From contig CAWCNY010000002.1 of NCBI GenBank assembly GCA_963797095.1, forward strand, positions 1,056,001-1,120,000: DNA of 64,000 nt, read 5' to 3'. Shown in pieces: positions 1 through 64,000 of this stretch (the stretch's first letter is position 1; each line of letters starts with the position of its first letter). This DNA comes from an uncultured Chloroflexia bacterium. GTDB lineage: Bacteria > Chloroflexota > Chloroflexia > QHBQ01 > JADMIH01. A program made the position numbers and the translations under genes. Below the pieces are notes generated by a model. That model saw nothing but the letters and a program-made list of their open reading frames with translations, was not told the origin of the DNA and did not search any database.

Positions 1-1651
1 CGTCAACAGCCAGTTGGGCGCGCCCATCGTCTTCTCGCGGTCGACAGATCACGGGCTGTCATGGTCGGTGCCTATCACGGCAAGCCCGCCTATCTCCAAC
101 AACAACCAGGGGTCGCTACCTGTGATCGGCACCAACGGCGAGGTCTATCTCTACTACGTGGGCGCGGCCACTCAGAGCCAGATCAATTACAACTCGGTGC
201 TCTTCTCGCGCTCGACCGACGGCGGGCAAACATTCCCGTTCTTCACGCGCATATCGGACCTGACCGACCTCCCAAGCCCGCTGCCGCCCACCAACTTCCG
301 CAACAATCCGTTCGGGGCGATGGCAGCGGACAAGCAGATTTATGGGTATCTGTACGCGGTGTGGGCCGACTATCGCAACGGCGATGCCGATATTTTGCTT
401 TCGCGCTCGACCGACGACGGAAATTCGTGGAGCGCACCACAGCGCGTAAACGACGACCCGGTAGCGAACGGCAAAGACCAATTCTTCCCCTGGATCACCG
501 CATCTGCGGATGGAAGCATCCATATAGGGTGGTTCGATAGGCGCGAGGACGCGGCAAACCGCAACTATAAAGAGTACTATACGGTCTCTTATGACCACGG
601 CGCGACGTGGGAGCCAAACGTGGCAGTTAGCAGCGCCGCCTCTAATCCCGGTACGTCTACGTTCATCGGGGACTATTCGGGGATAGGAGCGACCACCGGG
701 GTGGTGATTCCAATCTGGACTGACATAAGGACTGGTACGAATCAGAACGCCTACGTGGCGCGGGGTGTATATACGGTAGGGCCAACGCTGACCCCCACAC
801 CAACCGAAGCGCCCACGAACACGGCCACTCCGACGGCCACCGATACGCCTACCTCGTCGCCAACGCTTGTCAGCACCGCTACTGCCACCAGCACCAACAC
901 TCCCGTTACGCCTCCGTCAAATACGCCAACAAATACTGCGGTCGTTCCGCCTACTGGCACGCCAACCAATACCCCCATAATTGTCCCTACACCCACCTCT
1001 ACCATGTGCCCCATCCAGTTCACCGATGTGCCTGAGGGTAGCACCTTCTACTCGTTCATCAGGTGCCTGGCGTGCCGGGGGATCATCAACGGCTATACGA
1101 CGGGATGCGTGACGGGAAGCCCCTGCTTCAAGCCGAACGATAATGTCACGAGGGGGCAGGTAGCCAAGATCGTGTCGAACGCGGCTGGATTCAACGAGCC
1201 TGCGACCAGCCAGCAGTACGAGGATGTGCCCGTTGGCTCTACCTTCTTCGACTTCATCTGGCGCTTGACCGTGCGGGGCTACGTCAACGGCTATCCATGC
1301 GGCGGGCCAGGGGAGCCTTGCGGGGGCGGCGGGTTGCCTTATTTCAGGCCCAACGCCGACGTGACGAGGGGGCAGATCACCAAGATCGTGTCGAATGCCG
1401 CGCAGTACAACGAAACAGCCACTGGGCAGCAGTTCCAGGACGTGGCCCCTGGTTCCACTTTCTATGACTTCATATACAGGTTGGTGATAAGAAACATCAT
1501 GTCGGGCTACCCGTGCGGAGGAGCGGGTGAGCCATGTGTAAGCCCCGACAACCTGCCTTATTTCAGGCCGGGAGCCAGCGCCACCAGGGGGCAGACATCG
1601 AAGATAGTAGCCAATACCTTCTATCCAAGTTGCGATACTCCCAGCAGATAG
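1..1651 (+). CDS. Secreted BNR/Asp-box (sialidase-like) protein with Thr/Pro linker and three Cys-containing SLH domains; 5'-truncated by the window
   Basis: Asp-boxes SRSTDHGLSW, SRSTDGGQTF, SRSTDDGNSW, SYDHGATW; TPT linker; three FxDV...GY...FRP...TRGQ..KIV SLH units. The frame is open to the window edge, so TTG at 14 is probably not the real start. Confidence 0.85.
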   Translation, partial: VNSQLGAPIVFSRSTDHGLSWSVPITASPPISNNNQGSLPVIGTNGEVYLYYVGAATQSQINYNSVLFSRSTDGGQTFPFFTRISDLTDLPSPLPPTNFRNNPFGAMAADKQIYGYLYAVWADYRNGDADILLSRSTDDGNSWSAPQRVNDDPVANGKDQFFPWITASADGSIHIGWFDRREDAANRNYKEYYTVSYDHGATWEPNVAVSSAASNPGTSTFIGDYSGIGATTGVVIPIWTDIRTGTNQNAYVARGVYTVGPTLTPTPTEAPTNTATPTATDTPTSSPTLVSTATATSTNTPVTPPSNTPTNTAVVPPTGTPTNTPIIVPTPTSTMCPIQFTDVPEGSTFYSFIRCLACRGIINGYTTGCVTGSPCFKPNDNVTRGQVAKIVSNAAGFNEPATSQQYEDVPVGSTFFDFIWRLTVRGYVNGYPCGGPGEPCGGGGLPYFRPNADVTRGQITKIVSNAAQYNETATGQQFQDVAPGSTFYDFIYRLVIRNIMSGYPCGGAGEPCVSPDNLPYFRPGASATRGQTSKIVANTFYPSCDTPSR

Positions 1652-1668
1652 AATAGAAAGGCTCAGTC

Positions 1669-4600
1669 ATGAACAGATCGCCTGGCCGTGGGCTATGGTT
1701 GGCGTCGGCATCCCTGCTGCTGTTAGCTGTGATCGGGATCGCACTCCTTGCGCACTATACGGCCCAATCGTCACAAACCTCTCCTCCAACAGTCACAAAC
1801 TCCGCACGTAGCAGCGCGATGGGCCTGACAAGCCCGTGGCCGGGGGCCGAGCATGAAGGCTCGGAGCTACAGGAGATGGCCGACTACTGGTACCAGAGGC
1901 TGACCTATCCCACAGGCGTGCTCAACCCTGAGTGGATCTTGCAGGCCACCAAACAGGATCAACAGGTGCAGAGCGGCGTGCCCGCTGGCCGGGTGGTGTA
2001 TAACCGCGCCGAAAGCCAATCGCCCCTGGACCTCGATCCTAACAGCTTTCTATCGCTTGGGCCTAAGCCTTTGCAGTGGTTCATCGGGAACACAGGGGGA
2101 CGGGTCAATGCGATCGTGGTGGACCCTGTGGTCACAACCACCGCCTATCTGGGGGTGGCGGGCGGGGGTGTCTGGAAAAGCACCAACTGCTGCTCGCCTT
2201 CGACCGTGTGGTTGCCCGTTACGGATGTATCCTCGGTGCCAAGCATCGGCGTTGACGACCTGACCATCGACCCGAACGATCACAACGTGATATACGCGGG
2301 CACGGGCGACCTGAACTATACCCTGCCTGAGTATATCGTGGGCGGCGTGCTCAAGAGCACCGATGCGGGTGCTAGTTGGAGCGCGCTTGGGCTTGATGTG
2401 TTCAATGCCGCCTATCCGGTGCCAGGGGGCGCGCCTCCCGAAACGCAGGCCATCGGCAAGGTGAAAGTGGACCCCCGCGACAGCAACAAGATCGTGGCCG
2501 GCACCAAGAGCGGGCTGTTCGTCTCCTACGATGGAGGGGCCAACTGGGCCGGGCCGTGCTACACCAATCCCTATTCGACGCAGAGGCAGGACGTGACGGG
2601 CCTGCTGATGAGGGATACGGGCAGCTTCACCGAGTTATATGTGGCGCAGGGCACGCGCGGCTTCAGCCTGACCATCCAGCCAAGCATGGCCGAGAACGGG
2701 GCGAACGGCATATACAAGGCAGAGCTTGGGAGCAGTGGGTGCCCCGCCGGATGGTCGCTGATCACGCGCCAGGACAACGGCTGGCCCTCAGGCACGGGGA
2801 CCGGCACGCCTGGACACCTGGGTGGTGACAAATTAGGGCGTATAGATCTCGCGTTCGCGCCTGGCACTATTGGGCCGGGGAGCAGCAATGTAACTATCTA
2901 CGCGCAGGTGCAATCTACTCAGGGCAATGTAGGCGGCCAGTTGGGCGTGTGGCGCACCACCGATGGTGGCACAACCTGGAGCCAGCGGTCGAGCAGCAGC
3001 GCGCTTGTGCCGTGCCCCGGCTCGCCCTATGGCGATTTCCCGCAGAACTGGTTCGACCAGGGATTGGCCGTCGACCCGACAGACCTCAAGAACGTCTATA
3101 TGGACACCTTCGACCTGTGGCGTTCGACCGATGGGGGGGTTACGTTCACCGATATCACATGTGGGTACTCGTCGACGGCGCAGGCGCACCCCGACCACCA
3201 CGCTATAACATTCAGACCGGGCTCGACAAATGATCTGCTGGCGGGCACGGACGGTGGTGTGTATAACACAAGCGACGGCGGCACCTTCTGGCAGGAATTG
3301 AACGACACCTTAAGTACGCTTGAGTTTTACTCAGGGGATATAACAGCTGATTTCGCCAATTCCGACCACCCGGCGGCGGCAGGCGGTATGCAGGACAACG
3401 GCACCGCCGTAACCGAGTGGTTTGGCACGCCCGGCCCCTCGGCGTGGTCTGCCGTGCTGGGCGGTGATGGGATCTGGTCGCGGATTGAGCCTGTGCTGGG
3501 TCAGCGTTACTATGCCGAGGTGAACGGGGCGCGCCTCTTCGCGTCTGAAAGCGGCGGGTTTGGCGGCTACAACGAGATCACGGGCGGGTGGCGCTCGGCA
3601 CCGCACAACTACCTCTTGCCTTATGACCTGTACAAGTACGATTGCCCGGACACTGGCTGCACCCACGTGATAGTCGGTTCAAACGCGGTCAGCGAGACCG
3701 TGACCGGCGTTGCGCCGTGGATCAAAGTCAGCCCCGACTTCCCAGGCTACATCGAGAAACTGCACTATTCTGTGAGCCTCTCCACCACCGCCATATTCGG
3801 CACCAGCCAGGGGCAGGTGGTGTACGGCTTCGGGCTGGGGCAGGGCGTGATGGCGAACTGGGTGGACGTGACGGGCGGGAACGCGGTGTTGCCCAACAGG
3901 CCCATACTGGACGTGGCTACAGACCCTGTGAACCCCTTGATCGGGTACGCGGGGGTAGGAGGGTTCGGAGAGAACACTCCCGGCCACGAGGGGCACGTGT
4001 TCCGCGTGACCTGCACGGCGGATTGTGCCTCATTTGCGTGGGAGGACAAGAGCGGCAACCTGCCCGATGTACCTGTGGAGGCGATAGTGGCGAACCCCCT
4101 CTACCCACAGCAGATATTCGTGGGCACCGATTGGGGTCTGTATTACTCGGACGACATCACCGCAGGGGTGCCTGTCTGGCAGCGGTTCGACGCGGGGCTG
4201 CCGCACGCCTTCATATACGATATGCAGATCGACAGGGGCTTCACGGTGCTGTCGGTGTGGACGCGCAGCCGTGGGGCGTTCGTGTGGCCCCTGCCTGCCG
4301 GCCCTGTCGGTGGGCCGACGGTGACGCCAGGACCCGCAACTGCCACGGCTACAAGCAGCCCAACGGTTGTGCCTACCTCCACCGAGATGCCGACTGCAAC
4401 GAGCACCAGTACGAGCACCAGTATGAGTACCAGCACAAGCACCTCGACGGTTATTCCTTCCGATACGCCGTCCAGCACATATACCGTTGTGGCGGGAACC
4501 GCAACGCCGACTTTGTGCGCGATCAGCTTCACCGATGTGCCTGCGGGGAGCACCTTCTACGATTATGTGCAGTGCATGGCCTGTAAAGGGATCATCAACG

Positions 4601-5157
4601 GCTATACAACCGGCTGTGAGACGGGTAACCCGTGTTTCAGGCCTAATGCCAACGTGACGAGGGGTCAGCTATCGAAGATCGTGTCGAACGCGGCTGGCTT
4701 CCATGACGACCCCGGCAGACAATGGTTCGAGGATGTACCACCAGACTCGACCTTCTTCGACTTCATACAAAGGCTGGCGAACCGTGGGATCATCAATGGC
4801 TATCCGTGCGGTGGGCCCGGCGAGCCATGCGGGAGTGGGAGCCTGCTCTACTTCAGGCCGAACGCCAATGTGACGAGGGGTCAGCTATCGAAGATCGTGT
4901 CGAACGCGGTAGCATATAGTGACCCGCCGGGTGCGCAGCAGTTCGAGGACGTGTTGCCCGGCTCCACTTTCTATGACTATATCTGGAGGTTGGCCGACCG
5001 CGGCATAATGTCGGGCTACCAGTGCGGAGGGGTAGGAGAGCCTTGTGGAGGGGGAAGCCTGCCTTACTTCCGCCCATCCAACAATGCTACCAGGGGGCAG
5101 GCGAGCAAGATCGTGGCAAACACCTTCTTCCCAGCCTGCTCTACCCCGGACAGGTGA
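1669..5157 (+). CDS. Secreted BNR-repeat beta-propeller protein (GH74/VPS10-like) with Thr/Ser linker and three SLH domains
   Basis: N-terminal hydrophobic signal; GRVNAIVVDP, GGVWKST, KSTDAGASW, RTTDGGTTW, HPDHHAI, GTDGGVY motifs; C-terminal SLH triplet. Confidence 0.85.
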   Translation: MNRSPGRGLWLASASLLLLAVIGIALLAHYTAQSSQTSPPTVTNSARSSAMGLTSPWPGAEHEGSELQEMADYWYQRLTYPTGVLNPEWILQATKQDQQVQSGVPAGRVVYNRAESQSPLDLDPNSFLSLGPKPLQWFIGNTGGRVNAIVVDPVVTTTAYLGVAGGGVWKSTNCCSPSTVWLPVTDVSSVPSIGVDDLTIDPNDHNVIYAGTGDLNYTLPEYIVGGVLKSTDAGASWSALGLDVFNAAYPVPGGAPPETQAIGKVKVDPRDSNKIVAGTKSGLFVSYDGGANWAGPCYTNPYSTQRQDVTGLLMRDTGSFTELYVAQGTRGFSLTIQPSMAENGANGIYKAELGSSGCPAGWSLITRQDNGWPSGTGTGTPGHLGGDKLGRIDLAFAPGTIGPGSSNVTIYAQVQSTQGNVGGQLGVWRTTDGGTTWSQRSSSSALVPCPGSPYGDFPQNWFDQGLAVDPTDLKNVYMDTFDLWRSTDGGVTFTDITCGYSSTAQAHPDHHAITFRPGSTNDLLAGTDGGVYNTSDGGTFWQELNDTLSTLEFYSGDITADFANSDHPAAAGGMQDNGTAVTEWFGTPGPSAWSAVLGGDGIWSRIEPVLGQRYYAEVNGARLFASESGGFGGYNEITGGWRSAPHNYLLPYDLYKYDCPDTGCTHVIVGSNAVSETVTGVAPWIKVSPDFPGYIEKLHYSVSLSTTAIFGTSQGQVVYGFGLGQGVMANWVDVTGGNAVLPNRPILDVATDPVNPLIGYAGVGGFGENTPGHEGHVFRVTCTADCASFAWEDKSGNLPDVPVEAIVANPLYPQQIFVGTDWGLYYSDDITAGVPVWQRFDAGLPHAFIYDMQIDRGFTVLSVWTRSRGAFVWPLPAGPVGGPTVTPGPATATATSSPTVVPTSTEMPTATSTSTSTSMSTSTSTSTVIPSDTPSSTYTVVAGTATPTLCAISFTDVPAGSTFYDYVQCMACKGIINGYTTGCETGNPCFRPNANVTRGQLSKIVSNAAGFHDDPGRQWFEDVPPDSTFFDFIQRLANRGIINGYPCGGPGEPCGSGSLLYFRPNANVTRGQLSKIVSNAVAYSDPPGAQQFEDVLPGSTFYDYIWRLADRGIMSGYQCGGVGEPCGGGSLPYFRPSNNATRGQASKIVANTFFPACSTPDR

Positions 5158-5327
5158 TCGCCTATGTAGAGATCGAGATCGTTGGTTCCTGATTCCTGGT
5201 TAGTGCGCGAGGGATCTTGTTCTTCGCTTATACTCTTGGGCGTGATACTCTCCTGATCGGGATCTTGGAACAGGACATTATTAGCCTGGTAGTCTATTTT
5301 GTAGCATGCAAAAGGAAGGAATCGTTT

Positions 5328-7787
5328 ATGTCATCAATCCGCAACTCGAATATGAAGTGGGTCATCGTGTTTGTGTTGGTGTTATTTTCATTGATGGTGC
5401 TAACCACTCTCTCTGAGCCGCAGACCCAGGCGGCCAATGCTTCCACACCCACCTGGTTGGCGGCGGTGCCGCTTCATCAGATCAATCCACCTCGCCGAGA
5501 GTCGGGGCCTCCCTCCGATGGTCCGGCTCCGCTGGTCGGTTTGCCGTCTCCGTTCAGGGCGTTGGATACACCGGTGTGGGGGGATAACGTGCGGGCGAAT
5601 ACCGACACACAGTCGCCTAATCGCGCCCAGCAAGAGCCAAGTATAGCGATCAACCCGACCAACCCGCTGAACGTGGTGGCTGCCGCCAAGGACGAGCGGG
5701 GAGGGGTCAACACCAAGCAGGTGTGGATCTATACGTCGACGGATGGCGGGCAGACCTGGCTCAACCAGCCGTTTCCTCATGCAACTCCAGCGCCGAGCTA
5801 TTCCAGCGACCCGGTCGTGAAGTTCAGCGACGATGGCATCTGCTACGTGGTATCGCTTCCATACGGGAGTGGCACCGTGGGCGTGCAGGTCGCTACCTCA
5901 ACCGATGGAGGCGTTACATTCGCCACAGGCACGCGGGTGACCACCAACGGCAACTCGGATAAAGAGTGGATGTGGGTCGATAACTACCCGTCCAGCCCCT
6001 ATTACCACAGGATGTACGTGGCCTGGATGGACTTCTCGCCCGGTTTCCGCGTGAATATCTCTACCGACCGGGGGCAGACGTGGGCTCAAAGCCCGCTGGG
6101 GCAGAGCGCGTACCAGTTCCCGATGCCGATTGTCTACCCGAACGGGGATGTGGTGGCGATCTTCGCCAACCCGTCTAACTTCGCGTACGTGCGATCTACC
6201 AATGGCGGCACTAGCTGGGCTTCACAACAGTCGATTGCGAATTATTCATACGCGAATTGCCCGCCCGACAATTCGGGCTGCGGCATCTGGCGTCTCAATT
6301 CGATCCCCGTGATCGCGGTGAACCCCAACAACGGCAACGCGGTTGTGGCCTGGGCCGATGGAGGCAGCCCCAACAACACCAGTACCATCAAGTTCTCGCG
6401 TGGGGCATCCAACGGAACGGTGTGGTCTGCGCCGGCGGTGCTTGCCGCGCCTGGTGTCGCCAACACCTACCAGGTAGAGCCGTGGGTAGAAGCCGACGAA
6501 AACGGCACCTTCCATGCTGTCTGGTATGACGATCGCTCGAACCCCAATACAAGTATATTCGACATCTATTACAGCCAATCCACCGACGACGGCCAGACCT
6601 GGAGCACCGCTGAGAGGATCAGCACCGCCACCAGCGACCTGCGCATAGGGATACCAAGCAGCTACGCGCTGGCCGCGGGCGACTATATTAACGTGACCGC
6701 GGCGGATGGGAATGTTTATGCGACATGGACCGACACGCGGGCAGGCAACGGCGAAGATATCTATGTGGTGCGCGGGATCATGGGCGGGGGCACGCCAACT
6801 CCCACACCTACGGGCACACCGCCCACCAGCACAGCCACGCGCACTTCGACTTCAACGTCCACATCTACATCTACGAGCACGCAAACAAATACGGCCACAC
6901 CCACAAGCACGCGTACCAATACCAGCGTGCCAACAAGCACGACAGGGCCAACAGATACGGCTGTCCCGACCGATACGCCGGGTGCGACTGGCACATCTGA
7001 GCCAACAAGCACGGCTGCGCCCACCGATACAGTAACCCCGGCACCCACAGACACCTCAACGAGTGTGGTGCCGTCCGCGACATCTACGTCCACGGCCCTG
7101 CCGACCGATACTGTGGTTGCCCCGACGGTCACGCCAACCTCGTGCGTGCTGCAATTCACCGATGTGCTGCCCGGCGATACCTTCTACGACAATATCAGGT
7201 GTCTTGCTTGCAGGGGCATCATCAACGGCTATTCGTCGGGGTGCGAGACCGGGAACCCTTGCTTCAGACCGGGGAACCTCGTTACCAGGGGGCAGATATC
7301 CAAGATAGTGTCCAACTCGGCTGGCTTCAATGGGGAGACCGGCCCGCAGCAGTACGAGGACGTGCCTCTCGGCTCGACCTTCTACGATTACATCTGGCGC
7401 TTGACTATCAGAGGGTACCTGAACGGCTATCCGTGCGGCGGGCCTGGCGAGCCTTGTGGAGCGGGGAACCTGCCTTACTTCAGGCCCAACACCAACGTCA
7501 CCAGGGGACAGCTAAGCAAGATCGTATCGGAAGCTGCCGGCTTCAACGAAGCATCTGGAGATCAGCAATTCGAGGATGTGCTGCCCGGCAGCACCTTCTA
7601 CGACTACATCTGGCGCTTGACCGACCGCAGCATCATGTCAGGCTACCCGTGCGGAGGGGTAGGAGAGCCCTGTGTAGACCCTGCCGACCTGCCATACTTC
7701 AGGCCAAGAGCCAACGCTACGAGAGGCCAAGCATCAAAGATCGTGGCTAATACCTTCTTGCCCGGCTGTGAAACGCCGGTGCGATAG
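5328..7787 (+). CDS. Secreted sialidase-like BNR protein with Thr-rich linker and three SLH domains
   Basis: AAGGAAGGA RBS before ATG 5328; signal peptide; EPSIAINPTNP, STDGGQTW, SDPVV, DKEWM, GDY motifs; SLH triplet. Confidence 0.85.
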   Translation: MSSIRNSNMKWVIVFVLVLFSLMVLTTLSEPQTQAANASTPTWLAAVPLHQINPPRRESGPPSDGPAPLVGLPSPFRALDTPVWGDNVRANTDTQSPNRAQQEPSIAINPTNPLNVVAAAKDERGGVNTKQVWIYTSTDGGQTWLNQPFPHATPAPSYSSDPVVKFSDDGICYVVSLPYGSGTVGVQVATSTDGGVTFATGTRVTTNGNSDKEWMWVDNYPSSPYYHRMYVAWMDFSPGFRVNISTDRGQTWAQSPLGQSAYQFPMPIVYPNGDVVAIFANPSNFAYVRSTNGGTSWASQQSIANYSYANCPPDNSGCGIWRLNSIPVIAVNPNNGNAVVAWADGGSPNNTSTIKFSRGASNGTVWSAPAVLAAPGVANTYQVEPWVEADENGTFHAVWYDDRSNPNTSIFDIYYSQSTDDGQTWSTAERISTATSDLRIGIPSSYALAAGDYINVTAADGNVYATWTDTRAGNGEDIYVVRGIMGGGTPTPTPTGTPPTSTATRTSTSTSTSTSTSTQTNTATPTSTRTNTSVPTSTTGPTDTAVPTDTPGATGTSEPTSTAAPTDTVTPAPTDTSTSVVPSATSTSTALPTDTVVAPTVTPTSCVLQFTDVLPGDTFYDNIRCLACRGIINGYSSGCETGNPCFRPGNLVTRGQISKIVSNSAGFNGETGPQQYEDVPLGSTFYDYIWRLTIRGYLNGYPCGGPGEPCGAGNLPYFRPNTNVTRGQLSKIVSEAAGFNEASGDQQFEDVLPGSTFYDYIWRLTDRSIMSGYPCGGVGEPCVDPADLPYFRPRANATRGQASKIVANTFLPGCETPVR

Positions 7788-7789
7788 GC

Positions 7790-7868
7790 GCACGAAAGAC
7801 GAGGGACGAAGGACGAAATAAGCAATATGCAGTACGCAGTACGCAGTATACACTCGTCCTTCGTCCTT
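7790..7868. repeat. Intergenic heptamer repeats forming an inverted pair (GACGAAG / CTTCGTC, GCAGTAC)
   Basis: gacgagggacgaaggacgaa ... gcagtacgcagtacgcagta ... ctcgtccttcgtcc between convergent genes. Confidence 0.6.
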
Positions 7869-9185
7869 TTACCTGCAATCCGGCCCATAAAGATCTCTAA
7901 GGAAATCGCGGCCTGCCTGCACGTCCATGTCGAAGTCGAGAGAGGTCTTGCCGTTGTTGAACGATTCCAGCGAGTGATTGAGGCGGGATTCGTTGCTGCC
8001 CGCGTCATACGTGCGCTCCAGGGCATCCAGGCCGCCTATGACCAGGTAGGCGGCAAGCCCGTTCATGTAGGCGCGTAGCTCTTCCTCAACCGTGCAGCCC
8101 CTGGGTATGGGCTGCACCCCGCCTGTCAGGTCGTAAGCGTGGGTGGCTTCGTGCGCCAGAATGCTGGCTATGGATGCTACGTCGGCATCGCGAAAGCTTC
8201 TTGATATGACTATGTAATATTGCTGTGTCCGGGTGCCCGACGAGTAGAACGCGCCCGCTACCCCTTCTTCGCTCACGTCCTCAAAGCTGACGAGCACGCG
8301 ATTTTCGATAATGACGGCAGGTATCCACTGGAACTCAGGTGTCCTGCCAAGAGCCTGCACCGCGGGCAACAAGGCGTCGTCCACAAGCGCATCGAGGCGA
8401 GGATCGTCGCTAAGGTCCGATTCGGCGGCTGGAATGGGTGTGGGCAGGATCACCCTGGCAAGAGGATCGAGGTTGATGTAGCGGGCGTATTCCACGCCCA
8501 GCAAACCAAGCTGCACGTTATGCTGCGGTTCGCGTTCGGGGTGCCACTCGAAGCGATTGCGCTCGAAGTACTGTACGGTATAGGGCTTGCCGTCGGTGGG
8601 GCTGACCTCCACAAACTCCTCCGAGATGGGATAGCCGAAGACGGCCAGCCCGCCGTTGTTCTGCCAGTATGTCAGGAAGGCGTTGGCTAGATTATGGCCT
8701 GTCTGTGTGAAAAAGAATGAGGTGGGGGTGTTCTGGCCCGTGGACGGAGATTGGAAGATGAGGCCGCGAGCCTGGGACATAATAGCGCCGAGACGGGTCA
8801 GCAGGATGTCATTGTTGATGTTGGGGGAAAGTTCGGGGTGGAATTCGAGGCGGGCGCGTTCCAGGTACTGCACGGTGAGGCCATCTTCCACCAAAGGCTC
8901 GGTGAGGGGGAGGCCTAGGATGGAGGTTGCCCCGTGGGTTTCCCAGTAGTTGAGGAAGGCCCCGCGCAGGAAGTGGGCGGTCTGAGTGAAGTAGCGTACC
9001 CTCCCTTCGCTGATGGAGGTAGGGGCCGGGGTGACGTAGCTTGGAGATTGGAGGGCAGCGGCGCTGCCGGCTGCGAGCGAGAGCCACTGCGGGAGGCCCG
9101 CGATAACGAGGGCCAGGATGAGGAGGACGGCGCGCGGTAGACGGCGCGGCCCAAATGGTTTGCGTGTTAGGCCTGGTATGTGCAT
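7869..9185 (-). CDS. Exported protein with two Chloroflexi-type FxETGH/QYFER repeats and a C-terminal HExxH zinc-metallopeptidase-like domain
   Basis: Start reassigned to ATG 9185 (GAAGAGGA RBS); N-terminal TM/signal; repeats YFTQTAH..GLP..VQYLER and FFTQTGH..GYP..VQYFER; LAHEATH...EEELRAY. Confidence 0.75.
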   Translation of the reverse strand: MHIPGLTRKPFGPRRLPRAVLLILALVIAGLPQWLSLAAGSAAALQSPSYVTPAPTSISEGRVRYFTQTAHFLRGAFLNYWETHGATSILGLPLTEPLVEDGLTVQYLERARLEFHPELSPNINNDILLTRLGAIMSQARGLIFQSPSTGQNTPTSFFFTQTGHNLANAFLTYWQNNGGLAVFGYPISEEFVEVSPTDGKPYTVQYFERNRFEWHPEREPQHNVQLGLLGVEYARYINLDPLARVILPTPIPAAESDLSDDPRLDALVDDALLPAVQALGRTPEFQWIPAVIIENRVLVSFEDVSEEGVAGAFYSSGTRTQQYYIVISRSFRDADVASIASILAHEATHAYDLTGGVQPIPRGCTVEEELRAYMNGLAAYLVIGGLDALERTYDAGSNESRLNHSLESFNNGKTSLDFDMDVQAGRDFLRDLYGPDCR

Positions 9186-9296
9186 AATATTATCCTCTTC
9201 ACCAACCTGTTTATGGGCGATTATATCAGGTTCTTGTATTTTCGTATGCCTGTGGGCCGCGAGCCGGTATCCAATGATACTACGCATGGAGGTTAT

Positions 9297-10694
9297 ATGG
9301 ACAGATTGATTATACAGAATGCCCGGTTGATCGACGGCACGGGCGCTGCCCCGCGTGAAGGGGCCACCGTAGTGGTGGAGGGCGGCAAGATAACCGATGT
9401 GCAATACGAGCGGTTTCCTGAAGAGTTCGACCGTGCCATATTCGAGAAGCTGGAGGCTCGCGAGCAAGAGATAGTGAGGAAGCGGTACGGGCTGGAAGGG
9501 GAGCGCACCCGCAGCAAGCAGGAACTGGCTAAAGAGATTGGAATGGATCCGGACAAGCTCCGCAAGGCCGAAGCGCGTATATTGCGCAAGCTCAGGAGGC
9601 ATGGGGAGGACACACCGGAACCTGAGCCTGCCGAGAAGGGCGCGCACGTCATGGACCTGCAAGGAGCAACTCTTATGCCAGGGTTGATCAACGCTCACTG
9701 CCACGTGATGATGGACGCAGGCCCGGACCCGATTGGAAGAACGGCAAGCACTAGCCTGGCGCATGTGCTCCTCGAAGCCGTTAAGCGGTGTGAGGCGATG
9801 CTGAGGGCCGGCATCACCACGGCCCGTGACCTCGGCGGTTACGAGTGGGGAGAGTTGGCTTTGCGTGATGCGATTGCTTCGGGAGATTTGAAGGGGCCGC
9901 GCCTGGTGTGTGCAGGCAAGATCATCACGATGACAGGCGGGCACGGTTGGCCCATCGGGTTAGAGAGCGATGGGCCTGACGAAGTGCGCAAGTCGGCTCG
10001 CCTGAATTTGAAGAAAGGGGCCGATTGTCTGAAGTTCATGGCTACGGGCGGCGTGCTGACGCCGGGGGTAGAGCCGGGCGCGGCCCAACTTTCGGAGGCT
10101 GAGATGCGGGCGGGGATAGAGGAGGCACACAACGTTGGCAAGCACACTGCCAGCCACGCTCAGGGCACAGGCGGCATCAAGAACGCGTTGAGGGCGGGCA
10201 TCGACACGATAGAGCACGGGATCTTCCTGGACGAGGAGTGCATCGAGTTGATGGTGAAGCAGGGCACCGTGTTCGTGCCGACGCTCGCCGCGCCCTTCAG
10301 GATAGTGGAGGCGGGCGAAGCGAAGGGGATACCCGACTACGCGCTCAGGAAGTCTCTGGCCGTGATGGACTCGCACTTCAAGTCATTCGAGTGGGCGGCG
10401 CAAGCGGGAGTTACTATCGCTGCAGGCAACGACGGTGGCACGCCCTTCAACCCATCGGAGGACCTTGTGACCGAGGTGTGGCTGATGGTGGAGCATGGCC
10501 TGAGCGCGCTTGCCGCCATCCGGGCCGCCACCTATGGCTCGGCGCGCGCCATGGGGTTGTCGGAGGAGGTGGGCACTGTCCAGAAGGGGATGTGGGCCGA
10601 CCTGCTGATCCTGGAAAAGGGCGCGGACCCCCTGGACGATGTGAACGCGCTGGGGAAGGTGGCGACCGTGATCAAGCATGGGGTGGTAGTGTAG
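9297..10694 (+). CDS. Metal-dependent amidohydrolase (prolidase/imidazolonepropionase-like) with an inserted sigma-70 region-4-like segment
   Basis: GGAGG RBS before ATG 9297; PGLINAHCH, GITTARDLGG, KFMATGG, ASHAQG, TIEHG, AGNDGG, G.I/V..G..ADL motifs. Confidence 0.88.
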   Translation: MDRLIIQNARLIDGTGAAPREGATVVVEGGKITDVQYERFPEEFDRAIFEKLEAREQEIVRKRYGLEGERTRSKQELAKEIGMDPDKLRKAEARILRKLRRHGEDTPEPEPAEKGAHVMDLQGATLMPGLINAHCHVMMDAGPDPIGRTASTSLAHVLLEAVKRCEAMLRAGITTARDLGGYEWGELALRDAIASGDLKGPRLVCAGKIITMTGGHGWPIGLESDGPDEVRKSARLNLKKGADCLKFMATGGVLTPGVEPGAAQLSEAEMRAGIEEAHNVGKHTASHAQGTGGIKNALRAGIDTIEHGIFLDEECIELMVKQGTVFVPTLAAPFRIVEAGEAKGIPDYALRKSLAVMDSHFKSFEWAAQAGVTIAAGNDGGTPFNPSEDLVTEVWLMVEHGLSALAAIRAATYGSARAMGLSEEVGTVQKGMWADLLILEKGADPLDDVNALGKVATVIKHGVVV

Positions 10695-10732
10695 AATTGG
10701 GGGCAAAACATTTATTCACAGGAGAAGATAGA

Positions 10733-11272
10733 ATGTCCAACGGTGAAACTGAAGTACCGGATAGTATTGAAGAGGCCGAGCAGCCGGAATTGATCACGGC
10801 CACCTACCCTGACGAAGCATCCGCAAAATCGGGTTTCGGGGCGCTCAGGGACGCGCAAAAGGCGGAGGCGGTGTGGCTGAAGGATGTGGCGCTGGTGGTG
10901 CGCGACGCCGACAACACCCTGCACCTGAAAGAGACGGAAGATATGGCCGCTCCCGAAGGGGCGCTCTATGGCGGCACGATAGGTGCCGTACTGGGCATGA
11001 TCGCCGGGCCGCTTGGTCTGGTGCTGGGGGGTGCGCTCGGCGCGCTGGTCGGAGGGGCCGCGGCCCAGGCCAGGGACGCCGACATCGAGGACGATTGGCT
11101 GCGAGAACTGGGAGAGTCGCTGCCGCCGGGCGCGGGTATGGTGGTAGCGATCACTACCGGCATGTGGGTGCCCCAGGTTGAGGCCACGCTGACCGCGTCG
11201 GGCGGCAAGGTGCTAACCCGAACTATCGATGCTGCATTGGCTGAGCAGCTAGGGTTGGACGAGGGGGGATAG
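10733..11272 (+). CDS. DUF1269-like membrane protein with glycine zipper
   Basis: AGGAG RBS; DVALVVRDAD, GALYGGTIGAVLGMIAGPLG, DIEDDWLRELGESLPPG. Confidence 0.75.
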   Translation: MSNGETEVPDSIEEAEQPELITATYPDEASAKSGFGALRDAQKAEAVWLKDVALVVRDADNTLHLKETEDMAAPEGALYGGTIGAVLGMIAGPLGLVLGGALGALVGGAAAQARDADIEDDWLRELGESLPPGAGMVVAITTGMWVPQVEATLTASGGKVLTRTIDAALAEQLGLDEGG

Positions 11273-11429
11273 TATATAGTTTTGTGTGAATTAGCGAAAT
11301 AGGCGAAAGCTGGATAATGCAAGGCTCGCGAATCGATCGACGGGCCTTTTCTTTGTTGGACTATACCTCAAGTATACATTCGCGTCCATGCCATGTATAA
11401 TAGCACTATCATCCCGCCAGGAGGGTTAC

Positions 11430-12818
11430 GTGCTACTACGGTATTGGCGTATGCTCGTTCCTTTCGGGGCCATTCTCGTGGCCTTAGTTCTTGGCGGATG
11501 TGATGCAGCTAACGTCCCCGCCAATCTTACCCCTGAACCGAGCATCGTTGACACCATTCCTCGCTTCCCTACAATTGCTCCTACAATTGCTCCTACCTTC
11601 ACACCTCTCCCAACGCCTTTTCCTACTCCTGTGATTGGCCCCAGCACTTTCACAGGCACATTCATTCGGATGAACGCCCTACATATATTGACTTCCTGAG
11701 CTTAGCACAGAGCGGTGTTGAGGTGGCTGGTTATCTGATCGTCGTTACACCAGACGACAAACAGAGTACAAAATCAACCACTGTTCGTCTAAGTGGTTCT
11801 GCTGATAATGATGTTGTCACACTCAATGACCCCTCTGCAAATCGCGTGTTCACACTTCGCAAGGGGGCTGGCTTTCTGACACTCTCCTACCCTTCCACGA
11901 ATGGCCTTGTTGGAAGGAGGGATATGAAAGCGACTTCCCAGGAAGAGTTCAATCAAACACTGGCTGCATGGCAAAATGACTTAGTGCGGCAAGCACAACG
12001 AGCGTATCTCGGCGTAGTTACGGTACCGTTGACCGAAGACTTAGCCAAACAATACAACGTCAAGGATGAGGCCGGCGGGTTGACAGTCTTTGGCCTACTA
12101 GTGACACAGGTTGGGGAGGATAGCCCGGCAGAGTGGGCAGGTGTGCAAATAGGAGATGCGATACTTACAATTGGCAATTCTGATGCCGGGCGACTCGCGC
12201 CAGATGAAGGCTTACCAATCGCTGCGGTGCCGGACAATTTTAGACCCAATGATAGTGTCACGCTCGGCATCTCCCGTGATGGCAAGTGGATAGAGATACA
12301 AGTAACGCTTGGAGTTAGACCAGATGTGTTCCCAGCACCAATCCCAACTCCTTCGGTAACCCCCACACCGATTACATGGTTACAAGTTGGAGAAACAGGC
12401 AACCTGATTGGTTGGCAAGTAAGGGTGAATGATGTACGCCATTACTTCCCAGGTGATGCTTATGGGGCCACACGCGAGGAAAGGGAGTGGGCATATATGG
12501 TCGTCAGTATGACGGTTCAAAATGCCAGTGACCAGAACACGCCTTCTCTCTCCACTGTCTCAACTGACATTGCTTCAAGATGGAGAGCCAGCGTCGTGGC
12601 AGGATTACAATCTTGAGTTGGACTATCAGCCTGATAAATCTTTACGAGATGAGGGAACATTATTCGATTTTGATTGGCCCACTGATGGGATGCCTCCGGG
12701 CGGCAGTGCCAGTGGCAACTTAGTGTATAAGGTGCGGAGAGATGCGAATGGATTTGGAATGAAGTTTGGGGACCCTGAATGGACAGATAGTATGTTGTGG
12801 TTCGTACTGGACAAGTAA
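11430..12818 (+). pseudogene. Lipoprotein with PDZ and DUF4352-like Ig domain, interrupted by two apparent frameshifts
   Basis: GGAGGG RBS plus GTG 11430; lipobox LGGC; frames join near 11668 and near 12540; PDZ (YLGV, SPAEWAGVQIGDAI); C-terminal VGETG..V.V.NAS..PPGGSASGNLVY. Visibly lower GC than the flanks. Confidence 0.65.
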
Positions 12819-12951
12819 CAGTTCATTGCAGCCCATTGAATGGGAACTTACAAGAAGGACAAGTAATGAATATCACTTGACTTGGGATCAGCTCGTAAAG
12901 GGCAGATAGCTTGATATCGGATAGTGCGATTAGTTGCCTCTTATTAGCTCC

Positions 12952-13812
12952 TTACCTCTTCGGCTTGAAAGCGGTCTGCAACAGCGAGGGGTCGAAGAAC
13001 TGGCCCGCCTGCCCCGTGTTGGCGTAGTTGTACAGGGCTGCCTGGAATACGCCGTTGAGCGCCGAGCTAAATACGCCGACCAACGCGGCGATCAGGATCG
13101 CTATCACTATCGCCGTCAGCATGAGCGCCACCGAGCCGCTTGCGATGCCGAGCCACAGGAGCGGGCCGCCGATCACAACGATTGCCAAGAACGCGAGAAG
13201 TCCAAACACCACCCCTATGCCCCCGTTGGCTACGATCTGCTCGCCCCAGGTCCTTTTGAGGAGCGCGCCCGACCGCTTGATGGCGTCAATTGGGCCCACA
13301 TCCTCGACCACCAGCACCGGCACCACAAGGAAGGTAATCACGTTCCAGGCGAAGTTCAGGACACCCGCCAGGATGCTAGTGAGGAGGTTGTTGCGGTTGC
13401 GAAGCGTGCTCAGGAGCACGCCCACCGTGGCCGAGATGGCCGCGTAGCCGATGATATTGCCTATCTTGCTGTTGGCGACCTTCAAGCCATCGCTGATAGT
13501 GGGGTCGCCCCCGCGCAGGCGGATCATGGCCGCACCCACCAGCGCCACGTTCGAGTAGATCACCACGGTGTACATGACGAGATAGAACAAGAAGAGGGTG
13601 ATCAACCCCACCGCCGCGCCACCCGCTGATGTGGTGTTATCGGCGGTGTTCCCCAGTAGCCCGCTGAAAAAGAGCGGTATGCTGAACACCACCGTCACAA
13701 TAAACACCCCGATCATCGAAATGAACGGGAAAAGCAGCAACTCACGGTCCGACTTGAGCACGTTGAAACTTTGTTTGACCAATTCCCAGCTTCTTGAGAA
13801 TGTAGCGAACAT
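12952..13812 (-). CDS. DUF6159-like membrane protein
   Basis: MFATFSRSWELVKQSFNVLKSDRELLLFP, FLVVPVLVVE, AIKRSGALLKRTWGE; multiple TM helices. Confidence 0.8.
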   Translation of the reverse strand: MFATFSRSWELVKQSFNVLKSDRELLLFPFISMIGVFIVTVVFSIPLFFSGLLGNTADNTTSAGGAAVGLITLFLFYLVMYTVVIYSNVALVGAAMIRLRGGDPTISDGLKVANSKIGNIIGYAAISATVGVLLSTLRNRNNLLTSILAGVLNFAWNVITFLVVPVLVVEDVGPIDAIKRSGALLKRTWGEQIVANGGIGVVFGLLAFLAIVVIGGPLLWLGIASGSVALMLTAIVIAILIAALVGVFSSALNGVFQAALYNYANTGQAGQFFDPSLLQTAFKPKR

Positions 13813-13939
13813 ATAGATACGCCCCTTTCTATATGAGGTGTTGGCCCTATATTATCACCTCTGTCAATATCTACGCAGAACGACAGAAAAAGTTGGTGTG
13901 CTTATGTTTAGCAAAAGAGATGGCCCATCGCCTGAGAGG

Positions 13940-16435
13940 CTACGCCATGCCGTGCTCGATAGCGTAGCGCGTGGCGGCAGCACGCGACGAAACGTTCAAT
14001 TTTCTGTAGATGGTACGGAGATGGGCATTTATCGTATAGAGACTGAGAAAGAGGCGCTCGGCCAGTTCTGCGTTTGACAGGCCATGGGCGAGTAGCGCAA
14101 GCACCTCAACTTCGCGAGCAGAAAGGCCAGGGTCTTCCTGGGCTTGCGGGCGCGCTGTGCCGATACCGCTTGCGGGGCCGGGTGCGGCTGCCCTCTCTGC
14201 CTGGCTGGGCGTATCCTTGCGCGAGATCGCTTCGGTCGGGGTGAGTCTCAGGCCTTCGGCCCAGGTCGTATCGAACTGCGCGACACCCAATACCTGGCGG
14301 CTGGTCTCCAGGCATGAGACATAGGTGGTTTGGTCGAATCGGTCCAGGCGGTCGGTCAGGTCGTCGTAGATAGCGTTGGCGGTAGCCAGCAAGAGGGTGG
14401 CGCGCCTGGGGTCACTGTGTGCGCACGCAATTTCGGCCAGCGAGATCAGGCCATAGGCTATATTCCACTGGTCGCCAAGCCTGAGGTTCATATCGAGGGC
14501 CTGGAGTGCGTATTCTTCAGCGATGCCTAAATCGCCCCTGTGTAAATGGGCGCGTCCCAGGCTGTCGAGCGAAAGCGATAAGCGTGTTTGGTCTCCCAGA
14601 TCGCGGTAAATTCGCACGCTTTGTTCCAGATAGCCTATCGCGGAGGGATCTCTTGCATTCATCATCACCAGGCCGATGTTGTTGAGCGCACCCGCAATAC
14701 CGGGCTTGTAATTGATGCCACTCCATATCTGGAGGCATTCACGATAGGCGTTCAGTGCGCCCTCATCGTCACCGAAATCGCGCAGATTGTTGCCCAGGCC
14801 CAGCAGGGCCGTGGTGGTGCCCATCAGGTCGTTGCGCTCACGCGCTATATCAAGCGCCTCCTGGTAGTAGACACGTGCCTGCTCGATGCGGGTCATATAC
14901 GTTGCTATTCTGGCGGCCGCGCGCAATGCCTGCGCACGCTCTTCAGTGCGTATAGAGGTGGTATGGTTGAGAAATGCTTCCAGCCATTCGCTACCTTCAT
15001 GCAAGTGGCTCCGCGAATGCCAGAAGCGCGCCAGGTGCCCCGTGATGACGAGGCCCATGCCAAGCCGTTCGGATGTGTCCACGTCAGCCGGTTCCGAAAG
15101 GCACCAGCCGAGAACCACCCGTATATTGGCGATTTCCCGCTCAAGCCTGTCGAGCCAGAGTGGTTGATCCCGTCCGAAAAGTTCTGCGCCCGCTTCTTCG
15201 GCCAACTTTGTGATATAGCGAGCAAGCGACGCAAGAGCCGGGGCTTCCTCACCTTTTGCCTGCAATTGCTCATACGCGTACTCGCGTAGCGTCTCCAGCA
15301 TGGCTATGCGAAGCTCCTCTTCGTCCTCGTCATTCTCTACGACCTTCAAGAGGCTCTTGTTGGCAAGCGAGGTGACGGGATTGAGGAGATCAGGCTCCAG
15401 GTGAACATCTCGTAACTCAGGGGGGAGGCTTTCGGCCATACCCGCACAAACCGCTTCGGCGGCTTCCAGGGTACAGCCTCCTGAAAAGACGGACAGGAGC
15501 CGGAAGATACGTTGCTCCGTGTTTGTGAGCAGATCGTAGCTCCAATTGATGGCGTTGTGGAGGGTTTGCTGGCGGGGAGGCAGGTCCTGCGCTCCCCCGG
15601 TCAGGACTTGCAGGCGCTTTTGCAGCCGGGCAAGCAAGGCCCTGGGCGAGAGAAACTTGATGCGCGCCGCCGCAAGCTCCAGCGCCAGAGGCAGGCCATC
15701 GAGGCGGGCGCATATGTCGGCAATGATCTGGGCGTTGTCACTGTCAATAGCGAAGTCGGGCTTGACCGAGCGGGCGCGCTGCATGAATAGCTGGACCGCA
15801 GGGCTGCTCTCTATCGGTTCAAGGTCTGGTCCATCCTTCCGTTTGCCGCCGGCCTGGGGTAGGGGCAACGGCTCTACTTCCATCTCATGCTCGCCGCGCA
15901 GGTTCAGAATCGCACGACTTGTCACCAGCAGCTTCAAGTGTGGGCACGCGGCCATCAACTCGGCTAGTATAGGAGCCGCAGCTGTTAGCTGCTCGAAATT
16001 ATCGAGCACAAGGAGCGCGCCCATATCCTTCATGTAGCCGATCAGGGTTGGAAGGATCGTTTCGTCGGGGAGGGTGTATAGCTCAAGAGATTGCGAGATG
16101 GCCGAGAGGAGCAGCCCGGCATCCGTGATATCTTGCAACGGGACGAAGAAGACTCCGTCGGGGAAGCTTTCCATAAGGTCGGCAGCGATAGCCAGGGCAA
16201 GGCGGGTTTTGCCCACGCCGCCCGGCCCATGGAGGGTGAGCAAGCGAATGTCGGGCTCGAGCAAAAGGTCTGCTGCACGAACGCACTCGCTATCGCGACC
16301 TATGAGAGGCGTTGGCGGGGTGGGGAGATTGTCCCCAGGTGCCGGAGGGTGGGTTCTCTCGCGCCAGAGTGTGCCTTTCAGAGTTGAAGGTCGTAGAGGC
16401 ATTATCGATTGGATTGATGACAGTGATGATTGCAC
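13940..16435 (-). CDS. STAND/NB-ARC ATPase-TPR-LuxR HTH transcriptional regulator
   Basis: Walker [39 protein letters not shown]-like helices, C-terminal [28 protein letters not shown]. Start uncertain. Confidence 0.9.
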
Positions 16436-16519
16436 AGCCGGATCACGCTTTTATTAGGGATCGTAGCGTTCGTAGTCAGATTATAGCGCATAGGCCCGGT
16501 ATTGTACACATGATCTTGT

Positions 16520-16548
16520 TTGACGGCTATGCGCCTATGCCGTATAAT
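16520..16548 (+). promoter_or_regulatory. Sigma-70-type promoter of the rpsP operon
   Basis: TTGACG (16520-25), 17 bp, TATAAT (16543-48). Confidence 0.75.
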
Positions 16549-16629
16549 GTTAGGCAGGCTTAATTACAGGCTTATATTGCAGAGGCCGGTTGTGGTCTTT
16601 ATGTTTTAGAGGAGTAGAAGAAACATACA

Positions 16630-17082
16630 ATGCTGAAGATTCGACTGCGCCGCATGGGCGCCATCAGACAGCCTCACTACCGCATCGTGGTAGCTGATGC
16701 CCGCGCTCCGCGCGACGGCGCTTTCATTGAGACGCTTGGGCACTATAATCCCCTCACCAATCCCGCCACTATACAGGTGGATGTTGCCAAGTATGAGGAG
16801 TGGAAGCGCAAAGGCGCACAGCCTACCAACGCTGTTGCCAGCCTTGTCAAACAGTTCAACAGGGCAAATGTCGCCACCGAAGGCGTGCCTGCTGTCGACC
16901 GCCGCACCCGCACCGCGTCGGGTAAGCGCGCCGAAGCTGCTCCCGCTCCCGTGGCCGCTACCACTACCATGGAGGCGGTTGCTCCTGAGGAAGCCGCACC
17001 GGCAGCCGCAGAAGAGGCGGAGGCCGCTCCGGTTGTTGAAGAAGCCGAGGCTCCCGCCCAGGAAGCTGAGGAGAACGCGTAG
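16630..17082 (+). CDS. rpsP: 30S ribosomal protein S16 with long Ala/Glu-rich C-terminal tail
   Basis: MLKIRLRRMG...YRIVVADARAPRDGAFIETLGHYNP...GAQPT. Confidence 0.97.
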   Translation: MLKIRLRRMGAIRQPHYRIVVADARAPRDGAFIETLGHYNPLTNPATIQVDVAKYEEWKRKGAQPTNAVASLVKQFNRANVATEGVPAVDRRTRTASGKRAEAAPAPVAATTTMEAVAPEEAAPAAAEEAEAAPVVEEAEAPAQEAEENA

Positions 17083-17149
17083 TACGTGGGGTGAGCGCCC
17101 CCGAATGTCGGGTGGCGCACTTGCGTTTTACGTCCTTACGGATAGAGTG

Positions 17150-17377
17150 ATGAAAGACCTCGTTGAGTACCTTGCCAGGAACCTGGTTGATAAGCCGGAC
17201 GCTGTGCGCGTGCGCGAGCACCGCACTGATTACGTCGTCCGTATTGAACTGAGGGTTGACGCCGAGGACAAGGGCAAAGTGATCGGACGCGAAGGCAAGA
17301 TCGCCCGCGCTCTGCGTGCAGTAGTGAATGCTGCCGCCGCCCGCGAAGGCAAGCGCGGCGTCCTGGAGATCGAATAA
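17150..17377 (+). CDS. khpA: KH-domain RNA-binding protein KhpA
   Basis: MKDLVEYLARNLVDKPDAV...DKGKVIGREGKIARALR; conserved position between rpsP and rimM. Confidence 0.92.
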   Translation: MKDLVEYLARNLVDKPDAVRVREHRTDYVVRIELRVDAEDKGKVIGREGKIARALRAVVNAAAAREGKRGVLEIE

Positions 17378-17455
17378 AGTATTTGCGTATTGTGTATTGC
17401 TTACCACCACCTGACACGCAATACAAGTACGCAATACGCAATATTCTCCCCAGGC

Positions 17456-18067
17456 ATGACAAACCAGCCTGACACTCTCATCATCGGGCAGATAGTTGCA
17501 CCGTTCGGCATCAAGGGTGAGGTCAAGGTCAATATACTGACCGAATTTCCCGACCGCTTCAATAAGCTTGAAGCGGTCATTCTTGCGCCCACCGACGAAG
17601 GACGTGTGCCCGCCGTAGGCAGTCCCCAACCTGTCGAGAGGCCATCTGGCGAGCAACCTATCAGGTTTCGCCCACCCAGAGAACCCGCCTGGTTCGAGAT
17701 CGAGTCGGTGCGGGCACACAAGGGGCAGGCGTTGGTCAAGCTGGTAGGGGTAGACGATGCCAACAGCGCGGCGACTTTGCGCGGATACTGGATGATGATA
17801 CCTCTGGAGCAGGCGCGCAAACTGCCTCGCGGCGCGTATTATCTCTACCAGATCGAGGGGCTGGAAGTGTATACTACAGGCGGCGACCTGGTGGGCAAGA
17901 TCGCTGAAGTCCTCAGCATGGCGGCCAACGATGTGTACGTAGTGCGCGGCGAAGGCGTCACCGACCCGACCGGAGAGCTATTGGTCCCTGCCGTCAAGGG
18001 GATCGTGAAGAAGATCGACGTAGCAGGTGGGCGGATTGTGATCCTGCCGCCGTCCGAATGGGCGTAA
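17456..18067 (+). CDS. rimM: 16S rRNA processing protein RimM with Pro-rich internal insertion
   Basis: IGQIVAPFGIKGEVKV, YYLYQIEGLEVYT, ANDVYVV, LLVPAV; follows khpA. Confidence 0.93.
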   Translation: MTNQPDTLIIGQIVAPFGIKGEVKVNILTEFPDRFNKLEAVILAPTDEGRVPAVGSPQPVERPSGEQPIRFRPPREPAWFEIESVRAHKGQALVKLVGVDDANSAATLRGYWMMIPLEQARKLPRGAYYLYQIEGLEVYTTGGDLVGKIAEVLSMAANDVYVVRGEGVTDPTGELLVPAVKGIVKKIDVAGGRIVILPPSEWA

Positions 18068-18099
18068 AATTCCGGTATTGTGGAAGACGTGAGGGAGAG

Positions 18100-18240
18100 A
18101 TGGTATTTATAGTGGCACTGGTGCTTTTCATAGGGATAATGGGCTACCTCGACTCTCGCATTGGTTGGCCCAAGCCCACCGATAAGTCCACTCGTTACGT
18201 GTCGCTCAGCGAGCGAAGCAAGACTCTGAGGAGAGACTAA
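18100..18240 (+). CDS. Small single-TM protein (46 aa)
   Basis: GAGGGAG RBS, hydrophobic N-terminus, stop 4 nt before the next ATG. Confidence 0.5.
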   Translation: MVFIVALVLFIGIMGYLDSRIGWPKPTDKSTRYVSLSERSKTLRRD

Positions 18241-18244
18241 CGAT

Positions 18245-18859
18245 ATGTTAGCCGGACATTTCGGGCTGGCCGCTGCGGTCAAGTCACGCCAGCCCCAACT
18301 ACCTTTGTGGTCGCTTATGCTGGCGAGCCAGTTGATAGATGTCCTCTTTCTGGGTACATACGCACTCGGTATAGAGACCTATGCTCCTGTGCCGGGCACG
18401 TCGGGCGGTTACGGCAATCTGATCATCATCGCCGACTACACGCATTCACTTGCCGGATCGCTCATTTTGAGCGTGCTGGCCGCCATAGTTACCTGGATAT
18501 TCTGGGGCAGGCGCAACGGTATCATAATAGGCGCGATGGTCTTTTCGCACTGGGTACTCGACCTGCTGGTGCACCGGGGGGATATGGCGATATTGCCGGG
18601 CAACGCGGGCGATCTGCCTAGACTGGGATTTGGTTTGTGGCAGTGGCCCTGGGTGAGCGCCGCCATAGAGCTTGGCATCTGCCTGGCGGGCGCATATCTC
18701 TATTACCACGCCTCGGCACGCACGGCTATCCAGGCCGAGCGGAGGCGCGAAAAGGCAGGCGAGCCACCGGCAGGCTACCGCCAGAACGCACTGGTAGCCT
18801 CAATTGTGCTCACGGTGAGCTTGGTGGGCACCCTCGTGGGAGATGTGTTCCTCGGATAA
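18245..18859 (+). CDS. Membrane-bound metal-dependent hydrolase-like protein (YdjM-like)
   Basis: MLAGHFGLA, QLIDVL, YTHSL, FSHWVLDLLVH motifs; TM helices. Confidence 0.7.
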   Translation: MLAGHFGLAAAVKSRQPQLPLWSLMLASQLIDVLFLGTYALGIETYAPVPGTSGGYGNLIIIADYTHSLAGSLILSVLAAIVTWIFWGRRNGIIIGAMVFSHWVLDLLVHRGDMAILPGNAGDLPRLGFGLWQWPWVSAAIELGICLAGAYLYYHASARTAIQAERRREKAGEPPAGYRQNALVASIVLTVSLVGTLVGDVFLG

Positions 18860-18871
18860 TTATTCGTAATA

Positions 18872-19920
18872 TGCCGATATGCTAGATAGGGAAAGCAAGC
18901 TGCTTGAGGTGCAAGAAGTCTGCCTTACCCATGAGACGATTAATAAAGATGCACAGAGTGTGCGCAGCCAACTTGGAGTGCAGGCGAGCACACAATCCTG
19001 AGAAAGTGTAAGCGTGAGTGATTTCGATGTTGAACTGCTCGGTGAGTTGACCATTCACAGTCTCCACAATCTGGCGGGCACTGTTGATCAAGCTGCTGAC
19101 CAGTTGCTGCACGAACACAGGCATTTGGCTGATAGGGTGACGCTTCTGGTTGCGGCGAGGCAGTGTTATGAGGTTGATGTCATTGTGAAGGCGCAACTGC
19201 TCAGCCTGGTAAGTGTCAATGAAGCCTTTGTCAGCCACAGCATCCAAATGGGAGTGCCCACTCAGCAGGGAAGCCCCCGCTTCTTGGTCGGAGATGTTGG
19301 CTCCAACCAACTCGAAGTCCAAGATGGCCCCACCCAACGTGATGAGCAGATGCAGTTTGTAGCCGAAGATGGTCTTCTTCTTGGTGCAAACTCTCCCAAA
19401 AGCCGCTCCACTTCCGAGCCAATCCCCTCGTCGGCCAGAGCTAGGCACCAGGTGAAAGCCAATCACCTCTACTGGCAGAGCGTCAAGGGCACACTGACGG
19501 TCTTGGGCGATGTCGAGGCGGGTAAGAGCGATGCGCCTGATCATGTTGAAAGCCTGCGCCAGATTACACCTTCTTCTGTTGAGGCGGCTTTGAGAGGGTA
19601 TGTGAGAGAAGAGGTTGAGGTGGCGGTAGGAGGCCCAGTTGCTGAGCAGTTCGGTCTCTACGTCCCACCCTTTGCACTCACCGACCAGCACCATCGTGAT
19701 CAACTCGCTATCAGAGCACTCCGGTTGGGGACCAGGACGCTCAAACAGATGCTTCACCTGTTTCCAAAGGTCATCAACCGTGCAGTACATATACAAGCAG
19801 AAATCCTCAAAGTCGGTTATCATTGGGCTACCCTCCGATGTTTGGTATTTGGTCTTGATAACCGCTTACCTATCACATCGGAGGTTCCCTTGTCAAAGCT
19901 TTTCAACTAGCATATCGGCA
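18872..19920 (-). mobile_element. IS982-family insertion sequence (1049 bp)
   Basis: 14-bp perfect TIR TGCCGATATGCTAG (18872-85) / CTAGCATATCGGCA (19907-20); 5-bp direct repeat TAATA at 18867-71 and 19921-25. Confidence 0.88.
18882..19823 (-). CDS. IS982-family DDE transposase
   Basis: CSDSELIT, PSQSRLNRR, LDALPV, FGYKLHL, ADKGF, RQIVETVNGQL; stop lies inside the TIR. Confidence 0.9.
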   Translation of the reverse strand: MITDFEDFCLYMYCTVDDLWKQVKHLFERPGPQPECSDSELITMVLVGECKGWDVETELLSNWASYRHLNLFSHIPSQSRLNRRRCNLAQAFNMIRRIALTRLDIAQDRQCALDALPVEVIGFHLVPSSGRRGDWLGSGAAFGRVCTKKKTIFGYKLHLLITLGGAILDFELVGANISDQEAGASLLSGHSHLDAVADKGFIDTYQAEQLRLHNDINLITLPRRNQKRHPISQMPVFVQQLVSSLINSARQIVETVNGQLTEQFNIEITHAYTFSGLCARLHSKLAAHTLCIFINRLMGKADFLHLKQLAFPI

Positions 19921-19924
19921 TAAT

Positions 19925-19963
19925 AACAAAAGGGGGGACCGGGCCACGGTCCCCCCTTTTGTT
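19925..19963. terminator. Bidirectional intrinsic terminator
   Basis: aacaaaaggggggaccg-ggcca-cggtccccccttttgtt between convergent genes. Confidence 0.85.
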
Positions 19964-19975
19964 TATTCTATCGAG

Positions 19976-21028
19976 CTAGCGGCCCCACGTTAAGCCGGAG
20001 GGCGCGTCGATATTGGCGTTATCGGTCAGCTTTTGTGTGGAGTTGAGACCGGGCACGCCGTCCGCATCCAATCTGAATCCGCCTCCGTAGAGGTCGAACG
20101 ACGTACTTTGCAGGTTCAGATACGCCAGCTTGGTGCCGTCGGGAGACCAGGCAGGAGAGCGGGCAGCGCCATTGATAGTGATCTGAATGGGGGTTGGATA
20201 CTCTCCGGTCCAGGTTTGCTGGTCTGTATCAACCACATAGATGTCGGTTTTGCCCCCCTCGCGCATGGCGAAGGCGATCCACTGGCCGTCAGGCGACCAC
20301 GTAGGGTCGTATGCCCCCTCTTTGGCATCGGTAAGAGCAAGCCAGCGTCCGGTTGTGGTGTTGTACACCCAGATCTGGCCCGTAGCTCCATCGGTCAGGT
20401 AGGTCGCGACCACGATCTTTTCACCGGTGGGTGACCATGCAGGGTGCTCGACTGTCTGCCTGCTCCAATCTAGGCCGGGGGCGGGAGCCAGGGCTGCTGT
20501 GCTGCTGCCGGGCTTGTGGCTAGGAGAGATCACCCGCAGATTGGGGTACTCGGTGCCCACGTCGGAGGTAAAGGCGATCTGTTCGCCGTCGGGCGACCAC
20601 GCCGGGTAATTGGCCCATAGCGCAAGCGTGTTATAGCCTTCGCTTACGCCTGGTATCTCTACCTGGCCCACGGCAACATTTGGGCGATAATCTGTGAGGG
20701 CGACGGGGTTGGATGGATTGCTTATCCTGAGCGTGTAGAGGTCGGAGAAACCCTCATCTATGCGCGTATAGACCAGTTGTGTGCCATCGGGCGAGAAGGA
20801 TGGGTAGGCGTCTCGCTTGTCGAGCTTATCTTTAGGGCCGGCGGTGAGTTGCTTCAATTCACCGCCCGTATAGAGCCAGATAGCCCCACTGCGCGCGAAA
20901 GCGATTTTGCCTCCGAGGTTGGGGCCTGCGAGCGCTTCCGCCGGATTGTTGTTCGAGCGGCCCCACGAGGTAGCCGCCACCAGTAGCATTAGCCCCAGGA
21001 CGAATAGTACAGCGATCTTCTTAGCCAA
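19976..21028 (-). CDS. Exported TolB-like PD40/WD40 beta-propeller protein
   Basis: Signal peptide; repeated P.WSPDG..IAF motifs. Confidence 0.85.
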   Translation of the reverse strand: MAKKIAVLFVLGLMLLVAATSWGRSNNNPAEALAGPNLGGKIAFARSGAIWLYTGGELKQLTAGPKDKLDKRDAYPSFSPDGTQLVYTRIDEGFSDLYTLRISNPSNPVALTDYRPNVAVGQVEIPGVSEGYNTLALWANYPAWSPDGEQIAFTSDVGTEYPNLRVISPSHKPGSSTAALAPAPGLDWSRQTVEHPAWSPTGEKIVVATYLTDGATGQIWVYNTTTGRWLALTDAKEGAYDPTWSPDGQWIAFAMREGGKTDIYVVDTDQQTWTGEYPTPIQITINGAARSPAWSPDGTKLAYLNLQSTSFDLYGGGFRLDADGVPGLNSTQKLTDNANIDAPSGLTWGR

Positions 21029-22244
21029 GATTATTCCCTCGCCAGCGCATCCAGATCTTGTAGAGGAGGCGGTTGTACACGTAATCGTATGCGCCTGGAT
21101 ATTCTACCTCTCTGCCGCCGAAGCCCCTCTTGAACCAGTATACACCACGCAAACCTGAGCGTGTATTTATTGGGGAAACGTCGGCCCCTTCCTCGTCGCC
21201 CTCGGCGGGAGGGTCGGGGATGCCCCAGAAATCGTAGAGCGTGCAGCCATGCGCCCTGGCCCACCTGATCGCTTCCCATTGGAGTAAGTAGTTGGGCATA
21301 TGCTCGCGCCCCCGGTTGTCCGATGCACCATACATATAGATAGCTTCTTGGCCGAACCTGAAGGCCAGCAGGCCCCCGATTGGCCCCTGCGCCCGCTCGG
21401 CCTCGTCGGGGTGATCGGCCAGCAGGATCGCTATAGAGTTGCTGCCGCCGGGGCCGAAGGTGCGCCACAGGCTCGCATAATAAGGTAACGTATGTATGCC
21501 GAATTCGTCGCGCGCCCCTGTGGTCTGGAGCAGGGCGTAGAAAGCCTGGAGATCTGAATACGATTCGGCGCGGCGCACAACGACCCCCCGCCGCCCGGCC
21601 AATCGCAGGTTGTAGCGCGTCTTGGGCTTCATCCCCTTGAGGATATCGTCTTCGCTTCCAGCGATGTCGAGCACCCAGGTGCGTGCGGGTTGCAGGCGTC
21701 CCGAAGGGTGGAAGCCCGGGGCGATCATTTTGCGGTCTACAACTGCCCTGGTGATAGCGCCCTCCAGGGCGACATCAGGCTCGACCTTCAGGAATATCGC
21801 ACCTCGCCGCTTGCTTTGTGCGTGGACGGTGCGCCAGAAGGCCCTTTCGGCATTGACTTCTTGAGCCGCCTCCGGGAAAAAGACGGGACCCCTGGGCACG
21901 TAGGCGATAGATACACGGAAGGGAAGACGCGGCAAGGAGCGGTAGAGCACCTGCCCGTAGACGAGGGGGTTGGTGGAGTTGGTATGGTAGGGGGAATAGC
22001 CTACCTTGCGCTCGCCTATCTTGTGGAGGGCCAGCCGGTAGGGCGACCAGCCGGACGAGCGCTTGAACTCGCCCCATTCCCACGACTGAAGGAGTGACGC
22101 TTGCTGAACCTCAATGCAGCGGTCCCAATCGCGTTGAGGGACATGAGTTCTGGTGACGAACGGGAAGGCAGGCGAATTGCGGCCTTCCACCTTGAGTATG
22201 TCGTCTTGTACGCTCTGCTCAGAGAGCAATCTACTCATCGGCAC
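21021..22244 (-). CDS. FemAB/FemX-family peptidoglycan bridge aminoacyltransferase
   Basis: LLQSWEWGEFK, YVPRGP, FLKVEP, KTRYNLRLAGRRGV, YMYGAS, YDFWGI, FKRGFGG. Confidence 0.9.
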   Translation of the reverse strand: MPMSRLLSEQSVQDDILKVEGRNSPAFPFVTRTHVPQRDWDRCIEVQQASLLQSWEWGEFKRSSGWSPYRLALHKIGERKVGYSPYHTNSTNPLVYGQVLYRSLPRLPFRVSIAYVPRGPVFFPEAAQEVNAERAFWRTVHAQSKRRGAIFLKVEPDVALEGAITRAVVDRKMIAPGFHPSGRLQPARTWVLDIAGSEDDILKGMKPKTRYNLRLAGRRGVVVRRAESYSDLQAFYALLQTTGARDEFGIHTLPYYASLWRTFGPGGSNSIAILLADHPDEAERAQGPIGGLLAFRFGQEAIYMYGASDNRGREHMPNYLLQWEAIRWARAHGCTLYDFWGIPDPPAEGDEEGADVSPINTRSGLRGVYWFKRGFGGREVEYPGAYDYVYNRLLYKIWMRWRGNNLG

Positions 22245-23007
22245 CGTGATGGGTCTTCAGCCTGATTTGTGCTGGGAGCGGCAGCGGGACAGAGTGAGTG
22301 TCTATGCAAGGTTCGCCGTCTGGAAGCATGAACTCGCTGTTATCGGCGTGGTCATAACTGGCCGGGTGGTGGCCCTGCTGAGCACCTGTGCGCTCGCGTT
22401 CGGCGGTGGGATGGGTGCGATCACCATAGGTGGAGTTGTTGCTTACTGCTCCATAGGTGTACACGCCGCGCACCTCGCTGGTGGTCTGCTGGACGGCGCG
22501 CAGGTGGATGCTTGGGCCGGACGGTGAGTTGCGGAAAATGCCTGGTAGCGATGTGATCTCGGTGAACTGGTCGGCGGCCTCGATAAGTTCATTTGAGGTA
22601 CTGATGCCGAATGAGATCACTTCGCAGCGCACTCCCCTGTGCTGGACCGCTTCCAGCAGGCGCACAAAGTCGCCGTCGCCGCTGATGAGGACCACCACAT
22701 CCAGGTTTTCGGAGAGGAGCATGATATCTACGGCCATCTCGATGTCGAGGTTAGCCTTGATGCGCCCTCCTTCGTACTTATGAATGTCTTTGCAGATTAC
22801 CTTGTAGCCGTTGGCGCGCAGGAAATCGATGAATTTGCGCTGGTTAGGATTGTCGGGATCGACACCCGTGTAGGCGCTGGCGCGGATGAGGTCGCGCCCG
22901 GCCACCGCACAATCGAGCAAGCGGCAATAGTTGACTTCTACCCCGGCAGACTTGGCCGAGTAAAAAAGATTAGATACGTCTACAAAGACGCCAACGTTAT
23001 GAGACAT
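22231..23007 (-). CDS. NYN (LabA/DUF88) PIN-like domain protein with low-complexity tail
   Basis: VFVDVSNL, KANLDIEMAVD, LISGDGDF, SNELIEAADQF. Confidence 0.9.
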   Translation of the reverse strand: MSHNVGVFVDVSNLFYSAKSAGVEVNYCRLLDCAVAGRDLIRASAYTGVDPDNPNQRKFIDFLRANGYKVICKDIHKYEGGRIKANLDIEMAVDIMLLSENLDVVVLISGDGDFVRLLEAVQHRGVRCEVISFGISTSNELIEAADQFTEITSLPGIFRNSPSGPSIHLRAVQQTTSEVRGVYTYGAVSNNSTYGDRTHPTAERERTGAQQGHHPASYDHADNSEFMLPDGEPCIDTHSVPLPLPAQIRLKTHHGADE

Positions 23008-23451
23008 TTCCTATCCCCTTCGATAGTTGTATGATATTCGGACCTTCTGATACGTGATACGTGCTTTATAAGGGACCATTATACCTGTATTATACCTTAA
23101 TATTTAGGGGATGGTCGAAGATTGCCCCTAAATTGTCCGCTGAAAGTGGTCCTGGGGCGTAGTGTCGGACCCATAATAAGGAATACCTCTCCTCCTCTAT
23201 CGCCGCAAAAGCACCGCTGGGGCACCCCATGGACAGCGCTGTCGCATAGAACCCCCAAGGTGTCCCAGGTGCGGGCACTTCTCATGGGTGTCCTGCCAAT
23301 ATGCGAGCCCTGTAGTCCCTTCGGGACTTGGCTTGGGTGGCATTCCATCGGGGCACCCACCACGGACACCGCTACAATCGGCTCTTTGTGCAACAACATT
23401 GCCCACAATGGATGCCCTTACAATCCGCTACTTCACCCCAACGACACAAAC

Positions 23452-24669
23452 CTACAGAAGCTCGCGCACCACCGCTGCCAATCTCTTGACCGCTTCTTCT
23501 ATATCAGCGGGTGGAAGGAGGCTGTAGGAGAGGCGGAGGTAGGTGCCGGGCGTTTCGGGCTGCTGGGCGAAGCAAGGTTCGCCAGGGAGATATTCGACCC
23601 CCTGCTCCCGTGCCCGCGCGGCCAGATTAGAGGGTTCTATGGTGGGTGGGAGCCACATCCACACGAAGAATCCCCCGGCGGGGCGCGTCCATCGCGCTTC
23701 TGCGGGAAAGTACCGGTCGAGGGCCGCCAGCATTGCGTCGCGTTTGACGCAATAAGCGGTGATAAGGTCGCGGATGTGCGAGGCTAGTGCCCCCTCGCGG
23801 TTGTATTCCAGCGAAACCGATTGGACGAAGGCAGATGTGCCCCCTTCGTCTTTCAGCAGCAGCATACGGCGTATTATCTCAGGGTGAGCCACAGCCCACC
23901 CGAGTTGCATACCTGGGGCCAGGATCTTGGAGAATGTGCCTGTGCGTATCACGTGCGCGTTGGGATCGAGGGCATAGAGCGAGGTCGGCAATGGCCCTTC
24001 ATCGGGATCGTAGTAAAGCTCGCGATAAGCGTCGTCCTCAATGATAGTGAGGTTGTACCGCCGGGCCACCTCGACTAACGCCATGCGGGAACTCCGGGGT
24101 AGCGTAAGCCCCGATGGGTTCTGGAACGTGGGGATCGTGTAGATGATGCGCGGACGTGCCCCCTCCGACAACAGCGAGTGGATCATCTGCTCCAGGCGAT
24201 CAACATCGATACCGTCGGCTCCAGTAGGCATGTTGCGAAGGTCGGCACCCGCCCTCTGGAAGACGCTCAACGCGCCGGGGAAAGAGGGCGCTTCCACAAA
24301 GACAATATCGCCCTCATCCAGCAGGGCGCGGGCGGCCAGTCCGATAGCAGCCGAAGCGCCATTGGTGATCACGATGTTATCGCGGCCAATCGCGATCCCT
24401 TCTCCGGCCAAAAGCTTGCCCGCCACCATATCCATAAAAGCAGGCTGGCCCTGCACCGAGCCGTATTGTAGGCCGATCCCCGCCAACTCCGGGTCGGCAA
24501 GCACGCGGCCAACCGCGTCCTCGATCCCCTCAGCCGGAAAAAGGGCGGGGTCAGGATTTCCGTAAGCAAGCGAGAAGGGCGCGCTCACCCCCGCGACGTA
24601 CCAGGCCGTGCCCCCACGCGCCACCTTGCGCGACCAGTGCGGGATGAAGCGGGCCGAGTTATGGATCAT
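23452..24669 (-). CDS. PLP-dependent class I aminotransferase (LysN/MocR-like, no HTH)
   Basis: FQNPSG, IIEDDAY, GTFSKILAPG, GGFFVW, LRLSYS; start moved to ATG 24669 to avoid overlap with the HEAT gene. Confidence 0.88.
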   Translation of the reverse strand: MIHNSARFIPHWSRKVARGGTAWYVAGVSAPFSLAYGNPDPALFPAEGIEDAVGRVLADPELAGIGLQYGSVQGQPAFMDMVAGKLLAGEGIAIGRDNIVITNGASAAIGLAARALLDEGDIVFVEAPSFPGALSVFQRAGADLRNMPTGADGIDVDRLEQMIHSLLSEGARPRIIYTIPTFQNPSGLTLPRSSRMALVEVARRYNLTIIEDDAYRELYYDPDEGPLPTSLYALDPNAHVIRTGTFSKILAPGMQLGWAVAHPEIIRRMLLLKDEGGTSAFVQSVSLEYNREGALASHIRDLITAYCVKRDAMLAALDRYFPAEARWTRPAGGFFVWMWLPPTIEPSNLAARAREQGVEYLPGEPCFAQQPETPGTYLRLSYSLLPPADIEEAVKRLAAVVRELL

Positions 24670-24703
24670 AGGCCTGTGATCGTCGATTCCTGTCTCCTGC
24701 CTG

Positions 24704-25621
24704 CTATACCACGTCCAACGGGTTGGCCGAGAACGCGATCTCCTGAAGTGCCTCCTGCGCGGCATCATGTACCGCTTGCTCGGTGCTGCTGACTGCGTTG
24801 CGCAGGGCATCGGATGCCGCTTTGCCCCCGATCTGCCCCAGCCCCCAGATCGCCGCCAGCCGTACTTCAAGATCGGGGTCGCTAATTAGCTCGATAAGCC
24901 TAGGGACAGCGTCCTCGATGACGATCTCCCCGGCGGCGTGGGCCGCTTCATAGCGCATAGCGGGTCGCGTGTTATTTAGCTCATGCATGATAATGGGCGT
25001 CCACTCCTTGTCTGTGGTGCGTCCCATCGCGAACACCGCGCTCTCTGCGTGCTTCTCGCCCTGCTTATACTGATCGGCGATCAGCTCCTGCACTTCTTTA
25101 TCCTGGTTGAAGTAGCCCAGGCTTTCCACGGCGCGTCTCCGCACATCCTCGTCCTCGGCGCGGTCGCGGGCGCTCGCGATGAGCGTACTGCGTAGATGGC
25201 TTTCCTCCGATTGTATGCCAAGCTTGTTGCACTGCGCCAGGTAGGTGAAGCGCCCCAGGGCGGTAGCGCTGGCCTCGCGCACATCCTCGTCGGGGTCGTT
25301 GCGCAACAGCGTAAGGAGCCTGCCGAGCAGGAGGGTGCTGTTGTCCTCGCTCAGGCCCTCTATAGCCTTCCTACGCACATCCGCGCTGGTATCATCGAGG
25401 GCGTTCAGGAACACTCGCCTGAAGTGATAGTCAATATTATCTTCCGCTATAATCGCTAGGGCCGACACGATTTGCGCCCGCCGCTGGGGAGGAAGCGAAG
25501 GCCAGACAACACGTAGCGTATCGCGGTCCTCGCTGTTCAGGTCGGAGAGGAATTTAAGGGAGGCGACGTTAAGTTTGTCGCCGTTGCCCAGGTTTTCGAT
25601 TTGTTCTTTGAATGTAGTCAT
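24704..25621 (-). CDS. HEAT-repeat protein
   Basis: Repeated D..VR..A..ALG motifs. Confidence 0.85.
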   Translation of the reverse strand: MTTFKEQIENLGNGDKLNVASLKFLSDLNSEDRDTLRVVWPSLPPQRRAQIVSALAIIAEDNIDYHFRRVFLNALDDTSADVRRKAIEGLSEDNSTLLLGRLLTLLRNDPDEDVREASATALGRFTYLAQCNKLGIQSEESHLRSTLIASARDRAEDEDVRRRAVESLGYFNQDKEVQELIADQYKQGEKHAESAVFAMGRTTDKEWTPIIMHELNNTRPAMRYEAAHAAGEIVIEDAVPRLIELISDPDLEVRLAAIWGLGQIGGKAASDALRNAVSSTEQAVHDAAQEALQEIAFSANPLDVV

Positions 25622-25865
25622 CTTTTATTTCCAGTTTCCAGTTATCGTTAGTGTCTTTGTAACGGCTTAATGACTTAATATTGGTAGCCGTATGATCCTA
25701 TTATGCCAAAAGTGTCAAGGTGATCTTCAAACTTGGCCCCATTGCCACGAGAACTCTACCGATCTATAATCGCTGGAAGCAGATGGCATAATACACCGTT
25801 ACTTCTATCTGCATGAACGCTGCTCCTCGCTTGCGCTACCGAGTGCGCAATATTGGAGGCTTGCC

Positions 25866-27746
25866 ATGCACGCTGACTACGAGGACACACTGGAAGTGCG
25901 TCTACAGCGGGTCGAAGGAGCCGTAGAGGAGATCAGGGCGACGCTCGCTCGCCTGGAGGCGGCTTCTGTCTCTGCTGGCCCCAGGGCGCCGCAGGCTACA
26001 GTTCCCCTGTCCGCCACCCATCGGGCCGTCCCAATTCCACCTCCGCCTGCGCCGCTTGAGCAAGTGTTTTGCCCAAACTGTCACGGCGGCAACCCCCCAA
26101 CAGCGCAGGTTTGTATGTGGTGCGGTAGGCCGTTGCCCGCCGCAGCACCCACGCCCGGCCTCTCTGAGTCCACTTTAGCGATACCCGCGAAGCCACTCGA
26201 TGCGGCGCGGCAGAGTGCGTTCTGGCTCAACAAGATCGGTATCGGTCTGTTCCTGTTGGGGCTGGCATTCTTCTTCAAATACTCCATCGACCAGGGTTGG
26301 CTTGGCCCGTGGGTGCGCGTCATCATAGGGCTGGCGTTCGGTACCATCCTGCTGGCGTTCGGATTGCGTCTGATCGGTAATCATCGGCACTTCGGCCAGG
26401 TGCTACTCGGCGGAGGCATCGCGGCCTACTACATCACCGGCTTTGCCTCGTTCCAGCTTCTGAACCTGGTGCCTTATCCGGTCGCTTTCGCCTTCATGGC
26501 GGCAACCACTATATTCGCGTTCTTCCTCTCCATAGGCTTCGATGCCGTGCCCCTGGCGCTCATCGCGGTCATAGGCGGGCTTGCCACTCCCTTAGTCCTG
26601 AATACAGGCGAAAGAAACATTACTGCTCTGGTGGGGTATACCCTTCTGCTTCTGGCGGGAGCAACGGCTATCTTCATGTTCAAGGGGTGGCGCTCCCTCC
26701 TCTGGTCGGCTTTCGTGGGCGGGTGGGCGGTGCTCCTGATCCCTGCTGTCCTGGCGTTGTCGCAATCCGAGCGGTGGACCCTGGAGGCCGGGGCTATCTT
26801 CATGCTATTGGCTTTCTGGATCCTCCCCGTGCTCCGAGACCTGTTGAGCATGGAGAATCCTGCTCGCTGGCCCAGGCCTGAATTAGACATCTTCGAAAGC
26901 GTCGTCAGCCCAGACTGGCGCGATTCCATGGACCTGAGCGTGCATCTGCTCACCTTTCTCACTCCCTTTGCCGTCATCGGCTATTCGGTAGGGCTAGATT
27001 GGCCGGGTTCGAATGGCGATGTGTGGGGGTTCATATCTCTAGCCGGGGCGGCTGTCTTCGGGGTACTCGCATGGTCGCTCAATAATCGCCAAAAGCAGTT
27101 AGCCTACACGCACGCTCTAACCGCTGTCGCGCTCTTTACGCTGGGTATTTCTCTAATCCTGGAGGGCGATGTCCTCTTTGTGGCGCTGGCTCTGGAGGCT
27201 GCTCTGCTGCAAGCGACGGCTCGGCGCAGGCAAGATATACGCATCGAGTGGATCGCCAACACAGGTTGGCTGCTCCTTGTGATTTGGCTGGCCGCGCGAC
27301 TGGCCTACCCTTACGCAACCGAGCTCGCTGTCTTCAATGCCTACAGTCTTAGCAATCTTGCGATTATCCTCTTGCTCGGAGGAATGTCGTGGGTTGTGCG
27401 AACACAGCAAGTCGTATGGCTCTACCGGATCGGTGCCCACATAGGCTTTCTCTGGTGGTTGTGGCGCGAATTGGAGCGTCTCCCAAGTGGTAACGCGCTC
27501 GTGACCGTGGCATGGAGCATATATGCCCTGGCGATCCTGGGTGTGGGCTCCTGGTTGAAAGGCACCAACCGTCTACCGATCATGAACATCGGTATCGCTA
27601 CTCTGTTCCTGGTGGTGGGCAAGCTGATTCTTGTTGATCTGGTGGTGCTCGACGCCGTGTGGCGTATTCTCCTATTCCTTGGCGTGGGCGCACTGCTGCT
27701 CGTTCTAAGCTATTATCTTCCCATGAACCGCAAGGAAAAATCATGA
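25866..27746 (+). CDS. DUF2339-like polytopic membrane protein with N-terminal zinc ribbon
   Basis: GGAGG RBS; CPNC..N...A..CMWCG; WLNKIGIGLFLLGLAFFFKYSIDQGWLGP; C-terminal KLILVDL..L..WRILLFLGVG. Confidence 0.85.
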   Translation: MHADYEDTLEVRLQRVEGAVEEIRATLARLEAASVSAGPRAPQATVPLSATHRAVPIPPPPAPLEQVFCPNCHGGNPPTAQVCMWCGRPLPAAAPTPGLSESTLAIPAKPLDAARQSAFWLNKIGIGLFLLGLAFFFKYSIDQGWLGPWVRVIIGLAFGTILLAFGLRLIGNHRHFGQVLLGGGIAAYYITGFASFQLLNLVPYPVAFAFMAATTIFAFFLSIGFDAVPLALIAVIGGLATPLVLNTGERNITALVGYTLLLLAGATAIFMFKGWRSLLWSAFVGGWAVLLIPAVLALSQSERWTLEAGAIFMLLAFWILPVLRDLLSMENPARWPRPELDIFESVVSPDWRDSMDLSVHLLTFLTPFAVIGYSVGLDWPGSNGDVWGFISLAGAAVFGVLAWSLNNRQKQLAYTHALTAVALFTLGISLILEGDVLFVALALEAALLQATARRRQDIRIEWIANTGWLLLVIWLAARLAYPYATELAVFNAYSLSNLAIILLLGGMSWVVRTQQVVWLYRIGAHIGFLWWLWRELERLPSGNALVTVAWSIYALAILGVGSWLKGTNRLPIMNIGIATLFLVVGKLILVDLVVLDAVWRILLFLGVGALLLVLSYYLPMNRKEKS

Positions 27747-27825
27747 ATCGTGGGTCATGCATCTGAAATCACGCGAGCAATCCGGCCCGTATACGCGCAA
27801 AGACTTTGCATCCATCCATTTTGCT

Positions 27826-28052
27826 CAGGGCGATTGCATCTAAATTCGTTTTGGGCCAAAAGGTCAGATTCCATGGGCATCTCGACCTTATGGAGGCGCC
27901 TCAAGGTCGAAAAGCCAGTCCCAAGACACCCCAGGATGCTATTGTGACTGGCTCGCGAGCCACTATCAGAGCCTTCTGTGGCCGTACTACCGACTGTGGT
28001 GGGCCCGTTTGAGCCATTTTCAGTCGAATCCACTTTAGATGCAATCGCCCTG
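27826..28052. mobile_element. 227-bp non-autonomous MITE with ISAs1-like ends
   Basis: 19-bp perfect TIR CAGGGCGATTGCATCTAAA (27826-44) / TTTAGATGCAATCGCCCTG (28034-52); 10-bp direct repeat CCATTTTGCT at 27816-25 and 28053-62. Confidence 0.9.
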
Positions 28053-28186
28053 CCATTTTGCTCGATTCCTATTGACTAATTCACCCCAAGACTGATATAT
28101 TTACCAGGCGACCTTTTGGGGGTTTGTATGGCATGGTCCGGCCATGCTTTTGGCCGGGTTTTAGTTGTGGCAAGGGAGGCTATTTT

Positions 28187-28621
28187 ATGCTGGAACAGAA
28201 AATCAAGGTATTCAGCGAGGCGCTGGCGCGCGTAGTAGACAGGCGAACATTCCTGCGACGAATGGGCGGCACTATGGTAGCCGGAGTATCGGCAATGGTG
28301 ATGGGTCCTGCTCTTGCTAGCGCCGGGGCAGGCGCCGCCAGTAAGGCGCTTGCATCCCCTACTATTAGCTGCTCTCCTCCGGGACCGTACTGCAACACGG
28401 GCGGGGGCGACACCAGCGGCTGCCGGGGAGGTCATTGCTATCAGCACCAGACCGCTCCCAATACAGTTACTTGCCAGGTGTATTACACGTACTATGCGAC
28501 AGGGTGTTGGACCAGTGCGGTAAGTGGCGGATACTGGACCTGCTGTGACTGCCGGTGTAGTAACAACGCTACCTGCGGCTGCGCTCAGTTCAACCCGGGC
28601 GGCAACCCAAGCCCGCACTAA
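28187..28621 (+). CDS. Tat-signal cysteine-rich small protein, copy 1 (144 aa, 12 Cys)
   Basis: GGGAGG RBS before ATG 28187; DRRTFL twin-arginine motif; same length as the paralogue at 31165. Confidence 0.85.
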   Translation: MLEQKIKVFSEALARVVDRRTFLRRMGGTMVAGVSAMVMGPALASAGAGAASKALASPTISCSPPGPYCNTGGGDTSGCRGGHCYQHQTAPNTVTCQVYYTYYATGCWTSAVSGGYWTCCDCRCSNNATCGCAQFNPGGNPSPH

Positions 28622-28639
28622 TAAGGGGAGACAGAAATA

Positions 28640-30814
28640 ATGACTAAGCGATTATCTAAATTATTCATTCTGTTCCTGATCCCTATGGTGCTGGTGGCGT
28701 TGCTCACAGCTTATGCTGCCAACCAGGGTGCAGGGCAAGCAAAGATGGCTACGGCTGCCAACGGGCAGACTTTCCTGCCAGCAGGCACGTGGTCCGATCT
28801 TCCTGTATTTCCAGACGTAACACTGAACTTTGGAGGAAGCTCCTCAGGGTGTGTTGGCACAAGCGGCACCTCCCCTCTCCAACTCAAGAGGTCATTGGCT
28901 GTAGCCTACCCTCCCAACGGCAAAGTCTATATCCTCGGTGGGAGACATAGAGCCGATGGTGATGACATCAACTCCGAGTGGATCTATGAGTACACTCCTG
29001 GCGATAGCTCCTACGTCCTCAAGAACGCCAGGCTTGATAACTGCCGCTACAGCCTCCGCTTCACCTCCAACATGGCTGGTGGTGTCCTCAACGATGGTAC
29101 AGGCACCTACATCTATGCCGTTGGTGGCTCCAACGTAGATAGCGTCGCCACCAACATGGTGCGTGTGTACGACCCGGTTGCGGATACAGTCACTACCCTC
29201 ACCAGCGACCCGTGGCCGGCCAGTCCAACCAGGATACCAGGTGGGTATGCAGTGTACAACAACAAACTGTACATCTTCGGAGGGTACGTATCCCAACCCT
29301 CATCAGTGGTGTACTCAGACACATGGGTATTCGACCCGACAGCCTCAGCAGGCTCAAAGTGGTCCCAGATAGCAAGTGCCAACCTGAGTGTAGCCAGAGG
29401 GTTCATAGGAGGGGCATCACTCGATGGGTGGCTGTACGCAGTGGGAGGCAACGTCATAACAGGAGTAGTAACCACCACCGTGACCCCGCAGACAGTGGTG
29501 GAGAGGATGGACCCAGGAGCAGGCAGTCCCACATGGCAGGCGGTAGCGAGTTTACCGGTAGCGAGGGGAGATGTAGGAATATGGGCATACGACAGTACAA
29601 GCGGGTATGAGATAGGTGGGAGGCTAGTGATAGGGGGAGGGGGGTGGCCGGTACCGGACACGAGTGCCTACATCTACGACCCCACAACAGACAGTTGGAG
29701 CACCTTTGCATCACTGCTAAGGGCGAGGAGGGACGTAGGGCACACAGAGTTAGACGGGAAGCTGTACGCATTTGGAGGGTACAATGTAACAGACAGCTAC
29801 TATGGTGCCAACGACAGCATGGTCTATGACGCCACAGGCCCAGGCCCAACTCCTACCAATACCGTTCCACCTACCAGTACATCCACATCTACAGCGACTA
29901 ACACGCCTGTACCGCCGACGAACACCCCTACAAATACACCTGTACCTCCAACCGCCACATCTGTGCCTCCTACCGACACGCCGGTTCCGACAGATACAGA
30001 TACACCGGTACCTACCGACACGCCCGTTCCGACAGACACGGCTGTGCCACCTACAGATACACCTGTACCACCCACAGACACCCCTGTAATAGTGCCAACT
30101 GATACTGATACACCGGTGCCGCCTACGGATACGCCCGTAGTGGTGCCAACCGATACGCCGGTGCCTACGGAAGTGCTGCCAACTCCTACCACCTGCGCGA
30201 TCTCGTTCTCGGACGTAGATTCGAGCAACACCTTCTACAGCTACATTATGTGCCTGGCATGCGATGGCATCCTCAATGGTTATCCTGATGGTACGTTCCG
30301 GCCTGCTAATCTGGTAACCAGGGGCCAGCTTGCCAAGATCGTGTCCAACTCAGCGGGCTGGAATGAGCCTGTTTCGGGCCAGACCTTCCAGGATGTGCCG
30401 GAGGGGTCCACCTTCTACGAGTTCGCCGAGCGCATGGCTGCGCATGGCGTAATGTCGGGCTACGCGTGCGGTGGGCCAGGTGAGCCTTGCGGTGCTGGCA
30501 ATCTGCCCTACTTCAGGCCTGATGCGTCCGCTACTCGCGGCCAGATAGCCAAGATCGTATCCGAGTCCGCCGGCTTCGGCGGCGATCCGGGTGTCCGGAT
30601 CTTCGAGGACGTGGCGTTAGGCTCCACCTTCTACGAATACATCCAACGGCTTGCCATGCTTGGCATAGTAAACGGTTACGACTGCGGCGGGCCGGGAGAG
30701 CCGTGTGATGCGTATAACAGGCCGTACTTCAGGCCCAACAACAATGCCACACGCGGCCAGATAGCCAAGATCGTCTCTTTAGCTTTCTTCCCAAGCTGTG
30801 GCACGACGAAGTAA
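28640..30814 (+). CDS. Secreted six-bladed Kelch protein with PTDT linker and three SLH domains, copy 1
   Basis: Signal peptide; blades [42 protein letters not shown]; SLH triplet. Confidence 0.88.
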   Translation: MTKRLSKLFILFLIPMVLVALLTAYAANQGAGQAKMATAANGQTFLPAGTWSDLPVFPDVTLNFGGSSSGCVGTSGTSPLQLKRSLAVAYPPNGKVYILGGRHRADGDDINSEWIYEYTPGDSSYVLKNARLDNCRYSLRFTSNMAGGVLNDGTGTYIYAVGGSNVDSVATNMVRVYDPVADTVTTLTSDPWPASPTRIPGGYAVYNNKLYIFGGYVSQPSSVVYSDTWVFDPTASAGSKWSQIASANLSVARGFIGGASLDGWLYAVGGNVITGVVTTTVTPQTVVERMDPGAGSPTWQAVASLPVARGDVGIWAYDSTSGYEIGGRLVIGGGGWPVPDTSAYIYDPTTDSWSTFASLLRARRDVGHTELDGKLYAFGGYNVTDSYYGANDSMVYDATGPGPTPTNTVPPTSTSTSTATNTPVPPTNTPTNTPVPPTATSVPPTDTPVPTDTDTPVPTDTPVPTDTAVPPTDTPVPPTDTPVIVPTDTDTPVPPTDTPVVVPTDTPVPTEVLPTPTTCAISFSDVDSSNTFYSYIMCLACDGILNGYPDGTFRPANLVTRGQLAKIVSNSAGWNEPVSGQTFQDVPEGSTFYEFAERMAAHGVMSGYACGGPGEPCGAGNLPYFRPDASATRGQIAKIVSESAGFGGDPGVRIFEDVALGSTFYEYIQRLAMLGIVNGYDCGGPGEPCDAYNRPYFRPNNNATRGQIAKIVSLAFFPSCGTTK

Positions 30815-30829
30815 GATCGCTTCAACCTG

Positions 30830-30860
30830 CAAGAAACCCGCGCTCAGCGCGGGTTTCTTG
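30830..30860 (+). terminator. Intrinsic terminator after cassette 1
   Basis: caagaaacccgcgct-c-agcgcgggtttcttg. Confidence 0.8.
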
Positions 30861-30888
30861 TTGTATGAAAAGATAACTCTCCTGACTA

Positions 30889-30917
30889 TTGACTCCAAAG
30901 TGCGCCGATGCTATAGT
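30889..30917 (+). promoter_or_regulatory. Sigma-70-type promoter of cassette 2
   Basis: TTGACT, 17 bp, TATAGT with extended -10 TG. Confidence 0.6.
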
Positions 30918-31164
30918 AACCCCATATTTCTCGCTTGCGGCTTCATAACTTTCTTTCATAACTGATCAGGGCCGCGTAGCTTGATAAGCCTTTCAAAACC
31001 ATTGCTGACTGATAAGTTGGTGTCCGATTATCGTATCCAATTTAGGAGCGGATTTGAGACCGGCCCTTACCGCCTGGATTTGAAGGGTGCTTTCAACATA
31101 GTAGAGACGCTCGAGCACTTTACCGGCGTCCATGTGAGTCTGTGTTTCCAGAGGGAGCGAGAAA

Positions 31165-31599
31165 ATGTTTGAACAAACCATACGGGTATTCAGCGAGGCG
31201 CTGGCGCGCGTAGTAGACAGGCGAACATTCCTGCGACGAATGGGCGGCACTATGGTAGCCGGAGTATCGGCGCTGGTGATGGGTCCTGCTCTCGCCAACG
31301 CGGGAGCAAGTGCTGCTTCTCAGGCCCTTGCATCGCCCACCATCAGTTGTGCCCCTCCGGGACCGTACTGCAACACGGGCGGGGGCGACACCAGCGGCTG
31401 CCGGGGAGGTCATTGCTATCAGCACCAGACCGCTCCCAATACAGTTACTTGCCAGGTGTATTACACATTCTACGCGACAGGGTGTTGGACCAGTGCGGTA
31501 AGTGGCGGATACTGGACCTGCTGTGACTGCCGGTGTAGTAACAACGCTACCTGCGGCTGCGCTCAGTTCAACCCGGGCGGCAACCCAAGCCCACATTGA
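31165..31599 (+). CDS. Tat-signal cysteine-rich small protein, copy 2
   Basis: Near-identical to 28187-28621; GAGGGAG RBS. Confidence 0.85.
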   Translation: MFEQTIRVFSEALARVVDRRTFLRRMGGTMVAGVSALVMGPALANAGASAASQALASPTISCAPPGPYCNTGGGDTSGCRGGHCYQHQTAPNTVTCQVYYTFYATGCWTSAVSGGYWTCCDCRCSNNATCGCAQFNPGGNPSPH

Positions 31600-31659
31600 T
31601 CCGGTTTCGCGTATGTTAGTTCTTCGCGGAATCTCATAACCCATTACCCAAAGGGGAAG

Positions 31660-34026
31660 ATGATGTCTAAACGGCTTACTAGCCTGGTTATCGTGTTCCT
31701 GATTCCTGTCGTGCTGGTAGCTCTGCTGTCGGCCTACTTAGTCTCTCAGAATGCTGGTGGGGTACGGCTTGCCACCGTAGCGAGCGGGCAGGGGCTATTG
31801 CCCTCCGGAACCTGGAGCAACCTTCCTGTATTCCCGACAGTAACACTGAACTTTGGAGGAAGCTCCTCAGGGTGTGTTGGCACAAGCGGCACCTCCCCTC
31901 TCCAACTCAAGAGGTCATTGGCTGTAGCCTACCCTCCCAACGGCAAAGTCTATATCCTCGGTGGGAGACATAGAGCCGATGGTGATGACATCGACTCCGA
32001 GTGGATCTATGAGTACACTCCTGGCGATAGCTCCTACGTCCTCAAGAACGCCAGGCTTGATAACTGCCGCTACAGCCTCCGCTTCACCTCCAACATGGCT
32101 GGTGGTGTCCTCAACGATGGTACAGGCACCTACATCTATGCCGTTGGTGGCTCCAACGTAGATAGCGTCGCCACCAACATGGTGCGTGTGTACGACCCGG
32201 TTGCGGATACAGTCACTACCCTCACCAGCGACCCGTGGCCGGCCAGTCCAACCAGGATACCAGGTGGGTATGCAGTGTACAACAACAAACTGTACATCTT
32301 CGGAGGGTACGTATCCCAACCCTCATCAGTGGTGTACTCAGACACATGGGTATTCGACCCGACAGCCTCAGCAGGCTCAAAGTGGTCCCAGATAGCAAGT
32401 GCCAACCTGAGTGTAGCCAGAGGGTTCATAGGAGGGGCATCACTCGATGGGTGGCTGTACGCAGTGGGAGGCAACGTCATAACAGGAGTAGTAACCACCA
32501 CCGTGACCCCGCAGACAGTGGTGGAGAGGATGGACCCAGGAGCAGGCAGTCCCACATGGCAGGCGGTAGCGAGTTTACCGGTAGCGAGGGGAGATGTAGG
32601 AATATGGGCATACGACAGTACAAGCGGGTATGAGATAGGTGGGAAGCTAGTGATAGGGGGAGGGGGGTGGCCGGTACCGGACACGAGTGCCTACATCTAC
32701 GACCCCACAACAGACAGTTGGAGCACCTTTGCATCACTGCTAAGGGCGAGGAGGGACGTAGGGCACACAGAGTTAGACGGGAAGCTGTACGCATTTGGAG
32801 GGTACAATGTAACAGACAGCTACTATGGTGCCAACGACAGCATGGTCTATGACGCCACTGCCGGGGGTACCACGCCCACCAACACGCCTGTGTTGCCCAC
32901 CGGTACGCCTACCAATTCACCAACGCGCACTAACACGCCAAGTAACACACCGCTACCTCCAACAAGCACCTCCACGCGCACGAATACGCCTGTGCCGCCT
33001 ACCAACACGCCTACCAACACGCCTACCAACACGCCTACCAACACCCCAACTAACACTCCAACGGATCCCCCCACTAATACGCCTACCAATATGCCCACCA
33101 ACACGCCTACCAATACCAACACTCCGGTGCCGCAAACTGCCACCAACACAACGGTGCCATCTACGAACACGGCGGTTGCGACCAATACCCCTACCAATAC
33201 GAACACTCCCGTACCTACCAATACCCCAACGAGCACGAACACACCCATAGACACCCCAACCGACACCCCAACCGACACCCCAACCGACACTCCTGTACCG
33301 CCAAGTACTCCCGCCAGCACAGACACGCCCGTGCCTCCAAGTGATACGCCTGTGCCGACAGACACTGCCGTGCCCCCGACTGACACTCCAGTGCTTTCGA
33401 CACCTACTACCTGTACCTTGAGCTTCTCAGATGTTCCGTCCGGCAGCACGTTCTACCCATATGTTATCTGCCTTGCCTGCCACGGCATAGTAACCGGCTA
33501 TCCTGATGGAACGTTCCGCCCGGATAACAATGTGACCAGGGGTCAGCTTGCCAAGATCGTGTCCAACTCGGCAGGGTTCGATGATGTGCCGGGCGCGCAG
33601 ATGTTCGCAGACATAGCACCGGGCTCCACCTTCTTCGATTTCGTTCAGCGTCTCGCCTCTCGCGGGTTTATAGGCGGTTATGCATGTGGCGGATCCGGTG
33701 AGCCTTGTGGAGCAGGCAACCTGCCATACTTCAGGCCGAACAATAACGCCGCGCGTGGGCAGATAGCCAAAATCGTCAGCAGTACGGCGGGCTTTGGCGG
33801 CGACCCTGGCGTACAGATCTTCGAGGATGTGCCGCTAGGCTCCGCCTTCTTCGACTACGCACAGCAACTCGCCATGCGCGGAATAGTGAGCGGTTATGAC
33901 TGCGGCGGGCCGGGAGAGCCGTGCGGTCCAGGCAACAGGCCCTACTTCAGGCCCAACGAGAACGCTACACGCGGGCAGATAGCCAAGATCGTATCTATCA
34001 CTTTCTTCCCGGATTGTGATCTATAG
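31660..34026 (+). CDS. Secreted six-bladed Kelch protein with PTNT linker and three SLH domains, copy 2
   Basis: Kelch region near-identical to copy 1; different signal peptide, linker and SLH sequence. Confidence 0.88.
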
Positions 34027-34037
34027 AGAAGAATCAA

Positions 34038-34078
34038 GCAAAGAAAATGGGCCGCATGACGCGGCCCATTTTCTTTGC
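34038..34078. terminator. Bidirectional intrinsic terminator
   Basis: gcaaagaaaatgggccgc-atgac-gcggcccattttctttgc. Confidence 0.85.
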
Positions 34079-34090
34079 CATTTGTGTTGG

Positions 34091-36355
34091 CTAAGAGGTG
34101 CGTTGTGAGCTATCGTAGAAGTACGCCCCTTCGGTGGTCTCGTCCGGGTAGAAGAATGGATAAGCCCCCGACAGCAAGCTGCGCAGCCAGCTTCGCGACA
34201 TTGGCCGCTCCAGGTTGACCACGGGGAAGAGGTCATCCAGGATCGCCCACAGTTTGCCGTCATTGCTCTCACCAACCGCCTCGAAAGCGTTGGCTATGAT
34301 TACTTCCGGCTTCCTGCGGTCGGCATCGTCCAGTTTCTTCTGGTTGTGCAACTTACCGAACTTCTCCTGGGTCAAAAGCATGTTGGGGTCGGTGCCGACC
34401 ACGAACTGCACGGGCCGGAACACCCATCTCCCCTTGCGCTCGTCAAGCTGAATAAGGTTGGCTTCTTCCTCTTCGGTGCGCACGAAGTGTATCTCAAATA
34501 CGTCCTCGCCACGGTCGGTGGGGGTGATGGTGAACTTTGCGCCCGGCACCATATGGTCGGTGAAAAGCTCGCTCAGGCCCATAATGAAGCCGCCCCGGTT
34601 GCCGGTTGGGTATCGTAGCTCGGCAAGGAGGGAGCCGTAGAGTTGTGGCACCTCGAAGCGGAGAAGCGATGCGCGCTGGTCCTCGAAGACACCCCCTGGG
34701 AAGACGCGTTTGAAGCGTAGGTCGTAGGGCAGGACGCCATGCTCGTACTCGTAGTAGGTCAGCGAGTATTCCATCGGCCCGCCGCTGTAGGCACGTATAG
34801 CTTCGTCTTCCTCTTCGGTTTCCAAAACGGTGGGGTCTTCCAGGAAGCGATAGTCCTGCCCGATCTCTGCCGGTTTGCGGGTGGCTGGGGGCAATACAGG
34901 CGACGAGCCTGCGTTCACCCAGAGGCGGTCGCCGTCGATGCCGACGAACTCGAAATCTTTCTTCTCCTTGAGGAGGCGGAAATCGAGTGAGAAGCGCACG
35001 CGATCATATGCCGGGTCATCGAGTCGGCGTCCCAGGACATCGGCCATAATATCGCGATCGGATGCCACACCTCCGGTCTCAGGCTCGTCCAGGTATTCTT
35101 TGATCCTGCGGTAATCGCCTTTACTGAAGCGTTCCGTCGCCTCTTCGGGGAATATGTCGGAGCCGAAAGTAATAAGCCGTGTGTCGTTTTCGACCGCTGC
35201 TGCCATCATACCGCCAAGCGCGGCTGCCACGTTATCATCCAGCAAAATTTCATCGACAGACTGGTTGAGGTCAATTGTAACAGGCCCTTGCTCGGTCGCC
35301 AGCGTAACCTCTACAGGCCCCGTTACGACGGGGGCGGCCGGGGTTGGCGGTGCGGCGGTTGCCGGGCGTGTGGCGGGCGTGGCGGGTGATGTAGGCGTGA
35401 CCGGTGCCGCCGGGGTCGCGGGTTTACCGGCAGCCTGGGCTTCAACCGGGGCTTCTGTGGTTGTATCAGTAACTGTGGTTGTGGCAGGTGGGGTTGCCTC
35501 TTCGGCGGGTGTGGCGACTGGTGTTTCTGCTCGGCGCGCTGCTGCCTCTTCTTCCGGTTTTGTTGTAGTCCGGGCCGCCGTGGTGGGGGTCGTTGGAGTG
35601 GTCGGAGCGGTTGCTGGAGTCGTGGGTACGCTCACGGCAGGTTCGGCCACGCCCTGGGCTTGAGATGTTGCGTTGGCAGCTTCGGCAGGACGTGCGGTAG
35701 GGGCAATTGCTGGAGGTTGTGTTGTAGGCGTGGCAGCGGATGCGGCGGCAGGCGTAGCGGGAGCCTGGACAGTCGGCTCCGGCGGTCGCTCACGGACGAC
35801 TTGCGCTTGCGGGATGAGGGTTGGCTTCTCGGTGCTACGGCTATATGGCGTGGTAGGTAGTGGCGGATATGCCGGGCCGACAACGCTGCGAGATGGCATC
35901 TCTTCTATTTCCACTTCCTCAAGCATGGCGCTCTTCTCGGCGCGGCTACTCGACTGGCTTTGCAGGTGCGTCTTATATTCCTCCGCCTCCTCGGGAGCGA
36001 GCACTGTTGCTTCCTGGTTGAGTCTTTCCCTGAAGGTATGGGTGCTGTCGGCTCCGCCTGTGTTTGGTGCGTGACCTGCCTTGGTGGTTGCGAATTCTCC
36101 GTCGCCCATATCGGCGAACACATCGGGGTTGGCTTGCAGGGCGGCCTCCAACCTCGTTGCGAGGTCCGCCGGCTTGGTGCCCGCGTATGGCCCACCTGCT
36201 TTGGTGAGCATCTCGGCTATGGCTGCGAGCGACATTTTCATGGGCGCATTGACGGCATACAGAGGATATTTACGCTTGACTACATCAAACGCGCGGGCCG
36301 CCATCTCCTGTTCTTCTTTTGTACCGTGAAACGCTACCTGTACTGCTCCTGTCAT
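34091..36355 (-). CDS. Large cytoplasmic protein of unknown function with a Pro/Ala/Thr-rich disordered centre
   Basis: 754-aa ORF with GGAG RBS, host-like codon usage, globular N- and C-terminal parts, no signal peptide. Confidence 0.8.
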   Translation of the reverse strand: MTGAVQVAFHGTKEEQEMAARAFDVVKRKYPLYAVNAPMKMSLAAIAEMLTKAGGPYAGTKPADLATRLEAALQANPDVFADMGDGEFATTKAGHAPNTGGADSTHTFRERLNQEATVLAPEEAEEYKTHLQSQSSSRAEKSAMLEEVEIEEMPSRSVVGPAYPPLPTTPYSRSTEKPTLIPQAQVVRERPPEPTVQAPATPAAASAATPTTQPPAIAPTARPAEAANATSQAQGVAEPAVSVPTTPATAPTTPTTPTTAARTTTKPEEEAAARRAETPVATPAEEATPPATTTVTDTTTEAPVEAQAAGKPATPAAPVTPTSPATPATRPATAAPPTPAAPVVTGPVEVTLATEQGPVTIDLNQSVDEILLDDNVAAALGGMMAAAVENDTRLITFGSDIFPEEATERFSKGDYRRIKEYLDEPETGGVASDRDIMADVLGRRLDDPAYDRVRFSLDFRLLKEKKDFEFVGIDGDRLWVNAGSSPVLPPATRKPAEIGQDYRFLEDPTVLETEEEDEAIRAYSGGPMEYSLTYYEYEHGVLPYDLRFKRVFPGGVFEDQRASLLRFEVPQLYGSLLAELRYPTGNRGGFIMGLSELFTDHMVPGAKFTITPTDRGEDVFEIHFVRTEEEEANLIQLDERKGRWVFRPVQFVVGTDPNMLLTQEKFGKLHNQKKLDDADRRKPEVIIANAFEAVGESNDGKLWAILDDLFPVVNLERPMSRSWLRSLLSGAYPFFYPDETTEGAYFYDSSQRTS

Positions 36356-36430
36356 GCTTACTCCAGTTGTCGGGGTCGAATCGAATTGTCCTGATCTGGT
36401 TTGGGTGGTATATCAGCAATTAATGCGGGT

Positions 36431-36625
36431 CTATCTTATACCGCGCTCCTCCCGCAACAATTCAATGTAGCGCCGGACCAGCGACTCGATAGTCTGAGGC
36501 TTGCCCGTGCGCCGCATCCAGTCAATAAGGCGCTCCATGTCACGCATGGAAATTGTGATTTCTTTACCTGGCAATTTAGCTCCTTCTCCTTGGTTCGATC
36601 CATTTACAAATATTAATGGCAACAT
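36431..36625 (-). CDS. Small hypothetical protein (64 aa)
   Basis: Amphipathic helical sequence, same strand and just upstream of the 754-aa gene. Confidence 0.55.
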   Translation of the reverse strand: MLPLIFVNGSNQGEGAKLPGKEITISMRDMERLIDWMRRTGKPQTIESLVRRYIELLREERGIR

Positions 36626-36688
36626 TGCGCCAAGCTATTTTACCGTATAGAGCCGGGGATGGCAATGCGCACACACATTATGACAAAA

Positions 36689-36717
36689 TTGACAAAGCGG
36701 TCATGCTCGTTTAGAAT
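36689..36717 (+). promoter_or_regulatory. Sigma-70-type promoter
   Basis: TTGACA, 17 bp, TAGAAT upstream of 36754. Confidence 0.65.
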
Positions 36718-36753
36718 CGGCACAACTCTAACCTGTAATAGAGGCGGGCGATT

Positions 36754-37239
36754 ATGGCGTTGAGTGAGATCGCGGCCTGGGTCGCGCTTGGGTTGTCGCT
36801 GGTGCTTCTGGTGCTGTTTGCCTGGCAAACGGTGCGCTTAGGCAATATAGAACGGCGATATAAGGCGCTGACCGGTGGGGAAGGGTCGGGGGGCGCGCCT
36901 ACGCTCGGTGAGCTGGTTGTGGGGCAGGGGCAAAAGCTCGATAAGACCGCCAAAGACCTCTCCGGGCTGACCGATACCGTGAAAACGATGGAGAAATCGG
37001 TGCAGGGGAGCGTACAGCACGTCGGCCTTGTGCGCTTCAACCCCTTTCAGGAGACGGGTGGAGATCAGAGTTTCGCGCTGGCTCTGCTCGATGGTCGCGG
37101 TGATGGCATAGTGATCAGCAGCCTGCACAGCCGGGCCGTGACACGCTTCTACGCCAAGCCTATCAAGGGGGGAGCATCCCAACTGTCGCTTTCCGACGAA
37201 GAGGCGCAGGCGGTACAAATGGCACTACGAAGCCAGTAG
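36754..37239 (+). CDS. DUF4446-family membrane-anchored protein
   Basis: N-terminal TM; VGLVRFNPFQETGGDQSFALALLD..DGIVISSLHSR..TRFYAKPI..G.S...LS.EE. Confidence 0.88.
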   Translation: MALSEIAAWVALGLSLVLLVLFAWQTVRLGNIERRYKALTGGEGSGGAPTLGELVVGQGQKLDKTAKDLSGLTDTVKTMEKSVQGSVQHVGLVRFNPFQETGGDQSFALALLDGRGDGIVISSLHSRAVTRFYAKPIKGGASQLSLSDEEAQAVQMALRSQ

Positions 37240-37446
37240 CCTGCGCCAATGATCCTCCCCAATACAGAGCAAAAGCGCTGAAGTGATGTTTCCAAATGTG
37301 GCACAAAAATGCTATAACTAAGGTGTATTGAACTAGCGGAAACGGATCACTTGTGTATAGTGCGTGTGGCTATAAAGAACCCCCTGCCATCCAGCTTCTA
37401 AAGGGGAAGGGCCGGACGCAACATATCGTTTCAGGAGCCAGGGTAA

Positions 37447-38628
37447 ATGAGCACGCTTCGCAGTTTGCGGGAGAGAAAAGGATTTACAGTATCGCAGTTG
37501 GCGGCAAAAGCCAGCATCCCTTCCAGGCTTATCGCCGATTATGAAGAGGGCAAGACCTCGATCACCCTCACCCATGCCAGATTGCTTGCCAAAGCCTTGT
37601 GGGTAGGGATCGAGGACCTGATGCCCCCAGCCGGGGCTATACCTCCCTCGCCATCGCAATCGCCGCCTGTGCAGTCCGCACCACCTGTGCAGAGGCAGGC
37701 CCCTTCCCCTCCACAGACGGCCCAGCGTCCGGCGCCGCCCCCTCCGAGGCAAGCGCCCGATCCGGGCACCGGTGGCGGGCAGAGCCAGACCTACGGGCGG
37801 AGCCAGACCTACGGGCAAGCGCAAGGGCAGGGTTACAGGCAGGACAGGCACGATTATCCCGGAGGCCAGAGCACACGTGTGGATACCCCACGTCCCCAAC
37901 GGCCCGCTGGTTATGAAGGCCGAGAGGGTGGTCATGGGCAGCATAGAGGAGCGGGAGATAGCGCGGGTGGTGGCCGTCAGGTGCGCAGCCCGCGCCCTGC
38001 ACCTCCGCCGCCCAGCGCTATTAGCGAGGGCCAGGTCCAGGAGCTTGAACGATTAGCTGTCAAGTTAGAGATTACACTTGAGCAATTGGAAGAGCGAATC
38101 GGCAAGAAGGTGCCGGAGTTGAGCAGGCCCGAAGCCAAAGATTGGATCAAGCGAGTGCGCGGCATGGCGGAGGAACTTGCACCCAGCAAGAAAGCGGCTT
38201 ACGGCCAATGGCCCGGCGGCCACGTCGATCAGGAAGCGTCGTACCTCGCTTCACAGAAAGAGGCAGGTGCCTATTTCCGGTTCAAATTGTTCAACGGAGA
38301 AGAGATCGGCGGCACAATCACCGATTTCACCCCCTACACGATCACGATCAGCTCGAACGGAAGCGGTGATGACGTTGTGCTGCGCAAGCTTGCCATCGCC
38401 TACTACCGGCGTAGCGACCAGCCCGCTGCCGGAGAGGAGCCTGCGTCTGCGGATGCCACTTCCCAGGCAGCCCCAAAGCGCACCCGCGCATCCAAAGCGC
38501 ACGCCCCCACGCATAACCACGAGCGCGACGATCAGCACCAACCTCTCGCTACAGGCATAGATTCCGACCGCCCCGATGAGCCGGGAGCGCCCGAAGTCGA
38601 CAATATGGACGAAGATCGGGGGCTGTAG
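37447..38628 (+). CDS. XRE HTH - disordered linker - helical bundle - Hfq/Sm-like domain fusion protein
   Basis: LRSLRERKGFTVSQLAAKASIPSRLIADYEEG (HTH); QEASYLASQKEAGAYFRFKLFNGEEIGGTITDFTPYTITI...VVLRKLAIAYY (Hfq-like). Confidence 0.8.
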   Translation: MSTLRSLRERKGFTVSQLAAKASIPSRLIADYEEGKTSITLTHARLLAKALWVGIEDLMPPAGAIPPSPSQSPPVQSAPPVQRQAPSPPQTAQRPAPPPPRQAPDPGTGGGQSQTYGRSQTYGQAQGQGYRQDRHDYPGGQSTRVDTPRPQRPAGYEGREGGHGQHRGAGDSAGGGRQVRSPRPAPPPPSAISEGQVQELERLAVKLEITLEQLEERIGKKVPELSRPEAKDWIKRVRGMAEELAPSKKAAYGQWPGGHVDQEASYLASQKEAGAYFRFKLFNGEEIGGTITDFTPYTITISSNGSGDDVVLRKLAIAYYRRSDQPAAGEEPASADATSQAAPKRTRASKAHAPTHNHERDDQHQPLATGIDSDRPDEPGAPEVDNMDEDRGL

Positions 38629-38630
38629 CC

Positions 38631-39089
38631 ATGAGCCTGAGCGACTACATAAAGTACCAGAGGGCTTTGAAGGGCGGCCTGACGCCCTGGGAGATCGCGG
38701 AGGGAAGTGGAGTGCCATCGCGCGAGGTGCACCTCATCGAGGTGAAGCACAGGCGCATGGGCGAAGATGACTCCGTCCTTCAGAAACTGGCCGACTACTT
38801 CGGAGTGCCCATAGCTGAGCTTGCGGGCAGGCGCGAGGCATACCGCAAGCGGATGATCTCGTTCCTGGAGGACTATATTCGCGACGAGCGAACGGTGAGC
38901 CTCCGGCTGGAAGGCGGTGAGGAGGTCGGAGGCGTGCCCATCTGGTATTCCAGGGAAGCGGTAGCGCTACGTGCCCAGGATGCAACCGAGGAATCAGATG
39001 ATTTGTGTATAGTGCAGAGGGCATGGGTGGCGGATTGGAAAGCGGGTGACGCGCCTGATTGGGAAGTGGGAGCGCCTGCCACTCTATAG
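38631..39089 (+). CDS. XRE HTH - Sm/Hfq-like domain fusion protein
   Basis: LSDYIKYQRALKGGLTPWEIAEGSGV...LQKLADYFGVPIAEL; ISFLEDYIRDERTVSLRLEGGEEVGG...IVQRAWVADW; starts 2 nt after the upstream stop. Confidence 0.7.
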   Translation: MSLSDYIKYQRALKGGLTPWEIAEGSGVPSREVHLIEVKHRRMGEDDSVLQKLADYFGVPIAELAGRREAYRKRMISFLEDYIRDERTVSLRLEGGEEVGGVPIWYSREAVALRAQDATEESDDLCIVQRAWVADWKAGDAPDWEVGAPATL

Positions 39090-39096
39090 ACACTGA

Positions 39097-39122
39097 GAGA
39101 CCCGCCGCCTGGCGGGTTTTCT
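39097..39122 (+). terminator. Intrinsic terminator
   Basis: acccgcc-gcct-ggcgggt followed by a T-tract. Confidence 0.7.
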
Positions 39123-39128
39123 GTTACT

Positions 39129-40292
39129 ATGGTGAACCCGATGGTAGATGCACAGGCAAGCGCAGGACTAAAGGAAGAACTGGACCCTGAGCGGCAGGAG
39201 AAGGCGCGCCGCTACGCACGTATTCAGCGTATATTTTCGTTCGTTGACCTCGCTATCGTAGCAGTTGTGCTCGTGCTGCTCCTGGTCACTAACCTGTCCA
39301 TTGGTCTTCGTGACTGGGTCGAGGGCATGGGCGGGCCGCGCCTGCTGAGCGTCGCTTTGTACGGAATTGTGGTGAGTGCGGTGTTTATCATCCTCTCATT
39401 GCCCCTCGACTTCTACAGTGATTATGTGCTCCCGAAGCGCTACGGTTTGCTGACTCAGAGCCTGGGCGGGTGGGCGCTCAATTCGGTCAAAAGCCTGGTC
39501 CTAACGGGTGTGCTGGGGCTGCTGGGGCTTGAGGCGTTATACATCTTGCTCGATGCCTGGCCTCAGTGGTGGTGGGTCGCGATGGCGGCTCTGCTGTGGC
39601 TCTTCTCGGTGGCGGCTGCGTGGCTTGCGCCTTTACTGCTCATGCCTCTCTTCTACAAGTTCAAGCCTCTCGACGATCCTGAGTTGGTGGCCCGACTTAC
39701 CAGGCTGGCAGAACAGGCCGGGACGCGGGTAGAGGGCGTCTATGTGATGGATATGAGCAGCAGGACTACCGCCGCCAATGCCATGCTGGCGGGTATGGGC
39801 AGCACCCGCCGTATCATCCTGGGCGATACCTTGCTGGCTAATTATACTTACGACGAAATAGAAACGGTGCTGGCCCACGAGTTGGCTCACCACGTGCACA
39901 ACGACCTGCTGCTAGGGTTGGCCGCCCAGGCCGTCATTATCACTGTGGGCATGTGGGTTGCCTCTGTGCTGCTTGCCTGGGGTGTTGGAGCCTTTGGGTT
40001 CAGCAGTGTTGCCGACATAGCGGCCTTGCCGTTATTCGTGCTGACAATGAGCGTCTTCGGACTTGTGACAGCCCCTCTTGTCAACTTCCTATCGAGGGGC
40101 AGAGAGCGCGCCGCTGACCTATACGCCCTGAAGACCACAGGCAACGTGCAGGCGTTCCGCTCGATGATGCTCAAGTTAGCAAACCAGAACCTCTCGGACG
40201 CCAACCCACCCGCCTGGGTGCGCATAATGTTCTACAGCCACCCGCCCGTAGCCGAAAGAGTAAAGCTGGCCGAAGCAAGAAGTGAGACGTGA
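39129..40292 (+). CDS. M48 (Ste24/HtpX-like) membrane zinc metalloprotease
   Basis: ANAMLAG, RRIILGDTLL, VLAHELAH, ERAADLYA, YSHPPVAERV. Confidence 0.92.
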   Translation: MVNPMVDAQASAGLKEELDPERQEKARRYARIQRIFSFVDLAIVAVVLVLLLVTNLSIGLRDWVEGMGGPRLLSVALYGIVVSAVFIILSLPLDFYSDYVLPKRYGLLTQSLGGWALNSVKSLVLTGVLGLLGLEALYILLDAWPQWWWVAMAALLWLFSVAAAWLAPLLLMPLFYKFKPLDDPELVARLTRLAEQAGTRVEGVYVMDMSSRTTAANAMLAGMGSTRRIILGDTLLANYTYDEIETVLAHELAHHVHNDLLLGLAAQAVIITVGMWVASVLLAWGVGAFGFSSVADIAALPLFVLTMSVFGLVTAPLVNFLSRGRERAADLYALKTTGNVQAFRSMMLKLANQNLSDANPPAWVRIMFYSHPPVAERVKLAEARSET

Positions 40293-40320
40293 GGACGAAG
40301 CATCCGCAAGAGCAATCCCG

Positions 40321-40400
40321 AAAACTATACCAAAGTACACCCCAAAACCTGTCCAGATTTGTCCCACCAATGCCATTTAGTAAGTGAGGCCGAATCCAAC
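40321..40400. repeat. Dispersed intergenic element, second copy at 63888-63990
   Basis: aaaactAtaccaaagtacaccccaaaacctgtcc vs aaaactGtaccaaagtacaccccaaaacctgtcc (33/34 identical), with weaker similarity continuing downstream. Confidence 0.8.
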
Positions 40401-40592
40401 ACCAGGATCGAGCATCAAGCAGAAAAGCACCAGCAACCAAAGGTCCACATCCGGTGATCAGAAGTCGCAATCAGGAAGTAGGAACTAGGAACCAGGAACT
40501 CGCTACATCTCCTTGCAGTATAGTGAGCAGCAGACTATAATCGCATGCTAGGTGGGAGTGCGATCCTCATTCGATTGGAAAGGAGCGGTCTC

Positions 40593-41351
40593 ATGGGGGA
40601 ATTGGTACGCATTGGCCTGGTTGGTGAATACAACGCGAACGTGAAGGCGCATAAAGCTTTGCCAATCGCGCTTGCTATGGCAGCCGAGCAGGTTGGCTGC
40701 GACGTAGAGACCGTGTGGCTTACCACTCCTCAACTTGCCGAAGACCTTGACCATGCCAGGCGGCTCGACGGTATCTGGGTAACGCCGAACAGCCCTTACG
40801 CAAGCCTGGAGGGCGCTCTCGGCGTGATCAGGATGGCGCGAGAAGAGCACAAACCCTTCATGGGCACATGCGGCGGCTTCCAGCACGTCCTCATAGAGTA
40901 CGCACGCGATGTGCTTGGCATCCTCGATGCGGAACATGCCGAATCGAACCCCGATGCTTCGGTGCTTTTCGTCACCCCATTAGTGTGCGCCTTGCGCGAC
41001 GTCAAAGGCCCGATCTATCTCAGGCCAGGGTCTAGGATCAGCCGCATCTACGGTGTTGAGGAGACATTAGAAGAGTATAATTGCGGGTTCGGCCTCAACC
41101 CCACCTATCGAGCGATGATCGAAGAGAGCGCGGCCGAGATCACAGGCCGGGACATCGAGGGAGATGCGCGAGTGCTCGAATTGTCCGCCGAGCGCCACCC
41201 CTTCTTCATAGCAACCCTCTACCAGCCTGAACGGTCGGCGCTGGCTGGCGAGCGCCACCCATTGATTACGGCCTACATGCAGGCCGTTATGCAGACAAAG
41301 AGCGCGGTGGCTCAGTTTAGCACTGCCGAGCGACTACCGGTAGGACGGTAA
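40593..41351 (+). CDS. Stand-alone CTP-synthase-C-terminal-like glutamine amidotransferase
   Basis: AAGGAG RBS; RIGLVGEY, DGIWVTPNSPY, GTCGGFQH, HPFFIATLYQPER. Confidence 0.85.
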   Translation: MGELVRIGLVGEYNANVKAHKALPIALAMAAEQVGCDVETVWLTTPQLAEDLDHARRLDGIWVTPNSPYASLEGALGVIRMAREEHKPFMGTCGGFQHVLIEYARDVLGILDAEHAESNPDASVLFVTPLVCALRDVKGPIYLRPGSRISRIYGVEETLEEYNCGFGLNPTYRAMIEESAAEITGRDIEGDARVLELSAERHPFFIATLYQPERSALAGERHPLITAYMQAVMQTKSAVAQFSTAERLPVGR

Positions 41352-41382
41352 GTAAATCTCACGGCGCGAAAGAGAGGTCATA

Positions 41383-42567
41383 ATGGCCGACATCACAGAC
41401 ACAAGCCGTCTCGACTACACAAGAGAGAGCACCAAGCCCAATGGTAAAGCCACAGCGGGAGGCGGACTGGTTGGCCGTGAGGATCCGTTGGCGAAGGTGC
41501 TGGAGTGGGATTGGGGCACGGCCTACGAGATGCTTTTCAGCCTCCATACTATCCTGCGGCCCAAAGAGCACGGCATCCCGGCCCCCTGGGCGGCGGGCGT
41601 GCGCAAGCGGCTCTCTCCCCAGTCACAGTCCGACCTCAAGCTCTTTTTCAGCATGCCCTTCGGCTACCTGGCTTATTCCCCTATGCATCTTATCCTGGGG
41701 ATGAACAAGCCCAAGAACGTCAAGCGGTTTCTCGACCTGGTGAGCGGCATACCGGATGACGAGTTCTCGAACAGGGTGCACTTGCCCATCGTGGGCGATG
41801 AAAGCCTTAAGCGCCTTATGGACAAGGCCGCCGAAGGCAAGCGAATGAGCGAGGTCGATGTGGAGGAATATCGCCGGATCGTCGCCATGTCGGCAGGGCG
41901 AAGTGCTCCCAGCGCGACCGAGATACGCAGGCTCTTCTCGGAGATGGGCGACTCGGCTGGCACCAAGCAGCGCTGGCTCTCTCTACTGCGCGAGTACCAG
42001 GCGGTCTATTTTGCCGAGGAAGAGAAGCGTGTGGGACCGGTGCTTGAGAAGATGGTGGCCGATGCCCAGAAACTGGCGAAGAAGACCACAGTGCCCGACC
42101 TGATAGAGCGGCTTTCCAACGGCTTCACCCTGAGCCAGGATTTCGATCTGCAAAGGCTGGTGCTCATCCCTTCCGTGTGGGCGCACCCCTTTGTGATCAG
42201 GTTCGAGCCTGCTGACAGAGAATACTTCGTGGCCTGGGGCGCGCACCCACCAGGCTACCGGCTGGTTCCCGGCGAGTCGGTGCCGGACGATGCGCTGCTG
42301 GTACTTCGCGCCCTGGGCGACCCGACGCGCCTGCGCCTGCTGCGCCTGTTGAGCGCCGAGCCGAGGTCGCCGCAATCGCTGGCAATCGAATTGAAGTTAA
42401 GCCTGCCCACCGTATCGCACCACATGCGCGAGCTGAGGATCGCGGGCCTGATCAGGATCGAGGTCGCGGGCAAGGGACGTGAGAGCAAGTACACCGTCAG
42501 GTGGCCCAGCGCCCGCCGAGCCTTTGAGCAACTGGAAGAGTTTGTCCTGCGTTCAGGGGAAGAGTGA
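41383..42567 (+). CDS. ArsR-family regulator with long N-terminal (DUF5937-like) domain
   Basis: C-terminal LRALGDPTRLRLLRLL...LAIELKLSLPTVSHHMRELRIAGLI; LVLIPSVW. Confidence 0.85.
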   Translation: MADITDTSRLDYTRESTKPNGKATAGGGLVGREDPLAKVLEWDWGTAYEMLFSLHTILRPKEHGIPAPWAAGVRKRLSPQSQSDLKLFFSMPFGYLAYSPMHLILGMNKPKNVKRFLDLVSGIPDDEFSNRVHLPIVGDESLKRLMDKAAEGKRMSEVDVEEYRRIVAMSAGRSAPSATEIRRLFSEMGDSAGTKQRWLSLLREYQAVYFAEEEKRVGPVLEKMVADAQKLAKKTTVPDLIERLSNGFTLSQDFDLQRLVLIPSVWAHPFVIRFEPADREYFVAWGAHPPGYRLVPGESVPDDALLVLRALGDPTRLRLLRLLSAEPRSPQSLAIELKLSLPTVSHHMRELRIAGLIRIEVAGKGRESKYTVRWPSARRAFEQLEEFVLRSGEE

Positions 42568-44486
42568 GGCGCGATAGCCCAGGTCAACAAGACACCGCGG
42601 AGACGCGCATCGCGTCTTTTCTCCGGTCCGTGACAACCCCCACTTCCATAAAGACCGCCCTCCTGGCGATTGCGCTTCTGTATCTGGTGGGCCTGGCTGT
42701 CATGCCTCCGGAGGGTCTGACCCACCACGACACCGGGGCCAAATACTTGCAGGTGCGCAACTTGCGCATCACCATGAGCGGCCTCGATTACTCGATCAAC
42801 TATCCGGCGCGCAACCTCGACCCTACTTTGCAATGGGTGCCGTTTCAGGAGAAGCAATACTACATAGACTACCGCGAGGGGCAGGATCACGGGCTTATCT
42901 ACTTACAGTGGCCTATCTTTCTCGGTCTGCTAACGCGCATACCCTGGAAAGTGCTGGGGTTCTGGGGCCTGTATGTTGTGCCTTTTCTGGGGGGCATAGG
43001 CGTTTGCTGGGCGACTTTCCGGCTGGCTCTGGCATTGGGCGTGCCCAGGCTCGTAGGGTGGGTAGCCGCGCCACTGGTGGGTCTCGCGACCCCTCTCGCG
43101 ATCTACTCCCTACTCTTTTTCGAGCACACCCTGGCGGCCATGTTGGTCGCTCTGAGCCTCCTTTTCGCGGCCAGGAGCGTGACCGGGGGCGGTCGCCACG
43201 CTATGGCTTTGAGCGCGGTAGCTCTGGCGGTTGCGGTCTATTTCCGGTCGGAGTTGTATGTGCTGGCGGCGGTAATGGGGCTTGTATACGCGCTGCTGGC
43301 TTTGCGCTGGCGCGACTGGCGGGCGTGCCTGCTGGTGTGGGTTGGGGCCTTTGCCCTGGCGCTGGTGCCTCTGTGGGCTTTCTACGCCATCACCGAAGGC
43401 ACTCTCTTGCCTCTGCACGCGACGTGGTACTTCGCCGGAAGCTCCGGCGTGGGAGAGGCCGCGCCTGGGCAATCGGGCGGGCTTGAGCTTCCGGCTTTGC
43501 GCTATATAGTGACGGCGGGCTGGCGGGTCGTCCCCGATTTCCTGTTTGGTCCGCAGACTTTTCCTTCGTCGCCCATCTTCCCGGTGTGGGTAGGCGTGCT
43601 GGGCGTAGGTGGCATGATCTTGTGTGCACTGGCGGCGTTTGGGCGAGGACTGGCCCGCAGGTGGGCCAGACTTGGAGATTGGTGGCAGGCATGGGCCTTT
43701 CTGATTGGTATGGCGTCTGTGTGTGTGGCCTCTCTAGCAGTGGCCCTCTTGCCTCAATCTTATCACAACCTGCATGGGTTCGTGCTGGCAAGCCCGTTCG
43801 TCGCTCTAGCTCTGTGGCCGCCTGATAAGATCGTCACTCAGGACGGAATAAGCGCGCACGGCTTGGTTTACGTGATAACCCTCGCGTACATCGTCCTGCA
43901 CGCGCTAATAATCAGCGCATTGAGCGGTCTGGGGCCGATCAGCCGGGCCGAATGGGGCCAGCGCTATTTGCTAGCGGCTTATCCTGGGTTGGTGGCGCTC
44001 GCTATGGCGGCGGCAGTGCGGTTGTGGAATACGGAGCTTGGGAAGCTCGCTGCGAACGCGGAAACCCGCAGGCGCTTCAAGATAGCGTTCGCAACCGTGA
44101 CACTGGCGCTCGTGGGGGTGGGATTGGCCTTCACCATAAGAGGCTATGGCGTGCTCTATTACGAGAAGACGCAGGTGAAGGCGTGGCAGGACCTGGCAAG
44201 CGCGCTGCCCGACCGTGAGCCGCTGGTAACGGACGATTGGTGGCTTCCGCTCAACCTGGCGGCGGTCTTCTATTCGCGGCCTATTATGCTGGCAAGCGAC
44301 GACCGGTTGGCGCAGTGGGCAGGCGGCATGCAGCAGCGCGGAGTGGCTGAATTCGCCTTGATGAGCGACCGGCCCTCGGTATTCGAGGGAGCATGGCGTA
44401 GCAGCGTGCCGAGCTTGGAGCCTGTGAATGGGTTGGTGGAGGTGCGTGGGATCTGGTTGCAGAGGTTCCGGTTCACCGGGCCATAG
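42564..44486 (+). CDS. Polytopic GT-C-fold glycosyltransferase-like membrane protein
   Basis: First loop HHDTGAKYLQ, YSLLFFEHTLA, FRSE, WGQRYLL; many TM helices. Confidence 0.65.
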   Translation: MRRDSPGQQDTAETRIASFLRSVTTPTSIKTALLAIALLYLVGLAVMPPEGLTHHDTGAKYLQVRNLRITMSGLDYSINYPARNLDPTLQWVPFQEKQYYIDYREGQDHGLIYLQWPIFLGLLTRIPWKVLGFWGLYVVPFLGGIGVCWATFRLALALGVPRLVGWVAAPLVGLATPLAIYSLLFFEHTLAAMLVALSLLFAARSVTGGGRHAMALSAVALAVAVYFRSELYVLAAVMGLVYALLALRWRDWRACLLVWVGAFALALVPLWAFYAITEGTLLPLHATWYFAGSSGVGEAAPGQSGGLELPALRYIVTAGWRVVPDFLFGPQTFPSSPIFPVWVGVLGVGGMILCALAAFGRGLARRWARLGDWWQAWAFLIGMASVCVASLAVALLPQSYHNLHGFVLASPFVALALWPPDKIVTQDGISAHGLVYVITLAYIVLHALIISALSGLGPISRAEWGQRYLLAAYPGLVALAMAAAVRLWNTELGKLAANAETRRRFKIAFATVTLALVGVGLAFTIRGYGVLYYEKTQVKAWQDLASALPDREPLVTDDWWLPLNLAAVFYSRPIMLASDDRLAQWAGGMQQRGVAEFALMSDRPSVFEGAWRSSVPSLEPVNGLVEVRGIWLQRFRFTGP

Positions 44487-44494
44487 CTACGTCG

Positions 44495-45142
44495 TCAACC
44501 GATAAGCTCCAGCGTCTTCTGGAGGATAGTAGCCGCCACCACGCCTATCGGAAGCCTGCCATCTATTGTAATGATGCGCTCGCCCGCTTTGCGTGCTTCC
44601 TCGATCAGTTGCAGGTAGTTGGCGTACACAGTGTTCAGGCGCTCCTCGGTCTCATACAATTCCACGTAGTTCCCACGCGACGCTATGCGCTGGCGGCATA
44701 TCTCAGGTGTCACGTCGATGAAGAATGTTACATCGGGAGCCACGGACCTCTGGTTGATGGCGCGCACCCAATCCTGGCCCAAAGTGGCCCCCTGGTACGC
44801 GTAAGACGAGAGGCGATAGCGGTCGCAAATCACGTGGGTGCCTGCTTCCAACCTGGGGAGTATATCGGCGTTGAGGTGGTCGAGACGGTCGGCGGCGAAC
44901 AGGAGGGCTACCACATCATCGCTCAATGGTTGGCTTGGAGGGTAGACCAGTCGGTGGGTAAGTACCTGCCGGATAAGCGAGCCAATAGGCCCGGAGGTCG
45001 GCTCTTTGGTGGCGTTAGAGCGGATATCGCGCTGGGTGAGGCCGGAATGGAGCAGGCCGGTTTGCGTGCTGATACCCGCACCGTCCGGCCCTTCCAGCAC
45101 AATGAAAAGCCCTCTTTTCCGGCTCGAACCGCTATCCGCCAT
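44495..45142 (-). CDS. tmk: Thymidylate kinase
   Basis: FIVLEGPDGAGISTQ, TKEP, LLFAADR, VICDRY..SSYAYQG; GGAGGAGG RBS before ATG 45142. Confidence 0.9.
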   Translation of the reverse strand: MADSGSSRKRGLFIVLEGPDGAGISTQTGLLHSGLTQRDIRSNATKEPTSGPIGSLIRQVLTHRLVYPPSQPLSDDVVALLFAADRLDHLNADILPRLEAGTHVICDRYRLSSYAYQGATLGQDWVRAINQRSVAPDVTFFIDVTPEICRQRIASRGNYVELYETEERLNTVYANYLQLIEEARKAGERIITIDGRLPIGVVAATILQKTLELIG

Positions 45143-45268
45143 GTGTAAACCTCCTCCTTCAGGTGCTGAAATTATAACATAAGGGTCTGGCGGGAGGTGC
45201 GTTAGGTTGCCCACCCCCCGTAAAGGCTTTATACTTTGATCAGGGTTTGTATGGTGAGAGGAAGAGGA

Positions 45269-46021
45269 GTGCGCCGCCGAAACATACTCGGAGTGTGGAT
45301 AGACGACTGTGACGGAGAGCGGGCCGCCCGTGCGGTCGCCGCTTTCCTGCGCGAACAGCCAGCACACCTACACCACGTATGCACCGTGAATCCTGAGTTT
45401 GTGATGGAGGCGCGGGCCAACCCCACCTTCAAGAGCGTGCTCAGCAGCGCGGACCTCTGCACACCTGATGGGGTCGGCATCATCCTGGCGGGCAAGCTCC
45501 TTCGCAGGCCGTTCAGGGGACGCGCTACCGGAGTTGGCCTGGTCCATCATGTGGCGGCACTATCGGCGCGGGAAGGTTACACGCTGTACCTGTTGGGCGC
45601 TGGCCCCAATGTCGCTGAAGAAGCGGCTGCCGCCATCCAGGCGAAGCACCCAGGTGCGAGGGTAGCAGGCACGTTCGCAGGCTCGCCAGGCGACGGTGAT
45701 TGGCCTGCCATCAGGGAGAGGTTGTGGGCCACCCGGCCCGATGTGCTCCTTGTAGCCTATGGCGCGCCGAAGCAGGACCTGTGGATTGCCGAGCACAGGC
45801 ACGACCTGCCGGACAGCATAAAGTTGGCGATGGGTGTCGGCGGTGTGTTCGACTACCTTTCGGGGCGGGTCAAGCTCGCCCCGTGGTGGATGAGGCGCGT
45901 GGGGCTGGAGTGGCTCTTCAGGCTGGTGATGCAGCCCTGGCGCTGGCGGCGTATTTTGCGCGTGTTTGAGTTCGCGCTATTGGTTTTATGGACAAGACTC
46001 AGTAGAATATGGAGCGCATAG
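45269..46021 (+). CDS. WecB/TagA/CpsF-family glycosyltransferase
   Basis: TVNPE, PDGVGI, LYLLGA, LLVAYGAPKQD, MGVGGVFD, GLEWLFRL..QPWRWRR. Alternative start 45251. Confidence 0.92.
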   Translation: MRRRNILGVWIDDCDGERAARAVAAFLREQPAHLHHVCTVNPEFVMEARANPTFKSVLSSADLCTPDGVGIILAGKLLRRPFRGRATGVGLVHHVAALSAREGYTLYLLGAGPNVAEEAAAAIQAKHPGARVAGTFAGSPGDGDWPAIRERLWATRPDVLLVAYGAPKQDLWIAEHRHDLPDSIKLAMGVGGVFDYLSGRVKLAPWWMRRVGLEWLFRLVMQPWRWRRILRVFEFALLVLWTRLSRIWSA

Positions 46022-46073
46022 TATCGGCTAACGAAAGCGTATCAGGTAGCGAACCACTAGCAACGGAAAAAAT

Positions 46074-46649
46074 ATGGCAGCGACAGATTTCAGCAATTAC
46101 GACCCCGAAGTACCTATGTACTGCGCGAACCACCCTGACGTGCAGACCTATCTGCGATGCGGCAAATGCGGCAAGCCGATCTGCGCCCGGTGCCGCGTCA
46201 GTACGCCTGTGGGCTTCCGGTGCTACCAGTGCGCCAACCTACAGGTGTTGCCAACCTACGCGGTAAGCACCGACTACTATGTCAAAAGCTCCATAGCGGG
46301 TTTGCTAGCGGCGGCTATCACGGGCGTGCTCATGGGTGTCTTCCCGGCGTTCGAGTTCTGGTTCGCGCTGGCGATGGGGATTGGGGTGCCGGAGGTGGTG
46401 GCGGCGGCGGCAAACCAGAAGCGCGGGCCTGGCTTGCGGGCGGTCGCGATCTTTTCTATCGCCTTCGGGTTCATTTTGAGTAGAGTGGTGTTGCGCTGGC
46501 AATGGTGGGCGTACCTACCGCTTGGTGGAGTAAATATCCCGCTACATGGAGGCATCTCGTTCCTCGAAGATATCCCGTTCTTCATCAACCAGTACACCAT
46601 ATTGTGGTCTCTGATGGCTATACTCCTGGCTTACCAGCGACTAAAGTAA
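46074..46649 (+). CDS. Membrane protein with N-terminal B-box-like zinc finger
   Basis: CANHP....LRCGKCGKPICARC.....VGFRCYQC followed by TM helices. Confidence 0.8.
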   Translation: MAATDFSNYDPEVPMYCANHPDVQTYLRCGKCGKPICARCRVSTPVGFRCYQCANLQVLPTYAVSTDYYVKSSIAGLLAAAITGVLMGVFPAFEFWFALAMGIGVPEVVAAAANQKRGPGLRAVAIFSIAFGFILSRVVLRWQWWAYLPLGGVNIPLHGGISFLEDIPFFINQYTILWSLMAILLAYQRLK

Positions 46650-46715
46650 GCCTTACCTGGAGAGATAGCGCCGGTGGCAACAGCGAACGATGTCAGTTGT
46701 GTGCTGCGCTACTAA

Positions 46716-47741
46716 ATGATGACAACATTGAGGCATGGAACAAGCATAGCGGCTCGCCGGTTGCTGGAAAGCGTGATCGAGCGTTTTGACGGCGTGCGCG
46801 TGCTGGTGGTGGGGGACCTGATCCTCGATAAATACACTGTCGGCAAGCCCACGCGCCTATCGCGGGAAGCGCCAATTCCCGTTCTCGAGTACCTGAGCGA
46901 GTATGCAGTGCCTGGGGGTGGCACCAACCCGGCCTGCACCGTGGCATCCCTGGGCGGAAAGGCTCACCTGGCAGGCGTGATCGGCAATGATGATGCGGGG
47001 GTGGAACTGAGGCGCGAGCTTGAGCAATACGGGGTGGATACCGAAGGGATCGTGGTAGATGCGTCGCGGCCTACTATTGCCAAGCGGCGGATCGTGGCGC
47101 GGGTCACCACCACCATGCTCCAGCAGGTAGCGCGGGTGGATCAGATCGACCGCAAGCCGGTCGATGGCGAGGTGGAGCGCGACCTGATCTCATCCATCGA
47201 AAAGCTGCTGCCGGAGTGCGACGCCGTGCTTCTCAGCAATTACAAGAGTGGCACGCTCACTCCGGGTGTGGTTGAGCGCGCCGGGAGCCTGGCAGCGCAA
47301 CTCGGCAAGCTCTCGACCGTTGACTCCCAGGGTGACCTGCAATACTTCAAGGGTTTCGGGATAGTCAAATGCAACCAGCCTGAGGCGGAAGAGGCTTTGC
47401 GCAGGCCGCTCAAGAGTGAAGAGGACTTTCGGCAGGGGATGATCGAATTGCTTGAGCAGCTGGATGCGCGGGCCGTAATCGTCACGCGGAGCGCCGAAGG
47501 GATGTCGGTCGTATCACGCGACGGTGGTTACTGCCATATCCCCGTCACGAATACCTCCGAGGTATTCGACGTGACCGGTGCGGGTGATACAGTGATCGCG
47601 CTGGTCACGCTGGCTGTAGCCGCCGGTGCTGACCTTTTCGACGCCGCTCGGCTCGCCAACTACGGCGCGGGGGTAGTGGTCCGCAAGTGGGGCAACGCGG
47701 TTTTGAAGCCGGACGAGTTGCGGGCGGCTTTGCACGAGTGA
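46716..47741 (+). CDS. PfkB-family RfaE/HldA-type heptose-7-phosphate kinase domain
   Basis: VLVVGDLILDKY, RLSREAPIPV, PGGGTN, RPTIAKRRI, VFDVTGAGDTV, AARLAN.GAG.VV.K.G. Confidence 0.88.
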   Translation: MMTTLRHGTSIAARRLLESVIERFDGVRVLVVGDLILDKYTVGKPTRLSREAPIPVLEYLSEYAVPGGGTNPACTVASLGGKAHLAGVIGNDDAGVELRRELEQYGVDTEGIVVDASRPTIAKRRIVARVTTTMLQQVARVDQIDRKPVDGEVERDLISSIEKLLPECDAVLLSNYKSGTLTPGVVERAGSLAAQLGKLSTVDSQGDLQYFKGFGIVKCNQPEAEEALRRPLKSEEDFRQGMIELLEQLDARAVIVTRSAEGMSVVSRDGGYCHIPVTNTSEVFDVTGAGDTVIALVTLAVAAGADLFDAARLANYGAGVVVRKWGNAVLKPDELRAALHE

Positions 47742-47797
47742 GACCCATTAATTCACCACATAGGGGTAGAGAGTGCGAAGGTTCGCAGAGAGCATCT

Positions 47798-49036
47798 ATG
47801 GGTTTTGATGGAGCTAGCCGCGTCGTGCGTGGGGCAAGCACTCCGCAAGCAAAACGCCCGCATACTTATCTACAGGGAGTTCTTCTCATTGCGCTCCTAT
47901 CCACTGTCGCTATTTTGCTGGCGGGATGCTCTGCGTCGGGTGCGTCCCTGTCAAATGTGACCGCTTCTGCTGACAAGATCGTGCCTGGGTCGGTGGGCAT
48001 CGGGAAGCCTCCCGGCGTGGTGCAGGTGAGCTACAGGCTGGGGAGCGATGCCTATGTTACCGCCACTCTTGAGGGGCCTCAAAGTGCTGTGCTCTTGCAG
48101 CGCGGTCAAAAGGCCGGCGATCACATTTTGCGTTTCAACGGCACCACAGCCACAAGCGACGACCAGGGCGAGTACCGTGTGGTGCGGTCCGTGGTGCCTC
48201 CTGGCGCTTACAGCATTACGATCGCAGCGGGCGCGGCCAGCGAGACCGTGCGCTTCTCTGTGGAGGCGGTAAATTCAGCCGTCCCCACTCTGGCGAACAT
48301 GACCCTCTATCCGCAGACGATCTCTCCCAACCAGGACGCCATAGAGGACGTGGCCGAGTTGACATTTCGGACTGATATGACCACCACCCTCTCCGCGAGC
48401 CTGGACAATGCACAGGGAGATAGCGCATTGGTACTTCCACCCACCAAAAAGGGGCCGGGGGAGCAGCGCGTGGTAATCGACGGCATGGACAGCGTGGGCG
48501 ATCCGCTGCCCGATGGGGTATACACTGCCACCATTCGCGCCGAGGACAATCTGGGGAACAGGATAGAGGCTAACAAACCCCTCACCATCGAGGCTGGGGG
48601 CGCGCCATCCATCGAGGTGGTGAGCGTGGACATCACGCCCCAGCAAATAATCGTGGGTGGCGAGATCAGCGTCACGATCAGGGTGAAGAACACGGGCAAC
48701 GTGCCTCTCAGGACGCAGGGGCCGGACCCCGGCTATGTGTACACCACAAACGATAGCTATTCCTCTATCGAGTATGGTAAGTGGATCGACAGGGCGGGGC
48801 TGTGGCGCGTGGGCGTCGACTGGGACGGCAACAGTGGCGGAGGTGCACCCTATCGCTATCCTTTTCGGTGGGGATTCGGGCAGACCCTCCAACCCGGCCA
48901 GGAAGCGATCACCGGCGGCAAGATACGCATCCTGAAGCAGGAGCGCACCATGTGGTTCTACGCAGGTGTGCTACAAGAAGGAGTGCGGATCGTGCTCGAC
49001 CACCTGGCGCGCACGCGTATCGGCGTCGATTTCTAA
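47798..49036 (+). CDS. Lipoprotein with FlgD-like/Ig domains
   Basis: Lipobox LLAGC; ISPNQDAIED, LPDGVYT, V.VKNTGN. Start could be GTG 47738. Confidence 0.7.
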   Translation: MGFDGASRVVRGASTPQAKRPHTYLQGVLLIALLSTVAILLAGCSASGASLSNVTASADKIVPGSVGIGKPPGVVQVSYRLGSDAYVTATLEGPQSAVLLQRGQKAGDHILRFNGTTATSDDQGEYRVVRSVVPPGAYSITIAAGAASETVRFSVEAVNSAVPTLANMTLYPQTISPNQDAIEDVAELTFRTDMTTTLSASLDNAQGDSALVLPPTKKGPGEQRVVIDGMDSVGDPLPDGVYTATIRAEDNLGNRIEANKPLTIEAGGAPSIEVVSVDITPQQIIVGGEISVTIRVKNTGNVPLRTQGPDPGYVYTTNDSYSSIEYGKWIDRAGLWRVGVDWDGNSGGGAPYRYPFRWGFGQTLQPGQEAITGGKIRILKQERTMWFYAGVLQEGVRIVLDHLARTRIGVDF

Positions 49037-49253
49037 TTCCAGGGCAGTCCTCCCACAATTTAATCCCGTAACTCAAGATGTACCTCACCGCAGTGATCTG
49101 GTATGATGGGGACCATGAAGGTGGCCATGAAGGTGGCGCGCTTTGTGCCCTATCCTTGCAGCGTATTTCCCTGGAGACCTCTCTTGTGAGCGGATGGTGG
49201 CTTATGTCTATCGCCGGTCCCGTAATCTCGACCCCGGCGGAAAGGAAAGTGTC

Positions 49254-51329
49254 GTGAAAAGAGGCTTGAAGAAAAGGAAGACCTTTCTACCACTGGGTAT
49301 CAAAGTGCTGCTCATGCTGATCGCGCCTGTGGTGGCGTTCGGGCTTTTCGGGGGTAATACCAGTGTCATAAAAGCCGCCGGCAATTCGGTGCTTATCAAG
49401 GACTACATGTTCCACGGCACTGACGGCACTACCATCAGGATCGCGGTTGGCGATACAGTGAAATGGACCAATCAGGACCAAGAATCGCATGATGTAGCGA
49501 TCCTTGAAGGGCCTGAGTTGAACGTATCGCCTGAGATCAAGCCGGGGCAAACATGGAGCATGACCTTCACCGAACCCGGCAAATACCACTACTACTGTGA
49601 GTTCCACCCGGCTATGGTGGGCGACGTGATCGTGGGCGACTCCGAGTCCACCGAACCTGCCAACAGGGAATTCCAGACCTTCGCCGAAACGGGCAAAACA
49701 GTACGCGGCAATTTCCTCCAGTACTGGAACGCGCACGGCGGGTTGCCTCAGCAGGGCTTCCCGATTTCTGAGGAGATGCAAGAGAAGTCGGAGACCGATG
49801 GCAAGATTTACACCGTTCAGTACTTCGAGCGGGCCGTGTTCGAGATGCACCCTGAGAACGCACCTCCCAATGACGTGCTCTTGAGCCTGCTTGGCAACTT
49901 CCTCTACAAGCAGAAGTACCCGGACGGCGCGCCGGGCCAGCAGTCTAACACCTCCGCAGGCTCGATCCTGTTCAATGAGACAGGCAAGCGCGTGGGCGGG
50001 CGATTCCTGGAATACTGGCAGCAGAATGGTGGCCTGGCACAGCAGGGCTTCCCTATCTCCGATGAATTTATGGAGAAGAGCGACCTGGATGGCAAGACAT
50101 ATCACGTTCAATACTTCGAGCGAGCGGTGTTTGAGATGCACCCTGAGAACAAGCCGCCCTATGATGTGCTCCTCTCGCAGTTAGGCAAGTTCAGGTACGA
50201 CAAGGTGTTCCAACTCACGCCGCCCGACGCCAATGGTATACAGGTGATCGGCATGTCGTCGGGGCCCGACCACTACCCCCTGCTTGCGGGGCCGCATGCC
50301 GCGCCCGGCCTCAACGTATGGATCTACGAGAACGACCCTAAGCCTGTGGTCGGCTGGCTGCAAGACCTGGGCGTGAAGTACGCGGTGCACCAGCTGTCGT
50401 GGTACCAGATCGAGAACAAGAAGGGCGAGTACAAGTGGGACATACTCGATGGGGCGGTCAATGCGTTGGCGAAGGCAGGCATCAAGGTGATTCTGCATCC
50501 GGTGCACACCCCTCCCTGGCTGCTCGACTCGCAAGGTCAGATGCGTGACCCCTCGGAGTTCGAGAAGTTCATGAAAATCGTCGCCGAGCGCTATAAAGGC
50601 AAGGTGATAGGCTATCAGATATGGAATGAGGCCAACCTTGCCCGCGAAGTAGGTACCTATGTGATCTCAGCCCGCTACGCCGAGATCTTGAAAGCGGGCT
50701 ACAGAGGCGTAAAAGCCGCCGATCCGCACGCCGTTGTGATCTCGGCTGCCCTTACCCCTACTGGTGTGAACAACCCGGAGGTCGCGGTGGACGATGTGAC
50801 ATTCCTGCGCAGGCTGTACGCTTATAACGGTGGCGAACTGAAGGGTTACTTCGATGTGCTGGGCGCGCACCCAGGCTCCAACGCCAACCCACCCGACAAG
50901 ATGTATCCCGATGATCCGGGGCCTGGGCCGGGCTGGACCGATCACCCTAGCTTCTACTTCCGCAGGATAGAGCAGCTAAGAGGTGTGATGCTTGAGAACG
51001 GCGATGGACAAAAACAGATGTGGCTCACCGAGTTCGGATGGGCCAGCAGCGACAACCCAGCGCCAGGCTACGAATACGCCGCCCAGAACTCGGAAGAGGA
51101 GCAAGCGCAGTACATAGGGCAGGCGTTCCGGATGGGCCGCGATAACTATCCCTGGATGGGGCCGATGCTTCTATTCCAACTCAACATGGCAACCCCTAAC
51201 ATTTCAACCGACCCCGGCGACGAGCGGATCGCCTGGGGCATAATCAGGAGGGATGGTAGCGAGAGGCCGTCATACGACGCGGTGAAGAAATACGCCACCG
51301 AATGGAACAGCGCCAACTCTAAAAGATAG
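49254..51329 (+). CDS. Secreted cupredoxin + two FxETG/QYFER repeats + clan GH-A glycoside hydrolase
   Basis: Type-1 Cu ligands SHDV...YYCEFHPAM; repeats; WNEAN acid/base and WLTEFGW nucleophile motifs. Confidence 0.85.
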   Translation: MKRGLKKRKTFLPLGIKVLLMLIAPVVAFGLFGGNTSVIKAAGNSVLIKDYMFHGTDGTTIRIAVGDTVKWTNQDQESHDVAILEGPELNVSPEIKPGQTWSMTFTEPGKYHYYCEFHPAMVGDVIVGDSESTEPANREFQTFAETGKTVRGNFLQYWNAHGGLPQQGFPISEEMQEKSETDGKIYTVQYFERAVFEMHPENAPPNDVLLSLLGNFLYKQKYPDGAPGQQSNTSAGSILFNETGKRVGGRFLEYWQQNGGLAQQGFPISDEFMEKSDLDGKTYHVQYFERAVFEMHPENKPPYDVLLSQLGKFRYDKVFQLTPPDANGIQVIGMSSGPDHYPLLAGPHAAPGLNVWIYENDPKPVVGWLQDLGVKYAVHQLSWYQIENKKGEYKWDILDGAVNALAKAGIKVILHPVHTPPWLLDSQGQMRDPSEFEKFMKIVAERYKGKVIGYQIWNEANLAREVGTYVISARYAEILKAGYRGVKAADPHAVVISAALTPTGVNNPEVAVDDVTFLRRLYAYNGGELKGYFDVLGAHPGSNANPPDKMYPDDPGPGPGWTDHPSFYFRRIEQLRGVMLENGDGQKQMWLTEFGWASSDNPAPGYEYAAQNSEEEQAQYIGQAFRMGRDNYPWMGPMLLFQLNMATPNISTDPGDERIAWGIIRRDGSERPSYDAVKKYATEWNSANSKR

Positions 51330-51358
51330 GTCACTTGCCAGCAGCGCCGGTTGCATCA

Positions 51359-51449
51359 AAGTCCCGTAGGGACGCAAGAGAGTAGCCCAGGGCGTAAGCC
51401 CTGCGGATCGCGTGCCCCTAAGCAGAAGTCCCGTAGGGACGTAAGAGCA
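51359..51449. repeat. REP-like palindrome doublet
   Basis: aagtcccgtagggacgYaagag at 51359-80 and 51426-47; related agtcccttcgggact at 23314-28. Confidence 0.75.
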
Positions 51450-51524
51450 TTGCATCAGTGGAGCGCAGAAGTAGCACTCTTCAAGGACGACTGGAATTAC
51501 CAGGTGCTGTAAAATCGTATGGTG

Positions 51525-53399
51525 TCAATATTGGGCGGGCACGCCCTTCATCAAGCTCTTGCCATCCGCACCAAGCACTTCTATCTCCAACACCTGCCCG
51601 CTGATATGAACTGAGGCGGGCTTGTCGGGATAAGCATCGAAGGGATACGTTGTAGAGCCTGATGGGCCCCGCACCACCAGCGATGCTCTCTCGATCCGGC
51701 GCACGGGAAGTATGTGCACAGTATCGCCCTCCACGCTCACCGTCCCCCAGGCGTTGGCGAGGCTCACGCCCCCTGTGCGGGCTACGGGCTGCCAGCGTTC
51801 GGTCCACCCCAGCGCGCTGTTGGGCGGAAACGTGGCGTAGTCCCAGAAGGTAGGCGTAATCCCGCCCCACAATTCGGCGTATGACGACCCGTCGTCGGTG
51901 TAGACGCTCGGGTTGACGTCAGGCCCCCACCCGAAGAACTTGAGGCCGAGCATCTCCTTATTGGAGAAGGTCTTGACCAACCCCTCGTCGCTGTTGGGGT
52001 CGTACACAGCTGCGAACTCGCCTCGATTGGCATCCGGCAGCGCGAATCCCCCCAGCCAGCCGCCCCAGGTCGAGCTATCGGCCAGGTTGCGCCCGCTGTA
52101 CTTCGGCCACGAGATAACGCCATGCTCTGCCGGAAGACCTGGATCGTGGGTGCTATGCACCACCATCTGGTTAGTTGGCAGTACCCAGCGCAGATTGGAT
52201 GCAACAGTGTTTGTGCCGCCGGGGGCCACCATGGCGTTCGTCCATAGCTGTCCATTCTGCTGTGTGCCTGTGAAGTTTTCCATACGGGCTGAGATGGTGT
52301 AAGCTGCCTCTTCCGGGCTGAGAGTGACGGCGGTAGTGACCTTCATCCCCGTGAGCTTGTCCATCGCCGACAGGGTAACGGTTGCCCCTGCGTCGCTGTT
52401 GCGGGTTATTTGTGCGTCCCACGGCAGATATTCCATCAACCCATGTTCCTCGGTCGGCGCGGCCCACTCGGTGCCCCCAGCGCCAAGCCACCAACCTTTC
52501 TCCGAGAAGGGCGCTGGCTTGATCACCGAGTTTCGATATAGCTCGTCATGGCCTGTCGGCTTGTAGATCGCTTCGTACAATCTGCCTCCTAACTGTGGCA
52601 GGATCGTCAGCTTGATAAAGCGATTTTCCAGGGCGATCAAGCGGTAGGTGCGCAGCGCGGGCGGACCCACCTTGTCGGGGTCAACAAGTGGGTAGGGAGC
52701 TACAGGATCTTCCCCAGGCGTATAAAATGCCTGCTCGTAGGCATAGACCGGGAGTGTGATGGCGGTTTCCGTCACCTTCACACGCTGGTTCAGCATATCG
52801 CGCCCCAGGAGGCCAAGTTGCACCTCATAGTCGGTGCCGCTGTCTTCGGGGTGTAGCTCGAAGCGGTTGCGCTGAAAATACTGCACGGTGAAGCCACCCT
52901 CGGTGAACGGCTCGGAGATCGGGTAGCCGAAAAGGGCGAGGCCGCCATTACGGTTCCAGTAGTCAAGGAACTTGCCGGAGAGGGTATGGCTCGTTTCGGG
53001 GAAGTAGATACGTGTGGGCGTGTTTGATGCGATATCGGTGGAGGCGGTCGGGAACTGCCTGCCCGCCGTCTCGATAGAGCCGAGCAGGCCAAGCTGCACC
53101 TCATAACCTGTGCCCGCGTTCTCTGGGTGGTATTCGATGCGGGCGCGCTCCAGATACTGCACCTTGAATCCACCCTCGGTTTCAGGGTCGGTCAGTGGGT
53201 AGCCGAAAAGGGCGAGGCCGCCGTGCGAGTCGAAGAAGGTAATGAATTCGGGGGCCAGCGTTTTCCCGGTCTCAGGGTAGAAGCGACCCGCCTGGGCCAG
53301 GGTGATTTGTTGGGATGATGAGAGGGGCGCAAACATAAGAAGAAGCGCCGCGCCGAAAGCGACCAGAGAGATTGTGCGGTGTTTACTGCCGGTTTTCAA
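51525..53399 (-). CDS. Secreted protein with two FxETG/QYFER repeats and a DUF5107-like domain
   Basis: Signal peptide; LENRFIKLTILPQLGGRLY, ELYRNSVIKP, GGTEW, YAELWGG. Confidence 0.8.
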   Translation of the reverse strand: MKTGSKHRTISLVAFGAALLLMFAPLSSSQQITLAQAGRFYPETGKTLAPEFITFFDSHGGLALFGYPLTDPETEGGFKVQYLERARIEYHPENAGTGYEVQLGLLGSIETAGRQFPTASTDIASNTPTRIYFPETSHTLSGKFLDYWNRNGGLALFGYPISEPFTEGGFTVQYFQRNRFELHPEDSGTDYEVQLGLLGRDMLNQRVKVTETAITLPVYAYEQAFYTPGEDPVAPYPLVDPDKVGPPALRTYRLIALENRFIKLTILPQLGGRLYEAIYKPTGHDELYRNSVIKPAPFSEKGWWLGAGGTEWAAPTEEHGLMEYLPWDAQITRNSDAGATVTLSAMDKLTGMKVTTAVTLSPEEAAYTISARMENFTGTQQNGQLWTNAMVAPGGTNTVASNLRWVLPTNQMVVHSTHDPGLPAEHGVISWPKYSGRNLADSSTWGGWLGGFALPDANRGEFAAVYDPNSDEGLVKTFSNKEMLGLKFFGWGPDVNPSVYTDDGSSYAELWGGITPTFWDYATFPPNSALGWTERWQPVARTGGVSLANAWGTVSVEGDTVHILPVRRIERASLVVRGPSGSTTYPFDAYPDKPASVHISGQVLEIEVLGADGKSLMKGVPAQY

Positions 53400-53434
53400 A
53401 TCGTGTTTAGCCTCGACCTTCTATACTTTTCGCC

Positions 53435-53463
53435 AAAAAGAAGGGCGGACCCCTGTCCGCCCT
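53435..53463 (-). terminator. Probable intrinsic terminator downstream of the epimerase gene
   Basis: Minus strand agggcggac-aggg-gtccgccct followed by tcttttt. Confidence 0.6.
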
Positions 53464-53555
53464 AGCATACCATAGGTGTGCGCTTTCGCCTGTTGGTTGC
53501 ACATCCGGTGTCTGATATTAAAACGAGCTTGTGATGGCGTGGTTGCAGGGCGACG

Positions 53556-54524
53556 CTATCCTGACCCCCAATCCTTATTCCACTGAACTGCTCGGGGAAT
53601 ACCCTCTTCCAGCGGCACTTTAGGTTCGTAGCCGAGGAGTTGGTTGGCCCTGGTGATGTCGGCTATATAGCGGGTCACTTCGCCTATTTGCGTGGGGGCA
53701 ATGGTGACCTGGGGTTGCTTATCGAGCGATTGGGCTACGAGGTGGGCCATCTTGACCAGGGAGTTGCCTTTGCCGTAGGCCAGGTTGATCGTCTGGTTCT
53801 CCACTAGTCCTTCGTGTAGGGCGTGGATGCCTGCGATGATGCCGGAGATGCAATCGTCTACGTATGTGAAATCGAGGACCTTGTTCTCTCCATAAATAGT
53901 GATAGGCTGGTCGTTGGCGATGCGTCGGATAAAGAGAGGAATAACGCGCTCCATCCGCTCTATATCGTTGTCGTAACGACCGTAGACATTGGAGAAGCGG
54001 AACACGATGTATTTCAAACCGTAGCAGCGGGCGTAAGAGTAGATGAGAGCTTCGCCCGCGATCTTGGAGGCAGAGTAAGGTGACTCCGTATAGGCAAAGT
54101 GGGCCGTGCTCTCACCCATCGTTTCAGGGCGGGCACCTTCGTCCTCGATATAGCGGTGGATGTCGCCGTACACCTCACGACTGCTGGAAAAGATGATGGG
54201 GAGGTGGGCCAACCGGCAGAATTCGAGCACGTTATAAGTGATGGTGATATTCTGCATGGCGCGGTGGGGCTGCCGCACCAGCTCATGCACCTTAGCGTGA
54301 GCGGCCAGGTGCACCACCAGATCGACCTGCGGGTACTCAACGCCCCCTATCCCCCGCTCATCTGCAGGGTAAAAGCTGGAGAGATCCTGCAAGAGATAGG
54401 GGAAGCGGTCGGTCCAGGTGTTGATCCGCTTGTCCACGCCGAACACGAAGTGGCCTTCGTCAAGTAGGCGGAGGGCAAGGTTGGTGCCGATCTGGCCTGA
54501 GGAGCCGGTGATTAGGATACGCAT
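53556..54524 (-). CDS. NAD-dependent nucleotide-sugar epimerase/dehydratase (extended SDR)
   Basis: ILITGSSGQIG, VVHLAA, SSREVYG, PYSASK, RFSNVYG, DFTYVDD. Confidence 0.92.
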   Translation of the reverse strand: MRILITGSSGQIGTNLALRLLDEGHFVFGVDKRINTWTDRFPYLLQDLSSFYPADERGIGGVEYPQVDLVVHLAAHAKVHELVRQPHRAMQNITITYNVLEFCRLAHLPIIFSSSREVYGDIHRYIEDEGARPETMGESTAHFAYTESPYSASKIAGEALIYSYARCYGLKYIVFRFSNVYGRYDNDIERMERVIPLFIRRIANDQPITIYGENKVLDFTYVDDCISGIIAGIHALHEGLVENQTINLAYGKGNSLVKMAHLVAQSLDKQPQVTIAPTQIGEVTRYIADITRANQLLGYEPKVPLEEGIPRAVQWNKDWGSG

Positions 54525-54557
54525 TGGTGCTTGGTGTGCCGAGTCAAGATCGATTTC

Positions 54558-54902
54558 TTAGTCGTTGGTTCCCAATTCCTCTAAGATAACTGAAATGGAT
54601 TGCTTGAGTGGTGGCAGATCCTTGTGCGTGATTTCCCAGACAGCATTTAGATCGACGCCCATATAGTCGTGTACCAGCACATCGCCTAAGCCGGCAATCC
54701 GTCGCCAGGGCACAGCTATATATTCAGATCGCAAGTCTTCTGATAATCGCTTGGTTGCTTCACCAATGATCTCAAGTTGTCGGATTATAGCATCTTGCCA
54801 ATGCGATTGCTCCATGAAAGCTTCTTTTCCGACGGCTGCATATAGCTCGATCTTTTCAATCGCATCTCGGATATGTTGCAGATAGAGCGCGTCGCCTATC
54901 AC
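54558..54902 (-). CDS. HepT-like (DUF86/HEPN) toxin with altered catalytic motif
   Basis: DAIIRQLEIIGEATKRLS, PWRRIAGLGDVLVHDYMGVD..VWE. Confidence 0.88.
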   Translation of the reverse strand: MIGDALYLQHIRDAIEKIELYAAVGKEAFMEQSHWQDAIIRQLEIIGEATKRLSEDLRSEYIAVPWRRIAGLGDVLVHDYMGVDLNAVWEITHKDLPPLKQSISVILEELGTND

Positions 54903-55189
54903 AAATTTGTTGCTTCTTGAAGCACTTGCTCACGTATATATGGGCTTAGGGCTGCTTCCGTTACCACATCTACCTCGCATTTGAGCAGATCCTCGAGGTC
55001 CTGCTTGATTGCTGTCAGATCAAGCAGGCTGTAACCTGGTTCAAGACGGACAAGTAGGTCAAGGTCACTTTCAGGCCCAGCTTCGCCACGTGCCACCGAG
55101 CCAAAGACGCGCACATCTTTGGCGCCATGTTCCGACGCAATTCGCAATATATCCCGTCGTTTGCTTCGAATATCATAAGCTGTGTTCAT
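54899..55189 (-). CDS. MntA-like minimal nucleotidyltransferase antitoxin
   Basis: VRVFGSVARGEAGPESDLDLLV (GSx10DxD); 4-nt overlaps with both neighbours. Confidence 0.9.
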   Translation of the reverse strand: MNTAYDIRSKRRDILRIASEHGAKDVRVFGSVARGEAGPESDLDLLVRLEPGYSLLDLTAIKQDLEDLLKCEVDVVTEAALSPYIREQVLQEATNL

Positions 55190-56157
55190 ATCCGTTTACC
55201 TTCTATTTCGTCCAATACCGCCTGTAGTTCTGATGGCAACTCACTAACGAACTCCCTCCATTCACCCGTCGATGGTAGTGTAAACCCTAGCTTGTGGGCG
55301 TGCAAGAACTGGCGGGTGATGCCGAGCGCAACTGCTTCCTTAAGAGTACGCTTGCCGTATACAGGATCGCCAAGGACCGGGTGGCCAATTGAAGCCATAT
55401 GCACCCTGATCTGGTGTGTGCGTCCTGTTTCCAATCGGACCTTCAGAAGCGAGTAGGGACCGAGGTCGCGCTCGACAGTGTAGCGTGTGCGGGCCGCCCG
55501 GCCCCCTTGCACAACGGCCATCCGCTGGCGGTCGCGTGGGTCGCGTGCAATTGGCGCGTCGATAATGCCGGTCGAAGGTTTCGGGTGGCCCAACACAACG
55601 GCTATGTACTCCTTGAGCACGGCTCGCGATGCCATCTGCCGTGCCAGCGCGTCGTGGGCCGCTCGCCGCTTGGCGACTACGATCAGCCCGCTGGTGTCCT
55701 TATCCAGTCGATGGACTATACCCGGCCTTGCATCATCGCCCATATCAAGCTCGATCCCTGGCACATGGGCCAGCAGGGCATTGACAAGCGTGCCTCCCGA
55801 ATGGCCAGGCGCGGGGTGTACTACCATGCCTGCGGGCTTGTCGATCACCAGCAGGTCGGCATCTTCATAAACTATCTTGAGGGGGATTGCTTCAGCTTGC
55901 AGGCCGCTAGGCTGCGGCGCGGGGATCTCTACCGAGATAGAATCGCCTGCCTTCACCTTACGGGCAGGTTTGGTGACAGCAGCGCCGTTAATCGAAACGT
56001 GTCCGCCTTCGATCAACTGCGCGGCATAGGAGCGCGAAAGATCGGGCAGGAAAGTCGCGAGGGCACGGTCGAGGCGGTCGCCCGCCTGAGAGGGGTCAAC
56101 CGGCCACGTGTGTATTGTTGGAGGTTGAGGTGTTTGGGGGAGTTGTGGGTTGGTCAT
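55186..56157 (-). CDS. rluD: RluA/RluD-family pseudouridine synthase with S4 domain
   Basis: RLDRALA..SRS, IDKPAGMVVHP, GIVHRLDKDTSG, GRTHQIRVH, LGDPVYG, QFLHA. Confidence 0.9.
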   Translation of the reverse strand: MTNPQLPQTPQPPTIHTWPVDPSQAGDRLDRALATFLPDLSRSYAAQLIEGGHVSINGAAVTKPARKVKAGDSISVEIPAPQPSGLQAEAIPLKIVYEDADLLVIDKPAGMVVHPAPGHSGGTLVNALLAHVPGIELDMGDDARPGIVHRLDKDTSGLIVVAKRRAAHDALARQMASRAVLKEYIAVVLGHPKPSTGIIDAPIARDPRDRQRMAVVQGGRAARTRYTVERDLGPYSLLKVRLETGRTHQIRVHMASIGHPVLGDPVYGKRTLKEAVALGITRQFLHAHKLGFTLPSTGEWREFVSELPSELQAVLDEIEGKRI

Positions 56158-56665
56158 CCGCTGTCGGTTGTGCCTGCGGCGCTTTGTTCTCGTCCTTCGC
56201 GAAGATCAGGCTTGCCAGGACGAGAATGACGCCGATTGTAATCCCGCTGTCGCCCACGTTGAACACAGGAAATGTGTAGACCGTATTGTTTATATTCAGG
56301 TGGGGGCCGTACACTTCAATGAAGTCGACAACGTAGCCTAGACGAATGCGGTCAACCAGATTGCCAAGCGCCCCGCCCACAATCAGCCCCGCCGCCACCG
56401 TTGTGAGACGCGAAGGATTGCCCATTCGCACAAACGCCACCAGGATGCCCGCTATCACCAACGGCGAAAGTATGCTCAGGAGTCCCGTGGCGTCTCGAAG
56501 AAAACCGAAGGCTGCCCCTGTGTTCTGGACATAGCGAAGACGGGCGAAGCCATCAATAATCGAGATTGTGTCGCCTAGCTTCAGGGTAGAAACGATCCAC
56601 CATTTTACGAGTTGATCGAGGACGAGCACCACCAATGCGGTGATTGCCAGCACTCTATATTTCAC
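56096..56665 (-). CDS. lspA: Lipoprotein signal peptidase II
   Basis: LDQLVK, NTGAAFG, GGALGNLVDR, VVDFI, FNVGD; GTG 56665 overlaps the upstream TGA. Confidence 0.95.
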   Translation of the reverse strand: MKYRVLAITALVVLVLDQLVKWWIVSTLKLGDTISIIDGFARLRYVQNTGAAFGFLRDATGLLSILSPLVIAGILVAFVRMGNPSRLTTVAAGLIVGGALGNLVDRIRLGYVVDFIEVYGPHLNINNTVYTFPVFNVGDSGITIGVILVLASLIFAKDENKAPQAQPTADDQPTTPPNTSTSNNTHVAG

Positions 56666-57063
56666 AGGCGCCCTCGGTCGGCCAACTGCTGGCAATCAAT
56701 ACAGTAAATAGAGAAGGGGCGGGCCTTCAGGCGGGCTGGGCTGATCGGCTTGCCGCAGTTCGCGCAGATCCCATAGGTGCCCGCTTCCATGCGCGCAAGG
56801 GCTTCATTCACCTGCTCCAATTCGTGCTGTGCTTTGTTCTGGAGGGTGATCATCGTTTCTTGTTCAGCGGTGTCGTTCGCATCGTCGGCCATGTGGTTGC
56901 CGACCCCGCCGCGCTCAGGCACCAGGTCGTCGCCGTCCTCGGCGATCTCGCGCTCCTTCGTTTCTATATCGTGGTGCAAGCGGGCTTTGAGAGTCAGCAA
57001 CTGCTCCTTAAGCGCCCCCATATCGAGAGTAGGTTCGTCATCCATGTAGTCATTATCCGCCAT
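56662..57063 (-). CDS. TraR/DksA C4 zinc-finger protein
   Basis: HMADDAND, ALARMEAGTYGICANCGKPISPARLKARP....CIDC. Confidence 0.92.
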   Translation of the reverse strand: MADNDYMDDEPTLDMGALKEQLLTLKARLHHDIETKEREIAEDGDDLVPERGGVGNHMADDANDTAEQETMITLQNKAQHELEQVNEALARMEAGTYGICANCGKPISPARLKARPFSIYCIDCQQLADRGRL

Positions 57064-57162
57064 GTCTGTCTCCTCATTGAGCCAGAGAATCAGGGCACCG
57101 CGCCTTTTCGGCCACCCTGGCTTGCAGTGTCTATCCTCTGATTATACCACAAGCGGATTGGC

Positions 57163-58947
57163 CTACTTACAGGGCGAGACATTCAGCCCAAGCAAACCGA
57201 GCAACACTTCGTATTGAGTGCCGCTATTCTCAGGGTGGAGCTCGAAACGAGCGCGCTCGAAATATTGGACCGAGTAAGTCTTGCCATCGATCGCGCTATT
57301 TTCCAGCACCGGCTCCGAGATAGGATAACCGAACTGGCGGAGCGCGCCGTTCTCCTGCCAGTAAGCGAGGAACGAGTCGCTCAGGCTGTGGCCCACCTGC
57401 GGGAAATAGATGGTGTTCAACCCAATAGGTGGGTCGGCTGCCGGTGGGAAAGTGCGGCTGCCTGCTACTTGCACGCCCAGCAACCCCAACTGCACGTTGT
57501 TTGGCGCTGGGTTCTCCGGGTGGTACTCGAAGCGATTGCGCTCGAAATATTGCACGGCATACGGCTTGCCGTCGGTAGGGCTTTTCTCGATAAATTCCTC
57601 GGTGATGGGGTAGCCGTAGACAGGCAAGCCTCCGTATTCCTGCCAGTATTTCAAGAATGCCCCGCCCAGCGTGTGCCCCGTCTCAGGAAAGTAGATTCTA
57701 TCTGTCGTGGAGGTTGCAGGAGCAATAGGATTACACGCTACAGGCTTAGGGGTGGGTGTGGCGGTTGGAGTGGGCGGTGGGATAGTGGCTGTGGCGGTAG
57801 GTTGTGGATTGGTAGCCGTGGGAGGTGTGTATGGCGTGCCGGGCGGGTTTGTAGGGAAGCCCGGAGGTGTGGGGGTAGTTGGCACAGGTGTTGGGAGCGC
57901 CGCGATGCTATTCCAGATGAGCGGGTCCTCCTGCCCTAGCCGCCAGAGCGCAAAGCCCGCCATGCCCCGCCCACTCACCAACTCCATCTTGGCATCAAAA
58001 CTGCGCTGATCCTCATACCACACCTGGCGAGAAACGCCCGTGAGGGTGTAGCGCGCCCACGGGGCCTGGGCCGCCGTGTCGTAGCCGCTCTGAGCGCCCG
58101 TTTGATGGGTGATGGCGTCGGCCTCTGCCCAGGTGCGCGGGTCCGCCCTCCCGATAGCCTTGCCATCGGAGCCAACGGGCCAATCATACCCGTAGACCCC
58201 CACTCCCCAGATGATCTGGTTGGCCGGGATGTGTGCTACTGCATACGTGGCAGTATCGCGCAGCTTGCTCATGGGTGCGATAGGGCCGGGGTCACCCGTT
58301 GTGTACGAGTAGTCGTAAGCCATCACCATCGCATAATCCACCACTTTGCCGATGGCCGGGTAGTCATAAGGCGCGGCCCAGCCTGTGCTCACATCGCGAG
58401 TCTTGGCAGCCACCACCGCCACTGTGAGCTTTCCTTTCGGGTGCAACCTGTCGTATATACGGCTGAAAAGGATAGTAAGCTGGGTCTTGTCCGTGGCGTT
58501 GAGCGCCTCGAAGTCGAGCGTGATGCCGTCGTAGTTGTTGTTAGTGACCAGCGCATCTATCTGGTCGACTATGTAATTCATCTTATCCGGGTTATTAACC
58601 AACCCGGAGAAATCGTTGTACTCGGCGCTGGTGTTCTTGAGCATAGGCAGGTTCTTCGCGCCCGCCGAATGGATCAGAGATGACACCTCGGCCTGGTCGC
58701 TACCCGAAATGCGCCCATCGGGGTTCAGGTTGTAGAACCAGGGCGAAACGTGTGTGAGCTTCTGCACGTTTGCCCTCAGCGATTCCAGCGAATTAGGGTT
58801 GTAAGTTATATAGAAGCCCCAACGTATGCCAACGCCGCCGGTGGCCGCGCTTACATCCCGTATGGTGACCGTCGCAACGACCACAGTAAGGACAGCGAGC
58901 AGCGCAACCGGCAAAGCGGCCACTCTCACGATACGCGGTCTTTTCAT
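57163..58947 (-). CDS. Secreted GH18 glycoside hydrolase with Pro/Thr linker and two FxETGH/QYFER repeats
   Basis: YDGITLDFE (DxxDxE-type), VMAYD, YGYDW, FALWRLGQED. Confidence 0.88.
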   Translation of the reverse strand: MKRPRIVRVAALPVALLAVLTVVVATVTIRDVSAATGGVGIRWGFYITYNPNSLESLRANVQKLTHVSPWFYNLNPDGRISGSDQAEVSSLIHSAGAKNLPMLKNTSAEYNDFSGLVNNPDKMNYIVDQIDALVTNNNYDGITLDFEALNATDKTQLTILFSRIYDRLHPKGKLTVAVVAAKTRDVSTGWAAPYDYPAIGKVVDYAMVMAYDYSYTTGDPGPIAPMSKLRDTATYAVAHIPANQIIWGVGVYGYDWPVGSDGKAIGRADPRTWAEADAITHQTGAQSGYDTAAQAPWARYTLTGVSRQVWYEDQRSFDAKMELVSGRGMAGFALWRLGQEDPLIWNSIAALPTPVPTTPTPPGFPTNPPGTPYTPPTATNPQPTATATIPPPTPTATPTPKPVACNPIAPATSTTDRIYFPETGHTLGGAFLKYWQEYGGLPVYGYPITEEFIEKSPTDGKPYAVQYFERNRFEYHPENPAPNNVQLGLLGVQVAGSRTFPPAADPPIGLNTIYFPQVGHSLSDSFLAYWQENGALRQFGYPISEPVLENSAIDGKTYSVQYFERARFELHPENSGTQYEVLLGLLGLNVSPCK

Positions 58948-58984
58948 GGTATCTCCTGCTTAGTTGTCATAACATCCTGCGCCG

Positions 58985-59013
58985 ATTATAGAGGGTGAGG
59001 ATGCGCAAGTCAA
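58985..59013 (-). promoter_or_regulatory. Sigma-70-type promoter of the GH18 gene
   Basis: Minus strand TTGACT, 17 bp, TATAAT. Confidence 0.7.
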
Positions 59014-59186
59014 AAGATTGTGGATACTCCGCATAACTGCCGCCTAATAGCCTAACGTGCGTGCTGCAACTTGGTCGCACGACTTACCCTATTTACGACT
59101 TAAGACTGATTGACACCTCACGCATCGCCCATGTTATACTTAGTGAAGCTAACTATTTATCACCCTAATATATATGGCACATAGAA

Positions 59187-59798
59187 TTGGAGTTTAGAGA
59201 GATGGCACACGCGATAAGGATCATGCCAGATAGCAAAGAAGCGGAGGCAATAATGGAGGCCGAGCGTCTTCACGACGAAGTGTTAGAATTGGCTGTTACC
59301 CATCTGATCGGCACCATGCCCAGGATGTTCAGGAACATCAAGCATGGTCTACGTTACACAGACGGTGATGGGCCATTTCGCGACCTGGGCGAGCAGCAAA
59401 TCTGGGTGCTGTACAACCTGTCCCGAGGCAGGCAATTGACCAGTGAGCTTGCTCGTGCCTTCAATGTAACCATGCCAACCATCACACGCGCAGTAGATAC
59501 CCTTGTGGAGAAGGGGTATGTCGAGCGCCAGCCTGACGACGAAGATAGGCGGCGCATTTATCTCCAGCTTACCGAGGCCGGGGCGCTGATAAGCGACTAT
59601 GCTCACGCACAGTTTCGCTCCGCTGTATCGCGCTACCTATCCCCCCTCGGTGATAGCCAACTTCGCGACGTCGTACTCGCTTGCAAGCATCTCGGTGCGC
59701 TGCTGCCCGAAGGCTTGTACGATTACGAAGGGGTTTGCCCTGTCCGCCCTGATGAGCTTTCCAGGGACGAGAAGAACGCTTCGGGCGCGATTGCATAA
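59187..59798 (+). CDS. MarR-family regulator
   Basis: TSELARAFNVTMPTITRAVDTLVEKGYVER..D.EDRRRIYLQLTEAG; start uncertain (59187, 59202 or 59223). Confidence 0.9.
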   Translation: MEFREMAHAIRIMPDSKEAEAIMEAERLHDEVLELAVTHLIGTMPRMFRNIKHGLRYTDGDGPFRDLGEQQIWVLYNLSRGRQLTSELARAFNVTMPTITRAVDTLVEKGYVERQPDDEDRRRIYLQLTEAGALISDYAHAQFRSAVSRYLSPLGDSQLRDVVLACKHLGALLPEGLYDYEGVCPVRPDELSRDEKNASGAIA

Positions 59799-59855
59799 GC
59801 GAATTGGTTCAAATAGGGCTGCACTAATCAAGACATTCGAGGAGAACGTACCATA

Positions 59856-61778
59856 ATGGAAAATAGGACTGACAGAGGCCGGTCGGCGGCGCAAGGAGTC
59901 GTGGCGACCCAGGCCTCAACAGCAGCACCGGCGGCAGGCGCACAGCCAAAGGTTTATTCACGCGGGCAGGTGCTGGCGGTGATGGCGAGCGTGTTGCTCG
60001 GCATCCTGTTGGCTGCCCTTGACCAGACTATTGTAGGCCCGGCGCTCCCCAAGATTATCGGCGAGTTGCAAGGCTTCGACCAGTATTCATGGGTGGTGAC
60101 CATCTATCTGCTCACCTCCACAATCAGCGTGCCTATCATCGGCAAGTTGTCCGACATGTATGGGCGCAAGTGGTTCTACGTAGCAGGCATCGTTACATTT
60201 GTGATCGGCTCGGCTTTGTCGGGCTTGAGCGCTGATATGCTCCAGCTAATCATCTTCAGGGGCTTCCAGGGTCTTGGAGCCGGTATGCTGTTCGGTATCG
60301 CGTTCGCCATCATAGCCGATGTTATTCCTCCGGCGGATCGAGGCAAGTGGCAGGGTGTGTTTGGGTCGGTGTTCGGCCTGGCTTCGGTAGTTGGTCCCAC
60401 CATTGGCGGTTTCCTCACCGATAACCTGAGCTGGCGCTGGGTTTTCTACGTAAATGTGCCCGTAGGTGTGCTGGCTATCGCTGTGCTGCTATTCTCCTTC
60501 CCAAGAGAGGATAGAGCGCACGTTCAGAAGTCAATCGACTGGATCGGCGCTGGGGCGCTGGTTGCTTCTATCACGCCGCTCCTGTTGGCACTGTCGTTCG
60601 GTGGCAAAGATTGGGCCTGGGACTCATGGCAGATCATCGGCTCGTTCGCGATGGCCGCGATCTTCCTGGCCGTCTTCCTCTTCGCCGAGAGTCGAGCCAA
60701 AGAGCCTATCATCCCGCTCGATATATTCAAGAACGACATCTTCACCGTGTCCTCAATTACGGTCTTTATGACCGGCCTGGGGCTGTTCGGGGCTGTGATC
60801 TACATACCCCTCTTTATCCAGGCCATCCAGGGTGGTAGCGCCACCAGCAGCGGCAACGCTGTTACCCCCATGACCCTGTCAATCGTGGTTTCCAGCGTGA
60901 TCACAGGCCAGATCGTGTCGCGCCTGGGTAAGTATCGGATCATAGGTATCGTGGGCATGGCGATGGTGACGCTCGGCATGACCCTGCTCTGGACCATGAA
61001 TGTGGATACACCCCGACTGACCACTATCATCTACATGATCATTATGGGTCTGGGGTTGGGTGTGGCCTTCCCGCTCTATACATTGGTGGTGCAGAATGCA
61101 TTCCCCTTCCAGCGCGTCGGCGTGGTAACGGCGGCTCTCCAATTCTTCCGCTCGATCGGTAGCACGGTGGGCACAGCGGTGCTCGGTACGCTGGTGAACA
61201 CCCAGTTCCACGACCGCTTCCCAGTGGAGTTGGCTAACCAGGTCAAGCAACTCCCGCCGGATGTGGCCTCTAACATACCTGTAGATCAACTTGTGGCCCA
61301 TCTTGGCAACATCAACCCACAGGCGCTGTTGAGCGATGGTGGCGTGGATGCGCTGACCTCCCAACTTACCCAGAGTGGGGTGCCATCAACGTTCGTAGGC
61401 ACTCTCGTCGACCTGATTTTCAAGGCTATGAAGCCCGCCCTCTTCGGCGGCATCCAGACCGCCTTCCTCATCGGCGCGATAATGCTGGCGCTCGGCCTGG
61501 TCGCCACGATCTTCCTCCGCGAAATCCCGTTGCGCAAGAGCAATATGCCGGTCGCGGCGATGGCTGAAGGTGGTCACGTCTCACCGGAGGAAGGCCAGCC
61601 GGGAGCCAATGGGCGTGTGCCCGCTGCGAGCAGCGGCAACCGGACTTCCGGCAACGGGTATCGTCCAACCCTCGAAGGCGAACTGGCCGAAGCAGGCCAG
61701 GAGTTCGCCGCAAGCGGCCTACCGGGCGCTACCTCCCTCGACGCCGACTATGAACCACGGGTTGGCGACGCGGAATGA
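59856..61778 (+). CDS. DHA2 (EmrB/QacA-type) MFS efflux transporter
   Basis: LAALDQTIVGPALP, WVVTIYLL, GKLSDMYGRK, RGFQGLGAG, WRWVFYVNVP, FFRSIGSTVG. Confidence 0.93.
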   Translation: MENRTDRGRSAAQGVVATQASTAAPAAGAQPKVYSRGQVLAVMASVLLGILLAALDQTIVGPALPKIIGELQGFDQYSWVVTIYLLTSTISVPIIGKLSDMYGRKWFYVAGIVTFVIGSALSGLSADMLQLIIFRGFQGLGAGMLFGIAFAIIADVIPPADRGKWQGVFGSVFGLASVVGPTIGGFLTDNLSWRWVFYVNVPVGVLAIAVLLFSFPREDRAHVQKSIDWIGAGALVASITPLLLALSFGGKDWAWDSWQIIGSFAMAAIFLAVFLFAESRAKEPIIPLDIFKNDIFTVSSITVFMTGLGLFGAVIYIPLFIQAIQGGSATSSGNAVTPMTLSIVVSSVITGQIVSRLGKYRIIGIVGMAMVTLGMTLLWTMNVDTPRLTTIIYMIIMGLGLGVAFPLYTLVVQNAFPFQRVGVVTAALQFFRSIGSTVGTAVLGTLVNTQFHDRFPVELANQVKQLPPDVASNIPVDQLVAHLGNINPQALLSDGGVDALTSQLTQSGVPSTFVGTLVDLIFKAMKPALFGGIQTAFLIGAIMLALGLVATIFLREIPLRKSNMPVAAMAEGGHVSPEEGQPGANGRVPAASSGNRTSGNGYRPTLEGELAEAGQEFAASGLPGATSLDADYEPRVGDAE

Positions 61779-61796
61779 GTCTCACATAATCTGGTT

Positions 61797-61843
61797 CTAA
61801 AAAGGCAAAAATGGTGGCGCAGCCACCATTTTTGCCTTTTTAG
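61797..61843. terminator. 22-bp perfect hairpin terminator after the MFS gene
   Basis: ctaaaaaggcaaaaatggtggc-gca-gccaccatttttgcctttttag. Confidence 0.85.
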
Positions 61844-63141
61844 GGACTCTCAAGAAATTAACAAGCCTGGGAGTAGAGTGGAGCAGGAGTGATGTCGAGA
61901 AACCATTTGCCCAACGTTTTATGGCGTATGAGTTGCCCTTCTACTGCCTTCATCGCCTCTTTGCTCAGTTTCACCCCACTGGCATACCTTGTTGTCACCA
62001 GTTCCACTGCCGGTCGGCGCCCCTTCCAGGTCATCGTCCCCGCATACGCAATTACTGCCTCTATGGAGTCGAGTAATGCACCGTTCCAATGGTTTTCCAG
62101 GATGCCCCAACAGCGCTCAACCGCATTGTACTTGCTGTGGTACGGTGGGTAGTAAGCCAGCCGCACCTTTATCCCGTAGTCCGATGCGAAATTCAGCAGT
62201 CGCTGCACGAATTGGGTGCGCCGACTGTGGTTCTCCGGTCCATTATCCAGATTGATCACCAGCGTCCTGATTGTGGCGAAGCGACTGCGCACGCTCTGCC
62301 ACCACTGCTCCAGACAATCGACCAGGCAGTCACTCGTCACTTTGGAAGTAATGCCATATAGAAACAATTCGTTCGACTGGGGTAGCATAATCCCCACTGG
62401 CGTCACCTTTGCCAGCGCTTCAAAGTCGTGGTCAGCGGCTGCGGTCGGCACACGAGACTTACCACCACGGGAGAATGGCCCGACTAAAACAGCCGCTTTG
62501 GCGTCCATAGAAATGCGCAATTCCCTCTCATTAGCATCGGCTGCGCGATTGACCGCATTTACTTGCTCGAAGATGGCATCAGTTTGGGGGACTTTTTTTG
62601 GGGTTGCGACTTGGCAACCTTCTTGGGGTAGTAGCCCAGGTCATTCAACTTGCCCCCGATGGTTTCTGGGGTAGGCAACTGCGGGTCGGTGTAGCCCTTT
62701 TGCGCGATCAACTGACGGCGCACTTCGGCGGCAGAGAGGCGGGTATAGAGGCGGTTAGTACGAAACTGAGGATCAGCCTGGCTCTGGCTATCGACTATAG
62801 CTTGCAGATCCGGTAATAGGTTGGGCAGATGAACTTCTGACCGCTTGCGGCCACGCGCAGCGAAAGCATCGACACATCTGATGCCAGTGTCAAGTTCATG
62901 GATACCTTTGCGAATAGTCATGCGGCCCCAGTGCAGTTCACGGGCTGCGAGAGCTTGACCACCAGGACCGAGTTCTTTGACGGTACGGGCCATAAACAAG
63001 CGGCGGTCACTGCCTTTGAGGGACTTAGCGGTCTCGATTAGCATTGTCTTGAGAGAGTTGGTTAGTTCCATCAACATACCTCCAGAGTGTGATCACTGGA
63101 GTATAACACCAGAAGAGGCTAGTTTATTCATCGAGAGTCCC
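61843..63141 (-). mobile_element. ISAzo13-family insertion sequence (1299 bp)
   Basis: Imperfect TIR GGGACTCTCaagaaattaac / GGGACTCTCgatgaataaac; TTA direct repeat at 61840-42 and 63142-44. Confidence 0.85.
61858..63077 (-). CDS. ISAzo13-family transposase split over two frames, joined by a -1 shift at 62592-62599
   Basis: ORF1 DRRLFMA..GGQ..A..ELHWGRMTIRKG; joined product KKVPQTDAIFEQV..ISMDAKA..NLDNGPENHSRRTQF..YYPPYHSKYNAVERCWG. Confidence 0.88.
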
Positions 63142-63458
63142 TTAGAAAGCTAAGGGCAGGTTGCTGGAAAAGGGGGTGCATGGGCGCTCCCCTGCCGGGC
63201 GGGTGCCCTTTGGCGACTGGGGCGTCTCGCAACTCTTCACTCACTATTTACTCCCCTCTCTCCCCTCTCCTCGCTTCATGCAAGGAGAAGGGTGCTAGCC
63301 CGCACTCACCTATGGGTTCCAACGCAAAACCCATCCCAAACTCATGTCGATCCATAGCACATCTATTCGTCTATATATCAGACGAGGGCACAGGCTGACA
63401 CTCTCGTCCGAGATGTATAATCCAACAGATATGGACCAGAGTTAGGAGGACCAAGAAA

Positions 63459-63800
63459 ATGCCGCGTTACATGTTGATCCTGAAGGATAGCGGAGACGAC
63501 TGGGCAAGCTATACGCCTGAGCAGGCCCAGGGAATGATGCAGAAGTATTACGATTGGTCGCGTGAGATAGCCGAGAAGGGCATCTCCCTGGCGGGCGACC
63601 CCCTGACCGAGGGTGGCCGCGTGCTCGCGGTGCGGGATGGTGCTGTGGTAGACGGCCCGTACACCGAGACCAAAGAGAGTATCGCCGGGTACTACATCAT
63701 CAAAGCCGGCGACTACGACAGCGCCGTAGAAATCGCGAAGGGCTGCCCTGCCCTGCTTCACGGCGGTATCGTAGAAGTCCGCGAAGTGCAGGAAGTTTAG
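63459..63800 (+). CDS. YciI (DGPF-type) family protein
   Basis: AGGAGG RBS; MPRYMLIL, VVDGPYTETKESIAGYYII, CP...GGIVEVR. Confidence 0.9.
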   Translation: MPRYMLILKDSGDDWASYTPEQAQGMMQKYYDWSREIAEKGISLAGDPLTEGGRVLAVRDGAVVDGPYTETKESIAGYYIIKAGDYDSAVEIAKGCPALLHGGIVEVREVQEV

Positions 63801-63930
63801 CGTCGCTAGCACACCAGGGGCGAGGCATAACTCGCCCCTACACCCCAACAATCCATTCCACATTCCGAACTCCGAACTTCCCACTAAAAAACTGTACCAA
63901 AGTACACCCCAAAACCTGTCCCGTTTTGCC

Positions 63931-63969
63931 CCACCTTTACCATATAGTACCCACCTTTACCATATAGTA
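63931..63969. repeat. 20-bp-period tandem duplication
   Basis: ccacctttaccatatagta occurs twice, inside the dispersed element shared with 40321. Confidence 0.85.
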
Positions 63970-64000
63970 TATGAGGGCAAGAATAACCATCCATCTACCA

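Follow-up and report, generated by a model that had tools for sequence, protein, structure and literature searches.

Hfq is the Sm protein of bacteria and is missing from several phyla. The lysine and the histidine of its Sm2 motif touch RNA at the proximal face, and the aromatic residue of loop 3 (F/Y42) stacks on uridine; E. coli Hfq has an acidic tail that competes with nucleic acid. A different use of the Sm fold is found in the WYL factors, which work as dimers, not as rings; the WYL genes pafB and pafC adjoin each other. PMC6789036 describes Hfq as a homohexamer and the WYL regulators as single-chain proteins with both an HTH and an Sm-fold domain, the Sm-fold domain being the ligand sensor, and it presents the WYL paralogues PafB and PafC as acting together as one factor. 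For DriD and CapW the ligand of the WYL domain is reported to be ssDNA. Fusions of a zinc finger to Hfq are described from Thermococcus and Methanococcus plasmids, and they are proposed to bring the Sm protein to DNA (PMC3710371; PMC3543421). The literature searched, mostly from non-subscription journals, contained no description of XRE-HTH–Hfq fusions or of Hfq homologues in Chloroflexota.

The locus described here lies in the window, i.e. the whole analysed stretch of 64,000 nucleotides from an uncultured Chloroflexia bacterium. It consists of two adjoining genes on the + strand, 37447..38628 and 38631..39089 in the ORF list, which are ancient paralogues, each encoding an XRE-type HTH and a C-terminal, diverged Hfq homologue of Sm fold. 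The TAG stop codon of gene 1 occupies 38626-38628 and is followed by 2 nt before gene 2 begins at 38631, as had been stated in the preliminary description of this DNA. The genes are probably translationally coupled. The features are the following.

37447..38628, + strand: gene 1, 393 aa, with XRE HTH, disordered linker, three-helix middle domain, Hfq-fold Sm domain and acidic tail (ORF, Pfam, AF2).
37447..37626, + strand: N-terminal XRE-type HTH of gene 1, aa 1-60 (Pfam HTH_3, fold match, charge).
37627..38013, + strand: Pro/Gly-rich basic linker of gene 1, aa 61-189 (AF2 pLDDT, composition, alignment A2).
38014..38214, + strand: three-helix middle domain of gene 1, aa 190-256 (AF2 model, conserved in homologues).
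38221..38415, + strand: Hfq-fold Sm domain of gene 1, aa 259-323, a helix and then five strands (fold and profile matches).
38551..38625, + strand: acidic C-terminal tip of gene 1, aa 369-393, DSDR..EP..PE.DNMDEDRG[VLIM] (alignment, charge).
38631..39089, + strand: gene 2, 152 aa, with XRE-like HTH and Hfq-fold Sm domain (ORF, AF2).
38631..38828, + strand: HTH-like domain of gene 2, aa 1-66 (fold match, hhalign, invariant columns).
38829..39050, + strand: basic helix RREAYRKR and Hfq-fold Sm domain of gene 2, aa 67-140 (fold, Foldseek, profile).
39099..39125, + strand: intrinsic-terminator-like hairpin with an 8-bp stem and a GCCU loop, followed by UUCUGUU, 10 nt past the gene 2 stop.

The preliminary description had read both proteins as fusions of an XRE HTH to an Hfq/Sm-like domain, and the AF2 models and the fold and profile searches agree with this reading. 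Both peptides that it quoted are present; that of gene 1 (DQEAS...AIAYY), however, had been given an end two codons too far, i.e. it spans 38227-38406 and does not reach 38412.

The AF2 models of both C-terminal domains have the Hfq-type Sm fold, in which five strongly bent strands come after an N-terminal helix, and Hfq ranks first for both domains in the fold searches with VIA and with Foldseek, the latter as the earlier description had proposed. In the VIA comparison with Caulobacter Hfq (6gwk) the gene 1 domain reached Z 12.0 with an rmsd of 1.1 Å over 63 residues, and the gene 2 domain Z 10.0 with 1.4 Å over 62 residues. The Foldseek PDB matches listed for gene 1 were all Hfq entries, and those listed for gene 2 were Hfq chains (TM 0.71-0.87 by target length). 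The gene 1 model is confident here (residues 262-323 with pLDDT above 90), and the model of gene 2 as a whole has pLDDT 83.6 and pTM 0.73.

In terms of family models, we compared the proteins with the Pfam families of Hfq, PF17209 and the cyanobacterial Hfq_1 (PF21979). Gene 1 scored 12.0 bits as a whole protein and 16.3 bits as the domain alone against a gathering threshold of 27 for Pfam Hfq, gene 2 scored 19.7-21.3 bits against 27 for Hfq_1, and NCBIfam Hfq_rel_Cyano gave 14.4 bits, under its cut-off of 52. The homology is nevertheless significant at the level of profiles built from the Sm domains alone, A3 for the gene 1 family and A4 for the gene 2 family. A3 matched B. subtilis Hfq (3ahu) at E 6.9e-6, with 36 of the 39 matches listed being deposited as Hfq; A4 matched Caulobacter Hfq 6gwk at E 1.4e-6; and the two profiles matched each other (hhalign probability 96.3%, E 1.9e-9). 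When 1.84 billion representatives (50% identity clusters) were searched with A3, 157 were found at E <= 1e-3. An N-terminal XRE HTH is present in 38 out of 40 scanned strong long matches. Among the weaker matches 18 out of 30 scanned were Pfam Hfq or Hfq_1 proteins above cut-off, and Pfam-valid Hfq proteins were matched at library-wide E values down to 5.4e-8.

The Sm1 glycine of Hfq is conserved. In the gene 1 domain, which has the conserved motifs DFTPYTI and LRKLAIAYY, the Sm2 motif reads RKLAI as compared to [YF]KHA[IV] of Hfq, i.e. the lysine (K314) is kept and the histidine is replaced by leucine; HMMER alignments to the B. subtilis and S. aureus proteins bear out the change from YKHAI to RKLAI that had been noted earlier. 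Y297 of gene 1 aligns with the pocket aromatic of loop 3, a position where gene 2 has Glu109. The Sm2 motif of gene 2 reads QRAWV, and its diverged orthologues have QRHA[IV] or ERHAV, with RHA[IV] kept at the loci L005, L041 and L044. The Sm cores are acidic or neutral, with a net charge of -1 in gene 1 (family median -3) and of -4 in gene 2 (family median -1). As judged from the alignments, the proximal pocket of Hfq is apparently incomplete in gene 1 and lost in gene 2. The replaced pocket residues and the acidity of both Sm cores count against Hfq-like RNA binding, and with the acidic HTH of gene 2 they weaken the earlier interpretation.

In other words, the pair shares with Hfq the fold, the profile homology, the Sm1 glycine and a predicted β4/β5 subunit contact (see below), and gene 1 also shares the aromatic of loop 3 and the Sm2 lysine. 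Unlike Hfq, the pair scores under the Pfam cut-offs, has an HTH in front, comprises two paralogues instead of one gene, and has acidic cores and a replaced Sm2 histidine.

The N-terminal domain of gene 1 is an XRE-type HTH, as had been claimed; it is a five-helix, lambda-repressor-like domain that matches Pfam HTH_3 (PF01381) at E 1.9e-11 with 44.3 bits, the cut-off being 23, its AF2 model gives Z 10-11 to the solved structures of C.AhdI, SinR, P22 c2 and DdrO, and it is basic (pI 9.8). The HTH that had been assigned to gene 2 remains under the Pfam threshold (HTH_3, 15.6-18.2 bits versus 23), yet the fold of its model gives Z 9.5-9.9 to CapH, P22 c2 and the 434 repressor, which upholds the assignment, and it matches the gene 1 HTH in hhalign (probability 76%, E 2.2e-5). 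This domain contains an invariant VHL.EVKHR among homologues and is acidic (net charge -2, pI 5.6), as is the gene 2 protein as a whole (pI 4.9).

The linker of gene 1 is predicted to be disordered (AF2 pLDDT 41-56), contains 22% proline, has a pI of 11 and differs in length among homologues, which is seen as gappy columns in alignment A2. The middle domain is modelled with pLDDT above 90 as helices 194-206, 211-218 and 227-244; weak Pfam matches to Xre-like HTHs occur in 5 out of 22 members (best E 6.9e-5), and it is possibly a degenerate HTH. The PDB profile search with the middle domain returned no natural relative; the matches at E <0.01 were two designed repeat proteins, of which no stretch passed alone. 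There was also no usable ESM Atlas match for this domain, and whole-model fold searches barely probe aa 190-256. A collinear hhalign hinted that this domain had been copied from the HTH of gene 2, which was dismissed, as the domain-only comparison has a probability of 5%. The middle domain is missing from a gene 1 homologue of family f8, a family in which gene 2 has a long Gly/Arg/Pro-rich tail. At its C-terminus gene 1 has an acidic tip with a net charge of -7; this tip is kept in the close clade and is missing from the clade L031-L038.

We found 97 homologues of gene 1 and 177 of gene 2. Of 28 loci in the genome contigs searched, 26 have gene 1 immediately upstream of gene 2. Among the relatives the junction ranges from a 4-nt overlap to a gap of 157 nt; in the 23 cases for which both ORFs could be read, it is 3 nt or less (overlaps included) in 14. 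The synteny survey proposed earlier found the two genes side by side and in the same orientation in 35 out of 40 genomes of the Chloroflexia order (31 of 36 if the unpublished genomes G404, G405, G406 and G428 are left aside) and diverged pairs in family f8 and in other Chloroflexota lineages. The pair is present as a single copy in 37 of the 40 genomes. It is thus a single-copy chromosomal pair across one Chloroflexia order and some other Chloroflexota, and its recurrence in many genomes speaks against chance. The gene 1-type and gene 2-type domains are split across a branch (96/91 and 99/94) in a tree of 62 Sm rows, and the duplication is therefore old. Gene 2 stands without an adjacent gene 1 at two loci, L011 and L018, from two species; a search with the C-terminal half of gene 1 did not find it elsewhere in these genomes, which are MAGs and may be incomplete. 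The order search also revealed gene 2 with no gene 1 match in G407 (87% complete) and G425 (90% complete). The pairing may therefore not be obligatory.

The check for a canonical hfq, which the earlier description had also proposed, found none above cut-off in the source genome, and there was none above cut-off in any of 151 genomes of the class; the control genomes were positive in 5 out of 14 cases. There is a diverged Hfq lineage in Chloroflexota which is missed by the standard models and is seen only as HTH fusions and the conserved pair. A weak Hfq_1 match in a 309-aa ORF (G000:C2:212495) was considered as a second Hfq-like gene and rejected as chance, the ORF not being an HTH-Sm protein. 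From its sequence this ORF reads as an APH-like phosphotransferase.

The chromosomal order DUF4446 - gene 1 - gene 2 - M48 is conserved, with the M48 protease gene following gene 2 at 24 out of 28 loci; this adjacency is absent from the loci of family f8 and of the other lineages of the phylum. The protease is of the membrane Ste24/HtpX type (Pfam Peptidase_M48_N and M48 domains), and in the window its gene begins 4 nt past the U-run of the hairpin. The other neighbours, which include GATase and an ArsR-type regulator, are ordinary cell genes within about 10 kb. The terminator that had been reported after gene 2 is supported by folding, although the terminator consensus scan did not list it: the hairpin at 39099-39118 with UUCUGUU has -19.1 kcal/mol and a z of -3.85, and none of 200 shuffles folds as well. 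The Rfam scan of 33000-43000 gave no credible RNA family. A 26-nt repeat (37338-37363 and 38990-39015) was considered as a pair of operators and discarded; the match between the upstream region and gene 2 exceeded shuffles at none of 22 other loci. The region upstream of gene 1 in the window measures 207 nt (37240-37446), and in the clade L031-L038 a palindrome, CTGTGT-N4-ACACAG, comes directly behind the -10 box.

The hetero-oligomer that had been postulated for the two proteins was approached by modelling. The 1:1 complex of gene 1 and gene 2 gave an ipSAE of 0.67 (runs 0.68, 0.66, 0.67) as compared to 0.00 for the best control; the mark applied is reached by 58 out of 80 solved complexes and by 2 out of 110 mismatched pairs. 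The runs had at least 64% of contacts in common, with partner pLDDT of at least 76. The predicted interface joins β5 of gene 1 (residues 317-322) to β4 of gene 2 (residues 125-129), i.e. it is the contact of Hfq rings, and most of the conserved residues of the gene 1 Sm domain (261-266, 296, 313-322) fall in it. The acidic tip was not placed with confidence. We note that this interface reproduces the contact seen in solved Hfq rings. Its score may thus echo this likeness only, and the 1:1 model would fit hetero-rings and homo-rings alike. The postulated Sm-Sm hetero-contact is thus predicted by the model, whereas the distinction of hetero- from homo-assembly is not provided by it.

How far the locus resembles the described systems can now be stated. 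The preliminary description knew of no characterised system with this paired architecture, a claim that needs qualifying, since the WYL regulators including PafB/PafC and the archaeal zinc-finger–Hfq proteins are precedents. As in gene 1 and gene 2, each chain of the WYL factors (PafBC, DriD, CapW/BrxR type) has an HTH and an Sm-fold domain, and PafB and PafC are likewise two paralogues. Unlike in the WYL factors, the HTH here is of XRE type instead of the winged type, there is no recognisable WCX domain, and among the fold matches listed Hfq stands well above WYL: the DriD WYL domain (8tp8) matched the gene 2 Sm domain with Z 7.4 at rank 50, as compared to Z 9.3-10.0 for Hfq, and was not among the best 50 fold matches listed for gene 1. 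Pfam WYL had no match at E <= 1 in the whole proteins or at E <= 10 in the isolated Sm domains. The archaeal fusions, as far as their published descriptions allow comparison, have the same order of an N-terminal DNA-binding-type domain and a C-terminal Hfq-like domain, but they are single plasmid genes with a C2H2 finger, whereas here an XRE HTH is found in a pair on the core chromosome. No zinc-finger family appeared in the Pfam scan of gene 1 and gene 2.

We tentatively prefer, with somewhat less than even confidence, a reading in which the co-made proteins form a mixed Sm oligomer, possibly a ring, that couples a nucleic-acid ligand to operator binding. The two proteins would be produced together and would join by β4/β5 edge pairing of their Sm domains. 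Gene 1 would make the main DNA contact through its basic HTH, held by some 130 aa of basic, disordered tether, and the acidic gene 2 would be an obligatory ring partner or a modulator. The gene 1 Sm loops DFTPY and RK, which line the pocket in Hfq, would bind RNA or ssDNA, and this binding would be coupled to operator binding in the style of the WYL regulators. The acidic tip of gene 1 may play the part of the E. coli Hfq tail and compete with nucleic acid. A bolder form of this reading, which we regard as unlikely, is a heteromeric Sm ring (e.g. A3B3) with several HTH arms, some of them on 130-aa tethers, that would serve as the sole Hfq-type machine of the lineage and link RNA or ssDNA to promoter DNA, either as a transcription factor that responds to RNA or as a bridge between DNA and RNA.

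It is possible, though doubtful, that the Sm domains have lost the binding of nucleic acid and act as a scaffold only. They would oligomerise the XRE factor of gene 1 with its paralogue from gene 2 as co-factor, giving an ordinary repressor or activator whose assembly domain is unusual. The replaced pocket residues (leucine for the histidine in gene 1, glutamate for the aromatic in gene 2) and the acidic cores are in accordance with this, and the conservation of the gene 1 Sm residues in the predicted interface could reflect assembly alone. However, gene 1 has kept the pocket aromatic and the lysine, three diverged gene 2 orthologues have retained RHA[IV], and the gene 2 tail of family f8 is of the Gly/Arg/Pro-rich kind that marks RNA-binding proteins.

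We consider it improbable that the two proteins form separate homo-oligomers which are independent or opposed, e.g. with gene 2 titrating the targets or ligands of gene 1. Bacterial Hfq rings are homomeric, two species have gene 2 without a nearby gene 1, and the single complex model would suit homo-contacts as well; on the other hand, the adjacency in 35 out of 40 genomes with its tight or overlapping junctions, and the score of the hetero-interface (0.67 versus 0.00), speak for a common assembly. Quite improbable, too, is a lineage-specific Hfq, in which the pair would primarily be an RNA chaperone and the HTHs, instead of reading operators, would fasten it to the nucleoid or to another protein. 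The XRE-type HTH of RodZ, for example, binds MreB, and the RodZ HTH (2wus) matches that of gene 2 with Z 9.1; the lack of a canonical Hfq in the source genome and the 151 class genomes, the order-wide single-copy presence of the pair and its profile-level homology to Hfq would all fit. The incomplete pocket and the acidic cores argue against it, as do the gene 1 helix, which in alignments A2 and A3 is without the rim arginine patch that has its role in Hfq, and the gene 1 HTH, which is a standard basic XRE domain nearest to true repressors.

Very improbable is a repressor controlled by the M48 protease, which would cleave the gene 1 or gene 2 product as in DdrO/IrrE, CapH/CapP or BlaI/BlaR1. 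In its matches the gene 1 HTH stands near DdrO and CapH, and the pair is adjoined by a zinc protease gene at most loci; unlike in these systems, however, the C-terminal domain is Hfq-like, the protease is a membrane enzyme which we take not to be of the IrrE/ImmA/CapP kind, a terminator stands between it and gene 2, and the adjacency is lost outside the order. A module belonging to a mobile element, or to a toxin-antitoxin or defence system, with the XRE protein as antitoxin or repressor, is hardly credible, since the resemblance of the HTHs to phage repressor PHROGs, CapH and HigA-type folds is set against a single-copy, order-wide pair in conserved chromosomal synteny among ordinary cell genes and with no toxin-like partner, and PADLOC and the phage libraries gave generic HTH matches only, with PADLOC coverage limited to the HTH.

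The family is small (157 clusters of 50% identity) and well defined, and it widens the reach of Hfq by a diverged lineage in Chloroflexota. Mixed Sm rings are otherwise known from the eukaryotic Sm/Lsm proteins, and the preferred mixed assembly, if it is a ring, would be their bacterial counterpart. If the Sm domains turn out to be sensors of RNA or ssDNA, the logic of the WYL regulators, an Sm-fold sensor driving an HTH, would reach true Hfq homologues. Even if the Sm domains should act as a scaffold only, they would still represent a new mode of oligomerising an XRE regulator.

The gene pair is a real feature of the window and consists of two adjacent reading frames followed by a hairpin:

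37447..38628, + strand: gene 1, an ORF of 393 aa
38631..39089, + strand: gene 2, an ORF of 152 aa
39099-39118, 10 nt past the gene 2 stop: GC-rich hairpin with an 8-bp stem, then UUCUGUU, located by RNA folding

In the window sequence 2 nt lie between the gene 1 stop (TAG) and the gene 2 start (ATG), and an AGGAG is found 10 nt 5' of the gene 1 start. Both peptides quoted in the preliminary description were found in the window translations, but the stretch quoted from gene 1 ends at 38406 and not at 38412. The terminator proposed after gene 2 is borne out by the stability of the hairpin with its U-run (-19.1 kcal/mol, z -3.85; none of 200 shuffles was equally stable), and the hairpin is absent from the output of a simple consensus terminator scan. 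The U-run stops 4 nt short of the first ATG (39129) of an M48 protease gene that has a second possible ATG at 39141, preceded by GGTGA. As the space between the terminator and this gene is too short for a promoter, expression of the protease gene would need read-through or a promoter within gene 2. Among sigma-70-like promoter matches in the region the best one (TTGACA-17-TAGAAT, 11/12, 36689-36717) precedes the DUF4446 gene and not gene 1, and DUF4446 may be co-transcribed with the pair.

We note two further sequence elements. A direct repeat of 26 nt (22/26 identical, sharing the exact 13-mer TTGTGTATAGTGC) has one copy in the intergenic stretch before gene 1 (37338-37363) and the other within the 3' part of gene 2 (38990-39015); it has no counterpart in 22 related loci and is either lineage-specific or due to chance. 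In a more distant clade of related loci (L031-L038) a TATAAT box, about 30-60 nt before the gene 1 start, is directly followed by the palindrome CTGTGT-TGCC-ACACAG and then by a conserved leader. This palindrome may be an autoregulatory operator or may form a 5' hairpin, its conservation being weak evidence because the loci are closely related.

The N-terminus of gene 1 is a clear XRE HTH (Pfam HTH_3, 44.3 bits against a cut-off of 23), and the Pfam Hfq matches to gene 1 and gene 2 are both sub-threshold. In the AF2 model of gene 1, based on an input alignment of 39 sequences, residues 1-58 form a confident HTH, residues from about 60 to 189 are Pro/Gly-rich and disordered (pLDDT 41-56), 191-244 form a confident three-helix domain, and 262-323 form a helix and five strands (pLDDT above 90), after which there is a disordered tail. 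Residues 1-60 resemble classical repressors (Z 10-11). In the structural search of representatives the top match of residues 260-324 was Caulobacter Hfq (Z 12.0, rmsd 1.1 Å over 63 aa). In that search the Sm domain matched five Hfq entries at Z 11.2-12.0, as against Z 8.5-9.5 for archaeal and eukaryotic Sm proteins, and with Foldseek all the matches among those listed were Hfq entries. The acidic C-terminal tip, DSDR..EP..PE.DNMDEDRG[VLIM] (net charge -7), is conserved in the close clade. This tip might mimic nucleic acid, in analogy to E. coli Hfq, whose C-terminal domain is likewise acidic (PMC5606850).

The AF2 model of gene 2 (pLDDT 83.6, pTM 0.73) comprises a five-helix N-domain, similar to CapH, P22 c2 and the 434 repressor (Z 9.5-9.9), and an Sm domain that matches the Caulobacter Hfq structure 6gwk (Z 10.0, rmsd 1.4 Å over 62 aa) and whose helix begins with an invariant basic RREAYRKR. 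The HTH_3 match of gene 1, the repressor folds and the first rank of Hfq in both structural searches confirm the earlier view that each protein fuses an HTH to an Hfq/Sm-like domain. Within aa 1-46 of gene 2 (38631-38770) the recognition-helix region of the HTH, VHL.EVKHR, is invariant and atypical (H34, E37, K39, H40, R41). Gene 2 has a pI of 4.9 overall and its HTH is net acidic (pI 5.6); this charge and the invariant motif together set the HTH apart from the usual XRE domain that reads DNA.

Two Sm-only alignments drew on the window and on related loci: A3 has 25 gene 1-type rows and A4 has 27 gene 2-type rows. The A3 profile matched the solved B. subtilis Hfq (E 6.9e-6) and A4 the solved Caulobacter Hfq (E 1.4e-6); 36 of the 39 matches listed for A3 among solved structures are deposited as Hfq, and hhalign joined A3 with A4 (probability 96.3%, E 1.9e-9). 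These profile matches indicate that both Sm domains are diverged members of the Hfq lineage. Among 1.84 billion representatives A3 matched no more than 157 proteins at E <= 1e-3, of which 88 reached E <= 1e-10. Of 40 long strong matches that were scanned, an N-terminal XRE HTH was seen in 38 and a sub-threshold Hfq or Hfq_1 match in 16. Pfam Hfq or Hfq_1 was over cut-off in 18 of 30 weaker matches that were scanned. The family-defining trait is the HTH fusion. Other unusual Hfq architectures came up in this search (P0306, P0308, P0311, P0316, P0320, P0323), among them proteins of 126-171 aa with tandem double Hfq stretches, P0323, in which Hfq_1 and a cold-shock domain are fused, and P0306, a TPR protein of 574 aa that has five Sm-like stretches.

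Homologues of gene 2 (n=177) and of the C-terminal half of gene 1 (n=97) are mostly from Chloroflexia or Chloroflexota MAGs, and some of the latter are auto-named by JGI 'XRE HTH / sRNA-binding regulator protein Hfq'. The synteny survey supports a conserved pair: gene 1 is directly 5' of gene 2 in 26 of 28 related genome-contig loci, where DUF4446 - gene 1 - gene 2 - M48 protease is a frequent arrangement (M48 protease 3' in 24/28, DUF4446 5' in 17/28). The junctions, often -4 to +3 nt, suggest translational coupling. Within the order of the window genome, gene 2 occurs in 37/40 genomes (11/11 high-quality ones), the gene 1 Sm domain in 37/40, and both are neighbours on the same strand in 35/40, as seen by comparing positions from both searches. 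Four unpublished genomes (G404, G405, G406, G428) are part of these figures, which become 33/36, 33/36 and 31/36 when they are left out. Elsewhere in the phylum a gene 2 match is rare (6 of 400 other genomes sampled), and in 5 of these 6 loci a gene 1-type Sm gene adjoins it.

A diverged version of the pair is present in another family of the class (f8), where the gene 1-like protein (228 aa) lacks the middle domain and the gene 2-like protein (258 aa) has QRHAI as its Sm2 motif and carries a long tail rich in Gly, Arg and Pro. In two f8 loci (L041, 644-1420, - strand, and L009) the tail runs for about 120 aa past the Sm domain and has repeats of GNEGGYRPRPPGGG units. In an Sm tree of 62 rows (25 gene 1-type, 27 gene 2-type and 10 Hfq, the latter a biased sample chosen from A3 matches) with few columns and long branches, the gene 1-type and gene 2-type rows each form one side of a branch (96/91 and 99/94). 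As both types are present in all sampled lineages, the duplication is older than the divergence of those lineages.

The neighbours of the pair include SLH-Kelch proteins, a GATase, an ArsR-type regulator, a thymidylate kinase, a WecG transferase and a PfkB kinase; no mobile-element families were among the matches in this neighbourhood. Two large paralogues that combine Kelch beta-propeller repeats with an S-layer homology domain are encoded in tandem 5' of the pair (28640-30814 and 31660-34026). A 754-aa ORF (34091-36355, - strand) with a long Pro/Thr/Ala-rich centre matches no Pfam or NCBIfam family, and its homologues occupy the same place 5' of DUF4446 in L012-L014.

The preliminary description had also raised the question of a canonical hfq. 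In the window genome (93% complete) Pfam Hfq/Hfq_1 matched only gene 1, gene 2 and one chance match, and none of 151 sampled genomes of the class had a match over cut-off. The same search was over cut-off in 5/14 control genomes. An ordinary Hfq was not found in the genomes searched, which is short of proof of absence.

Contact between the proteins was modelled with gene 1 residues 188-393 and gene 2, using a separate alignment for each. The ipSAE was 0.67 (0.68, 0.66, 0.67) vs 0.00 for the best control, the mark being reached by 58/80 solved complexes and 2/110 mismatched pairs; the runs had at least 64% of contacts in common and a partner pLDDT of at least 76. Confident contacts join gene 1 β5 (317-322) with gene 2 β4 (125-129), which is the neighbour-subunit contact of Hfq rings, and a gene 1 helix (261-266) is also in predicted contact; the acidic tail has no confident placement. 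The pass may reflect likeness to Hfq rings, because such rings are already solved, and a 1:1 model is blind to hetero- vs homo-assembly and to ring size.

The nearest characterised logic is that of the WYL regulators, in which an HTH is likewise combined with an Sm-fold sensor. In the PafBC paper (PMC6789036) PafB and PafC are a paralogous pair of WYL regulators, and its authors themselves draw the comparison with Hfq; DriD and CapW are reported to be ssDNA sensors of this family. The Sm domain of the gene pair is Hfq-like and not of WYL type, with no Pfam WYL match and with Z 10-12 to Hfq vs 7.4 to DriD. Among architectures with a true Hfq domain the nearest is a zinc-finger–Hfq fusion on archaeal plasmids, uncharacterised according to PMC3710371, whereas the present genes have an XRE-type DNA-binding domain and are core chromosomal genes. 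No published description of this HTH–Hfq family was found in the part of the literature that was searched. The pair is a variant of a known architecture, the fusion of an Sm/Hfq-fold domain to a DNA-binding domain.

The roles of the residues in the Hfq Sm motifs are taken in part from the PafBC paper (PMC6789036) and are otherwise general background. In the HMMER alignments gene 1 has LRKLAIA opposite Hfq IYKHAIS, with the Lys retained and Leu in place of the His, and DFTPYT opposite GFDNFT, with the aromatic retained. Gene 2 has WYSREA opposite WFDNFC, which puts Glu109 in the aromatic position, and its Sm2 motif is QRAWV, RHA[IV] being retained by diverged orthologues. The net charge of the Sm core is -1 in gene 1 (family median -3) and -4 in gene 2 (family median -1); basic character is found in the HTH (pI 9.8) and linker (pI 11) of gene 1. 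The altered pocket residues and the non-basic Sm cores speak against Hfq-like RNA binding. The main rival to a sensing role is that the Sm domains are pure scaffold.

As the most likely working model, with somewhat less than even chances, we propose ligand sensing by a putative mixed oligomer: gene 1 and gene 2 would assemble through their Sm domains, gene 1 would supply the DNA binding, and the partly preserved Hfq pocket would sense a nucleic-acid ligand.
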